Positions 1-64,000 of a DNA stretch of 64,000 nt are shown here, piece after piece. Made by a program: the position numbers and the translations under genes. The notes beneath the pieces were generated by a model. That model was not told the DNA's origin. It worked only from the letters and a program-made list of their open reading frames with translations, and did not search any database. The number at the start of each line of letters is the position of its first letter. Position 1 is the first letter of the stretch. This stretch comes from a virus. The DNA is taken from IMG/VR virus record IMGVR_UViG_3300043409_001491, positions 41,902-105,901 of that record; one strand, 5' to 3'.

Positions 1-348
1 AAGCAAGATAGGCTACAGGCTGCAGTGGCAAGCGGTCTTCCAATTACTGGAATGATCTTGACTCCTTATAAGTGGTCAGCAACAAATGGTGCAACTTTTA
101 ACGGTACAGAATTTACTGGAGGAAGCCAATCTCCTGTTCCACAAGACAATGATTGGTCATCAGTTAATACATTTGGGTATATTTGTGATAATGTGATTAT
201 TGGTGCATTTATAACAAGCACTGGCACTGTAATGTGTAATCAATATAATGCAATATTTGATGATGAAACAACAATAATTAAAGTTCCAGAAAGCCAGACA
301 GCCAACATTGGCGATATCTGGGATGGCGAAAACATAATTAATAGATAG
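1..348 (+). CDS. Hypothetical protein, 5'-truncated; resembles small fibre-companion proteins
   Basis: Frame 1 is open from base 1; two similar motifs (ATNGATFNG, ANIGDIWDG) resemble ANIGSTYN in ORF 15994. Confidence 0.6.
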   Translation, partial: KQDRLQAAVASGLPITGMILTPYKWSATNGATFNGTEFTGGSQSPVPQDNDWSSVNTFGYICDNVIIGAFITSTGTVMCNQYNAIFDDETTIIKVPESQTANIGDIWDGENIINR

Positions 349-365
349 TAAAAGTGGGGGTAGAT

Positions 366-593
366 ATGTCAAAGTGGGAAGAATGGAAAGAAAGTCTTGG
401 GGAAACAAGACCTTGGCATTTATTAGATCATAGCAAGTTGGTAGACGACAAGTCTATATCTGATGCTAGACTAAACATATGTAAAACATGTCCAGAGTTA
501 ATTAAACTTACAACAACATGTAAAAAATGTGGATGCTTTATGGCAGCAAAAACAAAACTACAAGGGGCAGCATGTCCAATAGGGAAATGGTAA
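366..593 (+). CDS. Small Cys-rich metal-binding protein
   Basis: RLNICKTCPEL...CKKCGCFM..KTKL..AACPIGKW; ATG at 366 after a G-rich RBS. Confidence 0.7.
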   Translation: MSKWEEWKESLGETRPWHLLDHSKLVDDKSISDARLNICKTCPELIKLTTTCKKCGCFMAAKTKLQGAACPIGKW

Positions 594-603
594 AGGGGCC
601 AAA

Positions 604-1203
604 ATGATAAAAGAAGAAATAGCACCAGGAATAGCCGTATATAGCGATGTAATTCCAAATAGTAATACACTATATCAAGACATTGAAGAAGGAATGGCTT
701 CTGCGGGACTAAAATGGAATGAAGCAAGTGTTAAAGAATCAACAGATCCAATGGTAAACAAAAATACAAGAGACACAAGTACTTTTGGAGTTCAATATGC
801 AGGACAAATAAAAGATCTAACAACAACAGATCCAAGAGAAGTTTTTGGCTTAAGCCTAAATAATATCTTCTTTGAGCATTTTGACCCAGTAGAAAAAGAC
901 TACATGGCAACATATGGAATAGGCTCAGACTGGCATGATGTTTACGGAATTTTAAAATATGGAGCAGGCCAGCAATTTACTAACCACATTGATGACCATC
1001 CAAGTTATCACAGACGAGTATCTACTGTCTACTATTTAAATGATAACTACACGGGTGGAGAAATTAACTTTCCTCGTTTTGGAATTACCTTTAAACCAAA
1101 GGCTAATCAAATGATTGTGTTTCCTTCAACATATGTTTATAATCACTCAGTGTCTCCAGTTATTGAAGGTGAAAGATATGCCGTAGTTAGTTGGTTACGA
1201 TGA
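604..1203 (+). CDS. 2OG-Fe(II) oxygenase, prolyl 4-hydroxylase-like
   Basis: HxD (HID), STVYYLNDNYTGGE, distal His in HSVSPV, Arg in GERY. Confidence 0.85.
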   Translation: MIKEEIAPGIAVYSDVIPNSNTLYQDIEEGMASAGLKWNEASVKESTDPMVNKNTRDTSTFGVQYAGQIKDLTTTDPREVFGLSLNNIFFEHFDPVEKDYMATYGIGSDWHDVYGILKYGAGQQFTNHIDDHPSYHRRVSTVYYLNDNYTGGEINFPRFGITFKPKANQMIVFPSTYVYNHSVSPVIEGERYAVVSWLR

Positions 1204-1760
1204 AAGAGCCATTGCTAGTTAATGATGTTTTAAGTCCAGAAGACTATGCAATTCTTACTAGTGCCGTTTCAAATCCAAAATCTTTTGAATATCAAGAAGG
1301 TTTTTCAAGATATGTTGTTGCAGATAATAATCTTGCAATACTGGCAGAACTTGCAAATAAATTAATTCCTACCGCAAGAGAAGCATTTGGAAGCGATACT
1401 TTACTTCCAACATATACATTATTTGCACACTATGAAGGACAGAACCCTGCTCCAAGTCTTTATAAGCACAAGGATGATAATGCTTGCACATACACTTTAG
1501 ACATGTGTGTTTATCAGAATGAGTCTTGGGATCTGTTTGTTGAAGATAAGGCTTACACGCTTTATCCTAATCAAGCCCTTGCATACTATGGTAATGATCA
1601 GATGCACTGGAGAGAAGAATTTCCTAATCCAGAAACAAATCATGTTGCAATGGTCTTTTTTCATTTTGCAGAACCAGACCACTGGTACTTTACAGAAGGT
1701 CCAGAGTATCTTCACACTCATATTCGTGCAAATAAAGATTCTATGGCTAAAGTCATGTAA
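1200..1760 (+). CDS. Second 2OG-Fe(II) oxygenase-fold protein
   Basis: LYKHKDD (HxD), HWREEF, VFFHF; ATGA overlap with upstream stop. Confidence 0.7.
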   Translation: MKEPLLVNDVLSPEDYAILTSAVSNPKSFEYQEGFSRYVVADNNLAILAELANKLIPTAREAFGSDTLLPTYTLFAHYEGQNPAPSLYKHKDDNACTYTLDMCVYQNESWDLFVEDKAYTLYPNQALAYYGNDQMHWREEFPNPETNHVAMVFFHFAEPDHWYFTEGPEYLHTHIRANKDSMAKVM

Positions 1761-2779
1761 TGAAACCTATCTTTTTTAAACTTTGGAATGCTGGATTGTT
1801 TAACCAAGTGCTAAGTTTAGAGTTAGCAGCAGGGCTTGCTCACGAAACTAAAAAACCAATAATAGTTCATTTTTTTTGTCATGATCCAAATAGAAAAATA
1901 TATATCTCTACACCAAGTATACATTTTAATGATCAAAGAAATAATTTTACAGATCGCTCTTTTAAAAATAACCCTCACCTTTTAGACTTGTTTGATGTTA
2001 GTGCAGATCTAATTATTGTTAATGAAAAAATAGATTCATTTAAACAAGAAGAATTTGTTATAGATGAATTAGCAACTAAATATTATTATAGCAAAGAAAA
2101 AGAAATATCTGATGATGAATTATTGTTTGCAGAAGGCAGAGAAAGACTTACTTTTAATAAAAATATACATTTAAAAGGTACTTTAGGAGTCTATTCAAGA
2201 TTTTTTTATAATAGAAGTCCTGAGTTAAATGAAGTTTTGTCTTCAGTTAAGCCTAAGCAGATCTATCGGGATTTGGCTAAAAAAATATCAGAATCTCTTG
2301 GTAATTTCCAAGGAATGCATTTAAGGTTGTCAGATCATCTTGTAAGCACAGACTATCACAAAGAAGAAATAGTCAATGAATGGATAACAAAATATGAAAA
2401 TAATGGTATTCCTATTGTTTTATCTACAGATGAACCAAGTCACCGATTAGTAAATAAAAATAAGCATAGGTTTATTTTATTGGATGAATACATAGTCAAT
2501 AATTTTAAAGATGATTTTATGTCTTTGCCGTTTCAGGATGAGGTAGTTTTTGGCCTTATTTGTAATTTAGTTTTACATGACTCAGTAAATTTTGTAGGAA
2601 AATCAGGAACTACTTACACATCATATATTCACAGAAACAGGAATCAAAAAAATATTGAAACTTGGGATTTCTTTGATAATCCACCAAAAGCAGAAGGTCT
2701 TCCATATTCTTGGAATAATTATCCTAGACCAAATGATCAAAAAATGTGGTGGAGAGAGTGGCCAGAATCAAAATGCTAA
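1760..2779 (+). CDS. O-fucosyltransferase-like glycosyltransferase
   Basis: N-terminal GLFNQ, GMHLR, VLSTDE and FVGKSGTTYTSYI match the shared alpha2/alpha6/O-FucT motifs. Confidence 0.7.
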   Translation: MKPIFFKLWNAGLFNQVLSLELAAGLAHETKKPIIVHFFCHDPNRKIYISTPSIHFNDQRNNFTDRSFKNNPHLLDLFDVSADLIIVNEKIDSFKQEEFVIDELATKYYYSKEKEISDDELLFAEGRERLTFNKNIHLKGTLGVYSRFFYNRSPELNEVLSSVKPKQIYRDLAKKISESLGNFQGMHLRLSDHLVSTDYHKEEIVNEWITKYENNGIPIVLSTDEPSHRLVNKNKHRFILLDEYIVNNFKDDFMSLPFQDEVVFGLICNLVLHDSVNFVGKSGTTYTSYIHRNRNQKNIETWDFFDNPPKAEGLPYSWNNYPRPNDQKMWWREWPESKC

Positions 2780-3717
2780 GAAACAAAGTAATTATAAATG
2801 CCTGGACAGGAATGTTTGGAATTAGAATGCACGAATATGCATTTGCTAAAACTTATGCACACAAAAACAATATGGACCTTGAATTATTGTCAAACTGGGA
2901 AGGTTCTGTTATGTTTAAAAATGCAACAGAGTCCTTGATAGAGTTTCCAGAGTTACAAGAATATTTAAAAAATGGCGGAAGACCATTAGAAGAAAGAAAT
3001 AATGAAACATTAAAGTATTATCCAGGATCAATATACTGGAACGGTAATTGGCATCCAGAAGATCCGTATAAAAATAATAACTGCTCGATTGTTACTAATG
3101 ACACCAACGCATATCAGGAGTCTATATTTGACCAAATGGAACTTTCCTATATAAAACATATTTTTGAGTTAAGCGATTTAATAAAAGAATCAGAAGTTTA
3201 CAAGCATTGGGAATCAAAAGCAGGAACATACGATGTTGCTCATCTTCGTAGAGGAGATATTGCAGATATTAATTATAATCTTAATAATGAACAAGGCTAT
3301 TCTGTGGTATCAAAAGATTCTTATTTTTCTGCTTTTGAAAAGTTTGGGTATGACAAAGATAAAATTGAATGGATATCAAATGATCATACTAAGAAGTGGC
3401 ATCAAGATAGACCAGACATGATCTTTTTGCCATGGTCTTATCCACAGGGTGCTCAGTTTGATGAAAAACTAGGCTTTGATTTTCTTGATGATTGGTTAAA
3501 GATGTATTTTGCTAGAACAATATTTAGAGGAAATAGCAGTTTTTCTTTCTGGGCAGGACTACTGTCTCCAACAGCAAAGGTTTATTCTCCAGTAGTTGAT
3601 AAACAACTAATCTATGGCCGTGATGGTTTAACAGAAGAATTATTCTTAGATTTTACTGAGGGCAATGAAAATCATTGGATGTATTCTGGCACAGATAGAA
3701 AGATAAGGATAAGATAA
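2773..3717 (+). CDS. GT11-like (alpha-1,2-fucosyltransferase-like) glycosyltransferase
   Basis: GMFG.RM.EYA, VAHLRRGD, NSSFSFWAGLL. Confidence 0.75.
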   Translation: MLRNKVIINAWTGMFGIRMHEYAFAKTYAHKNNMDLELLSNWEGSVMFKNATESLIEFPELQEYLKNGGRPLEERNNETLKYYPGSIYWNGNWHPEDPYKNNNCSIVTNDTNAYQESIFDQMELSYIKHIFELSDLIKESEVYKHWESKAGTYDVAHLRRGDIADINYNLNNEQGYSVVSKDSYFSAFEKFGYDKDKIEWISNDHTKKWHQDRPDMIFLPWSYPQGAQFDEKLGFDFLDDWLKMYFARTIFRGNSSFSFWAGLLSPTAKVYSPVVDKQLIYGRDGLTEELFLDFTEGNENHWMYSGTDRKIRIR

Positions 3718-3718
3718 A

Positions 3719-4741
3719 ATGAAAACAGCACTAGTTTTAGGAGCAGGAGGCTTCATAGGAAGCCATATGGTAAATAGGCTTAAGTCAGAAGGATATTGGG
3801 TTAGAGGTGTTGACTTAAAACATCCTGATTTTTCTAATACACAGGCAGACGAATTTATTGAGAGAGATCTATCTGTATATGAAAATGTTGAAAAAGTTAT
3901 TAAGTTTAAAGGATATCAAGGAAACTTTTACCACGAGATTCCATATCGTTCCATAGATTCATTTGATGAAATATATCAGTTCGCTGCAGATATGGGTGGA
4001 GCAGGATATATTTTTACTGGTTTAAATGATTCTCAGATTATGGAAAACTCTGCTCTAATAAACCTTAATCTTTTAAGAGCACAGTCAAGACTTAATGAAA
4101 AATATGATATAAACAAAACCAAAATATTCTATTCAAGTTCTGCCTGCATGTATCCTGACTATAAGCAGTTAGATGTTAACAATCCTGGATTGAAAGAGTC
4201 TGATGCATACCCTGCAGATCCTGACAGCGAGTATGGCTGGGAAAAACTCTTTAGCGAAAGAATGTTCTTAGCATTTAACAGAAACAATAAGATTCCTGTA
4301 GCAATTGCCAGATACCATAATATTTATGGACCAGAAGGAACTTGGGACGGTGGAAAAGAAAAGGCTCCTGCTGCAATGTGTAGAAAAGTTATACAAGCAG
4401 ATGGTTTTATAGAAATTTGGGGGGACGGAGAACAAACCCGCTCATTCCTATATATAGACGAATGCATAGAAGCAACAAGAAGACTTATGGAGTCAGACTT
4501 TACTGGACCTGTTAATATTGGATCTGAGGAAATGGTTACTATCAATCAGTTGGTAGACATTGCTTGTAGTATTGAAGGCAAGGTTTTAAGCAAGATGCCT
4601 ATTCCTGGACCTTTAGGAGTTAGAGGCAGAAACTCTAATAACGATTTGGTTAGAGAAAAGTTAGACTGGGACTATTCAATGTCTCTTAAGGATGGAATTC
4701 AAAAAACTTATGATTGGATTAAAAATCAAATAAATGAATAA
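3719..4741 (+). CDS. GDP-D-mannose 3',5'-epimerase-like extended SDR
   Basis: GAGGFIG, AADMGGAG, SSSACMYP, YGWEK, GGKEKAPAA.CRK, WGDGEQTRSF, GVRGRNS are characteristic of the GME subfamily. Confidence 0.85.
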   Translation: MKTALVLGAGGFIGSHMVNRLKSEGYWVRGVDLKHPDFSNTQADEFIERDLSVYENVEKVIKFKGYQGNFYHEIPYRSIDSFDEIYQFAADMGGAGYIFTGLNDSQIMENSALINLNLLRAQSRLNEKYDINKTKIFYSSSACMYPDYKQLDVNNPGLKESDAYPADPDSEYGWEKLFSERMFLAFNRNNKIPVAIARYHNIYGPEGTWDGGKEKAPAAMCRKVIQADGFIEIWGDGEQTRSFLYIDECIEATRRLMESDFTGPVNIGSEEMVTINQLVDIACSIEGKVLSKMPIPGPLGVRGRNSNNDLVREKLDWDYSMSLKDGIQKTYDWIKNQINE

Positions 4742-5570
4742 AACTGAAGTTGTAAAAGAATGTTTTATGCCAGATGGAATTGGCGCACAACTTTGGAGAA
4801 AAATTTATGTAATGTCATATGCAAAATATTATAATCTATTGTTTGAAGACACACCAATTACAGATTTTTTAATTCATGAATCTGATAAAGTTTACAGCGA
4901 AGAGGAAAAAATTAAATTTATTGACAAGTTTAATACAATATTAAAAAATCCTTGGAAAGGTATAGATTTTTCTAATAAGGATCATTTTTTTCTTTCTGAA
5001 AAGGTAGGCTTGGGCTATTCTAACCTATATGGACACGCAGGGCTAATAAACCCCCCACATCCATTTTTAGAAGTTGCAAAAGAGTTTAGCACTATAGAAA
5101 AAACTGAAAATAATGTAATTATTCATATACGAAGAGGAAACGTGATTCCAGAAAACCCCAGGTGGGTAGAAGAATCTGTCTATATTGATATGTTACAACT
5201 TTTGCCACATTTTTTAAACAAGTTAAAAATTGTACCAGACAGAGTAATAATTTTTACAGATGCTTCAGATACAAATAAAAGATATAAACCCATAAATCAA
5301 ACCCAATTAGATAAATGGCAACAGGGGCATTTGTATAAAGACGAAAACGATTCTTTTGAAACTACTTCTATAAATTTTGAATTATTTAGAAATTCGTATC
5401 CAGGTATTGAGATTTTAAATAATTTAGATACTTATACGGCTTTTAATATGATGGTTATGGCAAAAGTGCTAATAACATCAAAATCTGCATTTAGCCAGGC
5501 TGCTGGATTGCTATCAAAAAACACTGTTGTGCCAATTGATAACTATGACAGTTGTTTTAAAAATATATAA
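4734..5570 (+). CDS. Third fucosyltransferase-like (GT11/GT23-like) glycosyltransferase
   Basis: DGIGAQ, IHIRRGN, IFTD, LITSKSAFSQAAGLL. Confidence 0.65.
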   Translation: MNKTEVVKECFMPDGIGAQLWRKIYVMSYAKYYNLLFEDTPITDFLIHESDKVYSEEEKIKFIDKFNTILKNPWKGIDFSNKDHFFLSEKVGLGYSNLYGHAGLINPPHPFLEVAKEFSTIEKTENNVIIHIRRGNVIPENPRWVEESVYIDMLQLLPHFLNKLKIVPDRVIIFTDASDTNKRYKPINQTQLDKWQQGHLYKDENDSFETTSINFELFRNSYPGIEILNNLDTYTAFNMMVMAKVLITSKSAFSQAAGLLSKNTVVPIDNYDSCFKNI

Positions 5571-5606
5571 AAAATACCCCCAAGGATTTCTCCAAAGGGG
5601 TATTTT
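5571..5606. terminator. Bidirectional intrinsic terminator
   Basis: AAAATACCCC...GGGGTATTTT inverted repeat between convergent genes. Confidence 0.75.
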
Positions 5607-5617
5607 ATTACCTAAAA

Positions 5618-6163
5618 TTACTTAGGAAATTTGCTCATCCACATTCTGGTCTTAGGCGTAATGCCTTTCCAAGAAGACCAGTCGTTTCCACCATTGGACA
5701 TGTAGTATGCAATCTCCGCATTTTTGACGGGATTGAATAGTTCAGCGTTAGAGTCAAGATCAAACTTATCTCGTCTATCTGGACCCAGTGTATCAATCAT
5801 ATTAATTTGGAACATCCCGTAGGAGGAGTCCCCAGTCTTATGGTTTCCGTTAAATGCTAAGGGACGACCATTAGATTCTTTCTTAGCAATAGCCCATGCT
5901 ACTACTAAGTCGTTGCCTTTGAATCCCACCAAAGAAAGCAACTTCTTTAATTCAATATCTGTAAGATTTGTTTTGTTTTCATAACGTTCTAACATTTTTG
6001 CTTTAGAAACAACAAAAGCCACCTTGTGGGTGGCAGCAGAGTTTTCAGCGTGTTTAGTTAGTAAGTTGTTTTCCGTAGTTGATGCATTGGCAAAGTTGCT
6101 AAAGGGTGCTACAACTCCGACCATTGCGAGGATTCCAATCCAAGCCTTCTTGTCTCTTCTCAT
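5618..6163 (-). CDS. Secreted lysozyme-like/SLT transglycosylase
   Basis: Signal peptide (MRRDKK, hydrophobic stretch, ANA), AIAKKES catalytic Glu, GMFQIN, N...A..M...G.DWSSW; AGGAGG RBS. Confidence 0.8.
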   Translation of the reverse strand: MRRDKKAWIGILAMVGVVAPFSNFANASTTENNLLTKHAENSAATHKVAFVVSKAKMLERYENKTNLTDIELKKLLSLVGFKGNDLVVAWAIAKKESNGRPLAFNGNHKTGDSSYGMFQINMIDTLGPDRRDKFDLDSNAELFNPVKNAEIAYYMSNGGNDWSSWKGITPKTRMWMSKFPK

Positions 6164-6212
6164 AATAGTAACCTCCTAGAGAACAAATGCTACCTGTTGG
6201 TAGCATGTATTA

Positions 6213-6242
6213 ATTATAACACGAATTTGCCATCAAAGTCAA
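6213..6242 (-). promoter_or_regulatory. SigA/sigma70-type promoter for the SLT gene
   Basis: Minus strand TTGACT-18nt-TATAAT with TGn extension; perfect hairpin ATGCTACC-4-GGTAGCAT (6187-6206) in the leader. Confidence 0.65.
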
Positions 6243-6288
6243 ACTTTAGATAACATTTTGGTAAACTTTTAGTTTTTACGGGGGAAAG

Positions 6289-6297
6289 TGGTATAAT
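6289..6297 (+). promoter_or_regulatory. Extended -10 promoter
   Basis: TGGTATAAT 10 nt before ATG 6308, no SD. Confidence 0.6.
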
Positions 6298-6307
6298 AAT
6301 AAGTACT

Positions 6308-6835
6308 ATGGCTACTGGTGCAACTACAACTTATGATCTTCCTTATCCCGTTTTAAGTGACCCTGTAAATGTCCACGAGGATATTCAATCACTTGCAGAA
6401 CGCATAGAAGATGTTATTTCAAACATTGGACTTCCTTTTATTTCACTAGAAGTTAGAAATATAACTGTATCAACAATTGCAAAAGGAACACCAGTTTATA
6501 TTTCAGGGTATACATCAAAACCAACAGTTGCAAAATGTGATTCAAATGACCTAACAACATTTCCAGTAGTTGGAATAACACAAGCAGCAATGACAAGTAA
6601 TTCTGATGGTGTAATAATTATCTCTGGCGTATTTGAAAATATAAATACTGCATCCTACACTGCTGGAGATATACTTTATGTTGCTGATGGTGGAGGTTTG
6701 ACAGATACAGTTCCTACTGATGGATCAGGTGCTGTAGCAGTGGTTGCTAAATCAAATGCCTCAACTGGTGTTATTATTGTTGGACAGCCAAAAGGTAATG
6801 GATCTTGGGGGGCATTGAAAAATGGACTTGCTTAA
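6308..6835 (+). CDS. Putative virion accessory/fibre protein
   Basis: N-terminal TTTYDLPYP..SDPVNVHEDIQSLAE typical of actinophage minor virion proteins; KGTPVYISG...AGDILYV domain. Confidence 0.55.
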   Translation: MATGATTTYDLPYPVLSDPVNVHEDIQSLAERIEDVISNIGLPFISLEVRNITVSTIAKGTPVYISGYTSKPTVAKCDSNDLTTFPVVGITQAAMTSNSDGVIIISGVFENINTASYTAGDILYVADGGGLTDTVPTDGSGAVAVVAKSNASTGVIIVGQPKGNGSWGALKNGLA

Positions 6836-6844
6836 TGGTATAAT
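6836..6844 (+). promoter_or_regulatory. Extended -10 promoter, probable leaderless transcript
   Basis: TGGTATAAT 6 nt before ATG 6851, no SD. Confidence 0.65.
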
Positions 6845-6850
6845 TTAACA

Positions 6851-7309
6851 ATGGCCGTATATAGAAACCCTAATGAAACCCCCCTAGAAGGAGTAACTGC
6901 TCCATCTACCTATAACATTGGAAATAAACCTCCACTTGTTAACTGGACCGTTGTAATTGGAGATAGTGCTTCTTTTAGAATTTATGTTGAAGATGATCTT
7001 GGAAATGAATTAGATTATACATTCCCTGTTAGTGGTGACGATGCTGGTTGGGATATTTCTGGAGAGTTTAGACGATACTCTGATAATACTGGAGATGATC
7101 TGTTGTTTACGATTTATCCAAATCAAGTACCAGGGCTTGATGAGCCTGGAGAGTTTACAGTTACAGTATCACCTGCACAGTCTAAGATTTTAAGAACAGG
7201 CGATGTCTTTGATATTCAATTAAGAGATGGTGCCACTCGTGTTTGGACTGTTTGTCAGGGTGAGATGACTATGATTGGCGAAGTCACAGAGCAAGATACA
7301 GTAAGTTAA
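6851..7309 (+). CDS. Putative structural protein (BppU-N-like adaptor)
   Basis: GDSASFRI...FTVTVSPAQS...VFDIQL...VWTVCQG pattern; structural context. Confidence 0.45.
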   Translation: MAVYRNPNETPLEGVTAPSTYNIGNKPPLVNWTVVIGDSASFRIYVEDDLGNELDYTFPVSGDDAGWDISGEFRRYSDNTGDDLLFTIYPNQVPGLDEPGEFTVTVSPAQSKILRTGDVFDIQLRDGATRVWTVCQGEMTMIGEVTEQDTVS

Positions 7310-7311
7310 TT

Positions 7312-7647
7312 ATGGCAACAACCAATATAACCAATATTGGCAGAAGCCAAACCATCTCTGATATAAAACCAACAATAACAGCAGAAAATATATCTACCCA
7401 CTCTTCAATAATTTCAAGCATTGCTTTTTTAGTTACAGCAGCAACAATTGCAATCTCTCCAACAATTGAAGACATATCAGGCTCTGTCGGATCTTTGGTA
7501 ACTGCAGACTATCCTAAAATAACAACGGTAACAGAGATACTACCATTTAGACTAACCATAACTAATATTGGCATTGAGGGGTACAGTCCTTCAAATCCCC
7601 CAGGAATTGGAATTCAAATGATTGGTTTTTCTAACTATATACTTTAA
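7312..7647 (+). CDS. Hypothetical Thr/Ile-rich protein
   Basis: ORF fills the gap between neighbours. Confidence 0.55.
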   Translation: MATTNITNIGRSQTISDIKPTITAENISTHSSIISSIAFLVTAATIAISPTIEDISGSVGSLVTADYPKITTVTEILPFRLTITNIGIEGYSPSNPPGIGIQMIGFSNYIL

Positions 7648-7652
7648 CAATA

Positions 7653-7661
7653 TGATATAAT
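7653..7661 (+). promoter_or_regulatory. Extended -10 promoter, probable leaderless transcript
   Basis: TGATATAAT 6 nt before ATG 7668, no SD. Confidence 0.65.
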
Positions 7662-7667
7662 TCAAAC

Positions 7668-8120
7668 ATGGCGAAAATATCATTATCAAGCGTAAAAGCC
7701 CTGTTTCAGACAGGCGACAGACCAACTCAAGAAAACTATGTTGATTTAATTGATACGGCGTCTGCTCAGGCAACAGATTTGGGTAGTGCAGGTAGCAACG
7801 AAGACACAAATGAAATAACCGTAACAGGTATTGAGAACAGCACACTCTTTGATAGTTTTTCAGCCACAGAGTGGAGATCCATTAAGTATGTGGTCTCATT
7901 AAAAAAGAATAGTGGAGATAAGTTCTTTACAACAGAATTGACCATAGTCCCTGACGGTACAAATGATAATGTTAGTGAATATGGAACAGTAGACAATAAT
8001 GGGAATATTGGCACCATTAACGTCTCTAGAACAGGAAGCACAGTCTCACTAACTGTAGTTCCTGTGTCAGGTCAGACCCCCATCACCTTACGCTATATGC
8101 GTACAGGCTTGAAGGCTTAA
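7668..8120 (+). CDS. Virion accessory protein sharing the C-terminal domain of ORF 8136
   Basis: FQTGDRPTQENYVDLID N-terminal motif; DSF....RSIKYVV...SEYG domain. Confidence 0.6.
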   Translation: MAKISLSSVKALFQTGDRPTQENYVDLIDTASAQATDLGSAGSNEDTNEITVTGIENSTLFDSFSATEWRSIKYVVSLKKNSGDKFFTTELTIVPDGTNDNVSEYGTVDNNGNIGTINVSRTGSTVSLTVVPVSGQTPITLRYMRTGLKA

Positions 8121-8135
8121 CCAAGGAGATAACAA

Positions 8136-10256
8136 ATGGCAACAATAACAAAAGATTTTAGAGTAAAGGCAGGACTGGTAGTTGAAGGATCAACTGCGAC
8201 TGTCAACACACATGATATAGTTACAAAAGAAATTTTTGATGCAAAAGGTGATTTGCTGGTTGGAACAGGTTCTAATGCTGGAACAAGAGTTGCCGTTGGA
8301 ACAAACGGACATATTCTCATGGCAGATTCCAATGAAACAAATGGACTTAAATGGACATCACCACCTGCAGTCGGTGTATTCGATACACAGATTAGTTTTG
8401 AAGGTTCTACAGTAGATACTGCTGAGACAACACTTACAATAGTAGACCCAACAGAAGACCGCACAATTACACTTCCTAATGCAACTGGAACAGTTGTTCT
8501 TAAAGATTCAACTGATACACTAACAAATAAATCAATTTCACTAACAACAAATACTATTACTGGCACAAAAGCAGAGTTTAACTCAGCAATGTCAGATGCA
8601 GATTTTGCATCACTTGCTGGTAGCGAAACACTAACTAACAAAACAATTAACTTATCAGATAATAGCCTAAGTGGAACGGTTGCACAATTTAATACTGCTC
8701 TTAGTGATGACAACTTTGCTACCCTCACAGGTTCAGAGACTCTTACAAATAAGACACTTACATCACCAACAATGACTTCTCCAGCACTTGGTACTCCAGC
8801 ATCAGGAACTTTAACTAACGCAACAGGTCTTCCAGTTAGTGGAATCGTTGACTCAACATCTGAGGCTCTTGGCGTTGGAAGTATTGAATTAGGCCATGCA
8901 TCTGATACAACTATTGCTAGATCTGGCGCTGGTGTTGTAACTATTGAAGGTGTTGAGGTTACTACAAATACCGCAACTCAAACCTTAACAAACAAAACTT
9001 TAACAAGTCCAACAATGACTACTCCAGCACTTGGAACCCCCGCTTCTGGTGTTTTAACCAACGTAACAGGTCTTCCAATCTCAACTGGTGTAGACGGACT
9101 TGGATCAGGGGTTGCAACTTTCTTAGCAACACCTTCTTCAGCAAACCTTGCAGCAGCATTAACCGATGAGGCAGGATCTGGAACAGTAGCATTTACTACT
9201 AGCCCAACTTTTGTTACACCAGTTCTTGGTGTGGCTACTGCTACATCTGTTAATGGTACAACTATCCCGTCATCAAAAACACTTGTTGTAACAACAGATA
9301 CCTTAGCAGTTCACGCTGCTACAACTTCTGCTGAATTAGCAGGAGTTATCTCAGACGAGACTGGTACTGGAGCACTTGTTTTTGCTAATACCCCAACACT
9401 TGTAACACCAAACATTGGTGCAGCAACTGGAACATCTTTGGTTCTTTCAGGGGACCTAACAGTTAACGGTACAACAACTACAATTAACTCAACAGAAATT
9501 ACAATTGATGACAAGAACCTTGTTCTTGGTGCAGTAACATCTCCAACAGATGCAGGCGCAGACGGTGGTGGTATTACTCTTAAGGGTGATTCAGACAAGA
9601 CTTTCTCATGGATAGATGCAACTGATGCATGGACTTCTTCAGAACACCTTAATCTTGCTTCTGCCAAGGTATTAAAGATTGCTGGAACTGAAGTTCTATC
9701 AGCAACACAGTACACTGGAAATGCTGCAACAGTAACAAATGGTGTTTATACAACAAGCAAGATTTCAGCACTCGCTGCAACATCTTCTGCAGAACTTGCA
9801 GGAGTTATCTCAGATGAGACGGGAACTGGTGCTCTAGTATTTGCTAACACACCAACTCTTGTTACTCCAGTAATCGGAGCAGCAACTGGTACATCTTTAG
9901 TTCTTTCAGGCGTACTAACTGCAACAGCAATCACACTAAATGATTCATCAGTAGGTTCTGCAACAGCAACTGCTGGAACATCAGCAACTACAATTGACTC
10001 ATTCCCATCAGCAACATATTCTTCTGCTAAATACATTGTTCAGATGAAAAAGGGAACTGACATTGAAGTAATTGAAGTTCTTGTTACAGTTAACTCAGCA
10101 AATGACGTATATCTAACAGAGTATGCTAACGTACAAAGCAATGTACAACTTGGAACAACAAATGCTGTCCATGACGGAACAAACGTTCTTCTTCAGGTAA
10201 CTGCTGCAGCAGCAGATACTGCTGTTAAGATACACAGAACTTATATTGAAGCATAA
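8136..10256 (+). CDS. Tail fibre-like repeat protein
   Basis: Repeated TETLTNKTL and [21 protein letters not shown] motifs; AGGAG RBS. Confidence 0.75.
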
Positions 10257-10277
10257 CTAATAGAATAGAGTCTGGGA

Positions 10278-10919
10278 ATGGCAACTGTAAATAAAGACTT
10301 CAGAGTAAAGCATGGGCTCGCCGTAGCCGAAGGCGCTACTTTTGGAGGAACTGTTACAGTTGCCGCCCCTACTGAAAACCTACATGCTGCTACTAAAGCA
10401 TATGTAGATAGCCAATCAAATGCATTGGAAGTTTCAGCAACTGCTCCAGTATCTCCAAGCAATGGAGATTTATGGTTTGACACAGTAACAACTAGAGTCT
10501 ATGTTTATTATAGTTCTGAGTGGATTGCTTTGGCTACCCTTGCAGATGCAGAGGTTTTACAAGAGCATATTCACGATACTACTCCTGGCGGAACAGGCAA
10601 AATTGCAACTATATTTGTAGATGCAGAATATTATTATAGTGCAGGAAATCTTGTAAGTGCTGGATTTTATAATACAGCAAGTTGGGATTCCACCTTTAAT
10701 GATGAAGATTGGTACATACTAGAACTGCAATCTGAAACTGTTGAGATTGCTCAACACATCCACAATACATCAATTGATGGAACTGGGCTTATTGTAACTA
10801 CGTTTGTTGATGCTGGATATTATTATGAGATCAGCCCATTAGAAGACGCGGGTTCTTATAGTACAGAAAGTTGGAGTTCAACGTATAACGGTGGGCTTTC
10901 ATATGACCTGTATAATTAA
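10278..10919 (+). CDS. Fibre-associated protein with duplicated HxH module
   Basis: HAATKAYVD, VSATAP.SPSNGDLWFD, two HIH-containing repeats. Confidence 0.65.
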   Translation: MATVNKDFRVKHGLAVAEGATFGGTVTVAAPTENLHAATKAYVDSQSNALEVSATAPVSPSNGDLWFDTVTTRVYVYYSSEWIALATLADAEVLQEHIHDTTPGGTGKIATIFVDAEYYYSAGNLVSAGFYNTASWDSTFNDEDWYILELQSETVEIAQHIHNTSIDGTGLIVTTFVDAGYYYEISPLEDAGSYSTESWSSTYNGGLSYDLYN

Positions 10920-10924
10920 AGATA

Positions 10925-10933
10925 TGATATAAT
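10925..10933 (+). promoter_or_regulatory. Extended -10 promoter
   Basis: TGATATAAT upstream of the AGGAG RBS of ORF 10963. Confidence 0.6.
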
Positions 10934-10962
10934 TTGTTTATAATGCTACCGAAGGAGCAAAA

Positions 10963-13900
10963 ATGGCAACAAGAATGCAACAGCGTAGAGGCACTGCAGC
11001 GCAGTGGACCTCTACAAATAGCGGCGCTGGTCCAATCCTAAATGCTGGAGAAATCGGCTGGGAATCAGACACCAATAAATTTAAAATAGGTGATGGAACA
11101 AACACTTGGGCTGCCCTTGACTACTTTATAGACGCCGACTCAACTGTAAGTCCATCCTTTGGAACAAGTATTACCTTTGAAGGTAGCACTAACGACGGTA
11201 ATGAAACAACGCTAATTGTTGTTGATCCAACAGCCGATAGAACAATCTATCTTCCAAACGCATCAGGTACAGTTATTACAACTGGTAATCTTTCAGATAT
11301 TACAGACATTGGAGTGTTTACTTCAACAATCGTAATGGAAGGCTCTAGCGCAGACGCCTCTGAACTTACGCTATCAGCAGGAAACCCAACAGCAGACCGC
11401 ACAATTACATTCCCTGACGTAACAGGAACTGTTGCTTTAGCAGAAACAGTAGCCTCTTCTCTTTCAACGGCTTTAGAATCTTATGTTTTAACATCAAAGG
11501 TTGGTGCGTCAACAGATGGCGTTGCAGGTCTAAATTCAGACTCTAACTTGCTTGTTCCAGGAACAAAGATTATTTTTGAAGGTACTGTAGATGGATTTGA
11601 AACTGAATTTTCAGTAACAAACCCTACAGCAGATGTAACTTTAAGTTTTCCAAATGCTACAGATACAATAGTTGGAAGAATAACAACCGACACACTTACA
11701 AACAAAACTCTAACATCGCCAAAAATTAATGAAGATGTTATTATGTCGGCAACCGCCACAGAACTTAATATTCTTGATGGAGCAACACTATCAACAACAG
11801 AACTTAACTATGTTGATGGAGTAACTTCTGCAATTCAAACTCAAATAGATTTAAAATCTCCTCTTGCATCACCTACTTTTACAGGAACAGTAAATGCAGC
11901 AGCAATTACTACTTCTGGAGATGTAGTAGTTGGAGACCAAGCATTTGTAGGTACAGGGGCTTCAACATTCTCAGGTGCTGGAGATGGAAATTTAACAAAT
12001 CCAGCAATGGTAGTTAGATTTGCTAATGGAGCAAGTGAAGCCTCATTTGCCCAAATGGCATTTCAAAACAATGACCCAACATCTTCTACTGACATAATTG
12101 CTTATGCAGATAATGGAAATGACACTTCTGGTTGGACCGATATGGGTATGACTGGAAGTACTTTTAGTTCTGCAGACTATACAATTACAGCCGCAAACGA
12201 TGGATACATGTTTGTTCAAGCACCACTTGGAAACTTAAGGTCTATTAATAACAAAGTACTTGCTAGCAACGTAGCAACACTTACAACATCTGCTGCTCAC
12301 GGATATGCTATTGGAGATGAAGTTGTTGTAAGTGAAGTAGATGCTACATTTAACGGTACCTTCATAATTACAGCAGTAACTTCAACTACTTTTAGTTATG
12401 CAAAATCAGCAGGAAACGTTGCTTCAGCAGCAGTTTCTCCAGTTGGATCAGCAAAGGTTGCAACAGGTAATGGAAACCTTGTTTTAGCAACAGGTGAGAA
12501 TGGTACAAGAAATAAGATTGTATTTGCTGCTGGAGGTCTTTCTACTAGCAACACGCAAATGGAAATTACACCAGATGAAAGTGTGCACATTGAAATAGCA
12601 ACACCATCAACATCACCCACAACAGGAGCACTAACAGTAGTTGGTGGAGTTGGTATTACTGGAGATATGAATCTTCAAGGAGACCTAGATGTAAACGGAA
12701 CTGTAGACTTCTCTGGAGTTACAACTCTTCCAATTGGTACAAATGCTAATACATTCTTAGCAACCCTTACTAACCCAGTCGTAGTTGTTGATACAACAGC
12801 AAACGACTTTGCACAAATTGCTTTCCAGAACCGTAGCGCACACGCAGATGCCTCTACAGACATCATTGCTTATTCAAATACTGGAAGTGATACCGCTGGT
12901 TATATTGACATGGGTATTACATCTTCAGCATTTTCTGATGTGGACTTTACAATCACTGGACCTGGTGACGGATATATATTCGTAACTGGTGCAACTGGTG
13001 GATCAGATGGAGGTAACTTAGTCTTAGCAACAGGTGATACAGGTTCAACAAATAAAATCATCTTTGCTGCAGGTGGATTAGCATCTAATAATGAACAGAT
13101 GACAATTACTCCAGATGACAACGTTAAGATTTCTATTGCTACTCCATCAACTTCTGCTACTACTGGTGCTTTACAAGTAGTCGGCGGCGTAGGTATTCAA
13201 GGAGACATGAACGTTGATGGTAATGTTAATATTGAAGGAACAATCACATTTGGTGGAGCAGGAACTACTGTAGAAACCGCAAACCTTAATGTTACAGATC
13301 CTGCAGTCTTTGTTGGAACTAACAACCAATCAGATATTGTTGACCTTGCTTTTATCGGAGAGTATGCAACAACAATTGGTACAATTACAAAGACTGTTTC
13401 AAATAAGGCTCTTACATCAAATGTTGCAACACTTACAACATCAACAACACATACTTATCTTGCTGGAGACGTTGTAGTTGTTTCTGGTGTAGACGCTACA
13501 TTTAACGGTACTTATAACATTATTGCAGTACCAACTACAACAACATTTACATATGCTAAGACAGCAACAAATGTATCCTCAGCAGCAGCCTCTGGCTCTG
13601 CAGCGGTATCAGCCAGACGTAAATTTGCTGGTATTGCAAGAGATGCATCAGATGGGGTAATCAAAGCATTCAAGGATGCAACAACTAAGCCAACTAGCAC
13701 AGTTAACTTCTCTGAGGCTGGATTAGCATACTCTGATCTACAGGTTGCTGGAATTACAGCATCATCAATTACTGTTGGAGATGTAACTAATACAGAGTTT
13801 GGATACTTAGATGGAGTAACTTCATCAATCCAGACTCAAATTGGTACAAAGTTAGACTCAACAACTGCTGCTACTACATATGCTCCTATTGCAAGCCCAG

Positions 13901-14634
13901 TCTTTACTGGAATTGTGTCTGTTGCAACTTCAATTGAATTTGAAGGCTCAACAGCAGATTCTTTTGAGACAACGTTAACTCTAACAGATCCAACTGCTGA
14001 TCGTACAATAACTTTGCCAAATGCTACTGGAACAGTATCTTTGGTTTCAAATGCCGAAACTCTTACTAACAAGACTATGGCATTTTCTTCAAACACAATT
14101 ACTGGAACAATCTCAGACTTTAATACAGCGCTAACAGATCAAGATTTTGCAACATTAGCAGGTACAGAAACTCTTACAAACAAGACTCTTACACTTGGAA
14201 ATAATACTATAAGCGGTACTATTGCACAATTTAATACCGCAGTAACAGATCAAGATCTTGCAACTCTTGCAGGCACTGAAACATTAACTAACAAAACCAT
14301 AACAGCACCAGTAGTCAATTTGGCTATTAATGCTCAGACTGGAACAACATATACATTTGTCCTAACAGATAACGGAAAGTTTGTTACTGCATCTAATGCA
14401 TCGTCTCAGACTTACACTATACCGCCTGCTGCCTCAGTTGCCTATGCTATTGGTGCACAGATCAACTTAGTCCGTAAGGGTGCAGGAGCGGTTGCTTTTG
14501 CTGCAGGCGCAGGTGTAACTATTCGTTCTACTGGTGCAACGCCTGCCGCACCAACATTGCGTGTACAATATTCAACTGCTACTTGTATCTATGAAGGTTC
14601 AGATATTTGGTATGTAGTAGGAGATATTTCATAA
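10963..14634 (+). CDS. Long tail fibre with Mtd-N/hyaluronidase-N-like anchor
   Basis: RMQQRRGTAAQW...L.AGEIGWESDTNKFKIGDG...W..L.Y; TLTNKT repeats; internal duplications; C-terminal NAQTGTTYTFVLTD...W.VVGD domain. Confidence 0.8.
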   Translation: MATRMQQRRGTAAQWTSTNSGAGPILNAGEIGWESDTNKFKIGDGTNTWAALDYFIDADSTVSPSFGTSITFEGSTNDGNETTLIVVDPTADRTIYLPNASGTVITTGNLSDITDIGVFTSTIVMEGSSADASELTLSAGNPTADRTITFPDVTGTVALAETVASSLSTALESYVLTSKVGASTDGVAGLNSDSNLLVPGTKIIFEGTVDGFETEFSVTNPTADVTLSFPNATDTIVGRITTDTLTNKTLTSPKINEDVIMSATATELNILDGATLSTTELNYVDGVTSAIQTQIDLKSPLASPTFTGTVNAAAITTSGDVVVGDQAFVGTGASTFSGAGDGNLTNPAMVVRFANGASEASFAQMAFQNNDPTSSTDIIAYADNGNDTSGWTDMGMTGSTFSSADYTITAANDGYMFVQAPLGNLRSINNKVLASNVATLTTSAAHGYAIGDEVVVSEVDATFNGTFIITAVTSTTFSYAKSAGNVASAAVSPVGSAKVATGNGNLVLATGENGTRNKIVFAAGGLSTSNTQMEITPDESVHIEIATPSTSPTTGALTVVGGVGITGDMNLQGDLDVNGTVDFSGVTTLPIGTNANTFLATLTNPVVVVDTTANDFAQIAFQNRSAHADASTDIIAYSNTGSDTAGYIDMGITSSAFSDVDFTITGPGDGYIFVTGATGGSDGGNLVLATGDTGSTNKIIFAAGGLASNNEQMTITPDDNVKISIATPSTSATTGALQVVGGVGIQGDMNVDGNVNIEGTITFGGAGTTVETANLNVTDPAVFVGTNNQSDIVDLAFIGEYATTIGTITKTVSNKALTSNVATLTTSTTHTYLAGDVVVVSGVDATFNGTYNIIAVPTTTTFTYAKTATNVSSAAASGSAAVSARRKFAGIARDASDGVIKAFKDATTKPTSTVNFSEAGLAYSDLQVAGITASSITVGDVTNTEFGYLDGVTSSIQTQIGTKLDSTTAATTYAPIASPVFTGIVSVATSIEFEGSTADSFETTLTLTDPTADRTITLPNATGTVSLVSNAETLTNKTMAFSSNTITGTISDFNTALTDQDFATLAGTETLTNKTLTLGNNTISGTIAQFNTAVTDQDLATLAGTETLTNKTITAPVVNLAINAQTGTTYTFVLTDNGKFVTASNASSQTYTIPPAASVAYAIGAQINLVRKGAGAVAFAAGAGVTIRSTGATPAAPTLRVQYSTATCIYEGSDIWYVVGDIS

Positions 14635-14652
14635 ATATAGCGTTTTAACACA

Positions 14653-14661
14653 TGCTATAAT
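14653..14661 (+). promoter_or_regulatory. Extended -10 promoter
   Basis: TGCTATAAT upstream of AGGAG RBS. Confidence 0.6.
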
Positions 14662-14683
14662 TATATAAGAAAAGGAGTCTTAG

Positions 14684-15994
14684 ATGCCAGTACTTGGAAT
14701 TGTTTCATCATCAGCCAAAGGTGCACCTGGAACACCAATATCTGTATCTGCTACAAATGTCGGTTCTGGTCGTGCTTTCAATGATGGCAGAGCAGATGTT
14801 TCCTTTACTACAGGCCCAGGCGGATTGGCCACTTCCTTTACTGTTACTTCTAGTCCAGGCGGATACACTGGCACTGGTTCTTCATCTCCAATAACCGTTA
14901 CAGGCCTACAAAGTGCCACTGCTTATACATTTACAGTTGTGGCAACTAACGCTGCTGGATCATCGGCTGCATCTTCAGCATCTGCCGCTATTACAGCAAC
15001 AACCGTTCCAAATGCGCCTACTGTTGGAACATTTAGTAGATCAAGCAACACCGTAGGTTCACTTACATTTACTGCACCTTCTACGGGCGGTACTGCAATT
15101 ACTTCTTACGTAGCATCAACAAATCCATCTATTGCTATAACTACAGCCAATTCATCTAGCCCAGTGACCCTTACTGGTTCGTATGTTCAAGGCACGACAT
15201 ATACAGCACGTCTCCTTGCGGTCAATGCAAATGGTTCATCTGCAAACTCTTCTTATTCTAACGGAGTTATTATAAGTCCTACTCCTGTTACCGTATCATA
15301 TGTAATAGTTGGCAGCGGCGGCGGCGGCGGCACTGGCGGCGGCGGAGCAGGCGGACGAGTTGCATCATCATTCACAGCATCTGGAAGTTATGCAATTAGC
15401 ATCGGCGGCGGTGGCGGTGGCGGCACTGGCGGCACTGGAGGTGCAAACGGTGGCACAGGAAGCGCAGCCAGTATTGCAGGAATTAACACTGGCAACGGCG
15501 GAGGCGGAGGCGCCTCTGGCGGATCAGGCGTAGGTGGAGGTTGCGGCGGCGGCGGAGGTTACACTTATCCAGGCTCCACATCAGGAGGCGCAGGTAATCA
15601 AGGCGGCAACGGCGGCACTGGTACTGGAAATGATGGCCGAGGAGGCGGTGGTGGTGGTGTTGGCGGAAACGGAACAAACGCTGGTGGATCAAATGCTGGC
15701 AACGGCGGTGCTGGCATAAGCGGTGTTGGCGGCGGTGGCGCTGGAGGCGCTGTTTGGAATCCTGGTAGCCCTGGCCCAGGCGGAGGCAGTGGAGGCAGCA
15801 GAAACATTGGCGGAGGCGGCGCTGGCTCTGGCGGAACTGGCGGCGGCGGCGGTGGCGGCGGCGAGAACGGCGGCGGTTCAGGAGGAAGTGGAATAATTAT
15901 TTTAACGGCATCGGCTGCAGCAACAAGTTCAAGCGGTGCATCGGTATCAGGAACAACTTACACATTCACAGGAAGCGGGAGTATAACTTTCTAA
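14684..15994 (+). CDS. Fibronectin type III plus glycine-rich protein (putative receptor-binding/fibre tip)
   Basis: Two FN3-like repeats (SPITVTGL...YTFTVVATNAAG; YTARLLAVNANG), then YVIVGSGGGGG Gly-rich domain ending GGSGIII...YTFTGSGSITF. Confidence 0.75.
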   Translation: MPVLGIVSSSAKGAPGTPISVSATNVGSGRAFNDGRADVSFTTGPGGLATSFTVTSSPGGYTGTGSSSPITVTGLQSATAYTFTVVATNAAGSSAASSASAAITATTVPNAPTVGTFSRSSNTVGSLTFTAPSTGGTAITSYVASTNPSIAITTANSSSPVTLTGSYVQGTTYTARLLAVNANGSSANSSYSNGVIISPTPVTVSYVIVGSGGGGGTGGGGAGGRVASSFTASGSYAISIGGGGGGGTGGTGGANGGTGSAASIAGINTGNGGGGGASGGSGVGGGCGGGGGYTYPGSTSGGAGNQGGNGGTGTGNDGRGGGGGGVGGNGTNAGGSNAGNGGAGISGVGGGGAGGAVWNPGSPGPGGGSGGSRNIGGGGAGSGGTGGGGGGGGENGGGSGGSGIIILTASAAATSSSGASVSGTTYTFTGSGSITF

Positions 15995-16362
15995 TGGCAC
16001 ACTTTGCACAACTAGATGAAAACAACAATGTACTTCAAGTGCTTGTTGTTAGAAACGAAGATATTGATTCTTCAAACGAAGAAGCCTCTGGTATCGCATA
16101 TCTGACCGATATATTTGGTGGTATTTGGAAACAAACCTCTTATAATAATAACATTCGTAAAAACTATGCAAACATTGGATCTACATATAATCAAGATCTT
16201 GATGCATTTATTTCTCCACAACCCTATCCTTCTTGGATATTAAATGAAATTACTTGTAAATGGGAAGCCCCCATCCCTATGCCAACAATTGAATATGATG
16301 ATAGATTTACCTATGTGTGGAAAGAAGAAACTGTTTCTTGGTTTAAAGTTAATTTTGAATAA
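15994..16362 (+). CDS. Companion protein of Gly-rich fibre (putative assembly chaperone)
   Basis: MAHFAQLDENN.V...WKQTSYN..IRKNYA.IG..Y....DAFI.PQPYPSW; TAATG coupling to the upstream gene. Confidence 0.65.
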   Translation: MAHFAQLDENNNVLQVLVVRNEDIDSSNEEASGIAYLTDIFGGIWKQTSYNNNIRKNYANIGSTYNQDLDAFISPQPYPSWILNEITCKWEAPIPMPTIEYDDRFTYVWKEETVSWFKVNFE

Positions 16363-16451
16363 ATACAGTAGACTAAACAAAAAACAAAGCACTTAACCAT
16401 AAACCTAACGGTTAGTGTACGTTTTATGCGTATTTATATTTTATAAAGTTG

Positions 16452-16460
16452 TGATACACT
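16452..16460 (+). promoter_or_regulatory. Possible extended -10 promoter for nrdJ
   Basis: TGATACACT about 54 nt before ATG. Confidence 0.4.
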
Positions 16461-16514
16461 AGTACTACTTCCGATTTTCTGAAGTACTCACTTAATTTTA
16501 TGAAAGGTAAATAA

Positions 16515-18545
16515 ATGTCAGATGTTTTTTCGTTTCGCTTGCTAGAAGATTTTGTAAATAAATATAACAATGTTCCAGCACCCTTTGGTTTCTCAGATGC
16601 TGGATCTAACTCTTTGGGAGAGGTTACATTTATACGCACATACTCACGCATGAAGGAAGACGGTACAAAAGAACGTTGGCACGAAGTTTGTCGTCGTGTA
16701 ATTGAGGGTATGTATTCAGTACAAAAAAACCATGCTAAAGATAATCGTCTACCATGGAATGATAACAAGGCTCAGAAATCTGCACAAGAGGCATTCCAAA
16801 GAATGTTTGAATTAAAGTGGACACCACCAGGCCGTGGTCTATGGGCATTTGGAACTCCTATGACTATGGAGAAACGTAATTCTGCTTCCCTTCAAAATTG
16901 TGCAATGGTTTCAACTCGTGACATTGATCGCAATGATCCAGGTGCTTTATTTGCTTGGGTAATGGATGCATTAATGCTGGGTATTGGGGTTGGATTTGAT
17001 ACCCTTGGAAAAGACAAGCAGATGTCAATTTATGCACCTACAGAGCCAGCAATAGTTTATGAGATACCAGATACTCGTGAGGGTTGGGTTGAATCTGTTA
17101 GACTTTTAATAAATTCATACCTTCGTCAAAACCAGCCTATTCAAGAGTTTAACTATGACCTTATCCGTCCTCTAGGAGCACCCATTAAAGGCTTTGGAGG
17201 GGTTGCCAGCGGTCCAGCACCATTAATTGAACTACATATACGTATTAGAAATGTAATTGGCTCTAGAGCAGGGCAAGAATTTGATTCTCGTGCAATAGTA
17301 GACATTGTTAATCTTATTGGTACCTGTGTTGTTTCTGGAAATGTTCGTCGTTCTGCTACCCTTGCACTTGGGGCACCAGAAGATGAAGGTTTTATTAATT
17401 TAAAAAATCCAGAAGTATTCCCAGAACGTAACTCCTATGATCCAGAAAAACCAGGATGGGCTTGGATGTCTAATAATTCTATTTCAGCAACAGTTGGAAC
17501 AAAATATGAAGACTATGTAGATTTAATTGCAGACAATGGAGAGCCAGGATTTATTTGGTTAGATGTTGCAAGAGAATACGGAAGATTAAAAGATGCACCA
17601 GATTATAAAGATTCAAGAATTATGGGATTTAATCCATGCGCTGAGCAACCCTTAGAGTCTTATGAATTATGCACACTAGTAGAAGTTCATTTAAACCGTC
17701 ACGAATCTAAAGAAGATTTTTTGCGTACACTTAAGTTTGCATATCTTTACGGAAAAACCGTTACTCTTATGCCTACACACTGGCCACAAACAAATGGCAT
17801 TATGCAACGTAATCGTCGCATTGGCACATCTCTTACTGGTATTGCATCTTTTGCAGATACTAGCGGTCTTCCAGCATTGCGTGAGTGGATGGATGAGGGA
17901 TATACTAAAATTCGTCACTATGATCATAAATATTCAGAGTGGCTTTGTGTTCGTGAATCAGTTCGTGTAACTACCGTCAAACCTTCAGGATCTGTTTCTC
18001 TTCTATCAGGTGCAACTCCTGGAGTTCACTGGGGACCTGGTGGAGAATTTTATCTTCGTGCTATTCGTTTCGGTAATACCGATCCAATGATGTATTTATT
18101 TAAAGCAGCGGGATATAAAATTGAAGACGATGTTGTATCAGCAAATACCTCAGTGGTTTATTTCCCAGTTGCATCAGGACACAAACGTTCTGAAAAGCAG
18201 GTTAGTTTATTTGAAAAAATTGGTTTGGCAGCAACAGCCCAAAAGTATTGGTCTGATAATGGCGTTTCCGTTACTCTTTCATTTGATAAAGAAGAAGAGA
18301 CAAAGTTTATTGCTCCAGCCCTAAACATGTATGAGGGTCAACTAAAGGCAGTCTCATTTCTCCCAATGGGTAACAAGACTTATCTTCAACAGCCATATAC
18401 AGAGATTACAAGAGAAGAGTACAACTCTTACGTTGGGACAATTGGCAAGATTGACTGGTCTGCAATTTATGATGGCAAAGATAATTTAGATGCAGAATCT
18501 GAGAAGTACTGCTCAACAGATGCTTGTGAGATTAAATTATATTAG
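16515..18545 (+). CDS. nrdJ: Class II adenosylcobalamin-dependent ribonucleotide reductase (RTPR-type)
   Basis: RTYSR, PPGRGLW, LQNCA, GNVRRSA, NPCAEQ..LCTLVE, TTVKPSG, C-terminal CSTDAC. Confidence 0.9.
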   Translation: MSDVFSFRLLEDFVNKYNNVPAPFGFSDAGSNSLGEVTFIRTYSRMKEDGTKERWHEVCRRVIEGMYSVQKNHAKDNRLPWNDNKAQKSAQEAFQRMFELKWTPPGRGLWAFGTPMTMEKRNSASLQNCAMVSTRDIDRNDPGALFAWVMDALMLGIGVGFDTLGKDKQMSIYAPTEPAIVYEIPDTREGWVESVRLLINSYLRQNQPIQEFNYDLIRPLGAPIKGFGGVASGPAPLIELHIRIRNVIGSRAGQEFDSRAIVDIVNLIGTCVVSGNVRRSATLALGAPEDEGFINLKNPEVFPERNSYDPEKPGWAWMSNNSISATVGTKYEDYVDLIADNGEPGFIWLDVAREYGRLKDAPDYKDSRIMGFNPCAEQPLESYELCTLVEVHLNRHESKEDFLRTLKFAYLYGKTVTLMPTHWPQTNGIMQRNRRIGTSLTGIASFADTSGLPALREWMDEGYTKIRHYDHKYSEWLCVRESVRVTTVKPSGSVSLLSGATPGVHWGPGGEFYLRAIRFGNTDPMMYLFKAAGYKIEDDVVSANTSVVYFPVASGHKRSEKQVSLFEKIGLAATAQKYWSDNGVSVTLSFDKEEETKFIAPALNMYEGQLKAVSFLPMGNKTYLQQPYTEITREEYNSYVGTIGKIDWSAIYDGKDNLDAESEKYCSTDACEIKLY

Positions 18546-18554
18546 GCCGTATCC

Positions 18555-18563
18555 TGCTATAAT
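18555..18563 (+). promoter_or_regulatory. Extended -10 promoter
   Basis: TGCTATAAT upstream of AGGAG RBS. Confidence 0.6.
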
Positions 18564-18580
18564 AAGGGGATAGGAGAACC

Positions 18581-21500
18581 ATGTCTAACCCATCCAATTT
18601 GTATGCAGAGAAGATCTTTAGTGAACACCCTCTGGTTCTTTGGGCACTAGACGATAAACTTGATTATATAAGTTTAATCTCAGAGGCACAAAGAAATATT
18701 CTTGGTCTTTGGTCTGCAACAAATTGCACCGCTTACTCTGGCACCTCTTTTGCAGGGGAGCCATTTCCAGCCAGTTATAATACAAAGATTAGATGTACCG
18801 TACCAGTAGGACTAACAAATGAGGCAACATTAATAAGTCCTGACATTATAAATTTTCAAGATCTAGATTCAAGCCTTAAAACATTTTCTATAGGTACTCA
18901 TTTTTATTCAAATAGTCCATACCTTGAATCAGTCTCTATTGGATACGAATACACAGATACAACAACTTCTCAAATAATTCAAAATTTAAAAACATTTCAA
19001 ACATCTATATTCCAGCAATGGGGTTTTGTGTCAGAAACATTTCAAATTCCAGATGAAAGTACAGGTTTAAGAATAATCATAAAACTTGTAACAACTGATG
19101 GAGGGGCTGTTGCAGCAGACTACGAATTTTATTTAAATGGAATAACCCTTGGTCAGTGGTCTGAAGAGTTTAATGTTTCATCTTTAGGTGTTGACTCACA
19201 GCCTTTCCCAGATGATATCACTTTAGAAACAACAAGCAGAGTTGTTCCTGCATCAGCCTATGGAATTTCATCAGACACTGGCTACTACCTTGTAAACAAT
19301 AAATCCTTGGTTGCAAAAAATACTGGCATCCCACTAGTCTTTGGTGCATCTGGAATTACAAAACTTACACCAAATAATGGTAGTCCGTCAGTTATTTTTC
19401 CTGGAAAAGGATTCTTGCATGAAGTTGGAAGATACAATAACTACACTGTTGAGTTTTGGACAAGAATAAGTTCAGAGTCCACTACGGCTAAAAAAATATT
19501 TGGTCCAATTGGAAGTAGCGATGGCTTGTATGTAGAAGATGGATTCTTGACACTTTTAATTGGTGAAAGTTTTAATTCTCATTTTGTTTCTGAGTGGTTT
19601 AGGCCAATGTTGATACACATTGCAGTAGTAAATAACAGTGCAGTTGTTATGATAAATGGAGAGCAGGTTATTTCTTTAGATTTTAGCACTGCTTCTATGA
19701 GCCTTCCAGATGGAGTTGATGAAGATTGGGTTGGGTTCTATTCTTATGAAGATGTTACACCAATTGAGATTGATTGTTTTGCCATTTACTCTTATCGCGT
19801 TCCAGATGTTGTTGCAAAAAGAAGATGGGTATATGGTCAGGGAGTCGGATCATCAGAATCAATTGACTCTGCATATTCAGGAACCTCTGCTGCAATTGAC
19901 TATACATTTGCAGACTATACAGCCAACTATACTTATCCAAGTTTTGCACAATGGCAACAGGGAAGTTTTGATAATTTAGCAACTACAGAAAAATACTTAA
20001 AAACCCCAGACTACTCCTTGCCAACAATTTTTACTGGAACAAAAACATTACAAGACATGTACGACGAATCAGAAACACTGTTTGATAACCTTACTAGTGG
20101 AAACATAGGAACTGATTATAGGTTTATATCTTTAAATCCTAATTCGACTTGGGATAATGAAGGAGCCTATATATATTTTACAAACTTTAATGTTTTAAAT
20201 GATCAAGTCGCATCTCTCTATGGAGTTTTTGAAATAGGAAATGAAGGAAGCGGAACAGATCAAGAAGAAAAAATATTATTTAAGGTTTACAGTCAAAGTA
20301 CTGGAAACTATTTTATAGTTAAAGTTGATGGACTTGAGATTGTATACTCTTTAAATTATGGAGGAACCGAAGAAGAAATTTATCGTGTAGAGAATATTTC
20401 TTTAAATGAACCATTTCCAGCAGGGTTTAATATTGAAACACTTGTAGGAGCGTTTGGAGGAAATCTTTCAACATTCTTTGGTAATCAAAACTCTTTAAGC
20501 CTTTATGTTGGAGGCGACAATAATGGAGATAAGACATTTAATGGATACATATATTCAGTTGGATTTTCAACAAAGTCAAATTTAAATTTAATATCAGGTG
20601 TCTTTAATTCTTCTGGCGTTATAGTTAATGAAAATGATACAACATTAAGTGATATAGTAACAGCAGGGCTTTATAATCAAGATGGGGACCTAGTTGATGC
20701 TGAATTTTATAACACTGAATTTTGGGCTTACCTCTACGATGGCGGAACAGTAAAATCAAATTCTACAATTCTACTGGAGCATATGGCAAGTTATACACTC
20801 CTGCCAACATTTTCATATAACAAACTATTCTTAGATATTGGTATTGCTGGTCATTGGGAAGATTATCTGCCGTTGTCTTATTTTGGACAATATGTTGAAA
20901 ATGAGGCTGGAAATTCTTTTTATGATTTAGATTTTTTACAGTTTAACTTGGGATATCCATCACCAGATACATTGCTAGAATCAACGGCACAAGGAACAAT
21001 AACTTATGAAGACTTAATGAATAGTTATAAAACACCAGTCAGTAAAACGTATGCTCAACTGCAAAATATAATCCTTACTGGATGGAATAACTATGTAGAT
21101 ATGCTAGAAAATTCTTTAAAATATTATGAATACAATACCGAAAATGAATCTATTAGAAGTTATGTAACTTTCCAGTATGTGGATGAAGGTGCAAATGCTT
21201 TGTCAAGTTATTTCACAGAGACTGTTTCTCCACAAGAAAGTTCTGTTATTGATGTGTCCGATTACCCCTCTTGGCAAAGTACAAAGTTTGAAATTATTGA
21301 TAATACATTAGTTTATCCAAGAAAAGATATAGATTTCAATAAACTGGCAGTTGTTTATAGCATTGATTTTAATGTTAGTGGAATAATTAAAAAACCAGTC
21401 ATTCTAAAAAAGTTAGAGATTGCCTCTCAATCACTTAATGATAACTCCTTTAATCCAATTGGAACAAGATTCGGTTCTGACCTTTTCCCATACAAGAGGT

Positions 21501-22315
21501 CTGGACTTTACTATGATTATAAATCAAAGAATCCATTTAGCATTTATAAAGGAAGCACACCTTACTTATATACAAACCGTACATCTGGAATCCAGGTTCG
21601 TGGAGATTTTGATTTAAACGAAGATCGTGGTATCTCTATGCCAGTAAATCAGTCTGTTGCAGATAACTATAGAGTAAGCGCCTTTCAATCATGGGTCAAG
21701 TATGAGCAAAGGGTTTTTCCACTAACCCCAATAGCATTATTTGAGGTTGAAAATAAAAATAATACAATTGTATTTTATGTTGTTGCAAATGACAAATTTG
21801 GTAAAAGAGGGGTTGTTTATGCAAAAAACAAAAATGATAACTCTGATTTCAATGAAATTGCATATTTTATAAATGGAAAGGCTGTTCGTGAACCAGTATT
21901 AACAGTTAAAGAGTGGTCTGTCTTGGGAATTAATTTTACAACAGATTTAAACTTTGACTTGTTCTTAGGCTCTATAAATTTAAAGGGGCCAGCAATCTTT
22001 AATAATATCTCATATTATCAAGCAAATAATCTTCAACAGTTACAATCAAAGATTAATAGACCATGGAACAAGGTTAAGCAAGATGGTGCTATAGATTATG
22101 ATTGGTCATACTGGCTAAATAACTATACTTGGGATGGAGTCTTGTCGGTATCTTCTTCTCCTCTATATGGCGTAAACTCCCAAGATGTTTATAATAATTA
22201 CATGGGAACTAATAAGATTATCATTGATGACGAAGAAGGTATGGTATTTGATGCCGATAAGATGAGAGTATATAATGACACTACTTGGTCAGTATCAGTG
22301 GGGGCTCCAGTATGA
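18581..22315 (+). CDS. Large putative virion protein with LamG/concanavalin-like region
   Basis: HPLVLWALDD, YTVEFW, IDCFAIYSY pattern; 1244 aa, beta-rich. Confidence 0.6.
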   Translation: MSNPSNLYAEKIFSEHPLVLWALDDKLDYISLISEAQRNILGLWSATNCTAYSGTSFAGEPFPASYNTKIRCTVPVGLTNEATLISPDIINFQDLDSSLKTFSIGTHFYSNSPYLESVSIGYEYTDTTTSQIIQNLKTFQTSIFQQWGFVSETFQIPDESTGLRIIIKLVTTDGGAVAADYEFYLNGITLGQWSEEFNVSSLGVDSQPFPDDITLETTSRVVPASAYGISSDTGYYLVNNKSLVAKNTGIPLVFGASGITKLTPNNGSPSVIFPGKGFLHEVGRYNNYTVEFWTRISSESTTAKKIFGPIGSSDGLYVEDGFLTLLIGESFNSHFVSEWFRPMLIHIAVVNNSAVVMINGEQVISLDFSTASMSLPDGVDEDWVGFYSYEDVTPIEIDCFAIYSYRVPDVVAKRRWVYGQGVGSSESIDSAYSGTSAAIDYTFADYTANYTYPSFAQWQQGSFDNLATTEKYLKTPDYSLPTIFTGTKTLQDMYDESETLFDNLTSGNIGTDYRFISLNPNSTWDNEGAYIYFTNFNVLNDQVASLYGVFEIGNEGSGTDQEEKILFKVYSQSTGNYFIVKVDGLEIVYSLNYGGTEEEIYRVENISLNEPFPAGFNIETLVGAFGGNLSTFFGNQNSLSLYVGGDNNGDKTFNGYIYSVGFSTKSNLNLISGVFNSSGVIVNENDTTLSDIVTAGLYNQDGDLVDAEFYNTEFWAYLYDGGTVKSNSTILLEHMASYTLLPTFSYNKLFLDIGIAGHWEDYLPLSYFGQYVENEAGNSFYDLDFLQFNLGYPSPDTLLESTAQGTITYEDLMNSYKTPVSKTYAQLQNIILTGWNNYVDMLENSLKYYEYNTENESIRSYVTFQYVDEGANALSSYFTETVSPQESSVIDVSDYPSWQSTKFEIIDNTLVYPRKDIDFNKLAVVYSIDFNVSGIIKKPVILKKLEIASQSLNDNSFNPIGTRFGSDLFPYKRSGLYYDYKSKNPFSIYKGSTPYLYTNRTSGIQVRGDFDLNEDRGISMPVNQSVADNYRVSAFQSWVKYEQRVFPLTPIALFEVENKNNTIVFYVVANDKFGKRGVVYAKNKNDNSDFNEIAYFINGKAVREPVLTVKEWSVLGINFTTDLNFDLFLGSINLKGPAIFNNISYYQANNLQQLQSKINRPWNKVKQDGAIDYDWSYWLNNYTWDGVLSVSSSPLYGVNSQDVYNNYMGTNKIIIDDEEGMVFDADKMRVYNDTTWSVSVGAPV

Positions 22316-22317
22316 TC

Positions 22318-22326
22318 TGGTATACT
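22318..22326 (+). promoter_or_regulatory. Extended -10 promoter, probable leaderless transcript
   Basis: TGGTATACT 7 nt before ATG 22334. Confidence 0.55.
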
Positions 22327-22333
22327 TATGGTT

Positions 22334-22732
22334 ATGGATTCTCTATTTAGCCCAAAAACTGGCAAACCAATTGTTGAAAATGTACGACGTAAGGTCATTG
22401 ATAAGCATTATGACTGGGGTCTGTACGTATACAAGAAGTCAAACGGAAAGTGGTTTACTGATGGAACTGGTTCTGTATTAAACATTCCCGCTCAAAAAGG
22501 TGACATCTCAAAGATTGCAGAACTTAAAAGGGCTGCAGTATTTAATGGTGACGATGGAGAAGGCACAGCACATTTTGTTGCTGGATTAACAAGGATATCT
22601 GAAGAAGAATACTCAGAACAAAAAGACAGAATGATCCAAGGATTAATTCCAAACGTGAATGATCTAGGAGCAATTGCAGATGCACAGAAAACATTAAAAA
22701 CATATGGAAAGGATGCGTACGAAAGTGACTGA
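22334..22732 (+). CDS. Hypothetical protein preceding portal
   Basis: Open ORF; start moved to ATG 22334 given the promoter position. Confidence 0.65.
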   Translation: MDSLFSPKTGKPIVENVRRKVIDKHYDWGLYVYKKSNGKWFTDGTGSVLNIPAQKGDISKIAELKRAAVFNGDDGEGTAHFVAGLTRISEEEYSEQKDRMIQGLIPNVNDLGAIADAQKTLKTYGKDAYESD

Positions 22733-24332
22733 TGATGATAACTTCCAGTATGTTAGGGCAAGTCTAAACACTCAAGAACAAGAGGATAGCCAGTTTAAGG
22801 GCAGCGACCCATTTAATAAAAACTGGGAAGAGTTAAAAGAATACTCTGGCCTAGATCAAAACTTTCGCCGTCGCATAGTAAGACAGATTAGCAAAGCGGT
22901 ATCTCCAACAGCAGCATATCTAGACTCTGCAAATGCAGTGCCTGCTGGAGTAGACGATGCTGGATCAAAGGCTCTTAATCCTGGAACTGTATACAGAAAT
23001 GGATACGGTCTATTTGATGTAATTACACCACCATACAACATGTATGAACTAGCAAATTTTTATGACACATGTTTTTCAAACCACGCTGCAATTGATGCAA
23101 AGGTAGAAAACATTGTAGGTCTTGGTTATAGGTTTGATGTTACAGATAGAACTTCACTAAGACTAGAAACTTCAGAAGATGAGGGCGCAACTGGTAGAGC
23201 AAGAAGTAGAATTGAAAGAGCAAAGATTGAACTTCGTGATTGGCTAGAAAACCTAAACGATGATGATAGTTTTACAAAAATCATGGAAAAGGTTTATACC
23301 GATGTTGAGGCAACAGGTAACGGGTTTATTGAAGTAGGTAGAACACTTAAGGGCGACATAGGTTACATTGGTCATATACCAGCAACAACTGTTCGTGTTC
23401 GTAGACTTAACGATGGCTACCTTCAAATTATTGGTCAGGCCGTTGTTTACTTTAGAAATTTTGGTGCAACCAATCCAAACCCAGTAACAGCAGATGGCCG
23501 TGCAAATGAGATTATTCACCTCAAGTCATACTCTCCATTAAATACTTATTATGGAATTCCAGATATTGTTTCTGCAATGCCGTCATTGATTGGTGATCAA
23601 CTAGCATCAAGATATAACATTGATTATTTTGAAAACAAGGCTGTACCACGATATATCATTACCTTAAAAGGTGCAAAACTTTCTGGAGACGCAGAAGATA
23701 AAATGTTTAGATTTTTACAGACTGGGCTTAAGTCACAGTCTCACAGAACCCTTTATATTCCACTTCCTGGAGATACAGACCAGAACAAGGTTGAGTTTAA
23801 GATGGAGCCAATTGAAAACGGTATCCAAGAAGGATCTTTCAAGGAGTATCGTAAACAAAATCGTGACGACATTCTGATTGCTCATCAGGTTCCTATATCT
23901 AAACTTGGTGGTTCAGATTCTGGTTTGGCAGCAGCACTCTCTCAAGATCGTACATTTAAGGAGCAGGTTGCTAGACCAGCACAACATCATTTAGAGAAGG
24001 TCGTTAATAAGATTATTAAAGAAAAAACAGATGTCCTTGAACTTAAGTTTAATGAACTAACTCTTACAGATGAAATTGCTCAATCACAGATTCTTGAAAG
24101 ACTTGTTAAGACTCAGATTATGATGCCAAACGAGGCTCGTCAGGCTCTTGATTTGCCACAACGTAAAGATGGAGATGAACCATTTGTAATGACTCCAAGA
24201 GAAGCAACTGATGCTAGAGCAAACGCTTCTGGCAACAGAGAAAGAGATACAGAAAGAACAAACAACAATTCTGACTCCCCAAGTACAGTTGCTGGACGCA
24301 ATCCTGCGGGTGAGGGTAGATCGTCTCAGTAA
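22725..24332 (+). CDS. Portal protein
   Basis: GNGFIEV, EIIHLK..SP...YYGIPD, YFENKAVP, ILIAHQVP, MPNEAR..L.LP..DGDE; GTG start inferred. Confidence 0.9.
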   Translation: MTDDDNFQYVRASLNTQEQEDSQFKGSDPFNKNWEELKEYSGLDQNFRRRIVRQISKAVSPTAAYLDSANAVPAGVDDAGSKALNPGTVYRNGYGLFDVITPPYNMYELANFYDTCFSNHAAIDAKVENIVGLGYRFDVTDRTSLRLETSEDEGATGRARSRIERAKIELRDWLENLNDDDSFTKIMEKVYTDVEATGNGFIEVGRTLKGDIGYIGHIPATTVRVRRLNDGYLQIIGQAVVYFRNFGATNPNPVTADGRANEIIHLKSYSPLNTYYGIPDIVSAMPSLIGDQLASRYNIDYFENKAVPRYIITLKGAKLSGDAEDKMFRFLQTGLKSQSHRTLYIPLPGDTDQNKVEFKMEPIENGIQEGSFKEYRKQNRDDILIAHQVPISKLGGSDSGLAAALSQDRTFKEQVARPAQHHLEKVVNKIIKEKTDVLELKFNELTLTDEIAQSQILERLVKTQIMMPNEARQALDLPQRKDGDEPFVMTPREATDARANASGNRERDTERTNNNSDSPSTVAGRNPAGEGRSSQ

Positions 24333-24354
24333 TTGAGAAATCTAATAAAACATT

Positions 24355-24363
24355 TGGTATAAT
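24355..24363 (+). promoter_or_regulatory. Extended -10 promoter
   Basis: TGGTATAAT overlaps the track's ATG 24362, implying a true start at ATG 24374. Confidence 0.55.
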
Positions 24364-24373
24364 GGACTCTGAT

Positions 24374-25672
24374 ATGATAATAAATAAGGCAAACTGGACA
24401 ACAGACAAGGATAGCCTACGTCTGTCAATGCCTATTGGCAAGGTAGACGTAGAACGCCGTATGGTTTCTGGTTTTGCATCTTTGGATAATATTGACAAGC
24501 AAGATGACATTGTTACAGCAGAAGCAAGTGTTCAGGCATTTAAAAATTTCAAGGGTAACCTAAGAGAAATGCATCAGCCATCAGCAGTAGGAAAGATGAT
24601 CTCATTTAAAGAAGATCGCTATTTTGACCCAAATTCAAAAAAGTTTTATAACGGAGTTTATGTCTCTGCTTATGTTTCAAAGGGTGCACAAAATGCCTGG
24701 GAGAAAGTCCTAGATGGCACATACACTGGTTTTTCTATTGGTGGCAATATCAAGGTTTGGGATGATGCATATAATGCAGACTTAGACAAGTCAATTCGCA
24801 TTATTAAAGATTATGACCTTTATGAATTGTCATTAGTTGATAGCCCAGCAAATCAATTTGCAAGCATCATATCTGTTGAAAAAGTAAATGGTCAGAGTGT
24901 TGTAACTGGAACATCCGCAGACACTGTTATTGAAAATGTTTTTTACGATTCCGAAAACGGTATTGTATTAGTTTCTGACTCAGAAACAGAAGCAAGCCCA
25001 GTCAGTGGTAAGAACATGGAAAACATTGGTTTCGTAGAAAAGAATGATGAAGAAAAAGCAAACATGATAAAGTTCTTAGTTGATAGTGCTAAAGGCATTA
25101 GTACAATTAAGATTACCAAGGAGGTAAATAAAATGACAGAAGCAACAGAAGCAGCAGTAGATGCTGTAGTTGAAAATGTTGAAATTACTCCAGAGGCACA
25201 GCCAGCAGAAGTAGAAACTCCTGCAGTCGTTGAAGCAGCAGCAACAGATACTGTTGTTGAAAAGTCAGACGATGGTGGTGCAGTTCCTTCTGCTCCAGTA
25301 GTAGAAGAAGAGAGCGTTGCTCCAGCAGTTGAAGCCGAACTTGCTGTAGCAAAGTCAGATGAATCAGTTGCAGATGCAGTTGCTGAAATCAAGAACTCTC
25401 TTACTAATGCCTTTGGCGATCTCGCTACAACCATTAAGTCTCTTAATGAGCAGGTTGCAGCACTTAGCAAGTCCGTTGAAACTGTGTCTACAGAAGTAAC
25501 ACAGGTCAAGGGTCAGTTCAATGAGTTTGGAAAGAGAGTAGATGCCGTAGAGCAAGATACCGCTTTCCGCAAGTCTGGCGATCTAGGCGAGATCGTGCAG
25601 TTTGAGCCTGTAAAGGTTCAGAAATCCCTATGGGGCGGACGTTTCCTCAAAAATTCCGACCTATTTAATTAA
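24374..25672 (+). CDS. HK97-type prohead protease fused to an acidic scaffold
   Basis: VSGFAS...DKQDD, REMH, GFSIGG, ELSLVDSPAN; Glu/Ala-rich coiled C-terminal half. Confidence 0.85.
   Translation: MIINKANWTTDKDSLRLSMPIGKVDVERRMVSGFASLDNIDKQDDIVTAEASVQAFKNFKGNLREMHQPSAVGKMISFKEDRYFDPNSKKFYNGVYVSAYVSKGAQNAWEKVLDGTYTGFSIGGNIKVWDDAYNADLDKSIRIIKDYDLYELSLVDSPANQFASIISVEKVNGQSVVTGTSADTVIENVFYDSENGIVLVSDSETEASPVSGKNMENIGFVEKNDEEKANMIKFLVDSAKGISTIKITKEVNKMTEATEAAVDAVVENVEITPEAQPAEVETPAVVEAAATDTVVEKSDDGGAVPSAPVVEEESVAPAVEAELAVAKSDESVADAVAEIKNSLTNAFGDLATTIKSLNEQVAALSKSVETVSTEVTQVKGQFNEFGKRVDAVEQDTAFRKSGDLGEIVQFEPVKVQKSLWGGRFLKNSDLFN
25133..25672 (+). CDS. Nested in-frame scaffolding protein
   Basis: AAGGAGGT SD 7 nt before in-frame ATG 25133 at the protease/scaffold boundary. 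Confidence 0.65.
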   Translation: MTEATEAAVDAVVENVEITPEAQPAEVETPAVVEAAATDTVVEKSDDGGAVPSAPVVEEESVAPAVEAELAVAKSDESVADAVAEIKNSLTNAFGDLATTIKSLNEQVAALSKSVETVSTEVTQVKGQFNEFGKRVDAVEQDTAFRKSGDLGEIVQFEPVKVQKSLWGGRFLKNSDLFN

Positions 25673-25698
25673 CAATATATTCACTAGGAGGTGAAATA

Positions 25699-26865
25699 AT
25701 GTCAGAACAAGATAAAGATATAGCCAAGAACTATCCAGGTTCAGGTGGCTCAGGAGCAGAACTTAACTCCCAGGGCTCACTCGTATCAGGTGGTGTTGGT
25801 AGTGCTACAGGTCTAGACTCAGCAGCAGCGTCTGTTGGATCACAACTTGGTAACACAGCAACAGCAAACTTTGGTGTAACAACTGGAGCAAATGCTGTAA
25901 ACCCAACTGGGGCAGCAGGTGGTATTCTTGCACCAGAACAGGCTCGTCGCTTCATCGACTACGTGTGGGATGCAACAGTACTCGCCAAAGATGGTCGTAA
26001 AGTTACAATGAGAGCAAACACAATGGAAATCGAAAAGGTTAACGTTGGAGAGCGTGTCATTCGTGCAGCAGCGCAGGGTAGTCCAAACTACACAAACGCT
26101 GGTGCAACATTTACAAAGGTAGAACTTACTACAAAGAAGATTCGTCTTGATTGGGAAGTTTCTACAGAATCATTAGAAGACAATATTGAAGGTGGAGCAC
26201 TTGAAGATCATCTAGTTCGCTTGATGACAAATGCATTCGCAAACGATATTGAAGACCTTGCCATTAATGGTGATGGTGCTACAGGTGATTTCCTTTCAAT
26301 CATGAACGGTTTCGTAAAGCAGACTACAGATTCTGTATACACAGGTGGACAGTATGTAAACGATGCTCATGAGTCAGTTGTTACTGTAACAAGTGATGCT
26401 TGGACACCAACGGTAATGCAGAATATTATTCTTGCAATGCCACGTAAGTATCGTGCAGTTAAGTCGAACCTAAAGTTCTACGCTGGTACAGATGCTTTCC
26501 AGGGTATCGTTGCAAACAACGGTACACTTGGCGACGCAATTGCAGAAGCATTTGCTGGTCGTCCAGCAGGTACACCTGCAAACCGTCAAGACTACCTTGA
26601 TGGAAACGCACAGACAATTGGTAATGCACGTACAACTCGTGTATTAGGAATTGATGTAATGGAAGTTCCTTACTACCCAGATGGTTTCGTCGACTTGACA
26701 TTCCCATCAAACCGTGTATGGGGATTCCAGCGTGATATTACTGTAAACCGTGAATACAAGCCAAAGAAGGATACAATTGAATACACAGTATTCGTCCGCT
26801 TTGGTATTCAATGGGAAGAACTAGATGCAGTTGCTTATGCAGATGCAAACTCTACTTCTGAGTAA
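25699..26865 (+). CDS. Major capsid protein (HK97 fold)
   Basis: GGILAPEQARRFID, ELTTKKIRLDWEVSTESLEDNIEG, DLAINGDG; strong AGGAGGTG RBS; position after scaffold. Confidence 0.9.
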   Translation: MSEQDKDIAKNYPGSGGSGAELNSQGSLVSGGVGSATGLDSAAASVGSQLGNTATANFGVTTGANAVNPTGAAGGILAPEQARRFIDYVWDATVLAKDGRKVTMRANTMEIEKVNVGERVIRAAAQGSPNYTNAGATFTKVELTTKKIRLDWEVSTESLEDNIEGGALEDHLVRLMTNAFANDIEDLAINGDGATGDFLSIMNGFVKQTTDSVYTGGQYVNDAHESVVTVTSDAWTPTVMQNIILAMPRKYRAVKSNLKFYAGTDAFQGIVANNGTLGDAIAEAFAGRPAGTPANRQDYLDGNAQTIGNARTTRVLGIDVMEVPYYPDGFVDLTFPSNRVWGFQRDITVNREYKPKKDTIEYTVFVRFGIQWEELDAVAYADANSTSE

Positions 26866-26885
26866 TACTCATAACTAGTTGATTT

Positions 26886-26917
26886 GGGGGGGCGGTGTAA
26901 CAACTGCCCCCCTTCTT
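26886..26917 (+). terminator. Intrinsic terminator after MCP
   Basis: GGGGGGCGGT-loop-ACTGCCCCCC followed by TTCTT. Confidence 0.65.
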
Positions 26918-26924
26918 CACATTC

Positions 26925-26933
26925 TGGTATAAT
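26925..26933 (+). promoter_or_regulatory. Extended -10 promoter
   Basis: TGGTATAAT immediately after the terminator, before AGGAGG. Confidence 0.6.
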
Positions 26934-26946
26934 AACTTAGGAGGAT

Positions 26947-27285
26947 ATGATGATTACAATTGAGGAATTAGTTACAAAAACAGTTTTTGAGTTAAAGTCC
27001 TATGCCAAAAAGAATAATATTAATCTAGATGGGGCAACAACAAAAATACAGATATTGGAAACAATAGGAAGTTTTATTCCAGATCCCAACAAAGAGGTTA
27101 TTGAGCCAAGCAAAACAAATGAGAAAATTGCAATACATTCAAGTAAAAGTATGCATTGGGTAAAGGTTGGCCAACTAACCCCAGGTTATAATATTGTAAC
27201 CAAAGAAGCATCAGAAAAATGGCTAACACGTAAGCAGGTCCGCCTTGCGACACCTGAAGAATTAGCGAATTATTACGGTAAATAA
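26947..27285 (+). CDS. Small protein with Rho-N/HeH-like domain
   Basis: L..KTVFELKSYAKKNNI.L.G.TTK.QILE.I. Confidence 0.6.
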   Translation: MMITIEELVTKTVFELKSYAKKNNINLDGATTKIQILETIGSFIPDPNKEVIEPSKTNEKIAIHSSKSMHWVKVGQLTPGYNIVTKEASEKWLTRKQVRLATPEELANYYGK

Positions 27286-28262
27286 TGCAAATACTTAGAC
27301 TTCCCCCATATCCATTAACCCTTTCTTATACAGTTCCAGATGCATCTACAGAGTATATTATTGTAATTGATGATCTATTGGAACAGACAGAACTTGAGGT
27401 TATTCGTGTTTCTAATGCTCAAAAGGTTTTAACTTATACCCTTACTGACAATTTTCTTAAATATGACAAGTCTTATCCCGTTACAATTTACGAAAGCATT
27501 ACAGTATCTGGAGTTCAAGATATTCGTGGAGATATTGTTCTAGAAGACAATCTAGACATTGTAAGACCATATGTAGATCCAGCAACACTTGGAACAACTC
27601 CAACAGAAATTACAGAATATACAGAGTATGAGAATCTTGCAAGAGCAATAATTGATTCAGTTGTGGGTGGCTTTTATTATAAGAGAACCTACCTAGAAGT
27701 TGTTGGCCAAGGAACTGACTACATTCCGCTATGGGATAAAGTACATAAAATTTTAACGGTACACGAAAATGCAGAACTGGTATATGACTCATCAGAAACT
27801 CCAGCAGCATTAACTACATATAACTATTTAATAACAAAAGACAAGACTGCAATTACAAAGGATCCTGTAGAAACAGTAGATGCTTTAAACCGTGCAGAAA
27901 GAAAACCCGCAAGAATACCATTAGGATACTCAGACTCAATCTCTTTATTTGATACAGAAGACAGCGGAAACGTTCAAACGGTTAGTGGTGGAGTAGCATT
28001 TTCTGAGGGAACAGATTATATTATTCTTCTAGAAACTGGATATAAGGTAGTACCATATGATATTCAAGACGCAACAAAGATGTTAATAAATGATATTAAG
28101 TGTGGAAGACTTGATTATTATAAGAGATACGTAAAAGCCTATAGCACAGAGCAATTTAAGATTGAATATGATAAGAGATTGCTTGATGGAACTGGTAACA
28201 TTCTAGTAGATAAGATTTTAAACAAGTACCTTAATAACATTGTCAAGCCTGGGATTTTATAA
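27285..28262 (+). CDS. Head-tail adaptor
   Basis: E..ARAIID...G; GYKVVPYDIQDATKMLI; position. Confidence 0.65.
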   Translation: MQILRLPPYPLTLSYTVPDASTEYIIVIDDLLEQTELEVIRVSNAQKVLTYTLTDNFLKYDKSYPVTIYESITVSGVQDIRGDIVLEDNLDIVRPYVDPATLGTTPTEITEYTEYENLARAIIDSVVGGFYYKRTYLEVVGQGTDYIPLWDKVHKILTVHENAELVYDSSETPAALTTYNYLITKDKTAITKDPVETVDALNRAERKPARIPLGYSDSISLFDTEDSGNVQTVSGGVAFSEGTDYIILLETGYKVVPYDIQDATKMLINDIKCGRLDYYKRYVKAYSTEQFKIEYDKRLLDGTGNILVDKILNKYLNNIVKPGIL

Positions 28263-28708
28263 TGGAATCATGCGAAGATACAGACTTCATGTATCCCATG
28301 AAAGCAGATGTCTACTATCCAATAGTTGAACAAGGTGCTTATGGCAATGTTCAAAAAACTTGGGTTTTTAATAAAACAATAATTTGTAATTTTTCTAAAG
28401 ATGGAACGGTAGACGAAGAAGTAAAGCCAAATGTAAACATAACATTAAAAAAAGTCTTAATGGGAAGAACAAAAAAAGACATTAGATTCTCACAAGAAAA
28501 CAATGCAGACGCAATAACAAACGTAGTCATAACAAACATTAGAACAAGAACAGATGTTCCCCTGTATATAGAGACTTCTGGAGTTAGGGCTGGTAAATCA
28601 ACAATATACGAGATAGAGTCTCAGTCTCCAATCATAGGACCATTTGGAGATCCAGACTATTATGCTTTGGCTATCCGCCGTTCAGAGAATCAGGCATCGG
28701 ACATATAA
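28262..28708 (+). CDS. Head closure/stopper protein
   Basis: GAYGNVQKTW motif, size and synteny. Confidence 0.55.
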   Translation: MESCEDTDFMYPMKADVYYPIVEQGAYGNVQKTWVFNKTIICNFSKDGTVDEEVKPNVNITLKKVLMGRTKKDIRFSQENNADAITNVVITNIRTRTDVPLYIETSGVRAGKSTIYEIESQSPIIGPFGDPDYYALAIRRSENQASDI

Positions 28709-29385
28709 TGAGAGTATCCGTAAACACTAAGCAATTTACAAAAGAAATGAACAACATTGTTGAATATTCTTTAGGATATCTAGATGGAGTAAAAGCAGGG
28801 AAGTCAGTGTTTTTTAAAAACCTTGGACTAAATGTAAAAGAAGTATTAGAAAAGTATATTGACTCAAATGCAAGGGTAAACCCTCAAGCACTCCACCACA
28901 TATATGAGTGGTCTAAAGTTGGAAGTCCAGAAGCAAGATTATATGATATAAACTATACAGTAAGCAATTTAGGATTATCATTTATGACAAACTTTAAACA
29001 ATCTTCATCAATTAAGAATGGGTCAAATGTTCCATTCTATGATAAGGCAAGAATTATGGAGCAAGGCATTTCAGTTGTGATTACTCCAAAAGATTCTAAT
29101 GTTTTGGTTTTTGAAGAAAATGGAGAAACGGTTTTTACTAAAGGTAGCGTTACGGTTGATAGTCCAGGAGGAGATGCAACCACTGGTGGTTTTGAAAATG
29201 TAGTTGATTCTTTCTTTACAAAGTATTTTACTCAAGCATTTTTAAGATCAAGCGGAGTAGCCGCATATTTAGAAAATCCAGTATTATACAAAAACAATAT
29301 TCGTGCAGGCAAAACTTCTGGAAGATCAAAGGGAGTGTCCGTAGGATATAAATGGATAACAAATGCGGGGCTAATAAATGGCTGA
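28708..29385 (+). CDS. Neck/tail completion protein
   Basis: Synteny; KARIMEQG motif. Confidence 0.5.
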   Translation: MRVSVNTKQFTKEMNNIVEYSLGYLDGVKAGKSVFFKNLGLNVKEVLEKYIDSNARVNPQALHHIYEWSKVGSPEARLYDINYTVSNLGLSFMTNFKQSSSIKNGSNVPFYDKARIMEQGISVVITPKDSNVLVFEENGETVFTKGSVTVDSPGGDATTGGFENVVDSFFTKYFTQAFLRSSGVAAYLENPVLYKNNIRAGKTSGRSKGVSVGYKWITNAGLING

Positions 29386-29965
29386 TACAAACATATTAAA
29401 TACTCCATTAATTTGGATTAATAAATACTTACAGGCAAAAGTTTCTGATGCTGCTGATTTAGATATGATTCCATTTTTCCCAACAGCGCCAACAGCAATT
29501 GATGATTTAACTGAGTCGTTTCCAGAAGGCGCACTGTGCGTATATGACAGATTGTCAAGAATGAATAAGAGTAAATTTCCACATATAAAAACAGAACAAG
29601 TTTTATATTATTTTTATGCTACAGCAGCAGACTCAGTAGTAACTATGATAAAAATACAAGAGGCTGTTTTAAGGTTAATGGATAGACTAGATGAGACAGC
29701 AGAAGAAGTAAATAATTGGTGCTCTATCCGTAAAGTTAACCTAGGTACAGCAGACAATCCCGACTTTATAAATAACATGTTCTATTTCCATAGATTTAGG
29801 GTTTACCAACTAGAAGAGGCAAGAGACATTATTGACTTTGGTACAGCAAGAACCTATGGCGGCAATAAGTTTATTATTGAGTTTGATTATCACCAAATGC
29901 CAGGGATAAATACACATACCTGGACCCCAGAAGGACTTCCAGTAGGCGGAAAAATTACTATATAA
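29378..29965 (+). CDS. Putative tail terminator
   Basis: Immediately precedes the major tail protein. Confidence 0.5.
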   Translation: MADTNILNTPLIWINKYLQAKVSDAADLDMIPFFPTAPTAIDDLTESFPEGALCVYDRLSRMNKSKFPHIKTEQVLYYFYATAADSVVTMIKIQEAVLRLMDRLDETAEEVNNWCSIRKVNLGTADNPDFINNMFYFHRFRVYQLEEARDIIDFGTARTYGGNKFIIEFDYHQMPGINTHTWTPEGLPVGGKITI

Positions 29966-29970
29966 AAAGA

Positions 29971-29979
29971 TGTTATAAT
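29971..29979 (+). promoter_or_regulatory. Extended -10 promoter
   Basis: TGTTATAAT upstream of the major tail gene. Confidence 0.6.
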
Positions 29980-30041
29980 TGTGTCTGAGGAAACAAAAAC
30001 GCCAAAATAACTTAATATCTATTTAAGAAAGAGGTGAATAA

Positions 30042-30677
30042 ATGGCTTATAGTCGTGGAACATCAACCAACATTATCGTTGGTGCTGCAGCATTCTTTAT
30101 GGCAGACTCAACTTTAGTACCAACAGTAACTCCATCATTCGTATCATCAGACTCATATAGAGAGACTCTATCTGCATCTGCAACATATGACAATGTGGGC
30201 TACACAACCAACGGACTTGAAATGCAGTTCCAACCAGACTTCGGTGAAGTCCAGGTAGACCAGATTCTTGACGTTGCGAAACTTTACAAGCAGGGAATGC
30301 AAGTTAGCGTTGCAACTGCTTTTGCTGAAGCCACTCTAGAGAACCTTCTATTGGCTCTAGCAGGCAGCAATGATGATTTGACTGGAACAAAGTCTTCATC
30401 TACTGGACGTATCTTGAACCTTTCTGCAGGAGACTTGGGCGAATGTCCAGTTGAGCGTGGTATCGTTGCGGTAGGACCAGGAACAGGCGACTGTGAAGAT
30501 TCTGCTGCAGTAGAGCGTGTATACATTGGATACCGTGCTCTATCAATTGAAAACGTAACAGTTTCAGCAAAGCGTGATGAGGCTTCAATGTTTGAAGTAT
30601 CATTCCGTCTTCTACCAGAAGACACATCAGGTGCATACGGCAAGATCATTGACCGTACACACACAGTTACATCATAA
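30042..30677 (+). CDS. Major tail (tube) protein
   Basis: NIIVGAA, VGYTTNGL...PDFGEVQVDQ, AEATLENL; GAGGTG RBS; followed by terminator. Confidence 0.8.
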   Translation: MAYSRGTSTNIIVGAAAFFMADSTLVPTVTPSFVSSDSYRETLSASATYDNVGYTTNGLEMQFQPDFGEVQVDQILDVAKLYKQGMQVSVATAFAEATLENLLLALAGSNDDLTGTKSSSTGRILNLSAGDLGECPVERGIVAVGPGTGDCEDSAAVERVYIGYRALSIENVTVSAKRDEASMFEVSFRLLPEDTSGAYGKIIDRTHTVTS

Positions 30678-30711
30678 TAATGTTGTAATAATCTAGTTTT
30701 AGATTACAACT

Positions 30712-30743
30712 AGCCCACTTCCTTAATTGGAGGTGGGTTTTTT
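30712..30743 (+). terminator. Intrinsic terminator
   Basis: AGCCCACTTCC-TTAATT-GGAGGTGGGTT followed by a T run. Confidence 0.8.
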
Positions 30744-30748
30744 GTTTG

Positions 30749-30757
30749 TGGTAGAAT
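30749..30757 (+). promoter_or_regulatory. Extended -10 promoter, probable leaderless transcript
   Basis: TGGTAGAAT 8 nt before ATG 30766, no SD. Confidence 0.5.
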
Positions 30758-30765
30758 TAAGTATA

Positions 30766-31476
30766 ATGGCAACCAGAATATACAAAAATCAAACAATATC
30801 TTTGTTTAATGGGAAAGAATTAGAAATCATACCATTAAAGATAAGATATCTTCGTGAATTTATGGAAGTATTTAAAGATATCAAACAGGCCAAAGATGAT
30901 GATGAATCTATTGCTGTATTAGTAGAGTGTGTTCGTATATGCATGAAACAATATTACCCAGAAATATCATCTAGCACTGCAGACATAGAAGATAATTTTG
31001 ATATGCCCACCATCTATAAAATACTAGATACCTCTGCTGGAATTAATATTAATGAAAAATCAGAGGAGCCCGTAAAAAATCAAGCAGAAAAAAGTGGGGA
31101 AACCTGGGAAACATTAGATTTAGCAAAACTTGAGGCAGAGGTATTTTTGCTGGGTATCTGGAAAGATTATCAAGAACTAGAAACGTCTTTATCAATGCCA
31201 GAACTAATGATGACCCTTGAAGTAATTAGAGAGTTAGATTACTCAGAAAAGAAGTTTCTTGCAGCAATTCAAGGCGTGGATTTAGACGGGGATAAAAATC
31301 AAAATAAAGGTCAAAAAGAATGGGAAGACATGAAAGCAAGAGTCTTTAGTGGTGGTAAAGCAACAGATAGCAATGATGTCTTGGCTTTACAAGGAGTTAA
31401 TGCTCAAAAAGCAGGGTTTGGAATTGGCATGGGGCTAGACTATGGCGATCAAAGAGACCCTAATGTGATGAAGTAA
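30766..31476 (+). CDS. Tail assembly chaperone, long (G-T-like) form
   Basis: First ~97 aa align with ORF 31542; extra C-terminal domain (W..LDLAKLEAEVFLLGIWKDY.ELE.SLSMPEL); between tail tube and tape measure. Confidence 0.7.
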   Translation: MATRIYKNQTISLFNGKELEIIPLKIRYLREFMEVFKDIKQAKDDDESIAVLVECVRICMKQYYPEISSSTADIEDNFDMPTIYKILDTSAGININEKSEEPVKNQAEKSGETWETLDLAKLEAEVFLLGIWKDYQELETSLSMPELMMTLEVIRELDYSEKKFLAAIQGVDLDGDKNQNKGQKEWEDMKARVFSGGKATDSNDVLALQGVNAQKAGFGIGMGLDYGDQRDPNVMK

Positions 31477-31508
31477 AAAAATGAAACAACTTAAAAATAG
31501 CCTATTTG

Positions 31509-31517
31509 TGCTATAAT
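31509..31517 (+). promoter_or_regulatory. Extended -10 promoter
   Basis: TGCTATAAT upstream of AGGAGG RBS. Confidence 0.6.
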
Positions 31518-31541
31518 TAACATAACTTATAGGAGGAACAA

Positions 31542-31859
31542 ATGTCAACAACCGTACATGAGACTGAAAAAGTCAAACTCATTGATGGAACAGAGATAAC
31601 CGTTCGCCCCCTTAAGATCTCACTTCTTCGTCCTTTCATGAAGAAGTTTGAAGGGGTGGCAAAAGTTGCGGAAGATAACGAGAAGTCTATGACTCTTCTT
31701 GTTGAGTGCGTCCAGATTGCTATGCAGCAATACAAGCCAGAATTGGCTGGAGACGTAGCAAAGTTGGAAGATCTACTTGATTTACCAACAGTTTACAAAA
31801 TTGTAGAAGCAGCATCAGGTATTAACCTGACAGCAGTTTCTGATATTCTGGCAAACTAG
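31542..31859 (+). CDS. Tail assembly chaperone, short (G-like) form
   Basis: 105 aa directly upstream of the tape measure; paralog of the N-terminus of ORF 30766. Confidence 0.75.
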   Translation: MSTTVHETEKVKLIDGTEITVRPLKISLLRPFMKKFEGVAKVAEDNEKSMTLLVECVQIAMQQYKPELAGDVAKLEDLLDLPTVYKIVEAASGINLTAVSDILAN

Positions 31860-31890
31860 TCATATAGGCATACTAGAAGAGGTGTGAAGC

Positions 31891-34800
31891 GTGGCTGATG
31901 TCAATGCTAATATTGATATAAACATTGACTCGTCCAATGCGATATCGCAACTTAAGTCTTTACAAAGACAGATATCTCAGTTTCACACCTCTATTGCAAA
32001 ATCTAGCGAGTCGGCAGCATTAGCCCAAAGAGGTCTAGAAAAAAATCTACTTAATAGCATAAACTCTATTGGGTCTTTTTCTGCAGAATTACGCACAGTA
32101 AAAACAACTGCGGAGTCTTTTACTACAGCCCTTGAAGGAAACAAATTCTCAATGCGAGAATACTTCCGTTATGCGGGGGGATCAACTAAAACTTTTGGTA
32201 AATTATTTAGATCAGAATTTGACACAATTGGCAAGGTAGCAGAAGAGCGAGTAAAGAAACTACAAACCCAGTATATTAAAATGGGGCGTGACACTACTGG
32301 AGCAATGAAGGCAATTGCAGTAATGCCAAAATCTTTGGACATGTCAGATTACAATACAAAGATACAGGTAGCAGCACAAAAACAAGCATTATTTAATCAA
32401 TTAATGAAACAAGGTTCTACCAACCTATTGAACTTTGGTAAGAATACACAGTGGGCAGGCCGCCAGTTAATGGTTGGTTTTACAATTCCTTTGACTATTC
32501 TTGGAAGCACTGCATCAAAAACATTTATGGAGATGGAAGCCCAGGCACTTAAATTTAAAAAGGTTTATGGAGATCTCTTTACCCCACAAGCAGAAACTCA
32601 AGCAGCATTAGATGGCATTACAGAACTTGGGCAGATGTTTACAAAGTATGGGGTGGCAGTATCTTCTACTGTTGGCTTAGCAGCAGAAGCCGCTGCCGCT
32701 GGTTTCCAGGGATTAGACTTACAACGTCAAACAACAGAAGCAACAAGACTTTCTATCCTGGGTCAAATAGAAAATACCAAAGCCCTTGAAACAACCATAT
32801 CACTTCAAAATGCCTTTGGCATGTCCTCTGATAAACTTGCAGACTCAATTAACTTTCTTAACGCAGTAGAAAACCAGACAGTTGTATCACTTGATGATAT
32901 TACAACTGCAATTCCAAAAGTTGCTCCAGTTATTCAGCAACTTGGTGGAGACGTAAAAGATTTAACATTCTTTATTGCAGCAATGAAAGAGGGTGGAATT
33001 AATGCATCAGAGGGCGCTAACGCACTTAAGTCTGGCCTTGCAGCATTAATTAATCCAACCAGAAAAGCCAATGCAATGCTTTCTCAATTTGGAATTAACG
33101 CTAGAGAGATTGTTGTAAAAAATAAAGGTAACTTAAAGGCAACAGTCGTTGAATTTGCAACAGCATTAAATCAACTTGATCCACTCAATAGAGCACAGGC
33201 AATTGAACAGATGTTTGGTAAGTTCCAGTTTGCTCGTTTATCAACTCTGTTTGCAAACGTGGCTAAAGATGGAAACCAGGCTTCTCGCGTTCTTGATTTG
33301 GCAAACTCATCTGTAGAGGAACTTTCAGCCTTATCTGAAAGAGAATTAGGCATGACCGCTGAATCTTCAATGAACAAATTTAAAAAGGCTGTTGAAGATT
33401 TAAAGTTTGCTCTTATCCCAGTTGGCAAGGCATTCCTAGAAGCCGTAACCCCAATTGCAGAATTTGTTGGAAACATACTAAGTAAATTTAATGACTTGTC
33501 TGCTGGATCAAAAAAAGCAATCACACTTCTTGTTACAGTAATTGGTGGTTTAGGTCCAGTACTCCTTATGACATTTGGTTTGCTTGCAAATGGTGTTGCT
33601 AATATAATTAAACTATTCTTGACTCTTCGTCAAGGGTATCAAAGGTTAACTGGACAGTCTCAAGTACTTGGTGAACAAACACAATACTTAACAATGGAGC
33701 AATTAGATGCTGCCGCCGTTGCTCACTCACTTGATCAGGCACATGCTAAATTAACTCAAAGATTTACTCTTGAAGCAGAGGCTTTAAATAAATTAATTAT
33801 TGCTTATCAGTCTGCAGCAACAGCGGGACAAAGATTTGCAATGAACAACCCAGGCATGATGTTGCCACCTAGAGCCCCAAAGAAATTAGCAAGCGGTATT
33901 GTAAGTGTTCCAGGCAGCGGTAATAAAGATACAGTTCCTGCAATGCTTGCTCCAGGAGAAGCAGTTATCCCATCAAAATTTGCAAAGAAGTATGCTCCAC
34001 TAATTCAAGGAATGGTTGCTGGAAACATACCTGGGTACAAAGAGGGAGTCGTAAGAGACCCTGGATCTGGATCAGCAGGAAGAGTTGGAAAAGTTGTTCC
34101 AACAGTTGTTCGTCCATATTCTTCAAACGTTGGAGCCACTAAAGGTTTGGTTGACTTTTTAAATATTGATCCAGGAAATACAGCAGACGTTGTTAGTCTT
34201 TATACAAAACAAATATTAGAAGAAGCAAAAGTATCAGCACAATCTGTAGTTGTTGAAATTAACAAATGGAGACAAAACAACATGGCTGCTTTACAAAAAG
34301 CAGCAGCAGCAGTAAATGCTGGAGCAGATGCAACAACAGAGTTTGGACCATTGGTAAGCAAATTTAATCAAGATATGGAAACCGCACAGGGCCCATTTAG
34401 TCAATTTGCTAAAACTGCACAAACAATGGCTCCTAAATTATCAAAAGATTTAGTTGAAGCACAACAAAAAGCAAAAGAATTAAATTTAAATGTTAAAAAT
34501 GCTGCAGATGCTGTCAAACTTTCACAAGAATTACCAAACAATGTAATTGCTTCTAATTTGTCAAAACCAGGAAATTTTTCACAATACTCAAAAATTAGAG
34601 CAGGAGCAGGTTCTAGATTTGGAGATGACAAAGGCATTGAGTCTATGGGAATTCCTAGATTTATGTTGCCAGATATGCACCCTAGCGAAAGAGCATACAA
34701 GTTGGGAACATCTCAAGAACACGTAAGTTCTTCTGTTCAACAACAAGAGCAAGCCATAAGATTAAAAGCAGAAAGAAGCGCAAGAAAAAATGCTAGTGTG

Positions 34801-37800
34801 TATCAATCAGAAGTTGAAAAAAATACAACAGATATTTATCCTGCAACAAGAGAAAGAACTAGCCCACACAAACTTGCAGCACAAGACGGCAAAGATGATG
34901 CAAATGCCTATGAGAATGCAAAACAAACTGCAACCAAACAAAGACGACGTTCTGATAGACCACAGGGACCACCATCAATAGGTCTTGGAGCAATTGGACC
35001 TGGAGCAACAATTAGCCCAGCAGGATTGCAATCAGTTGTAAATGAAACAAGAGCAAGACAGACTGCTACAGAAAAACTTGGTAAACTTAATGGCGCAATT
35101 ATGGGCGGTACCTTTGCATTAACATCCCTTGCCAGCGCGGGATCAATGGCTTCAGGACCACTAGGAGACTTATCTCAACAGGTAATGAAATATTCAGGAT
35201 TGCTTTTTGGATTAATGTCTATAACTCAGTTACTTACTCAAGCAAAGGTTACAGACTTAGTTGCAACAAGAGCAGGCACTGTTGCAACAGCAATGGGCGG
35301 AACTGGTTTTAAATCCTTGTTTTCTAAAGGCGGAGGCCTTGCTGGATTTGGTAAAAACTTATTAACTGCTGGCAAATTTCTTTTAAGATTCCTTGGACCA
35401 ATTGGACTTGTAACAACAGGATTACTTGCTGCATATTCAGTTATTAAAATGGTAAATGCCGCTAGAGAGCGTGAAAGATTAGCGATTGAGGGCCTTGGCG
35501 ATGCCATGGCTACAACAACCTCTCAAGTAAAAACACTTGGAGAGTTTTTTGGTGTGCTTCCCAAAAAGTTACCATTTGATCTTCGTCAAACAGAAATAGT
35601 TTCCGCACCCGTTAGAACACAAAGAGAAAACTTAAAAGCAAGTCCAGAATTTCAAAAAGAGTTTAAGTCAACGATTGAGTCATTAAGAAAAGCAACTAAT
35701 GAAGAAGCAAAGATTGTTTTTTCTAGTTTAGCACTTAACCTTCAAGCACAAGGATTTGCAAAAGATCAAGTTCAAGTAATTGTTGATGCTCTTCGTGAAG
35801 AGTCATCGCAAACCGATGTAACCTTAGATGTAAAATCTTTAAATCTTTCTAAAGAATCTCTTGATAAATTAAAGAAAGATTTTGATCCACTGCTAGTTAG
35901 TTTAAATAAAGCATTAAGTGATGGTATAACTAAAAAACTTGTAGGTGGCGGTGGTGCTAAAGGTGCTTCAGCGCCTCTTCAAGAGATTATACTATTAAAT
36001 AAAAACGCACAAAAACAACTTGAAACTACATCTCAGTTTATATCCGAGACATCAAAGTCTGCATCAGGAATGTTTCAACTTGGATTAATTGATGGAAAAA
36101 CATATGAAGCAACTATAAGTGCAATTTTAGAAAGAACAAATGGACTAGACGAAGCACAAAGAAAAATTCTTTTAAATGATGTTTTTAAAAAACTTGGAGT
36201 ATCAGCAACTGCGCTTAATGGTGTTTTAGGGGACACTGTAAAAGAAATGAGACTTCTTGCCTTAATGTCTTCTGGAATCCTTGGTAAAGATAGTCCAGTA
36301 TTAAAAGGACTTCAAGCACCAAAAGGAACAAAAGAATACCAAAATGCTTTAATTCAAATAACAAGATTATACGATAAAATGTTTGGAGCAATTGAAAAGG
36401 CTTCTAAGGTAGAACCTAAACCCTTTAATCCAAATGCTGGAGGGGCAGCAGGTGAACTATCTGAAATACAAAAAGCAATCAATAGCCTTAAAGAAAAAAC
36501 TAAACAAATTCTTGATCAATCAGCAGCATATAAGATTCTTAGGGATAACAACTATGATGCAGCAACAGCAGCAGAGTTAGCAGCAGACTCTTTAGTTGCT
36601 GCAGCCCTTGCTTCAGGCGCAATCAAGGCTGGAACAGAAAAATGGAAAGAATTTTTAGAAGCAATTAAAAAAGCAAAGAATGCCCTAGCCGTAGAGCCAG
36701 CAAACAAAGCAAGTCAAAAATTTGATACAGACAAACTAGCAATAGAGGCACAGACAAAGGCAATGAGAACCTTGCTTGCTGCTGGGTATGATGCAGCAGA
36801 AGCATTAGACATTGTTGGAGATGCAGACCTTGTAGCGTTAATAAATAATTCAGAAGCAGCGGGTCTTACATTTGATCAGGTAAAAGAAAAAATTGACAGT
36901 GCTGCAGAAGCCATTAAGAATCTTAAAAACCTTGGTAATCCATTTGCCGCAATTGAAGAACAAACTGAAAAATTTGAAAAAGCCTTTGCTGCAGCCATGG
37001 AAAAATTTAGAATTGAAGAAGAAAAGGCTAAAAAGAAATTTCAGCCAGGCATTGATCGAGCACAGGCTGAAGTTGATAGAATACAAAAAATAATTGATGG
37101 CATTAATAAAACAATTGATGGATTACAAACAAAAATTAAAGACAAACAACGCGGCATTGAAGAAAATATAACTAGAGAAGTTGAAAAATTTGAAGATAGT
37201 ATTAAGGTAATTGAAGATAAGATTAAAGCAGAATTTGATTCCCCACTTGAAAAACTTTCTAGTGAGTCAGAGGTTTTATCTCACAACCTTGAATTAATAG
37301 ACCATCAATCAGAAGCAATTAACTCTAAGTATGACCTGCAAGCAGAAGCCCTACAAAAAGTCTCTGACATTAATTCAGATATAGCAGATCAACAACAGAA
37401 ACAACTTGGCCTTGCAGATGCTTTATCTCGTGGAGACATTTCTGCAGCAGCAGCAGCAGCGCAAGATATGAGGGCAGGATCTGCTGCAAGGGCTGCATCT
37501 GCTCAAAGCGGATTCCTTGATTCTGGACGTAAAGCAGAGTTGGCTGCCCTTACTGCTGGCGGTATGACAAGACTAAAAATTGAAGAGCGTCAATATCAAA
37601 TAGGACAAGAGCAATATAAACTTGAACAAGGTCGCAAACTTTTACAAAAAGAAATTTCAGATATTCAAGAATTTAAAATAGAGCCATTACTTGAAGAGCA
37701 AAAAAGAATAGAACTTGATATTCGTGATATTGAAGATGAAATCTATAAATTAGAAAATGCTCAAACAAACAGTTTAAGATCAAATAACATTGAATTAGAT

Positions 37801-38634
37801 GCTGCAAAGATTGCATTAGATGAAGCAAATGGAAAACTTCAAGAGGCTCTTGATAAAATTGCTGATCAAAAAAAGGTTTGGGAAGATGCTAAGTTTGGAA
37901 TTGATGAAGCAAAAAATTCTGTTGATATTTTAAATACATCTTTAGAAGAAACACTTAGGCTTGCAGAGGCAATCGCTGCAGCGTATGCAAGTATGGGCAG
38001 TGGAGATTTCTCAACAAGTGGATCATTTACTTCAGACGATAAAGCATTTGAAAGTTTTATAAGTATAGTTGAAGCACTTGATGCAGCACAAGCAGCATTT
38101 GATGCAGCAGTTGAAAGTGGAAACATGTATGCAGTTAGAAATGCTGGAGTAAGACTTGCAGCAGCACAAGCGGCCTACGACGCAACCCTTCCAACTGGAG
38201 GCGGTGGTGGTGGCGGTGGCAACAGTTTGCTTATGATGTCTTCTGGCGGTATGGTTCCAAAATATATGGCATATGGTGGAATGTCTATGGGGTCAGACAC
38301 AGTTCCAGCAATGCTAACTCCTGGCGAGTTTGTAATGAATAAAAAAGCAACTAAGGCTTTTGGCCCAGCACTTGCTGCCATGAATTCTTCTAAATACCCA
38401 TCAATGATGACTAAAGGTTTAAGTTCCCCTACCTATCAAACCTCAGCAACTAATATTAGTGCCCCCTCAAATGTATCAAACTCAACTTCTGTAAACAACA
38501 ACTCCAGTTCAGTGTATAATTATAGTGTAGGAATTAATGTTGGTGGATCTAATGCAAACCCTCAAGATATTGCAAGGGCCGTTATGACACAGATTAAAAA
38601 TGTTGATTCACAGAGAATTAGGACGCAGAGGTAA
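31891..38634 (+). CDS. Tape measure protein
   Basis: 2247 aa helical; TP901-type core (GGINASEGANALKSGL, AIEQMFGK), hydrophobic segments, long coiled coil. Confidence 0.92.
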   Translation: MADVNANIDINIDSSNAISQLKSLQRQISQFHTSIAKSSESAALAQRGLEKNLLNSINSIGSFSAELRTVKTTAESFTTALEGNKFSMREYFRYAGGSTKTFGKLFRSEFDTIGKVAEERVKKLQTQYIKMGRDTTGAMKAIAVMPKSLDMSDYNTKIQVAAQKQALFNQLMKQGSTNLLNFGKNTQWAGRQLMVGFTIPLTILGSTASKTFMEMEAQALKFKKVYGDLFTPQAETQAALDGITELGQMFTKYGVAVSSTVGLAAEAAAAGFQGLDLQRQTTEATRLSILGQIENTKALETTISLQNAFGMSSDKLADSINFLNAVENQTVVSLDDITTAIPKVAPVIQQLGGDVKDLTFFIAAMKEGGINASEGANALKSGLAALINPTRKANAMLSQFGINAREIVVKNKGNLKATVVEFATALNQLDPLNRAQAIEQMFGKFQFARLSTLFANVAKDGNQASRVLDLANSSVEELSALSERELGMTAESSMNKFKKAVEDLKFALIPVGKAFLEAVTPIAEFVGNILSKFNDLSAGSKKAITLLVTVIGGLGPVLLMTFGLLANGVANIIKLFLTLRQGYQRLTGQSQVLGEQTQYLTMEQLDAAAVAHSLDQAHAKLTQRFTLEAEALNKLIIAYQSAATAGQRFAMNNPGMMLPPRAPKKLASGIVSVPGSGNKDTVPAMLAPGEAVIPSKFAKKYAPLIQGMVAGNIPGYKEGVVRDPGSGSAGRVGKVVPTVVRPYSSNVGATKGLVDFLNIDPGNTADVVSLYTKQILEEAKVSAQSVVVEINKWRQNNMAALQKAAAAVNAGADATTEFGPLVSKFNQDMETAQGPFSQFAKTAQTMAPKLSKDLVEAQQKAKELNLNVKNAADAVKLSQELPNNVIASNLSKPGNFSQYSKIRAGAGSRFGDDKGIESMGIPRFMLPDMHPSERAYKLGTSQEHVSSSVQQQEQAIRLKAERSARKNASVYQSEVEKNTTDIYPATRERTSPHKLAAQDGKDDANAYENAKQTATKQRRRSDRPQGPPSIGLGAIGPGATISPAGLQSVVNETRARQTATEKLGKLNGAIMGGTFALTSLASAGSMASGPLGDLSQQVMKYSGLLFGLMSITQLLTQAKVTDLVATRAGTVATAMGGTGFKSLFSKGGGLAGFGKNLLTAGKFLLRFLGPIGLVTTGLLAAYSVIKMVNAARERERLAIEGLGDAMATTTSQVKTLGEFFGVLPKKLPFDLRQTEIVSAPVRTQRENLKASPEFQKEFKSTIESLRKATNEEAKIVFSSLALNLQAQGFAKDQVQVIVDALREESSQTDVTLDVKSLNLSKESLDKLKKDFDPLLVSLNKALSDGITKKLVGGGGAKGASAPLQEIILLNKNAQKQLETTSQFISETSKSASGMFQLGLIDGKTYEATISAILERTNGLDEAQRKILLNDVFKKLGVSATALNGVLGDTVKEMRLLALMSSGILGKDSPVLKGLQAPKGTKEYQNALIQITRLYDKMFGAIEKASKVEPKPFNPNAGGAAGELSEIQKAINSLKEKTKQILDQSAAYKILRDNNYDAATAAELAADSLVAAALASGAIKAGTEKWKEFLEAIKKAKNALAVEPANKASQKFDTDKLAIEAQTKAMRTLLAAGYDAAEALDIVGDADLVALINNSEAAGLTFDQVKEKIDSAAEAIKNLKNLGNPFAAIEEQTEKFEKAFAAAMEKFRIEEEKAKKKFQPGIDRAQAEVDRIQKIIDGINKTIDGLQTKIKDKQRGIEENITREVEKFEDSIKVIEDKIKAEFDSPLEKLSSESEVLSHNLELIDHQSEAINSKYDLQAEALQKVSDINSDIADQQQKQLGLADALSRGDISAAAAAAQDMRAGSAARAASAQSGFLDSGRKAELAALTAGGMTRLKIEERQYQIGQEQYKLEQGRKLLQKEISDIQEFKIEPLLEEQKRIELDIRDIEDEIYKLENAQTNSLRSNNIELDAAKIALDEANGKLQEALDKIADQKKVWEDAKFGIDEAKNSVDILNTSLEETLRLAEAIAAAYASMGSGDFSTSGSFTSDDKAFESFISIVEALDAAQAAFDAAVESGNMYAVRNAGVRLAAAQAAYDATLPTGGGGGGGGNSLLMMSSGGMVPKYMAYGGMSMGSDTVPAMLTPGEFVMNKKATKAFGPALAAMNSSKYPSMMTKGLSSPTYQTSATNISAPSNVSNSTSVNNNSSSVYNYSVGINVGGSNANPQDIARAVMTQIKNVDSQRIRTQR

Positions 38635-38636
38635 AA

Positions 38637-39281
38637 ATGGCCACAGCAGGGTATTTAACAGGTAGACGTAGGTATGAACGCCCCCAGGCCCTGTTGTGGT
38701 CTGAGAACCCTGGTACGCTCTCCAATGGGGTATACCTGCCCACTGGCTATGAAGTACAAGGTAACTTTGCTGCATCTACAGATCCAGATCTAATTAATCA
38801 ATTTATAATTCTTTCAGACCATAATCGTGGGGAATTAAATTTTACACCAACAAGAATAGAACAAAGACAAAGAACCATTAATGGACGTATGCGTTCATAT
38901 CACATAGCAGACAAACTAACAATGTCCGTTTCCTGGAATAATCTTCCATCAAGGTCATACTCTCAGGATGCAGGGTTTTTGGCTACTGGTTTGTCCCCTG
39001 ATAAAAATACTCCAGGTGAATTTACAACAGATGGTGGAGCAGGCGGAGTAGAACTGCTTGACTGGTATGAAAACCATACAGGACCTTTTTGGATGTTTTT
39101 AGCATACGACAAGTACTCAAACTTTGGTGAAGAACTTACCAGTGGTGGAGACTATGGGCATCTTGCTCAATACAATCAAATCATTCAGGTTTATATTGCA
39201 GATTTTAATTATTCTGTTGTCAAACGTGGTGGCTCAAACCACGATCTTTGGAATATTTCGGTAACACTGGAAGAGGTCTAA
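38637..39281 (+). CDS. Distal tail-like minor tail protein
   Basis: Follows the tape measure; RTINGRMRSY...SWNNLP; ends SVTLEEV. Confidence 0.6.
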   Translation: MATAGYLTGRRRYERPQALLWSENPGTLSNGVYLPTGYEVQGNFAASTDPDLINQFIILSDHNRGELNFTPTRIEQRQRTINGRMRSYHIADKLTMSVSWNNLPSRSYSQDAGFLATGLSPDKNTPGEFTTDGGAGGVELLDWYENHTGPFWMFLAYDKYSNFGEELTSGGDYGHLAQYNQIIQVYIADFNYSVVKRGGSNHDLWNISVTLEEV

Positions 39282-42200
39282 ATGTTTGTTAGTGAAACAT
39301 TAAAGACACATTTAGAAACATCGTCAACGATAAGTCTTCAGTCATTAGTTTTGGCTGAGTGGAATATGAATATGCCAGATAATATTTATAAACTTGGCAA
39401 CTATAGATATAGACCTCTAGACTCAGATGTTACATATAAGACACTTCCTTTAGCATTTGATAACTTGGATGCTGGAAATTATTATACTGGTGCAACAGAT
39501 GCAGACGTCGTTATTGATGGCGGATATACAAATTTAGAAGTCCCACAACTTTTTACATCAACTAAAGAAAAAGTTAAAATACTTTATTCTTTAGAAGATT
39601 GCGTAAAACCTTTTAGACCTAGATCTGGAATTAACAAAGCCTCCTATTTTAATAACAGATACCTTGCAAACTCTGGAGCATCAATGACTCTTAGACCAAG
39701 GTATTACATGCCATCACGATATGATGAATTTAAATATTGGTCATCCTTTAGAACTGAAGATAATATTGAAAGAGGAGTTGCAAAAAATATATTAAACTCC
39801 CTAAACTATATTGACGATGCAGTTCCTTTTGTTGTTTATAAAAATGCTGTTCCAGCAAATAGGCTTGTTGTAAAAATGCAAACAAATGTTGGAACTGTAA
39901 ACATGGGAACTATGATAACCCAGGCTGGATCTTTGGGTGATCCACTATACGGAGTAACAAATAAGACAACTCCAGTTAGGTGGAAGATTCAATATTTAAG
40001 GGGTAATGACTGGAGTGATGCTTACTCATTTGATGAAAACTCTCTTAGAGATGATGATACAGCAATTATTCCAGAAGATGGCTATGTTGAGTTAGAGTAT
40101 GGACTCAAGATTCCAGATCAATATAAAACAAACTTTACATTTGCAGAAAAACTATCATCTAGTACCCTGCTTCCAGAAGATTCAATTAATGGATACGCAT
40201 ATCTTGTAGTTGAAAATGAAAACGAACGTGGTTTATTTTATATTTGGGATGAAGCAAATACAGAATATGATACATTTATTCCAGAATACGGATGGATCCT
40301 TGGGGCTGGAGTTTTAAATCGTTCAACAAAACTAGTTACAGACCTAACAAACCCAGAATTATTCACTAACGACTCAAACAATTTAACAACATACAGAGAG
40401 TTTGCTTATATTCGTGGCATTAGAGTTGTTGTAGAAACTATGAATAAGTTTGATTGTACTTTTGATTTAATTGAAATGTCCCCTAGACTTGTTGTAGATA
40501 TTTCAAATAAAGTAATTGATTTTAATATAAAGAAAATTTTATCAGACATAGGCACGACATCTTTGCCAGTAGGACAACTACTTGCCTCAACTGGATCCTT
40601 GTCTTTATTTGATGATGACCAAGCGTTTAATGAAAATAACACGGCTAGTATTGTATCTAGTTATATTAGAAAAAATATTAAGTTTCTTTTTTATGAGTCA
40701 ATTTTTAATGTTCAAGGAGATGAATACTCAGTTCCTATTAAAACATTATACTCAGAAGGATTTCCACAGGCAGATGTTACTGGTGCAACTCTTTCTTTAG
40801 AGTTAAGAGATTTTTATTTTTTCTTAGAGTCAATGCCTGCTCCAAGGCTTTTGACTACTCAAACATCTTTAAGTTATGCAATATCGCTTTTACTTGATTA
40901 TATTGGATTTAGCAACTACACTTTTAAGAGAGTTGACGAAGAGAATGATCCAATTATTCCGTACTTCTTTATTGCTCCAGACCAAAACGTTGCAGAGGTT
41001 TTAAATCAACTAGCCGTTTCAACACAAACAGCAATGTTCTTTGATGAGTACAATAATTTTGTTGTAATGAGCAAAGACTACTTAATGCCTACTTTAGCAC
41101 AAAGAGCAACAGACTTTGTTGTTTCTGGATCAAATAACCAAACAGACTCTGGCATAACAGAAAATGCTACATCTGGTAAACTTCCAAACATTTTATCTAT
41201 TGCATCACAAGATAAGAAAATTTATAATGATGGGAAAATTAACTACACAACAAGATATATTCAAAGATCCTATGGTTCAATAAAGCAGTCAAGCATGATT
41301 GATAAAGAAAAAACATGGATATATAAACCATCACTTTTGTGGGAAGTTGCTGGAACAGATTCTACAAAAACTATAAATGAGTTAGCATCAAAGCAGGGTA
41401 GTTATGTTCTTGGAGCCATGCCTTTAAACTCAAATATTCCTGCTGTGGCTCCTACAGTTTTAGGGAATGTAGTAATAAACAATATCATTGATCTTGGAGA
41501 AAACATTTATTGGCTAACACGATATAACGGATACCTGTATTCTAATGGCGAGATTATTAAATACGATGCCGCACAATTTAGCGTAACAGGTGTGGGAAAT
41601 GTATGGATTAGTAGTAACCAAGAGTATCAAAAATATTTTGCATCTATTCCCTTTAATGGAAAAATATATCCAACGGGATTGGTAAGAATATACTCAACCC
41701 CATACTATGAAACAGTTAATGGAATAACTAGACTTCAAAATGGAGCGGTTGTTGACCATGGTCGCGGTCAGTTTGGAACAAAGATAACAGATCACTATGC
41801 TGGAATAAATACTTATTGGACTGATAACAGTAATGTCCGTGGTGTTGACATGAAAACTCAGTACTTGTTTACAACTACGCTAGATGAAGACATAAGTTTG
41901 CCAGCAACAACAACAGGTGCAGCAGGCGTTAACAATACAGTTGCAGGCCAGTCAACAAGAAATAGCATAATTAAAAACTTTATGGCAACAAGCGACTTAA
42001 CAGACACAGACATTAATGGTTTACTATCAACACAAACTGGAACAATCCAGTCATCTGCTTTGGTCTTTAACGGACCGTCATTTAAAACTACAGAAACACC
42101 ATTAAACTTTGTTTCATATGTTTATAAAAATCTAGACAATGCTTATAGACATTTTGGAACAAGAATGCGTATTGTGGGTAAAATTGAAAACAATATTTCA

Positions 42201-43598
42201 TCAACGCAAACAGCACTGGGCAGCATTCCTTACTATCAGGTTAGTGGAAGCCAGCCAGACCAAAACGTAAACATCGGCGGAGGCTCTGGAGGTCTTGCAG
42301 TTTTATTAAATCCAGAAACAAATAATGGATATTATTTTGAAATAATTGCTTTAACTGAAGATAACATTACTCCTTATTTAAAATTAAATAAAGAGAATCA
42401 GGCAGAGGTATCAATTAACAATGTTGTGTTTTATAAAATTAAAAAAGATTCTAGCAACACCAATGCAATCCCAGTTAAACTTTGGGGGGGCTTGGCAAAA
42501 ATACTTGTAGATGATGGTAAATTTTCTGGACAACAAAGAATGGCTTCTGAAGAAAACTCAACGGTTTATGATTTATCAGTAGAGTATCAAGACATTGGAA
42601 AAACTAGAAGGTTCTATTTATATATAAATAATCAACTAATTAAGATAGTAGATGACAAAGATCCTCTTCCAGTCTATAACAATATGGCTTTATTTGTTCG
42701 TGGATCTTCTAAGTGTATGTTTGAAAACATTTATGCTTTATCACAAAACTATAGCCAAAATACATCTTTCGTTGTAGGAGAAACATTATCAAAGCAGTTT
42801 GGTGACTCCCAGGTTGATGTCAATGAGTCTTTTAGAAAATATGCAATGAGCGGCGTTGTCCAATCAACATACCTATCGGGTATAAGTTCTCAGCAGCCAC
42901 CAAACTACAATATGTATTTTGAAGAGTTTGGTTCTATTATGCGTGAGTGTGCATATTTTGATATTAAATATGATCGTGCATACCCAGCACTTTATGCACA
43001 ACTATCTCCAACGTTTAGCAACACAAAGGGCTACACAACTTCTGGGTTTTACGCAGACTCTTATGGTGCTGAGTTCTTAATTTTTAACTCAACAGACAAA
43101 GCCTTAAACTTAGATGAGACAACTGGAAACTTTTTAAGAATTCAAGGCATTACATTTACACAAGACACAACGCATGAACTAACTGTAGATGAGTTTTTTA
43201 AAAAACGTGGCAATTTATCCGATCCAGAATTAGTAGGTAGCACTCTCACGTACTCACCTCTGGTTGAAAAATCAAGGTATGACGAAATTAGATTAAGTAG
43301 ATCAACCTATGGTAAAAACGAATTTAGCATTGATAGCATATACATACAAACACAAGATGATGCAGAAGCAATGATGAATTGGATTATAAATAAAGTTATG
43401 GTTCCCAAAAAGTCTATGGGTATTAATTTATTTAGCATACCAACCCTACAACTTGGAGATATTGTAACGGTAGACTACAAGGATTCATCAGGTCTTGATT
43501 TAGTGACATCAGATTCTTCAAGGTTTGTTGTTTATAATATAGAGTACTCTAGGTCTGGTTCTGGACCAAGCATGACTGTTTATTTGAGTGAGGTATAA
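39282..43598 (+). CDS. Large tail tip/baseplate hub protein
   Basis: 1438 aa; hub-like motifs (EVLNQLA....AMFFDEYN, PTLQLGDIVTV). Confidence 0.65.
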   Translation: MFVSETLKTHLETSSTISLQSLVLAEWNMNMPDNIYKLGNYRYRPLDSDVTYKTLPLAFDNLDAGNYYTGATDADVVIDGGYTNLEVPQLFTSTKEKVKILYSLEDCVKPFRPRSGINKASYFNNRYLANSGASMTLRPRYYMPSRYDEFKYWSSFRTEDNIERGVAKNILNSLNYIDDAVPFVVYKNAVPANRLVVKMQTNVGTVNMGTMITQAGSLGDPLYGVTNKTTPVRWKIQYLRGNDWSDAYSFDENSLRDDDTAIIPEDGYVELEYGLKIPDQYKTNFTFAEKLSSSTLLPEDSINGYAYLVVENENERGLFYIWDEANTEYDTFIPEYGWILGAGVLNRSTKLVTDLTNPELFTNDSNNLTTYREFAYIRGIRVVVETMNKFDCTFDLIEMSPRLVVDISNKVIDFNIKKILSDIGTTSLPVGQLLASTGSLSLFDDDQAFNENNTASIVSSYIRKNIKFLFYESIFNVQGDEYSVPIKTLYSEGFPQADVTGATLSLELRDFYFFLESMPAPRLLTTQTSLSYAISLLLDYIGFSNYTFKRVDEENDPIIPYFFIAPDQNVAEVLNQLAVSTQTAMFFDEYNNFVVMSKDYLMPTLAQRATDFVVSGSNNQTDSGITENATSGKLPNILSIASQDKKIYNDGKINYTTRYIQRSYGSIKQSSMIDKEKTWIYKPSLLWEVAGTDSTKTINELASKQGSYVLGAMPLNSNIPAVAPTVLGNVVINNIIDLGENIYWLTRYNGYLYSNGEIIKYDAAQFSVTGVGNVWISSNQEYQKYFASIPFNGKIYPTGLVRIYSTPYYETVNGITRLQNGAVVDHGRGQFGTKITDHYAGINTYWTDNSNVRGVDMKTQYLFTTTLDEDISLPATTTGAAGVNNTVAGQSTRNSIIKNFMATSDLTDTDINGLLSTQTGTIQSSALVFNGPSFKTTETPLNFVSYVYKNLDNAYRHFGTRMRIVGKIENNISSTQTALGSIPYYQVSGSQPDQNVNIGGGSGGLAVLLNPETNNGYYFEIIALTEDNITPYLKLNKENQAEVSINNVVFYKIKKDSSNTNAIPVKLWGGLAKILVDDGKFSGQQRMASEENSTVYDLSVEYQDIGKTRRFYLYINNQLIKIVDDKDPLPVYNNMALFVRGSSKCMFENIYALSQNYSQNTSFVVGETLSKQFGDSQVDVNESFRKYAMSGVVQSTYLSGISSQQPPNYNMYFEEFGSIMRECAYFDIKYDRAYPALYAQLSPTFSNTKGYTTSGFYADSYGAEFLIFNSTDKALNLDETTGNFLRIQGITFTQDTTHELTVDEFFKKRGNLSDPELVGSTLTYSPLVEKSRYDEIRLSRSTYGKNEFSIDSIYIQTQDDAEAMMNWIINKVMVPKKSMGINLFSIPTLQLGDIVTVDYKDSSGLDLVTSDSSRFVVYNIEYSRSGSGPSMTVYLSEV

Positions 43599-43599
43599 T

Positions 43600-44436
43600 A
43601 TGAGATTTAATCCAGATCGCATGTCTACTGATGATGGAAGTTATATTGAACCAACGCAAACTGTAGCAACTCAAACAAATGACATGCAAACATCAAAAGT
43701 AGTAGATGAAACAGATGAGCGCCAAACATCAATATTAGAAGCAAAGACTAGCAATGGGAATTTAATTAAAGCCCTTGAGGCTTTAGCAACAAAAGATATT
43801 ACCCCTACACCCACTCCAACCCCCACTCCAACCCCCACTCCAACCCCTAAGCCGCTCACCAAGCCAGCCACCCCCACACCAAAAGTAGTTAAACAAATAA
43901 TTTCAACTTCTGATTTAATAACATCAAACCCTTCAACTCCAAGGCCTATTCCAATAACACCAAACCCATCTCCTGTTGTAAAAACACCACCACCTCCTCC
44001 AGTAAAAACAGCACCAATAGACACAGTTTTATTTAATGATGACTCCATGTCTATTGAAATAATGGCTGATTTAATTTTTGAAGATATTGGGGGACATGAA
44101 TTAATAAACATTGCTAGAAACGACATTATTAATGGACAGCAAATATCTTATACACCAATCAAAAACCTAGGCTTAATTCAGCAAAAGTATAACCCAAACA
44201 ATATTCTTGGATTACAGGCTACCTCTGAAAAGTACTTTGCTAACTTTCCTATAAAGTTTGAAGAGAAGGTGCCTATTGAGGGCAATGGTCCCAACGGGTT
44301 AAATGTTTATTTTGAAGATGCAACTGGAGATCTAATTATTGAGGGAGTTAATTTAAATAAAGATGAACTTTTTGAGGTTGAAGTGTCGTTAAATGGTACA
44401 ATATATGAAGCAGACTTTGGAGCAACTACATCATGA
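43600..44436 (+). CDS. Minor tail protein with Pro/Thr-rich linker
   Basis: (PT)n and PPPPP linker; ATG 43600 after GAGG. Confidence 0.55.
   Translation: MRFNPDRMSTDDGSYIEPTQTVATQTNDMQTSKVVDETDERQTSILEAKTSNGNLIKALEALATKDITPTPTPTPTPTPTPTPKPLTKPATPTPKVVKQIISTSDLITSNPSTPRPIPITPNPSPVVKTPPPPPVKTAPIDTVLFNDDSMSIEIMADLIFEDIGGHELINIARNDIINGQQISYTPIKNLGLIQQKYNPNNILGLQATSEKYFANFPIKFEEKVPIEGNGPNGLNVYFEDATGDLIIEGVNLNKDELFEVEVSLNGTIYEADFGATTS
43801..43848 (+). repeat. Coding tandem repeat (PT)n
   Basis: CCCACTCCAACC-type 12-bp units. Confidence 0.8.
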
Positions 44437-45590
44437 TAACTAATAAAGGCAAGGGCATTATTGGAAAATATATGCTTGGTCAGGCACCAGCCTATGCCTC
44501 ATATTTAGCCGTTGGCTGCGGACCTACCCCGCTTCAAACAGAAGATGTTGCCGATAACTTTGCAACAAAAGAAAACCTTGACTTTGAGATGTTTAGAGTT
44601 CCAATTTCTTCAAGAGGTTTTGTAAACGAAAACGGTATTGATAAAATTGTACTTACCGCAGAACTACCTACAGAAGAAAGATATGAAATAACAGAGGTAG
44701 GATTATACTCAGCAGGATCTAACCCATCTGCTGGAGCACAAGACAGCAAAACAGTTTTTGCATTTACACAGGGAGAAAACTGGGAATACCATACGGCCAC
44801 TTCTTCAGTAGCAATTCCAGTAATTTCTGTACCACTAGATGCCAACGATGACGATATAATAAACGCAACAGGAACGGCAAATGGTGTATTTCAGACTAAT
44901 GCAGATAACTCTATTTTTTATAATACAGACCGTGTAGACAGATACGAGAGACCAAGGTTTTTAAACAATACAATTTTAATGCAAGGAGATGACTCAGACT
45001 TAAGCATAGGTGGCGGAGGCTCTGGAGGAGTTGATCACTTTGTTGTTGATTCTGGAAATCATATACACCTTACTTCTCCAAATGTTGACTTTTCACAAAA
45101 CTCTCCTTTAGATGAGTTAAGGTTTGCATTTTCTTTAGTAAACAGAGATGGCACATCAGCAGCAAATCCAGATACAGTAAGAATCCTAATTGACTTTGCA
45201 GCAACTGACAGCAACAATCCATCAACATATGCTAGGTTTGAAATTAATATTGAAGATGGCGTTGATGGCTATGACTTTTCAACAAACAGATACTTTGTTG
45301 TTTCAAAACAATTACAAGAATTATATAAGAGTCAAAACTTTACTTGGAATGCAGTCACTGTAGTAAAAATATATGTTTCTATTTTTGATAGTGGAAGTGG
45401 TATTTATTTCCCAACATCAGATTATTACATTGCCTTAGATGCGTTAAGACTTGAAAATATAGCAACCGTTAATCCGCTATATGGTTTAACAGGATACTCT
45501 GTCATTAAAAATGATGATGCTACAACAATCATTAAATCTCCTAATACAAACAATTATGTTGAATTTAGATTTTCTATTGGGGTAACCTAA
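44433..45590 (+). CDS. Baseplate/minor tail protein
   Basis: MITNKG..., YLAVGCG, E.FRVPI, ITEVGLY pattern typical of collar/baseplate proteins. Confidence 0.6.
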   Translation: MITNKGKGIIGKYMLGQAPAYASYLAVGCGPTPLQTEDVADNFATKENLDFEMFRVPISSRGFVNENGIDKIVLTAELPTEERYEITEVGLYSAGSNPSAGAQDSKTVFAFTQGENWEYHTATSSVAIPVISVPLDANDDDIINATGTANGVFQTNADNSIFYNTDRVDRYERPRFLNNTILMQGDDSDLSIGGGGSGGVDHFVVDSGNHIHLTSPNVDFSQNSPLDELRFAFSLVNRDGTSAANPDTVRILIDFAATDSNNPSTYARFEINIEDGVDGYDFSTNRYFVVSKQLQELYKSQNFTWNAVTVVKIYVSIFDSGSGIYFPTSDYYIALDALRLENIATVNPLYGLTGYSVIKNDDATTIIKSPNTNNYVEFRFSIGVT

Positions 45591-46015
45591 TGGTTGATGC
45601 AAACATAAAGAAATTCCGTATTTTAAAGTCATCCCTTCCACCAATTGATCACGATACGTTAAAGTATAATTTAAGATATAGAATTGTTTCTGACGATAGA
45701 AACAGAACTTCTCATTGGTCTCCAATTTATAACATTTCTGGAGAGTCAATAACGTCAGTCAGCGGCGCAGTTTCCAAGACGGGGAACGTTGTTACAGCAG
45801 TGTGGGGAGACACAAATAATTTTCCAGAATACGACGTTTTTGTTAAATTTGACTCAGGCCAATTTTTCTATCACGGGACATCAAAAGTACACTCATATTC
45901 ATTTTTAAAAACTGGTACTACATCAGTTACAGTAAAGGTTCAAATAGTTTCATCAAAAAAAGAAATCAAGGCAGCACTAAATATCTTTGACTCTGGTTCA
46001 GTGTCTTTGGTATAA
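45590..46015 (+). CDS. Hypothetical minor structural protein
   Basis: Coupled ORF; YRIVSDDRNRTSHWSP, FN3-like. Confidence 0.55.
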   Translation: MVDANIKKFRILKSSLPPIDHDTLKYNLRYRIVSDDRNRTSHWSPIYNISGESITSVSGAVSKTGNVVTAVWGDTNNFPEYDVFVKFDSGQFFYHGTSKVHSYSFLKTGTTSVTVKVQIVSSKKEIKAALNIFDSGSVSLV

Positions 46016-46016
46016 T
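46008..46016 (+). promoter_or_regulatory. Extended -10 promoter overlapping a stop codon
   Basis: TGGTATAAT containing the TAA of ORF 45590; AGGAGG downstream. Confidence 0.6.
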
Positions 46017-46033
46017 TAAATAGGAGGAATAAC

Positions 46034-46474
46034 ATGGCAAAAATACCATTACCCGAAAGAGGGCAGCCGCTTGATGTAACATACATCTATCAGGTAGTCG
46101 ATGCTTTAAACAGTCTATCAACACAGGTTTCTGATGCAACCTATAATTATACTGATATTGATGTAGTCGGAGCAGAGAAGCAGAGTCTAAAAACTTCTAA
46201 CACAAAGTTTATTGGAAGGTTTAAGTCAATTGCAAATAACGAAACTGTAACTGCTGGACAGGAAAAGTCTTATTCTATTGATTATTCTAACTTTAAATAT
46301 CCGCCAATTATAACTTTGTCAGTTGTAAATACTAGCGGAACAACTGCTGGATCTAACACTACGGTAGTTTTAACATCAGTAACGACTACACAGGCTGGAT
46401 TTACAGTAAGGTATGGGGTTTCTGGAACTGCAACCATTGGCGTAAATCTTATTGCTATTGGTGTTCCAAATTAA
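46034..46474 (+). CDS. Small structural protein, H-lectin/gp53-like C-terminus
   Basis: FKYPPIITLS...VTTTQAGF...VNLIAIG. Confidence 0.5.
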   Translation: MAKIPLPERGQPLDVTYIYQVVDALNSLSTQVSDATYNYTDIDVVGAEKQSLKTSNTKFIGRFKSIANNETVTAGQEKSYSIDYSNFKYPPIITLSVVNTSGTTAGSNTTVVLTSVTTTQAGFTVRYGVSGTATIGVNLIAIGVPN

Positions 46475-46475
46475 T

Positions 46476-46664
46476 ATGACATGTAAAAGATGCGAAGGAA
46501 AAATGTTTGTAGATAGGATTCATTCAAATATAGATCATCTAGAAACATACTGTGTTAAGTGTGGGAACAGAAAGTTTTATCATCCACCTAGCGAGTCTGC
46601 GGAGGGAAAATGGTTACTGCAAAAGGAAAAATTCAGAGCGAAGAGTATAATAGCGAGCCTATAA
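46476..46664 (+). CDS. Small zinc-ribbon protein
   Basis: CKRC...CVKCG. Confidence 0.65.
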   Translation: MTCKRCEGKMFVDRIHSNIDHLETYCVKCGNRKFYHPPSESAEGKWLLQKEKFRAKSIIASL

Positions 46665-47152
46665 TTCCTGGTGGTAAAAAAATATGGTTTCTTAATGGAG
46701 ACTTGGTAAGACTTCATCATAGTTCTAGATCAACAGGAATGGTAACAGTTTATAATATTAACAAAGATAGACTAGAAACATGCCTGCGTTCTGACTTTAG
46801 AAGAAATAGAAAAAAGGCTTACACTGTTGCAGAGACTGCTAAGTTAGTTAATCGTCATAGAAAGTATATGCCAAGATTAATAAAACGAGGAGTCATTCCT
46901 GCACCAGTTGGATCAAGTATTGACGGTAAAACTGGGTGGCAAATTAGATCTTATTATTCAGAAGACCATGTTAAAGAGATTTGTGCTATACTTGCAACTA
47001 TACATATTGGACAACCAAGAAAAGACAAATTAATAACAAATAACATGACTCCTACAAGCCAAGAGTTGACAAGGCGAATGGGAGACGGTATACTTACATA
47101 TACAAAGACAGAAGATGGACGATTTATTCCAGTGTGGAGTGAGTCTATTTAA
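46610..47152 (+). CDS. MerR-like HTH DNA-binding protein
   Basis: YTVAETAKLVNRH...LIKRGVIP...RSYYSEDHV. Confidence 0.65.
   Translation: MVTAKGKIQSEEYNSEPIIPGGKKIWFLNGDLVRLHHSSRSTGMVTVYNINKDRLETCLRSDFRRNRKKAYTVAETAKLVNRHRKYMPRLIKRGVIPAPVGSSIDGKTGWQIRSYYSEDHVKEICAILATIHIGQPRKDKLITNNMTPTSQELTRRMGDGILTYTKTEDGRFIPVWSESI
47066..47094 (+). promoter_or_regulatory. Near-consensus SigA promoter inside a coding sequence
   Basis: TTGACA-17nt-TATACT, upstream of the replication genes. Confidence 0.7.
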
Positions 47153-47170
47153 TTATTGAATGGGTGGATA

Positions 47171-47377
47171 ATGGAAAACGATAATACAAAGGTATCTGTA
47201 ACACTTGGATATACTCTCAATCTAGGAAATTTTCAATCACTACGCCTTGATTTAGGAATTGTAGATTCAAAGCGTGATGGCGAAAATGTAGATGAGGCTT
47301 TTAGTCGTGTCTATAAGTTTGTAGAAGATAAACTTACAGAAAAGATTCAAGAAGCAAAGTCTGAAATAAACGAATAG
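47171..47377 (+). CDS. Hypothetical protein
   Basis: GYTLNLGNFQSLRLD motif; ATG 47171. Confidence 0.65.
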   Translation: MENDNTKVSVTLGYTLNLGNFQSLRLDLGIVDSKRDGENVDEAFSRVYKFVEDKLTEKIQEAKSEINE

Positions 47378-47379
47378 CA

Positions 47380-47688
47380 ATGGCTGATCGCAAAGACCGA
47401 ATGGCTTTGCTTAGCAGGTTTAATAAGTTTTACCTGCAGAAGTACGGTCAGAAGTCTAACATGAACCTAAACGTTGAGCAGTGGGCTGCTGACGGCCTTG
47501 TAGAGTCATATGGAGTTGCTCAATGCTATGACCTGCTAGAGTATTACTTTTCTATTGCACAAGAGCCTTCTTGGAATTATTTTTCATATAATGCAGAAAA
47601 AATATTAAACGGTAAGGCAGAAGTAGAACAAGATATTAAAGATAGAATAGTCCGTAGGCAATTAGCAAAGGAGTGGTTGAGTGAATAA
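47380..47688 (+). CDS. Hypothetical protein upstream of helicase
   Basis: Coupled ORF. Confidence 0.6.
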   Translation: MADRKDRMALLSRFNKFYLQKYGQKSNMNLNVEQWAADGLVESYGVAQCYDLLEYYFSIAQEPSWNYFSYNAEKILNGKAEVEQDIKDRIVRRQLAKEWLSE

Positions 47689-48901
47689 TACAGAGGCAAA
47701 GGTTATTTCTGCATTATTACAAGACAAGCAGATTCACGTTTTGCTACAGGCCAATGTTGAAAACCTTTTAAGAACCCACAACGATGTCTGGAATTTTATT
47801 CGGCTTTATTCAGAAAACAATCAATGCATTCCACCAGCAGATTTAGTAAGAGAAAAGTTTAGAGACTTTGAGCCAGTTGCTGGGGTTGGAGCAACTAAGC
47901 ATCATCTAGCAGAGTTACAGGTAGAATATCTTAACGATAGCCTAAAAGATATTTTACGTAATGCCGCAGGGGAAGTTCAAAGCGGTAATGGCGGAGAAGC
48001 ACTTGAACACCTTATAACAAAGACATCTGAATTAAAAAAGAATACATCTGCTATTCGTGATATTGATGCAACAGATCTTGACTCTGCCGTTGCATACTTT
48101 GAAAATGTACAGAAGCAAAAAGAACTTGGGCATGTTGGTATTAAGACTGGTCTTCCAGGGTTTGATAATTATCTACCTTCTGGAATTATGCCAGGGCAGT
48201 TGGGTGTATTCCTTGCATATCCAGGAATTGGAAAGTCTTGGCTTGCACTTTATTTTGCGGTTCAAGCATGGAAGCAAGGTAAGTCGCCAATGATTATTTC
48301 ACTTGAAATGAGTGAGACAGAAGTTCGTAATCGTGTTCTTGCTATTATGGGTGAAGGTCTTTGGTCACATAGAAAATTATCTAATGGCGAAGTAGAGATT
48401 GATATGCTAAAGAAATGGCATCACAACAAGGTTGAGGGTCGTCCAGAGTTTCATATTATTTCTAATGATAGTGGTGGAGAAGTAACACCCTCTGTTATTC
48501 GTGGAAAGATTGATCAATACCGTCCAGACTTTGTGGTTGTTGACTACCTACAACTTATGTCACCAAACCAAAAGGCTGATTCCGAAACGGTACGAATGAA
48601 AAACCTTTCAAGAGAACTTAAACTAATGTCCATTAGCGAAGAGGTGCCCATCATTGCTATATCTTCTGCTACACCTGATGATGTAAAAGATCTTTCAAGT
48701 CCTCCAACACTTGGACAAACCGCTTGGTCAAGACAGATTGCCTACGATGCTGACTGGGTCATGGCTTTAGGTCGTGCAACTAATAGTGATATTATTGAAT
48801 GTGTATTTCGCAAGAACCGTAATGGTTACATGGGTGATTTCTTAGTTCAAGTAGATTTTGACAAAGGATACTACAGGTATAAAGACTATGAAGACAAGTA
48901 A
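47681..48901 (+). CDS. dnaB: DnaB-like replicative helicase
   Basis: AYPGIGKS Walker A, SLEMS, VVVDYLQLM, IAYDAD, KNRNG. Confidence 0.9.
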   Translation: MNNTEAKVISALLQDKQIHVLLQANVENLLRTHNDVWNFIRLYSENNQCIPPADLVREKFRDFEPVAGVGATKHHLAELQVEYLNDSLKDILRNAAGEVQSGNGGEALEHLITKTSELKKNTSAIRDIDATDLDSAVAYFENVQKQKELGHVGIKTGLPGFDNYLPSGIMPGQLGVFLAYPGIGKSWLALYFAVQAWKQGKSPMIISLEMSETEVRNRVLAIMGEGLWSHRKLSNGEVEIDMLKKWHHNKVEGRPEFHIISNDSGGEVTPSVIRGKIDQYRPDFVVVDYLQLMSPNQKADSETVRMKNLSRELKLMSISEEVPIIAISSATPDDVKDLSSPPTLGQTAWSRQIAYDADWVMALGRATNSDIIECVFRKNRNGYMGDFLVQVDFDKGYYRYKDYEDK

Positions 48902-49814
48902 TATCTATACACAAGAACAGATCAAGCGTGTTCTTGTAGGTGCAGGGGTAGATATTGAGGCAGAGTTTGGTAATGACTACATAATCTTTTGCCCATATCA
49001 CAACAACAACAGAACCCCTGCTGGAGAAGTTGCAAAGGATAGCGGACTATTCTTTTGTTTTGGATGCCAGACAACAAAGAACCTAGAAGAGTTTATTATG
49101 CACATGTCTGGACGAACATATTTTGAAGCAGTTAGATATATTAAAAGCAAAGAAACAGAAAACGATATTGAAAAACTTGTCAACAAAACATTAGTTGCAC
49201 CACCAGAATTTGTTCCATATGATGAACTAATCTTAAAACGTTTATATAATCAATTGGTAGCATCAGATAAGGCAAAGAATTATCTTAGATATAGAAAAAT
49301 TGAAATGGCATCATGGTCAAAGTTTTCTTTAGGATATTCAGAAAAACAAGATTCCGTTACAGTACCAATGCATTCTCCAGATGGAATGTGTCTTGGTTTT
49401 GTTGCAAGAACTATTGAAGGAAAAGATTTTAAAAATACTCCAGGATTACCAAAGGGTAAGATATTATTTAATTTACACAGAGTTAAATCATCTGGTACAG
49501 TATATGTAGTTGAATCATCTTTTGATGCAATTCGGCTAGACCAAATAGGATTCCCAGCAGTTGCAACTCTTGGGGCTAATGTATCTAATTCACAAACTAG
49601 ATTATTAGAAAAGTACTTCACAAATGTTGTACTAATTGCAGACAACGATGAGGCTGGTGGCATAATGAAAGATAAGTTAATTGAAAAACTTGGATCTTTG
49701 ATTACTGTCATTAGACTTGATAAAAACTATAAAGACATAGGCGATATGGAAGATGCAGAAATAAAGAAACTTGAGTTTCAATTTGACAAATCTATATCAT
49801 CTATGCTAAACTAA
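48888..49814 (+). CDS. dnaG: DNA primase (CHC2 zinc finger plus TOPRIM)
   Basis: CPYH...CFGC; VVESSFDA, ATLG, ADNDEAG, KDIGD. Confidence 0.85.
   Translation: MKTSNIYTQEQIKRVLVGAGVDIEAEFGNDYIIFCPYHNNNRTPAGEVAKDSGLFFCFGCQTTKNLEEFIMHMSGRTYFEAVRYIKSKETENDIEKLVNKTLVAPPEFVPYDELILKRLYNQLVASDKAKNYLRYRKIEMASWSKFSLGYSEKQDSVTVPMHSPDGMCLGFVARTIEGKDFKNTPGLPKGKILFNLHRVKSSGTVYVVESSFDAIRLDQIGFPAVATLGANVSNSQTRLLEKYFTNVVLIADNDEAGGIMKDKLIEKLGSLITVIRLDKNYKDIGDMEDAEIKKLEFQFDKSISSMLN
49783..49812 (+). promoter_or_regulatory. SigA-type promoter for ssb/dnaE
   Basis: TTGACA-18nt-TAAACT with TGn extension, within the 3' end of primase. Confidence 0.55.
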
Positions 49815-49840
49815 TATAAACAACACGAAGGAGATAAAAT

Positions 49841-50497
49841 ATGAGCATTGTAAAGGGATTAAAGAATATAGAAACCCTGCTCGAAAAGCCAAAGTATGAA
49901 AACGATGGACCAAAAGTAAAGTGGTTAAAACTTGCAGACGGTCAATCAGTAAAGATCCGATTTGTTGAGGAGTTAGATGAAGACTCAGCAAACTATAGCG
50001 AAAAACGTGGCTTGGCCCTAGTCGTCAAGGAACACACAAATCCAAAAGACTATAAGCGCAAGGCTGTAGACACAATGGAATCAGAAGGTCGTGACTGGGC
50101 AGAAGAAATGCACCGCAAAGACATGAAGGCTGGCTGGAGGGCCCGTCTACGTTTCTATTGCAACGTACTTGTTGATGATGGAATTGAGGCACCATATGTT
50201 GCAATTTGGAATATGGGAATTAGCAAGCAATCATCATTTAATACTATTCGTGAGTATGCCCTTGAAACAGGAAGCATCTCAAATGTATTGTGGAAGTTAA
50301 AGCGTAATGGTCAGGGTACTGAAACAAATTACACATTAATTCCTTCAGCACCAGACAAAGAGCCATTCAACTGGGGAACAGTTGAACCATATCCATTGGA
50401 GTCAGCACTAAAGAAGATTCCATATGCGGAACAAGAAGCGTTCTACTTGGGCTTTGATGGCCCTTCTACCACCTCAGCAACCAACGCTGATTGGTAG
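49841..50497 (+). CDS. Single-stranded DNA-binding protein (phage type)
   Basis: KWLKLADGQSVKIRF, RFYCNV, KRNGQGTETNY, acidic-aromatic tail; between primase and polymerase. Confidence 0.65.
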   Translation: MSIVKGLKNIETLLEKPKYENDGPKVKWLKLADGQSVKIRFVEELDEDSANYSEKRGLALVVKEHTNPKDYKRKAVDTMESEGRDWAEEMHRKDMKAGWRARLRFYCNVLVDDGIEAPYVAIWNMGISKQSSFNTIREYALETGSISNVLWKLKRNGQGTETNYTLIPSAPDKEPFNWGTVEPYPLESALKKIPYAEQEAFYLGFDGPSTTSATNADW

Positions 50498-50498
50498 T

Positions 50499-53400
50499 AT
50501 GAATTACGTAGGCTTACATGTCCATACCCATTTTAGTTTGTTTGATGGGATTGCTACTCCAGAAGAATATATAGACCGAGCAGTTGAACTTGGTATGCCA
50601 GCATTGGCTATTACAGATCACGGGACACTATCTGGGCATCGGGAACTGTACCGAGTTGCAAAAGCAAAGGGCATTAAGCCAATTCTAGGTCTAGAAGGAT
50701 ACATGTGTGCAGACATCTCTGATACAAGAGATAAGTCTGAAAGAGAAGGTCAACAAGATCTTGTCTATAACCACATTATCCTTCTAGCCAAGAATAAAAT
50801 AGGTCTAGAAAACCTTAACAAGATTAGCGAACTATCTTGGACAGATGGATTCTTTAAGAAACCAAGATTTGACTTTGCTATATTGGAAAAGTATAAAGAA
50901 GGAATTATTGTTTCTTCTGCATGTCCAAGCAGCGTTCTTGTAAAAGCGTTAGAAGAAGAAGAGTTTGCTCTTGCCAAAAAATATATTACTTGGTTTAAAG
51001 AACGCTTTGGCAGTGATTATTATATTGAGGTAATGCCACACACAGAAGCACACATTAATAAATATCTTATAGAACTTGCAGATGAGTTTGATATTAAAGT
51101 TATTGTTACTCCAGATTGTCACCATTCTGATCCATCACAAAAAGAAATTCAAGAGTTTAAACTTTTAATGAATACACACGCTAAAGTTGTTAAAGAAACA
51201 ACATTTGCAAAGGCATCAAAGCATTCTTCTATGATGGATAGACTTGATTACCTTTATGGTGAAGACCGCCAGATAACATTTAATAAGTTTGATATTCACC
51301 TTCTTTCCTATGAAGAGATTAAAACAGCCATGGAATTGCAGGGTATTGATCGACCAGACATCTACTCAAACACTTTATTACTAGCAGACACAGTAGAAGA
51401 CTATGACATTCAAGAAGGCCTAAACCTTTTGCCAGTACAGTACAAGAGCCCTGACAAAGAACTTGCAAAGGTTGCACTGGAAGGTTTGGTAGAGAGAGGT
51501 TTGTCAGAAAATCAAGAATACCTTGACAGACTTCAGGAAGAGTTGCAGATTATTAAAGATAAAAAGTTTGCACCATACTTCCTTGTTGTAAGCAATATGA
51601 TTAACTGGGCAAAGAAAGAAGGCATTATGGTTGGGCCAGGTAGAGGCTCTTCTGCTGGATCTCTTGTTTGTTATGCTTTAAAGATTACAGATATTGATCC
51701 AATTAAGCATGGACTTTTGTTTTTCCGTTTTATTAATCCAGATCGTAATGACTTTCCCGATATTGACACTGATATTCAAGATACTCGCCGTGATGAAGTT
51801 AAAGATTATTTAGTTAGACAGTACAGACATGTTGCATCTATCGCCACGTTCTTACAATTTAAAGATAAAGGAGTTGTACGAGATGTTGCACGAGTTTTAG
51901 ATATTCCGCTAACGGATGTTAACAAAGTTTTAAAGTTAGTAGATACTTGGGAAGATTTTTGTAGTTCTAAGTCAACAAGAGAGTTTAGGGAAAAATATCC
52001 AGAGGTGGAGGTTTATGGTGAACAGTTACGTGGTCGTATTCGTGGTACTGGTATACACGCTGCTGGTGTGGTCACTAGCAAAGATCCGATTTTTAGGTTT
52101 GCGCCGTTGGAGACGAGATCTTCTCCTGGGTCTGATGAACGTATACCTGTGGTTGGTGTCGACATGGAAGAGGCTGAACGCATCGGGCTTATAAAAATTG
52201 ATGCACTAGGACTTAAGACTCTTAGTGTTATTCAAGATGCAGTTGCTATGATTAAAGAAAATCATTATAAAGATATCGAATTGTTATCTATTGATATGGC
52301 AGATCCAAAAGTTTATGAAATGCTTTCTGATGGTTACACAAAAGGTGTCTTTCAGTGTGAAGCAACTCCATACACAAACCTTTTAGTTAAAATGGGTGTA
52401 AAGAATTTTGATGAACTTGCTGCATCAAATGCATTAGTTCGTCCAGGTGCAATGAATACAATTGGTAAAGACTATATTGCTCGTAAACATGGAAAACAAA
52501 ATGTTTCATATAGTCACCAGATTATGAAGCCATTTACTTCTGATACCTATGGATGTATTTTATATCAGGAACAAGTTATGCAGGCTTGCGTACACCTTGG
52601 TGGTATGTCAATGTCGGATGCAGATAAAGTTAGAAAGATTATTGGTAAAAAGAAAAATGCAAAAGAGTTTGATGCATACCAAGAACAGTTTGTTTCTGGT
52701 GCCTCTGCTTATATTGCACCAAATGATGCTCGTGATCTATGGCATGACTTTGAGGCTCACGCAGGGTATTCATTCAACAAGTCTCACGCAGTAGCATATT
52801 CAACCCTATCATATTGGACAGCATGGCTAAAGTATTATTATCCACTTGAGTTTATGTTTGCCCTTTTAAAAAATGAAAAGGACAAGGATGCAAGAACAGA
52901 GTATTTAATTGAAGCAAAGAGAATGAACATTCCAATTAAACTGCCACACATTAATGATTCTGATTTAGATTTTAAGATTGAAGGCAAAGGCATTCGTTTT
53001 GGCTTGACTGGTATTAAGTTTATATCAACAAACATTGCAGAAAAATATATTGCTGCTCGTCCATTTACATCTTATAAACAACTTGAAGAGTTTACCTTTA
53101 CAAAAGGCAATGGTGTCAATAGCCGTGCATTAAATGCATTGCGTGTTATTGGTGGAGCAACATTCTCAGATCAACCACGAAATGATGCAGAGATTAAAGA
53201 AAACCTGTATGAGTTCTTAAATCTTCCAGAGTTTAACATTAGTATACCTTCCCACTATTATGCATTTATACAAGACGTTGATTCTTTTGAAGAGAAGGGG
53301 TCTTTTATTTTAATGGGAATGGTTAAGGCAATTAAAAGAGGAAAGGGTTGGTCACGAGTTGAAATTTTGGACAAGACTGGTAGTGTTGGTATATTTGATG

Positions 53401-53771
53401 AAGAGTCTACGACTATTGAGACTGGTCGTACTTATCTTATTCTTGCAAATGATAATAGGATTGTTTCTGCAATACCTGTTGATGAAATAAAAGCATCTTC
53501 AAACGCTCTTGTTAGATTCTTAGGATATAAACAATTACCGTATAAAGATGATGAAATGTTTGTAGTTTCTTTTAAGCCTAGAATTACAAAGGCTGGCAAG
53601 AAGATGGCTTCATTAACCTTAGCAGATACCAGCAGAGACTTGCACTCTATCACTGTATTCCCAACGGCATTTCCAAAAGCATACATGAATATTGAAGAAG
53701 GTAAGGCATATAAGTTTAGTTTTGGTAAAACAAAAGATGGAACAATAACACTGGAGGATGTAAATGGTTAG
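50499..53771 (+). CDS. dnaE: DNA polymerase III alpha subunit
   Basis: PHP (HVHTHFS..DG, TDHG), GRGSSAGSL, PDIDTD, HAAGVV, KIDALGL, YSFNKSHA; start ATG 50499. Confidence 0.95.
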   Translation: MNYVGLHVHTHFSLFDGIATPEEYIDRAVELGMPALAITDHGTLSGHRELYRVAKAKGIKPILGLEGYMCADISDTRDKSEREGQQDLVYNHIILLAKNKIGLENLNKISELSWTDGFFKKPRFDFAILEKYKEGIIVSSACPSSVLVKALEEEEFALAKKYITWFKERFGSDYYIEVMPHTEAHINKYLIELADEFDIKVIVTPDCHHSDPSQKEIQEFKLLMNTHAKVVKETTFAKASKHSSMMDRLDYLYGEDRQITFNKFDIHLLSYEEIKTAMELQGIDRPDIYSNTLLLADTVEDYDIQEGLNLLPVQYKSPDKELAKVALEGLVERGLSENQEYLDRLQEELQIIKDKKFAPYFLVVSNMINWAKKEGIMVGPGRGSSAGSLVCYALKITDIDPIKHGLLFFRFINPDRNDFPDIDTDIQDTRRDEVKDYLVRQYRHVASIATFLQFKDKGVVRDVARVLDIPLTDVNKVLKLVDTWEDFCSSKSTREFREKYPEVEVYGEQLRGRIRGTGIHAAGVVTSKDPIFRFAPLETRSSPGSDERIPVVGVDMEEAERIGLIKIDALGLKTLSVIQDAVAMIKENHYKDIELLSIDMADPKVYEMLSDGYTKGVFQCEATPYTNLLVKMGVKNFDELAASNALVRPGAMNTIGKDYIARKHGKQNVSYSHQIMKPFTSDTYGCILYQEQVMQACVHLGGMSMSDADKVRKIIGKKKNAKEFDAYQEQFVSGASAYIAPNDARDLWHDFEAHAGYSFNKSHAVAYSTLSYWTAWLKYYYPLEFMFALLKNEKDKDARTEYLIEAKRMNIPIKLPHINDSDLDFKIEGKGIRFGLTGIKFISTNIAEKYIAARPFTSYKQLEEFTFTKGNGVNSRALNALRVIGGATFSDQPRNDAEIKENLYEFLNLPEFNISIPSHYYAFIQDVDSFEEKGSFILMGMVKAIKRGKGWSRVEILDKTGSVGIFDEESTTIETGRTYLILANDNRIVSAIPVDEIKASSNALVRFLGYKQLPYKDDEMFVVSFKPRITKAGKKMASLTLADTSRDLHSITVFPTAFPKAYMNIEEGKAYKFSFGKTKDGTITLEDVNG

Positions 53772-54774
53772 CATGGAAGAAGCATTAGCACAACTTGACC
53801 CAAAGTTAAGAAAAAAACTTGGTAACGGAGTTGGTATTAATTATGAGTACCAAGCAACACCTAGTTTTGGTTTAAACCGTGCACTAGGAGGAGGCCTTCC
53901 TTATGGTAGGCAAGTTCTTATCTGGGGCTCCAAGTCCTCTGCAAAGTCCTCTATGTGCCTTCAGATGATTGCTCTAGCACAAGCAGAAGGAAAACTATGT
54001 GCTTGGATTGATTCAGAAATGTCATACTCAGAAGACTGGGCTAGAACTCTTGGGGTAGATCCAGAAAAACTAATTTATTCACAAGCAAGAACTATTAGCG
54101 ATATGGTGGACGTTGGAGTTGGACTAATGAATGCGGGAGTTGATTTAATCGTGATAGACTCTATTACATCGATGCTTCCTGCTATCTACTTTGAAAAAGA
54201 TACAGATGACATGAAGGCTTTAGAGAATACCAAGCAGATTGGAGCAGAATCCCGTGACTTTAGCAATGCATGGAAAATGCTTAACTATGCTAATAATAAA
54301 GTTAAGCCTACTCTGCTTGTGCTTATTAGCCAGTCTCGTAATAATATTAATGCTATGTATACTAGTCAGCAGCCTTCTGGTGGTCAGGCTACTAAGTTTT
54401 ATTCCTCTTGCATTATTAAATTATTTAGTTCCGAGTCCGACAATCAAGCGATTAAAGGAAAGATTAAAGTAGGGGATAAATTAATTGAAGAAAAAATTGG
54501 TAGAAAGATTCGTTGGGAACTCCAGTTCTCTAAAACCTCTCCAGGGTTCCAAAACGGCGAGTATGATTTTTATTTTAGAGGTGACGATATTGGTATTGAT
54601 GCTATTGGTGATTTAGTTGACACAGCAGAAGCAGTAGGCCTAGTTAATCGTACTGGTGCTTGGTATCAACTTGATGATGGCACAAAGGTTCAAGGTAGAG
54701 AAGGTTTTATTAGTCGTGTTAAAGAAGATCTTGACTTACAAAAAAGTCTAAAGGACAAACTTGCCAATGGCTGA
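53764..54774 (+). CDS. recA: RecA-like recombinase
   Basis: ALGGGLPYGR, AWIDSE, IVIDSI, SGGQATKFYSS, GAWY. Confidence 0.9.
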   Translation: MVSMEEALAQLDPKLRKKLGNGVGINYEYQATPSFGLNRALGGGLPYGRQVLIWGSKSSAKSSMCLQMIALAQAEGKLCAWIDSEMSYSEDWARTLGVDPEKLIYSQARTISDMVDVGVGLMNAGVDLIVIDSITSMLPAIYFEKDTDDMKALENTKQIGAESRDFSNAWKMLNYANNKVKPTLLVLISQSRNNINAMYTSQQPSGGQATKFYSSCIIKLFSSESDNQAIKGKIKVGDKLIEEKIGRKIRWELQFSKTSPGFQNGEYDFYFRGDDIGIDAIGDLVDTAEAVGLVNRTGAWYQLDDGTKVQGREGFISRVKEDLDLQKSLKDKLANG

Positions 54775-54952
54775 AACAAATTTTAAGGTTTTTACTGGTG
54801 AGTTTATTTGTCAAAAATGTAAATTGCCTGTTACATCTTTAAGGCTTTGGACAGAAACGGGTGATGCTACGTGGATGTGCACATCAAAACATGTATCAAG
54901 AGTTGGTCTTATTCCATCTAAAAAGAAAAAAAGGGACTTTGAAGATGAGTGA
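54767..54952 (+). CDS. Small zinc-binding protein
   Basis: CQKC...CTSKH. Confidence 0.55.
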   Translation: MAETNFKVFTGEFICQKCKLPVTSLRLWTETGDATWMCTSKHVSRVGLIPSKKKKRDFEDE

Positions 54953-55256
54953 AAGATCAGAATCTAAAAGAATGGGTGCTAAGCAACATAAAAACAGTGG
55001 CCGCAACAACACTAAAGGCGATGCTTCCTGGAATAATTTTGTAATAGACTTTAAAGAATGCTCAAAATCTTTTACATTAAACCAAGATGTTTGGGCTAAG
55101 GCCACAACTGATGCATTAAAGAAAAGCATGGACCCTGCTTTAGTTATTGTACTTGGCGAGGGTACGCAAAAGGTACGCCTTGCTATAATAGAATTAGATA
55201 TGTTAGAACAATTAATAGAGGAGAATAATAATGGAACCAACAAAGACAACACTTGA
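54945..55256 (+). CDS. PD-(D/E)XK nuclease, Holliday junction resolvase-like
   Basis: E...NSGR...KGD......IDFK. Confidence 0.6.
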   Translation: MSERSESKRMGAKQHKNSGRNNTKGDASWNNFVIDFKECSKSFTLNQDVWAKATTDALKKSMDPALVIVLGEGTQKVRLAIIELDMLEQLIEENNNGTNKDNT

Positions 55257-55536
55257 GCAGGTCAATGGATTAGCAGAAATTGCAGAATTTATGGATGATG
55301 AAGAGTTGACGGTAGCGTTGACAATGATTGCTAAGATAATCATTAAGCCAGATATTCCTATACAGGTTGCAAGTCTAGAAATTGTTAGACTCCAGGCTAT
55401 AGCCGCTAAGATGGCTTTAAAGGCTACTTGGATGGCCAACGTAGACAAAAGTAATAGAGCAAAAAAGAACATTTACTATACTGCAGCAGAATCAATTAAC
55501 TCTCTTGTTTCAGCACTCAAGTATTTAATACGATAA
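55231..55536 (+). CDS. Hypothetical helical protein
   Basis: Open ORF with GAGGAG RBS. Confidence 0.6.
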   Translation: MEPTKTTLEQVNGLAEIAEFMDDEELTVALTMIAKIIIKPDIPIQVASLEIVRLQAIAAKMALKATWMANVDKSNRAKKNIYYTAAESINSLVSALKYLIR

Positions 55537-55544
55537 GCGTAACC

Positions 55545-55553
55545 TGCTATACT
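55545..55553 (+). promoter_or_regulatory. Extended -10 promoter
   Basis: TGCTATACT upstream of AGGGG RBS. Confidence 0.5.
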
Positions 55554-55573
55554 TATATAAACAAGGGGATATA

Positions 55574-56359
55574 ATGACAAAAAATTTACTACATACAATA
55601 ATGATTAGAGAAGTTGAAACACCAGAACAAATAGATGCAAAAGAATTAGTTAATGTTATTCAGCAAGGGTATCTTGTAGGCAGAGATCCTGAGCATAAGC
55701 AGAAAAAAACTTTTGGTCCATCTACAATTGCATACGGTTATGGAGAATGTCCAAGATACTGGTATCTTGCTTTTGAGGGTGCAGTTTTTGAAGATAACTC
55801 AGATGCCTACGCAGTAGCAAACATGACTAATGGTACTCTTTCTCATAGCCGAATTGAGGCAGCGTTTAAAAACTCTGGCATTTCAATTAACTCTGAATTT
55901 AAACTGTTCCATGATGATCCACCAATTTTTGGGTATGTGGATAACTTTATTCAATGGAAGGGTGATGAGATTGTTGTTGAAGTTAAGACAACAAACAATG
56001 AGGTATTTGAATATCGTAAGCGCACAAACAAGCCAAAGATGGGTCACGTAGTTCAGTTGCTTATTTATATGAAGGTCCTTAAAAAATCTAAGGGTATTTT
56101 AGTTTATGAAAATAAGAACAATCACGAACTACTAATTATTCCAGTAGAAGTAAACGATCACTACAGAGCCTGGATTGATATGGCTTTTCAGTGGATGCGT
56201 GACGTTCGTAAGGTTTGGGAAGATAAGACTCTTCCTACAAAAAACTATAGATCTAATTCAAAAATTTGCAAGACCTGTCCTGTTAAAAAGGCTTGCGGAG
56301 AAGCAGGGGTGGGCGTAATAAAAATAGCATCCCTGGAGGAACTGCGTGAAACTATGTAG
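55574..56359 (+). CDS. Cas4-like PD-(D/E)XK exonuclease
   Basis: CPRYWY, GT..H, GYVD, EVKT, QLLIY, C-terminal CKTCPVKKAC. Confidence 0.8.
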   Translation: MTKNLLHTIMIREVETPEQIDAKELVNVIQQGYLVGRDPEHKQKKTFGPSTIAYGYGECPRYWYLAFEGAVFEDNSDAYAVANMTNGTLSHSRIEAAFKNSGISINSEFKLFHDDPPIFGYVDNFIQWKGDEIVVEVKTTNNEVFEYRKRTNKPKMGHVVQLLIYMKVLKKSKGILVYENKNNHELLIIPVEVNDHYRAWIDMAFQWMRDVRKVWEDKTLPTKNYRSNSKICKTCPVKKACGEAGVGVIKIASLEELRETM

Positions 56360-56636
56360 CATCTGCCACTCATCTTTTAAGGCTGCAGTAAGTTATCAAA
56401 TTTACTGTGGCAAGGTTTGTAGAGACCTTGCAACTAAAGAAAAAATTGCAGAAAGATATGCTGTTACAAAAAGACAAAAAAGAAAAAACAAGATACGTCT
56501 TTGTCTTGGAGGATGTGGTCAAGACCTATCTATATATAACGATTCTGGATTTTGTGCTAACTGCAATGTTAGCGAAAAAGCAGTTGCAAAAATGTTAAAA
56601 GAACTGAAAGGTTATATTGATTATGAGCAAGAATAA
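56346..56636 (+). CDS. Cys-rich zinc-binding protein
   Basis: CSIC, YCGKVC, CLGGC, CANC. Confidence 0.65.
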   Translation: MKLCSICHSSFKAAVSYQIYCGKVCRDLATKEKIAERYAVTKRQKRKNKIRLCLGGCGQDLSIYNDSGFCANCNVSEKAVAKMLKELKGYIDYEQE

Positions 56637-57219
56637 ATGGGGATTAGAGATGATGCCTAAAACTATTTGTGCTATTGATGCTAGTACTAATAGTCTTGCT
56701 TTTGCTTTGTTTGATACCGAACAAAAAACGTTGGGCACTATTGGAAAGATTAACTTTGAAGGTAAGGACACATACGAAAAGGTTATGGATGCAGGGCAAA
56801 AGGTTAAGGCTTTCTTTGATTACTATAATGGTTTTGAAGCAATCGTAATTGAGCATACTGTCTTTATGAATAGCCCTAAGACCGCTGCAGATCTTGCATT
56901 GGTTCAGGGTGCTATTCTTGGGGCAGCAGGTCAATCTGGAACAAAAGCCATTGGCAAGGTTGCCCCAATTACTTGGCAAATATTTTTAGGGAATGGTAAA
57001 TTAACTAAAGATGAAAAGTTTTTAATAAGATCAAAGAATCCAGGTAAGTCAGAAGCCTGGCATAAGTCAAATGAAAGAGAAATAAGAAAACAAAAAACTA
57101 TTAGGTTTATTAATATGCAATATGATAGAAATATAGTTGATAATGATGTTGCAGATGCCTGTGGTATTGGGCATTGGGCAATAAAAAACTGGGACAAAGC
57201 AATAGGAGATAATAAATAA
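56623..57219 (+). CDS. RuvC-like resolvase
   Basis: ICAIDAST, IVIEH, LALVQGAI, DVADACGIG. Confidence 0.75.
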   Translation: MSKNKWGLEMMPKTICAIDASTNSLAFALFDTEQKTLGTIGKINFEGKDTYEKVMDAGQKVKAFFDYYNGFEAIVIEHTVFMNSPKTAADLALVQGAILGAAGQSGTKAIGKVAPITWQIFLGNGKLTKDEKFLIRSKNPGKSEAWHKSNEREIRKQKTIRFINMQYDRNIVDNDVADACGIGHWAIKNWDKAIGDNK

Positions 57220-57863
57220 TGGCAGAGTTAAATGCAAACATACCACCAATAAACTGTTATGTAAGAGGAAACTACTTAAGAAACCATCAAGATAGCCACG
57301 ACAAATATTTTGAGTGCGTAGTCTTTGGTGTTTCAAGTTTAAAGTCTAGAAGTCCACTATTTCATATTTTGATGCCAGACGGTGGCCTTTGGTGGAGGCT
57401 TCCAATTTCTGCCTTCTGTACTGAGCCAGGAGTCCCAGAAGTTGATCTACACAACCTGGTGCTATGGAATTCTTTTAGTCACCATATTGCGGTAACAAGA
57501 TTTGAAAATTTAACAAACCTTAGAATGTCCTATATTGATAGAACAAAGACAATGCATAAAGGAACATATCTATTTACATTAGACTGGCATAACCCAGATA
57601 GCAATGTCTTAGATGATGGATATTCTGAAAGTCCTGCAGACCATAAATGTGGGCATGTCATTCAAAGAGATGATGGCAATTTTGCAATTCAACCTAATAA
57701 CAGGGTCAGGGTATACGAACCTTCCTTTACGCTAGAAAAAGAGTATTTGATTGAAAGAATAATCAATGAAAAGAAGTATGACGTAGAAAATCAAGATAAG
57801 TGGATGATGGAAAACTCTAATAGGTTTAACTATGATATTGACTTAAACCAGGTTGACAAATAG
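57219..57863 (+). CDS. Hypothetical phage protein
   Basis: LNANIPP, WRLPISAF, GTYLFTLDW, HKCGH, GNFAIQPNNR. Confidence 0.7.
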   Translation: MAELNANIPPINCYVRGNYLRNHQDSHDKYFECVVFGVSSLKSRSPLFHILMPDGGLWWRLPISAFCTEPGVPEVDLHNLVLWNSFSHHIAVTRFENLTNLRMSYIDRTKTMHKGTYLFTLDWHNPDSNVLDDGYSESPADHKCGHVIQRDDGNFAIQPNNRVRVYEPSFTLEKEYLIERIINEKKYDVENQDKWMMENSNRFNYDIDLNQVDK

Positions 57864-57881
57864 CCATATGACTGCTAAACT
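57853..57881 (+). promoter_or_regulatory. SigA-type promoter
   Basis: TTGACA-17nt-TAAACT with TGn extension. Confidence 0.55.
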
Positions 57882-58023
57882 GTATACATCAGAAGTCTAT
57901 ATGCGTAAGCGTTATCTTATGGATAAAAAGACTCCAGAGGAAATTGCTAAAGAATGCGGAGCCAGTGTTGAGACTATCTACGTATATCTTGCAAAATTTA
58001 ATCTAAGGAAAAGCAAACGATGA
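57868..58023 (+). CDS. Small HTH DNA-binding protein, 51 aa (not in ORF track)
   Basis: MTAKLYTSEVYMRKRYLMDKKTPEEIAKECGASVETIYVYLAKFNLRKSKR. Confidence 0.7.
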   Translation: MTAKLYTSEVYMRKRYLMDKKTPEEIAKECGASVETIYVYLAKFNLRKSKR

Positions 58024-58154
58024 AAAGATTTAAACAGTTATTGTTTACATTAATGCTGATTGGCTCAGCAGGACTTGCCTACGCTATTTTTACCATTAAA
58101 AATATTCCAGAGATTTTTGATTGGAGTTTAGATGAAGAGGTTGATGATGAGTAA
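58020..58154 (+). CDS. Small membrane protein, 44 aa (not in ORF track)
   Basis: MKRFKQLLFTLMLIGSAGLAYAIFTIK...acidic tail; ATGA overlap. Confidence 0.55.
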   Translation: MKRFKQLLFTLMLIGSAGLAYAIFTIKNIPEIFDWSLDEEVDDE

Positions 58155-58389
58155 TGATCTTAACATTACTGTTGATCAGGTAAACCACCCTGTACATTAC
58201 ACAACAGACCCATCTGGAATTGAATGTCTTCAGATTACTAGACATCGCAATTTTAATATTGGAAATGCTTTTAAGTACTTGTGGAGAGCAGGAATTAAAG
58301 ATGAAGCAAAAACTATTCAAGATTTAGAAAAGGCCATCTTTTATATTAAAGATGAAATAAATAGACTAGAGGGAAAGTATGTCAACTGA
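58147..58389 (+). CDS. DUF3310/SaV-like protein (T7 gp1.7-like)
   Basis: VNHP.HY, GIEC, GNAFKYLWRAG.K, QDLEKA.FY. Confidence 0.8.
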   Translation: MSNDLNITVDQVNHPVHYTTDPSGIECLQITRHRNFNIGNAFKYLWRAGIKDEAKTIQDLEKAIFYIKDEINRLEGKYVN

Positions 58390-58915
58390 GACAGAACTTA
58401 TTCAACATCTTGATCAAGTAAATCAAGTAGTTACAGAATACCTAAAAGGTAATGATCCAACAGTTATTTCTAAAGAGTTAGACATTCCACGTACTCGTGT
58501 TGTGTCTTTAATTAATGAGTGGAAGGTTATGGCGTCTGCAAATGATGCTATTCGTGCCCGTGCAAAAGAGGCTTTGGTTGGTGCAGATACACACTATACA
58601 AAGTTAATTACAAAAGCATATGAGGTTATTGATGAGGCAAGTCTATCAACAAACCTTAGTGCCAAAACTGCTGGAATTAAATTAGTATTAGACATTGAAT
58701 CAAGAAGAATTGATATGCTACAAAAGGCTGGTCTTCTTGAGAACAAAGAACTAGCAGAAGAGATGATTGAAATTGAAAGACGACAAGAAGTTCTTGTTGG
58801 AATCTTAAGAGACATTGCCTCAGAGCATCCAGAAGTACGTGACATTATAATGAAGAGACTTTCTGTTATTGCAAAAGAAGGAGAAGTGATTACTGTTGTC
58901 CACGATGTTCAATGA
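58379..58915 (+). CDS. Putative terminase small subunit
   Basis: N-terminal HTH (ISKELDIPRTRV), helical, overlaps terL start. Confidence 0.6.
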   Translation: MSTETELIQHLDQVNQVVTEYLKGNDPTVISKELDIPRTRVVSLINEWKVMASANDAIRARAKEALVGADTHYTKLITKAYEVIDEASLSTNLSAKTAGIKLVLDIESRRIDMLQKAGLLENKELAEEMIEIERRQEVLVGILRDIASEHPEVRDIIMKRLSVIAKEGEVITVVHDVQ

Positions 58916-60680
58916 TTTTCTTGAAGTATTAAAAGAAAATCACTTTATTGAAACTCCAGTTGACGTAAAGACATTTGTCCAGTCACCTGACTATCTTGGT
59001 CAACCAATTTTATCTGACATTCAATACGAAATTGTTGAAGCAATGAGTCAGATATATCGTAAAGAAGATTTAATTGACATCATGGGTGATGTTGAAGGCT
59101 CAAGACATTTTGCCAAGTACACAAAAAATGAACTAATCCTTCAACTTGGCAAGGGTAGCGGTAAAGATTTTATATCAACAGTAGCCTGTGCATACGTAGT
59201 GTATAAACTGTTATGCCTTAAAGACCCTGCAATATATTATGGTAAGCCTGCTGGAGATGCTATTGATATTATTAACGTTGCTGTTAACGCACAACAAGCA
59301 AAGAACGTTTTCTTTAAAGGTTTTAAAACAAAGATTGAGAAGTCCCCTTGGTTTGCTGGAAAGTATAATGCCAAGGCTGACTCAGTTGAGTTTGATAAGG
59401 CAATTACCGTTTATTCTGGACACTCAGAAAGAGAATCGCATGAAGGTTTAAACTTGCTTATGGCAGTCCTTGATGAAATTTCTGGCTTTGTAAGTGAAGT
59501 TGCATCTGGCAATGAGCAGGGTAAGACTGCTGATAATATTTATAAAGCATTTCGTGGATCAGTAGACTCTCGTTTTCCAGACCTTGGAAAAGTTGTTTTG
59601 CTTTCCTTCCCTAGATATCAGGGTGACTTTATTTCACAAAGGTATGAATCAGTTATTGCAGATAAAGAAACAATTGAACGAACACATACCTTTATCATGA
59701 ACGAAGACTTGCCCCACACTGATCCAGGAAATCAATTTCAAATTTCGTGGGACGAAGATAACATTCTTCAATACAAAATTCCAAGGGTATACGCATTCAA
59801 AAGACCTACATGGGAAGTAAACCCAACCCGTAAGATAGAAGACTTTAAACTAGCATTCTATACTGACCTTGGCGATGCAATGATGCGTTTTGCCTGTATG
59901 CCAACATACTCATCTGATGCTTTCTTTAAGCAAATTGACAAGGTTGAGAAGTGTATGAACACTAGAAACCCAGTAGATTCATTTAGAAGGTTTGACGAAA
60001 CATTTGTACCAGATCCAGAAAAAACATACTACATTCATGCTGACCTTGCACAAAAGCATGACAAGTGTGCAGTTGCAATTGCTCACGTAGATAAGTGGGT
60101 AAATATTCAGGTAATTAAAGATTACGAACAAGTAGCACCAATAGTAGTAGTAGATGCAGTTGCCTGGTGGGAGCCAAGAGCAGAAGGCCCAGTTAATTTA
60201 TCTGAAGTAAAACAGTGGATTATGAATTTACGTAGACAAGGTTTTAATATTGGGATGGTTTCTTTTGACCGTTGGCAGTCATTTGATATCCAAAATGAGT
60301 TGCAGGCCGTTGGAATTAGGACTGAGACAGTCTCTGTTGCCAAGAAGCACTATGAGGATCTTGCTATGATGATTTATGAAGAGCGTGTTTCTATTCCAAG
60401 AATCCCTATCCTATTAGAAGAAATGTCAGAACTTAAAATCATGAAGGGCAATCGTGTTGATCACCCCCGTAAAAAATCTAAGGACTTGGCAGATGCCGTT
60501 ACTGGTGCGGTATTCGGAGCGATATCACACACACCAAAGAATAATAATACAGAGATAGAAATTCATACCTGGTCATCATCTGCGCGAGTTGCAGAAAGGG
60601 ACGAACGTATGGTAGAATTAGATAATCGGAAAATGCCTGACGATGTTAGGGATTTTTTAGATGGTTTTAATTTAATATAA
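58905..60680 (+). CDS. terL: Terminase large subunit
   Basis: GKGSGKD Walker A, AVLDE Walker B, HADLA...D nuclease, DHP...SKDLADA. Confidence 0.9.
   Translation: MFNDFLEVLKENHFIETPVDVKTFVQSPDYLGQPILSDIQYEIVEAMSQIYRKEDLIDIMGDVEGSRHFAKYTKNELILQLGKGSGKDFISTVACAYVVYKLLCLKDPAIYYGKPAGDAIDIINVAVNAQQAKNVFFKGFKTKIEKSPWFAGKYNAKADSVEFDKAITVYSGHSERESHEGLNLLMAVLDEISGFVSEVASGNEQGKTADNIYKAFRGSVDSRFPDLGKVVLLSFPRYQGDFISQRYESVIADKETIERTHTFIMNEDLPHTDPGNQFQISWDEDNILQYKIPRVYAFKRPTWEVNPTRKIEDFKLAFYTDLGDAMMRFACMPTYSSDAFFKQIDKVEKCMNTRNPVDSFRRFDETFVPDPEKTYYIHADLAQKHDKCAVAIAHVDKWVNIQVIKDYEQVAPIVVVDAVAWWEPRAEGPVNLSEVKQWIMNLRRQGFNIGMVSFDRWQSFDIQNELQAVGIRTETVSVAKKHYEDLAMMIYEERVSIPRIPILLEEMSELKIMKGNRVDHPRKKSKDLADAVTGAVFGAISHTPKNNNTEIEIHTWSSSARVAERDERMVELDNRKMPDDVRDFLDGFNLI
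60610..60618 (+). promoter_or_regulatory. Possible extended -10 promoter for ORF 60722
   Basis: TGGTAGAAT in the 3' end of terL. Confidence 0.35.
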
Positions 60681-60721
60681 TATTCTGGTCAAAGTATCAG
60701 ATAAAACTAACAAGGAGAAAA

Positions 60722-61858
60722 ATGAATTCATTTAAAAAGATTAGTCTAGTCCTGGCTGCAGCCTTGGCTTCTACGGTTCTTGGTACGGCAACTGCACAAG
60801 CAGTTCCTACTATTGCAGTATCTGTCAGTACAGTTGCAGATACAGATGCAAATACATTAGCAGGTGCGGCAGTAGTAACTGTTCCGTCTGACAACAAGGT
60901 AGACGCTGCGGATGCAGTTAAGTTTGCCCTAACAGGTGTTGACACAGGAACAGTAGTTTCTGTTGTAACATCGGGAGCACTTATTGTTCCAGCACTGTGG
61001 GCATCAACTGCCCCAGTCACATCTGCTTCAGGAGTAACATCATACTCAGTTAATACTGGAACAGGTACAACAGCAGAATTTTATGTTTACACAAAGTCAA
61101 CTGCTACAGGCACTGTAACAATTACCAATGGCGGAAACACATATGTATACTACGTAAAGGGAACCGCTGGTCCTGCATACAACATCTCACCAGTAGTTGC
61201 TCTATCAGCAAATACTTCAAGCGTTGTTGAATACTCAACTACAGTTACAGATATTTTTGGAAATGTACCAGCAGGAACTACACCAGTAGTTACTGTTGTA
61301 GGCGCAACAGTTTCTGTATCATCTGGATCTTCGGATGCCTCTGGCATTTCTAAGGTATCTGTTACATATCCAGTAACAGCAGGTAATGCTGCAATTGGTT
61401 TTGCTATTACAGCAACAGATGTTGATGGACTTCCAGTAGCAGTTAAGTCTGTTACAAAGTTTGTTACAGTTTCTGATCTTGCTACAAGCAATGCATCACT
61501 TACTGCACAACTAGCAGCCTCAGTCGCTGCTCGTGCAGCAGATGCAACAGCAGCAGCAGCAGCAGCCACTGCTGCTAAAGCAGTAGCAGATGCAACACTT
61601 GCAACAGCAACTGCAGCACTTGCAACAGCAAATGCATCACTGGCTAAGGCAACTGCAGACGCGGCCCTTGTAAAGGCAGCGGCAGACAAGGCACTTGCCG
61701 ATGCAAAGGCAGCAGCAGATTCAGCAACAGTTACCGCTAAGGTAGCATCTGATCTAGCAACAGCAACTGCAGCAGCAAAGTACAAAGCGGAATACAATGC
61801 ACTTGCAACTAAGTGGAACAAGAAGAATCCAAAGGCTAAGGTTACTCTAAAGAAGTAA
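60722..61858 (+). CDS. Secreted Ala/Thr/Val-rich surface (S-layer-like) protein
   Basis: Signal peptide MNSFKK...AQA; Ig-like beta-rich body; Ala-rich coiled coil; basic C-terminus KWNKKNPKAKVTLKK. Confidence 0.65.
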   Translation: MNSFKKISLVLAAALASTVLGTATAQAVPTIAVSVSTVADTDANTLAGAAVVTVPSDNKVDAADAVKFALTGVDTGTVVSVVTSGALIVPALWASTAPVTSASGVTSYSVNTGTGTTAEFYVYTKSTATGTVTITNGGNTYVYYVKGTAGPAYNISPVVALSANTSSVVEYSTTVTDIFGNVPAGTTPVVTVVGATVSVSSGSSDASGISKVSVTYPVTAGNAAIGFAITATDVDGLPVAVKSVTKFVTVSDLATSNASLTAQLAASVAARAADATAAAAAATAAKAVADATLATATAALATANASLAKATADAALVKAAADKALADAKAAADSATVTAKVASDLATATAAAKYKAEYNALATKWNKKNPKAKVTLKK

Positions 61859-61874
61859 CTTAACCTAATAAGTT

Positions 61875-61909
61875 AGAGGGTTGGCTAAGTGCCAGCCCTC
61901 TTTCTTTTT
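61875..61909 (+). terminator. Intrinsic terminator
   Basis: AGAGGGTTGGC-TAAGT-GCCAGCCCTCT followed by a T-rich tract. Confidence 0.8.
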
Positions 61910-61918
61910 ATATAAAAA

Positions 61919-61927
61919 TGGTATAAT
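61919..61927 (+). promoter_or_regulatory. Extended -10 promoter
   Basis: TGGTATAAT directly after the terminator. Confidence 0.6.
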
Positions 61928-61974
61928 AAACTTATTAGTCATATCCACCACTACGACTATATAGGGAGAAAAAT

Positions 61975-64000
<2,026 letters not shown>

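Follow-up and report, generated by a model that had tools for sequence, protein, structure and literature searches.

Gene sets comparable to the locus described here are known from several viruses. In the cultured Synechococcus phage S-SCSM1, an annotated GDP-mannose 3,5-epimerase (GME) lies beside 2OG-Fe(II) oxygenase, O-FucT, alpha-1,2-FucT and NodZ-type genes, and this functionally untested set was published under the heading 'Cell wall synthesis and modification' (PMC9602691). Its GME is 65% identical to ORF 3719 of a six-gene cassette found in the window, a 64,000-nucleotide stretch of viral DNA. However, GMD and Fcl stand next to GME in S-SCSM1, so that GDP-L-fucose is available there, whereas both are absent from the present genome and lineage. 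Furthermore, the three glycosyltransferase (GT) families of the present cassette gave no tblastn match in 50,697 GenBank phage records, no Pro-array substrate was noted in S-SCSM1, and the latter is a T4-like cyanomyovirus, whereas the present phage is a siphovirus-like actinophage. Virion glycosylation has a precedent in mycobacteriophages (Freeman 2023, Cell Host Microbe, as cited in PMC12582341); reportedly, soluble GTs are phage-encoded by genes beside the structural genes, and the phage's own virion proteins are glycosylated in the cytoplasm, an arrangement similar to that proposed here. The chlorovirus PBCV-1 also encodes a prolyl 4-hydroxylase (P4H), produces a GDP-L-sugar of its own and attaches glycans to its capsid protein, as summarized in PMC7019647. 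Its P4H acts on Pro-rich repeat peptides of the viral type (Eriksson 1999, cited in PMC7019647) and its fucose pathway consists of GMD/GMER (Tonetti 2003, reviewed in PMC7019647). The reference list of the same review contains an unpublished note that hydroxyproline was undetected in PBCV-1 particles. PBCV-1 differs in being a eukaryotic giant virus whose P4H and sugar genes do not form one operon with the substrate gene, and whose donor is made by GMD/GMER towards fucose and not by GME.

Hydroxylation of Pro followed by glycosylation is established in eukaryotes. In plant and algal HRGPs (extensins, AGPs), P4H acts on repeat Pro and GTs follow, and in the cytoplasmic Skp1 pathway of Dictyostelium and Toxoplasma the P4H PhyA is followed by Gnt1 and by PgtA, whose alpha-1,2-FucT domain provides a fucosyltransferase step. 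The cassette shares this logic of a P4H on repeat or defined Pro with soluble GTs after it, but it contains none of the hydroxyproline (Hyp)-specific initiator families GT95, GT60 and GT31, all its GTs are of the fucosyltransferase superfamily, the predicted sugar is L-Gal or L-Gul, and attachment to Hyp is putative. There is also a likeness to metazoan EGF-domain tailoring, since ORF 1191 is distantly AspH-like (PF05118), ORFs 1760 and 4734 resemble POFUT1/2 (PF10250), and small Cys-rich fibre modules are the kind of substrate that AspH and POFUT1 modify. The resemblance is remote, however, and the fibre Cys modules matched no EGF domain in the tests run.

Setting and enzymes of the cassette

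The whole record is a complete genome of 105.9 kb, which we assign to an uncultured, siphovirus-like aquatic phage of actinobacteria. The actinophage context proposed in the initial annotation agrees with a WhiB match above cut-off and with a portal protein 44% identical to those of Streptomyces phages. The cassette (604-5570) comprises six plus-strand ORFs (604-1203, 1191-1760, 1760-2779, 2746-3717, 3719-4741 and 4734-5570), as first described, which overlap by 13, 1, 34 and 8 nt or, at one junction, are separated by 1 nt; the overlaps between frames imply that all six are translated together. It is placed inside a plus-strand structural block of the same orientation, with structural genes on both flanks. 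On the 5' side are a 141-aa ORF, of which the window covers the 3' portion (1..348, plus strand; start at genome position 41824, before the window; weak phrog_14370 match, no Pfam match), and the gene of a small, Cys-rich DUF6171 protein (354..593, plus strand; PF19668, 2.9e-7). In most of the related loci, copies 45-82% identical to the latter directly precede the cassette. The conserved 3' flank is a convergent gene (5618..6163, minus strand; PF18896, 1.9e-16) for an SLT_3 lysozyme-like protein whose N-terminus is hydrophobic (KD19 1.71 at residue 7), and its copies beside the cassette in relatives are 56-95% identical. A second glycosylation cluster was observed in the early, minus-strand region of the genome.

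The assignment of two 2OG-Fe(II) oxygenases holds, the second at moderate confidence. ORF 604 (604..1203, plus strand) is of the P4H type, with 67.6 bits to PF13640 (cut-off 27), of which it is the only copy in the whole genome. It retains HxD...H...R, and its best PDB matches are the collagen prolyl 4-hydroxylases 3itq/5hv0 of B. anthracis (E 7e-6, metal ligands aligned). A faint match of ORF 604 to Tet_JBP (E 0.007, 16 bits) could be taken to suggest that the oxygenases act like TET/JBP on phage bases and that the GTs glycosylate the hydroxylated base, and phage TET-plus-GT systems for DNA modification do exist. Such DNA hypermodification is highly improbable given the far better P4H-type score and collagen P4H relatives, the lack of a thymidylate-synthase-family hydroxymethylase in the genome, and the co-variation of the cassette with a protein repeat type; moreover, we know of no DNA-acting enzyme of the fucosyltransferase superfamily.

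ORF 1191 (1191..1760, plus strand; phrog_2954, 2e-13) had no Pfam match itself and belongs to an unnamed family of 564 representatives with invariant H93-x-D95...H139-x-R141; H93, D95, W113, H139 and R141 are invariant across 43 diverse homologues. A 50%-identical homologue passes PF05118 (Asp/Asn beta-hydroxylase; 22.8 bits, cut-off 22.6), fused family members bear PF13640 or PhyH domains, and ESM features of ORF 1191 hint at PF13640 clusters. Thus, with moderate confidence, it is a second 2OG oxygenase and distant kin of the Asp/Asn beta-hydroxylases.

ORF 3719 (3719..4741, plus strand) was originally read as an SDR with the GME catalytic set, and by sequence it is an unambiguous orthologue of GME. 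It matches Arabidopsis GME (2C59, E 2.9e-89) with 303 bits over residues 6-339, compared with 82 bits for the SDR family next in rank, and phrog_540 with 3.7e-76; the catalytic C143, Y172, K176 and K215 are kept, and none of the four varies among 16 viral GMEs. Its predicted products are GDP-L-galactose as well as GDP-L-gulose. The reported lack of GMD and Fcl in the window extends to the complete 105.9-kb genome, which also has no sugar nucleotidyltransferase, so that GME is the sole phage-made route to a GDP-L-sugar. The locus is nevertheless not 'self-contained', as had been proposed, because GDP-mannose must be supplied by the host; GDP-L-fucose might also come from the host.

All three GTs belong to the fucosyltransferase superfamily. 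That part of the initial annotation stands, whereas its labels 'GT11-like' and 'O-FucT-like' denote superfamily-level resemblance only, as none of the three ORFs matched Pfam, NCBIfam or PHROG itself. ORF 1760 (1760..2779, plus strand) is related to PF10250 (O-FucT), which was matched by 18 of its 28 homologues (best 5e-5). Its profile gave a weak POFUT2 match in the PDB (E 0.08), in which the HLR and GTSxST motifs line up, and it carries HLRLSD in place of HxRRxD. ORF 2746 (2746..3717, plus strand; alternative ATG possible at 2773) carries HLRRGD and NSSFSFW, and HLRR and NSSFSxW are invariant in its family (H166, R168, R169, N263, S264, F266, S267). Its AF2 model (pLDDT 92.3) matched NodZ in Foldseek (6e-7) and AtFUT1, FUT8 and NodZ with VIA Z of 13.7, 11.6 and 11.2, respectively, and the best 43 matches listed in the structure comparison were all FucTs. 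ORF 4734 (4734..5570, plus strand; motifs HIRRGN and KSAFSQAAGLLS) gave an AF2 model (pLDDT 92.4) with POFUT1 on top in Foldseek (8e-5) and VIA Z of 10.6 for POFUT1 and 9.4 for WaaC. It aligned with the ORF 2746 family in hhalign (94%, E 1.4e-7) at both motifs, and one of its homologues carries PF05830 (NodZ). ORFs 1760 and 4734 are variable cassette members (GC 0.28 and 0.29, respectively), the former being present in some relatives only.

Proline-repeat proteins and co-variation with the cassette

The case for a substrate is stronger than was first seen. About 730 bp 5' of the cassette, just outside the window and with the 141-aa ORF between it and the cassette, lies the gene of a 277-aa protein consisting almost wholly of (Thr-Pro)n arrays. 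Its free use of synonymous codons means that the repeat is maintained at the level of the protein. The counterpart in relatives is a 'beads-on-a-string' fibre protein of up to 865 aa, with many small Cys-rich modules and linker units varying among (TP)n, (PVA)n, (TPVAP)n, (PPVA)n and (PV)n, in which Pro alone is constant. We consider this upstream fibre protein the best candidate substrate. The Pro-rich candidates placed at 43600 and 61975 are also real, at 43588 and 62002. The former (43588..44436, plus strand) encodes a tail-module protein with (TP)8 and a poly-Pro linker, after 2247-aa and 1438-aa tail genes. The latter (62002..64000, plus strand) comprises the 5'-terminal 666 codons of a gene that runs on through a 127-bp terminal repeat. 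The encoded protein of 948 aa combines an Ala/Thr/Val-rich region and (PPVVA)n/(EPPVL)n arrays with an N-terminus resembling a signal sequence and a hydrophobic anchor at the C-terminus, and is a candidate substrate with arrays of the Val/Ala kind. This genome possesses arrays of both types, and the full set of three GTs.

By comparing the loci of 21 close relatives, the cassette was found to be modular. The proposal that GME feeds FucT-like GTs gained support, since at least one such GT lies beside GME in 20 of the 21 loci and GME occurs in the locus of 24 of 26 close ORF 2746 relatives, directly adjacent in 17 and in both gene orders, while GMD occurs in only three of these and GMD and Fcl are absent throughout the lineage. 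Moreover, GDP-L-Gal is a documented donor for FUT8, AtFUT1, AtFucTA and FucT-V (PMC8787198).

An oxygenase and a Pro array occurred together in 17 of the 21 loci and were both missing in three; one locus had the oxygenase only (L029) and none the array only. This association comprises just one or two phylogenetically independent contrasts. The ORF 2746-type GT tracked Thr-Pro arrays perfectly (14/14 versus 0/9), with at least seven state changes on the GME tree and all five independent pairs concordant, although the sign test reaches no more than p = 0.06. The kind of repeat in the fibre protein varies together with the set of enzymes; this tracking, the (Thr-Pro)n protein and the modularity are new relative to the initial annotation. 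Functional coupling could, however, be mimicked by neighbouring genes co-inherited as one recombination block. The loci with GME and GT alone (L089, L093, L108), together with L029, indicate that the glycosylation module also acts on something else.

Such loci, without an oxygenase or Pro-array gene, are compatible with a set of auxiliary enzymes adding L-galactose or L-fucose to a glycan or glycoprotein of the host surface during infection, e.g., for superinfection block or altered grazing. The similar cyanophage genes have been so read, the second glycosylation cluster fits the same role, and the signal-like N-terminus and C-terminal anchor of the 948-aa protein resemble those of a cell-surface protein. 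We regard this remodelling of the host envelope as rather unlikely, because TM-like segments are absent from all six enzymes, the genes scanned included no recognized flippase, polymerase or priming transferase, and the cassette is embedded in and co-oriented with structural genes and varies with the repeat type of the adjacent fibre gene.

GME and GT without an oxygenase also occur in L024, L030, L031, L035, L088 and L093, and ORF 1191-type domains fuse with other oxygenases and not with GTs. Hydroxylation and glycosylation might then be separate pathways of two unrelated neighbouring modules, with the oxygenases acting on Pro arrays or another target and GME and the GTs on, e.g., capsid or tail Ser/Thr, some GTs perhaps using host GDP-L-fucose. 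The glycosylation of mycobacteriophages reportedly targets capsid and tail-tube proteins and requires no hydroxylase; to our knowledge, those systems have no hydroxylase, GME/L-galactose donor enzyme or long Pro-repeat substrates, and use other GT families. This separation is quite unlikely in view of the co-translation implied for the six genes, the GT that follows the Thr-Pro arrays of the adjacent fibre gene, and a whole lineage without GMD and Fcl.

Proposed tailoring of the fibre proteins

Because the cassette lies directly behind a Pro-repeat fibre gene, it is probable that the phage's own fibres are hydroxylated and coated with sugar. The overall interpretation first offered is partly supported, namely in the gene identities, the actinophage context, the missing fucose pathway and the link between GME and the GTs. 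We give a probability of roughly 0.55 to the reading that hydroxyl groups and either L-galactose or L-gulose are added by the phage to the Pro-repeat fibre proteins that it encodes. Counted against this reading were the lack of a known Hyp-specific GT family in the cassette, HLRLSD in ORF 1760, possible host GDP-L-fucose, and the published view of the analogous cyanophage genes as host cell-wall modification (PMC9602691).

We hypothesize that the cassette is a late-expressed tailoring operon acting in the cytoplasm on these fibre proteins. GME would turn host GDP-D-mannose into GDP-L-galactose and some GDP-L-gulose. The oxygenases would hydroxylate residues of the fibre proteins, ORF 604 most likely Pro of the X-Pro arrays and ORF 1191 possibly Asp/Asn or another residue of the small Cys modules. 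Since the GTs resemble users of GDP-beta-L-fucose known to accept GDP-L-Gal, they may put the L-hexose on array Thr and/or hydroxyproline and then extend the glycan; on (TP)n arrays, Thr is at least as likely as Hyp to carry the sugar. The array types seem to be divided among the GT types, with (TP)n presumably falling to the ORF 2746 type and Val/Ala-Pro arrays to the ORF 1760 type. Hydroxylation combined with sugar-coating of a fibre would be chemistry so far undemonstrated in any bacterial virus. If this reading is true, the phage would bear a mucin- or extensin-like glycosylated fibre, which may be stiffened, protease-resistant or used for host binding.

Genomic setting and layout of the cassette

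The record is complete at 105,901 bp, with the window spanning its bases 41902-105901, and has a GC content of about 36%. The 'terminal repeat' of the record is only 127 bp long, and this shortness points to an assembly that is circular or circularly permuted, and not to true long DTRs. A WhiB-family gene (genome 10285-10458, in the retrieved part L087) scored 44 bits, above the Pfam cut-off. WhiB proteins are characteristic of actinobacteria and of the phages that infect them. In addition, the portal protein is 44% identical to the portals of ~127-kb Streptomyces siphoviruses. From these two likenesses, the virus is best interpreted as one that infects low-GC actinobacteria of aquatic habitats.

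The cassette consists of six plus-strand ORFs (window 604-5570), named by their starts as ORFs 604, 1191, 1760, 2746, 3719, and 4734. Neighboring ORFs overlap by 13, 1, 34, and 8 nt, with one 1-nt gap, which bears out the tight coupling proposed in the initial annotation; judged by this spacing, the six ORFs are a translationally coupled operon. The upstream boundary is a small Cys-rich DUF6171 gene (354-593), and the downstream boundary is a convergent SLT_3 lysozyme-like gene on the minus strand (5618-6163), which is a constant 3' neighbor of the cassette. The N-terminal segment of the lysozyme-like protein is hydrophobic (KD19 of 1.71 at residue 7), and the protein may act as an endolysin of the signal-anchor-release type or as a lysin associated with the virion. 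No TM-like segments were detected in any of the six cassette proteins. Cement-like, fibre, portal, protease, and capsid genes follow downstream, and the cassette is set among fibre, tail, and head genes as in phage virion-glycosylation systems, a likeness of gene position only. A ribonucleotide reductase gene (window 16515-18545; phrog_367, 1.4e-142) is likewise flanked by large fibre/structural genes, which is an unusual place for a gene of nucleotide metabolism.

Sugar supply and enzymes of the cassette

The product of ORF 3719 aligned to Arabidopsis GDP-mannose 3,5-epimerase (GME, 2C59) over residues 6-339 with 303 bits (E 2.9e-89), compared with 82 bits for the next SDR family (6zl6) and 44 bits for Fcl. 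The Cys145/Lys217 pair, Tyr174-x3-Lys178 (Arabidopsis numbering), and the N-terminal GxxGxxG are all aligned, and C143, Y172, K176, K215, and G8/G10/G11/G14 are invariant across 16 viral GMEs; the catalytic set that had been reported for this ORF is thus retained. Compared with the plant enzyme, there is an 18-residue insertion at about residues 62-80. By homology, ORF 3719 is a GME orthologue (EC 5.1.3.18, extended SDR), with a predicted conversion of GDP-D-Man to GDP-L-Gal and GDP-L-Gul. None of GMD, Fcl, or an NDP-sugar pyrophosphorylase was found in the complete genome, so that the absence of the GDP-L-fucose pathway (GMD/Fcl), first noted for the window, is established for all 105,901 bp. 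This means that GDP-mannose must be supplied by the host, and that GME is the only route of the phage to a GDP-L-sugar. The only other SDR in the genome is a GalE/WbgU-like UDP-hexose 4-epimerase in a second, minus-strand glycosylation cluster of six genes in the early-strand region (genome 14194-19361; L002:1195-6362, L002 being a retrieved part of the same genome). This cluster also encodes a GT4-like glycosyltransferase (GT), ORFs of 252 and 290 aa without assigned function, an FkbM-type methyltransferase, and a Glyco_trans_1_2 protein, and it may make another glycan or further units of the glycan of the cassette.

The initial annotation described one O-FucT-like and two GT11-like GTs. Their placement in the fucosyltransferase (FucT) superfamily was upheld by profile comparison and by the predicted structures of ORFs 2746 and 4734 (pLDDT 92 each), but none of the three passes a Pfam family HMM of its own. 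ORFs 1760, 2746, and 4734 had no Pfam match even at E 10, and Pfam, NCBIfam, and PHROG scans of these GTs and of ORF 1191 gave nothing usable; matches were obtained in homologues only, for PF10250 (O-FucT) in 18 of 28 homologues of ORF 1760, and for PF01531 and PF05830 in one each. Since the proteins themselves fail PF01531, PF05830, and PF10250, they are filed at the superfamily level only. The model of ORF 2746 matched AtFUT1 (Z 13.7), FUT8 (11.6), NodZ (11.2), and POFUT1 (11.1); its top 43 structural matches were all FucTs, and the first other fold appeared at Z 8.1. ORF 2746 carries HLRRGD and NSSFSFW; across its family, HLRR and NSSFSxW do not vary. On the modeled fold and these motifs, it belongs to the fucosyltransferase superfamily (GT11/GT23/GT37/GT65/GT68); its family profile had no match among PDB sequences. 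For ORF 4734, the best structural match was POFUT1 (Z 10.6), but WaaC was near at 9.4. The placement that the fold alone leaves inconclusive is settled by homology to the ORF 2746 family (hhalign 94%, E 1.4e-7), in which HIRRGN is aligned to HLRRGD and the SxFS motifs are aligned. ORF 4734 carries HIRRGN and KSAFSQ, with H131, R133, R134, G135, S251, and F253 invariant. ORF 1760 has only a partial motif I (HLRLSD), in which H187, L188, and R189 are invariant and the second Arg is replaced, together with GxSGTTYT. Its family profile found POFUT2 weakly in the PDB (E 0.08), in an alignment that keeps HLR and GTSxST in register, and hhalign of the ORF 2746 and ORF 1760 families was not significant.

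In motif I (HxRRxD), the Arg contacts the GDP phosphates. From the fold, this motif, and the genomic linkage to GME, we infer that the donor is a GDP-beta-L-sugar (Fuc or L-Gal). FUT8, AtFucTA, AtFUT1, and FucT-V were shown to accept GDP-L-Gal (PMC8787198). A tblastn search with each GT identified no relatives of ORFs 1760, 2746, or 4734 among 50,697 GenBank phage records.

Two 2OG-Fe(II) oxygenases had been proposed, of which ORF 604 is firmly recovered and ORF 1191 is probable. ORF 604 matched PF13640 with 67.6 bits against a cut-off of 27, and no other gene in the genome encodes a PF13640 protein. Among solved structures, ORF 604 is closest to the collagen prolyl 4-hydroxylases (P4H) of Bacillus anthracis, and H128-x-D130, H181, and R191 line up with the BaP4H ligands, namely the iron triad and the basic 2OG-binding residue. 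By the family HMM and the HxD...H triad, ORF 604 is a P4H-type 2OG/Fe(II) oxygenase. Modification of DNA by the cassette is very improbable, since ORF 604 is of the P4H type and not of the TET/JBP type, and the genome is without a thymidylate-synthase-family hydroxymethylase. The target of ORF 604 would be peptidyl proline, as suggested by the adjacent X-Pro arrays and by their co-occurrence in relatives. ORF 1191 had no Pfam match and did not pass the family HMM PF05118. An exhaustive search gave 564 representatives of its family, in which the only invariant residues among 43 diverse members were H93, D95, W113, H139, and R141. A 50%-identical homologue reached 22.8 against the PF05118 cut-off of 22.6 across the HxD...HxR region, and in longer family members this domain is joined to a PF13640 or PhyH oxygenase domain. 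ORF 1191 is thus a probable second 2OG oxygenase of an unnamed family, and not an AspH member. Its profile returned nothing but chance repeat matches among PDB sequences, and hhalign of its family against ORF 604 was not significant; the HxD motifs were nonetheless in register.

Proline-array fibre proteins and their variation among related loci

The gene directly upstream of the window (genome 40942-41775) ends 127 nt before it and encodes a 277-aa Thr-Pro array protein. In this protein, a 70-aa domain that contains Cys separates (TP)23+22 from (TP)19+14, and the tail is rich in Cys. The arrays draw on all four codons for Thr and all four for Pro, and this free use of synonymous codons indicates that the repeat is kept at the protein level. 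Further upstream is a 194-aa protein, and the match of its C-terminal domain is a 'putative structural protein' from Roseobacter phage CRP-3. A collagen-repeat tail-fibre-like protein (genome 38636-39379; L003:1637-2380, L003 being another part of the same genome), encoded about 3 kb before the P4H-like gene, has 15 G-X-Y triplets, with four Lys and one Pro in the Y position, and copies with 35-41% identity sit upstream in many relatives. This protein was also considered as a P4H substrate, but with a single X-Pro-Gly site it ranks behind the arrays. Two Pro-rich candidates had been indicated near 43600 and 61975, and both are real. The first, a protein of the tail module, carries (TP)8 and poly-Pro. 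The second is a 948-aa ORF that runs from window 62002 to 64000 and past the genome end, continuing across the 127-bp terminal repeat. Its N-terminus is signal-like, its sequence includes a region rich in Ala/Thr/Val, (PPVVA)n/(EPPVL)n arrays, and acidic repeats, and its C-terminus, a hydrophobic stretch followed by RIRRRKP, resembles that of a cell-surface anchored protein.

In relatives, the product of the upstream gene is fibre-like and reaches up to 865 aa, with small Cys-rich modules linked by Pro arrays in a 'beads-on-a-string' arrangement. The array unit varies by phage, from (TP)n to (PVA)n, (TPVAP)n, (PPVA)n, and (PV)n, and the sole constant residue is Pro. A ~30-residue module with four Cys recurs between the Pro arrays in the fibre ORFs of four related loci (L020, L021, L057, and L060), with the consensus C-x-P-D/N-x-A-W-S-Y-N-Q-S-x-C-Q-A-C-G-Y-Y-x(8-10)-C. 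With AspH-like and POFUT-like enzymes encoded nearby, the modules are possible targets of modification in the manner of EGF domains. A second unusual type of Pro repeat, the Pro-Phe repeats (PPFF)/(PSFPFF), occurs near the same structural genes in relatives (L106:15508-16326 and L097:15439-16410), and also inside the fibre ORFs of L012, L018, L039, and L057.

GME relatives were found on at least 598 viral contigs. For the comparison, 78 viral loci were gathered because they carry a relative of ORF 2746, and another 73 because they carry a relative of GME. Between the DUF6171 and SLT flanks the cassette is modular, as the five accessory genes combine differently among close relatives (GME at least 80% identical). 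The two genes that vary most, ORFs 1760 and 4734, are at the same time the richest in AT, with a GC of 0.28-0.29 (window 1801-2400 and 4801-5400) against 0.36-0.39 in the flanks. Their composition and their coming and going among relatives fit recently exchanged accessory genes. The co-occurrence of GME with FucT-like GTs, named in the initial annotation as a check, holds: in the close lineage, at least one such GT lies beside GME in 20 of 21 loci, none of which has GMD or Fcl. Likewise, GME was present in 24 of the 26 loci with an ORF 2746 relative of at least 41% identity and adequate flanks, directly adjacent in 17 and in both gene orders, and true GMD in only three; near more distant ORF 2746 relatives, GME was found in 0 of 11. 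GMD often adjoins GME, alone or together with Fcl, in a cyanomyovirus-like group at ~70% identity.

Oxygenase and Pro array were both present in 17 relatives and both absent in three, with the oxygenase alone in one and the array alone in none, counts that amount to only one or two phylogenetically independent contrasts. Under a strict (TP)n pattern, some oxygenase-bearing cassettes had seemed to be without a substrate; this was rejected, as a Pro-density scan finds Val/Ala-Pro arrays there. That hydroxylation and glycosylation are two independent modules lying side by side is unlikely in our assessment.

The transferase type follows the type of array. The ORF 2746-type GT was present in 14 of 14 cassettes beside Thr-type arrays and in none of nine beside Val/Ala-type arrays, all nine of which have the ORF 1760-type GT. 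The combined state of this GT and array changed at least seven times on the GME gene tree, with well-supported discordant sister pairs (L032/L103 and L027/L097). GT and array agreed in 5/5 independent pairs on supported branches (sign-test p 0.06, the lowest reachable with five pairs) and in 7/7 on all branches. Co-transfer of neighboring genes as one block remains an alternative to functional matching of GT and array.

Proposed pathway and its relation to known systems

The cassette is most simply read as a late, cytoplasmic system by which the phage tailors its own Pro-array fibre proteins. In this reading, GME would convert host GDP-Man to GDP-L-Gal or GDP-L-Gul, the oxygenases would hydroxylate the Pro arrays and perhaps the Cys modules too, and the fucosyltransferase-fold GTs, fitted to the repeat type, would add and extend a glycan on Thr and/or hydroxyproline (Hyp). 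Gene identities, the lack of a fucose pathway throughout the genome, and the linkage patterns are direct findings, and donor, acceptor, modified residue, and virion location are inferences. In its full form, we hypothesize that phages infecting aquatic actinobacteria modify their own fibres by a pathway resembling that of extensins or mucins, in which X-Pro arrays are turned into Hyp arrays by P4H-type enzymes, and L-galactose (or L-gulose) from the viral GME is attached by fucosyltransferase-fold GTs that are interchangeable by repeat type. This proposal is tentative, with a probability of roughly 0.3.

Cyanophage S-SCSM1 has an annotated GME with O-FucT, alpha-1,2-FucT, NodZ, and 2OG-oxygenase genes, plus GMD and Fcl (PMC9602691). 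GME, FucT-type, and 2OG-oxygenase genes are present in both phages, with predicted functions in both; in contrast, GMD and Fcl are absent here, and the Pro-array candidate substrate found here was not noted there. ORF 4734 was rejected on comparison as an orthologue of the gene after GME in S-SCSM1, and it is faintly like the corresponding SynMITS9220M01 gene. The published interpretation for S-SCSM1 is modification of the host envelope (PMC9602691), and the same role for the present cassette is possible, if doubtful.

For tailoring of the phage's own fibres, there are partial parallels. Virion glycosylation is known in mycobacteriophages, as stated in PMC12582341, and a passage in PMC7019647 describes the viral P4H of PBCV-1 as acting on Pro-rich repeats. 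No Pfam family of the Hyp-specific initiating GTs (GT95/GT31 of HRGP; GT60 of Skp1) was found among the six proteins; the cassette may work like the Hyp O-glycosylation pathways of HRGP and Skp1, yet it is not a member of them. Our literature search returned no description of a phage system that combines P4H, a Pro-array fibre, and an L-sugar. On its gene content, the locus is real and coherent, a variant of known viral glycosylation/hydroxylation systems with an unusually explicit substrate hypothesis.

Among the 'auxiliary' genes of aquatic viromes, those for P4H-type oxygenases belong to the most abundant, and the role of viral P4H was called 'cryptic' (PMC9301287). In this one locus, the enzyme, the supply of the sugar donor, the transferases, and a likely substrate lie inside 6.5 kb, and natural variation ties the transferase type to the repeat type, which makes the role of phage P4H and GME genes directly testable. 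If the proposed pathway is true, these abundant viral genes would gain a substrate, and the product would be the first L-galactosylated Hyp or Thr glycoprotein of a bacterial virus. If confirmed, the GTs would be new enzymes for L-galactoside synthesis, and protein hydroxylation and L-hexose glycosylation would join the known chemistry of phage particles, which bears on how hosts are recognized, how stable the particles are, and how immune systems or grazers recognize them.
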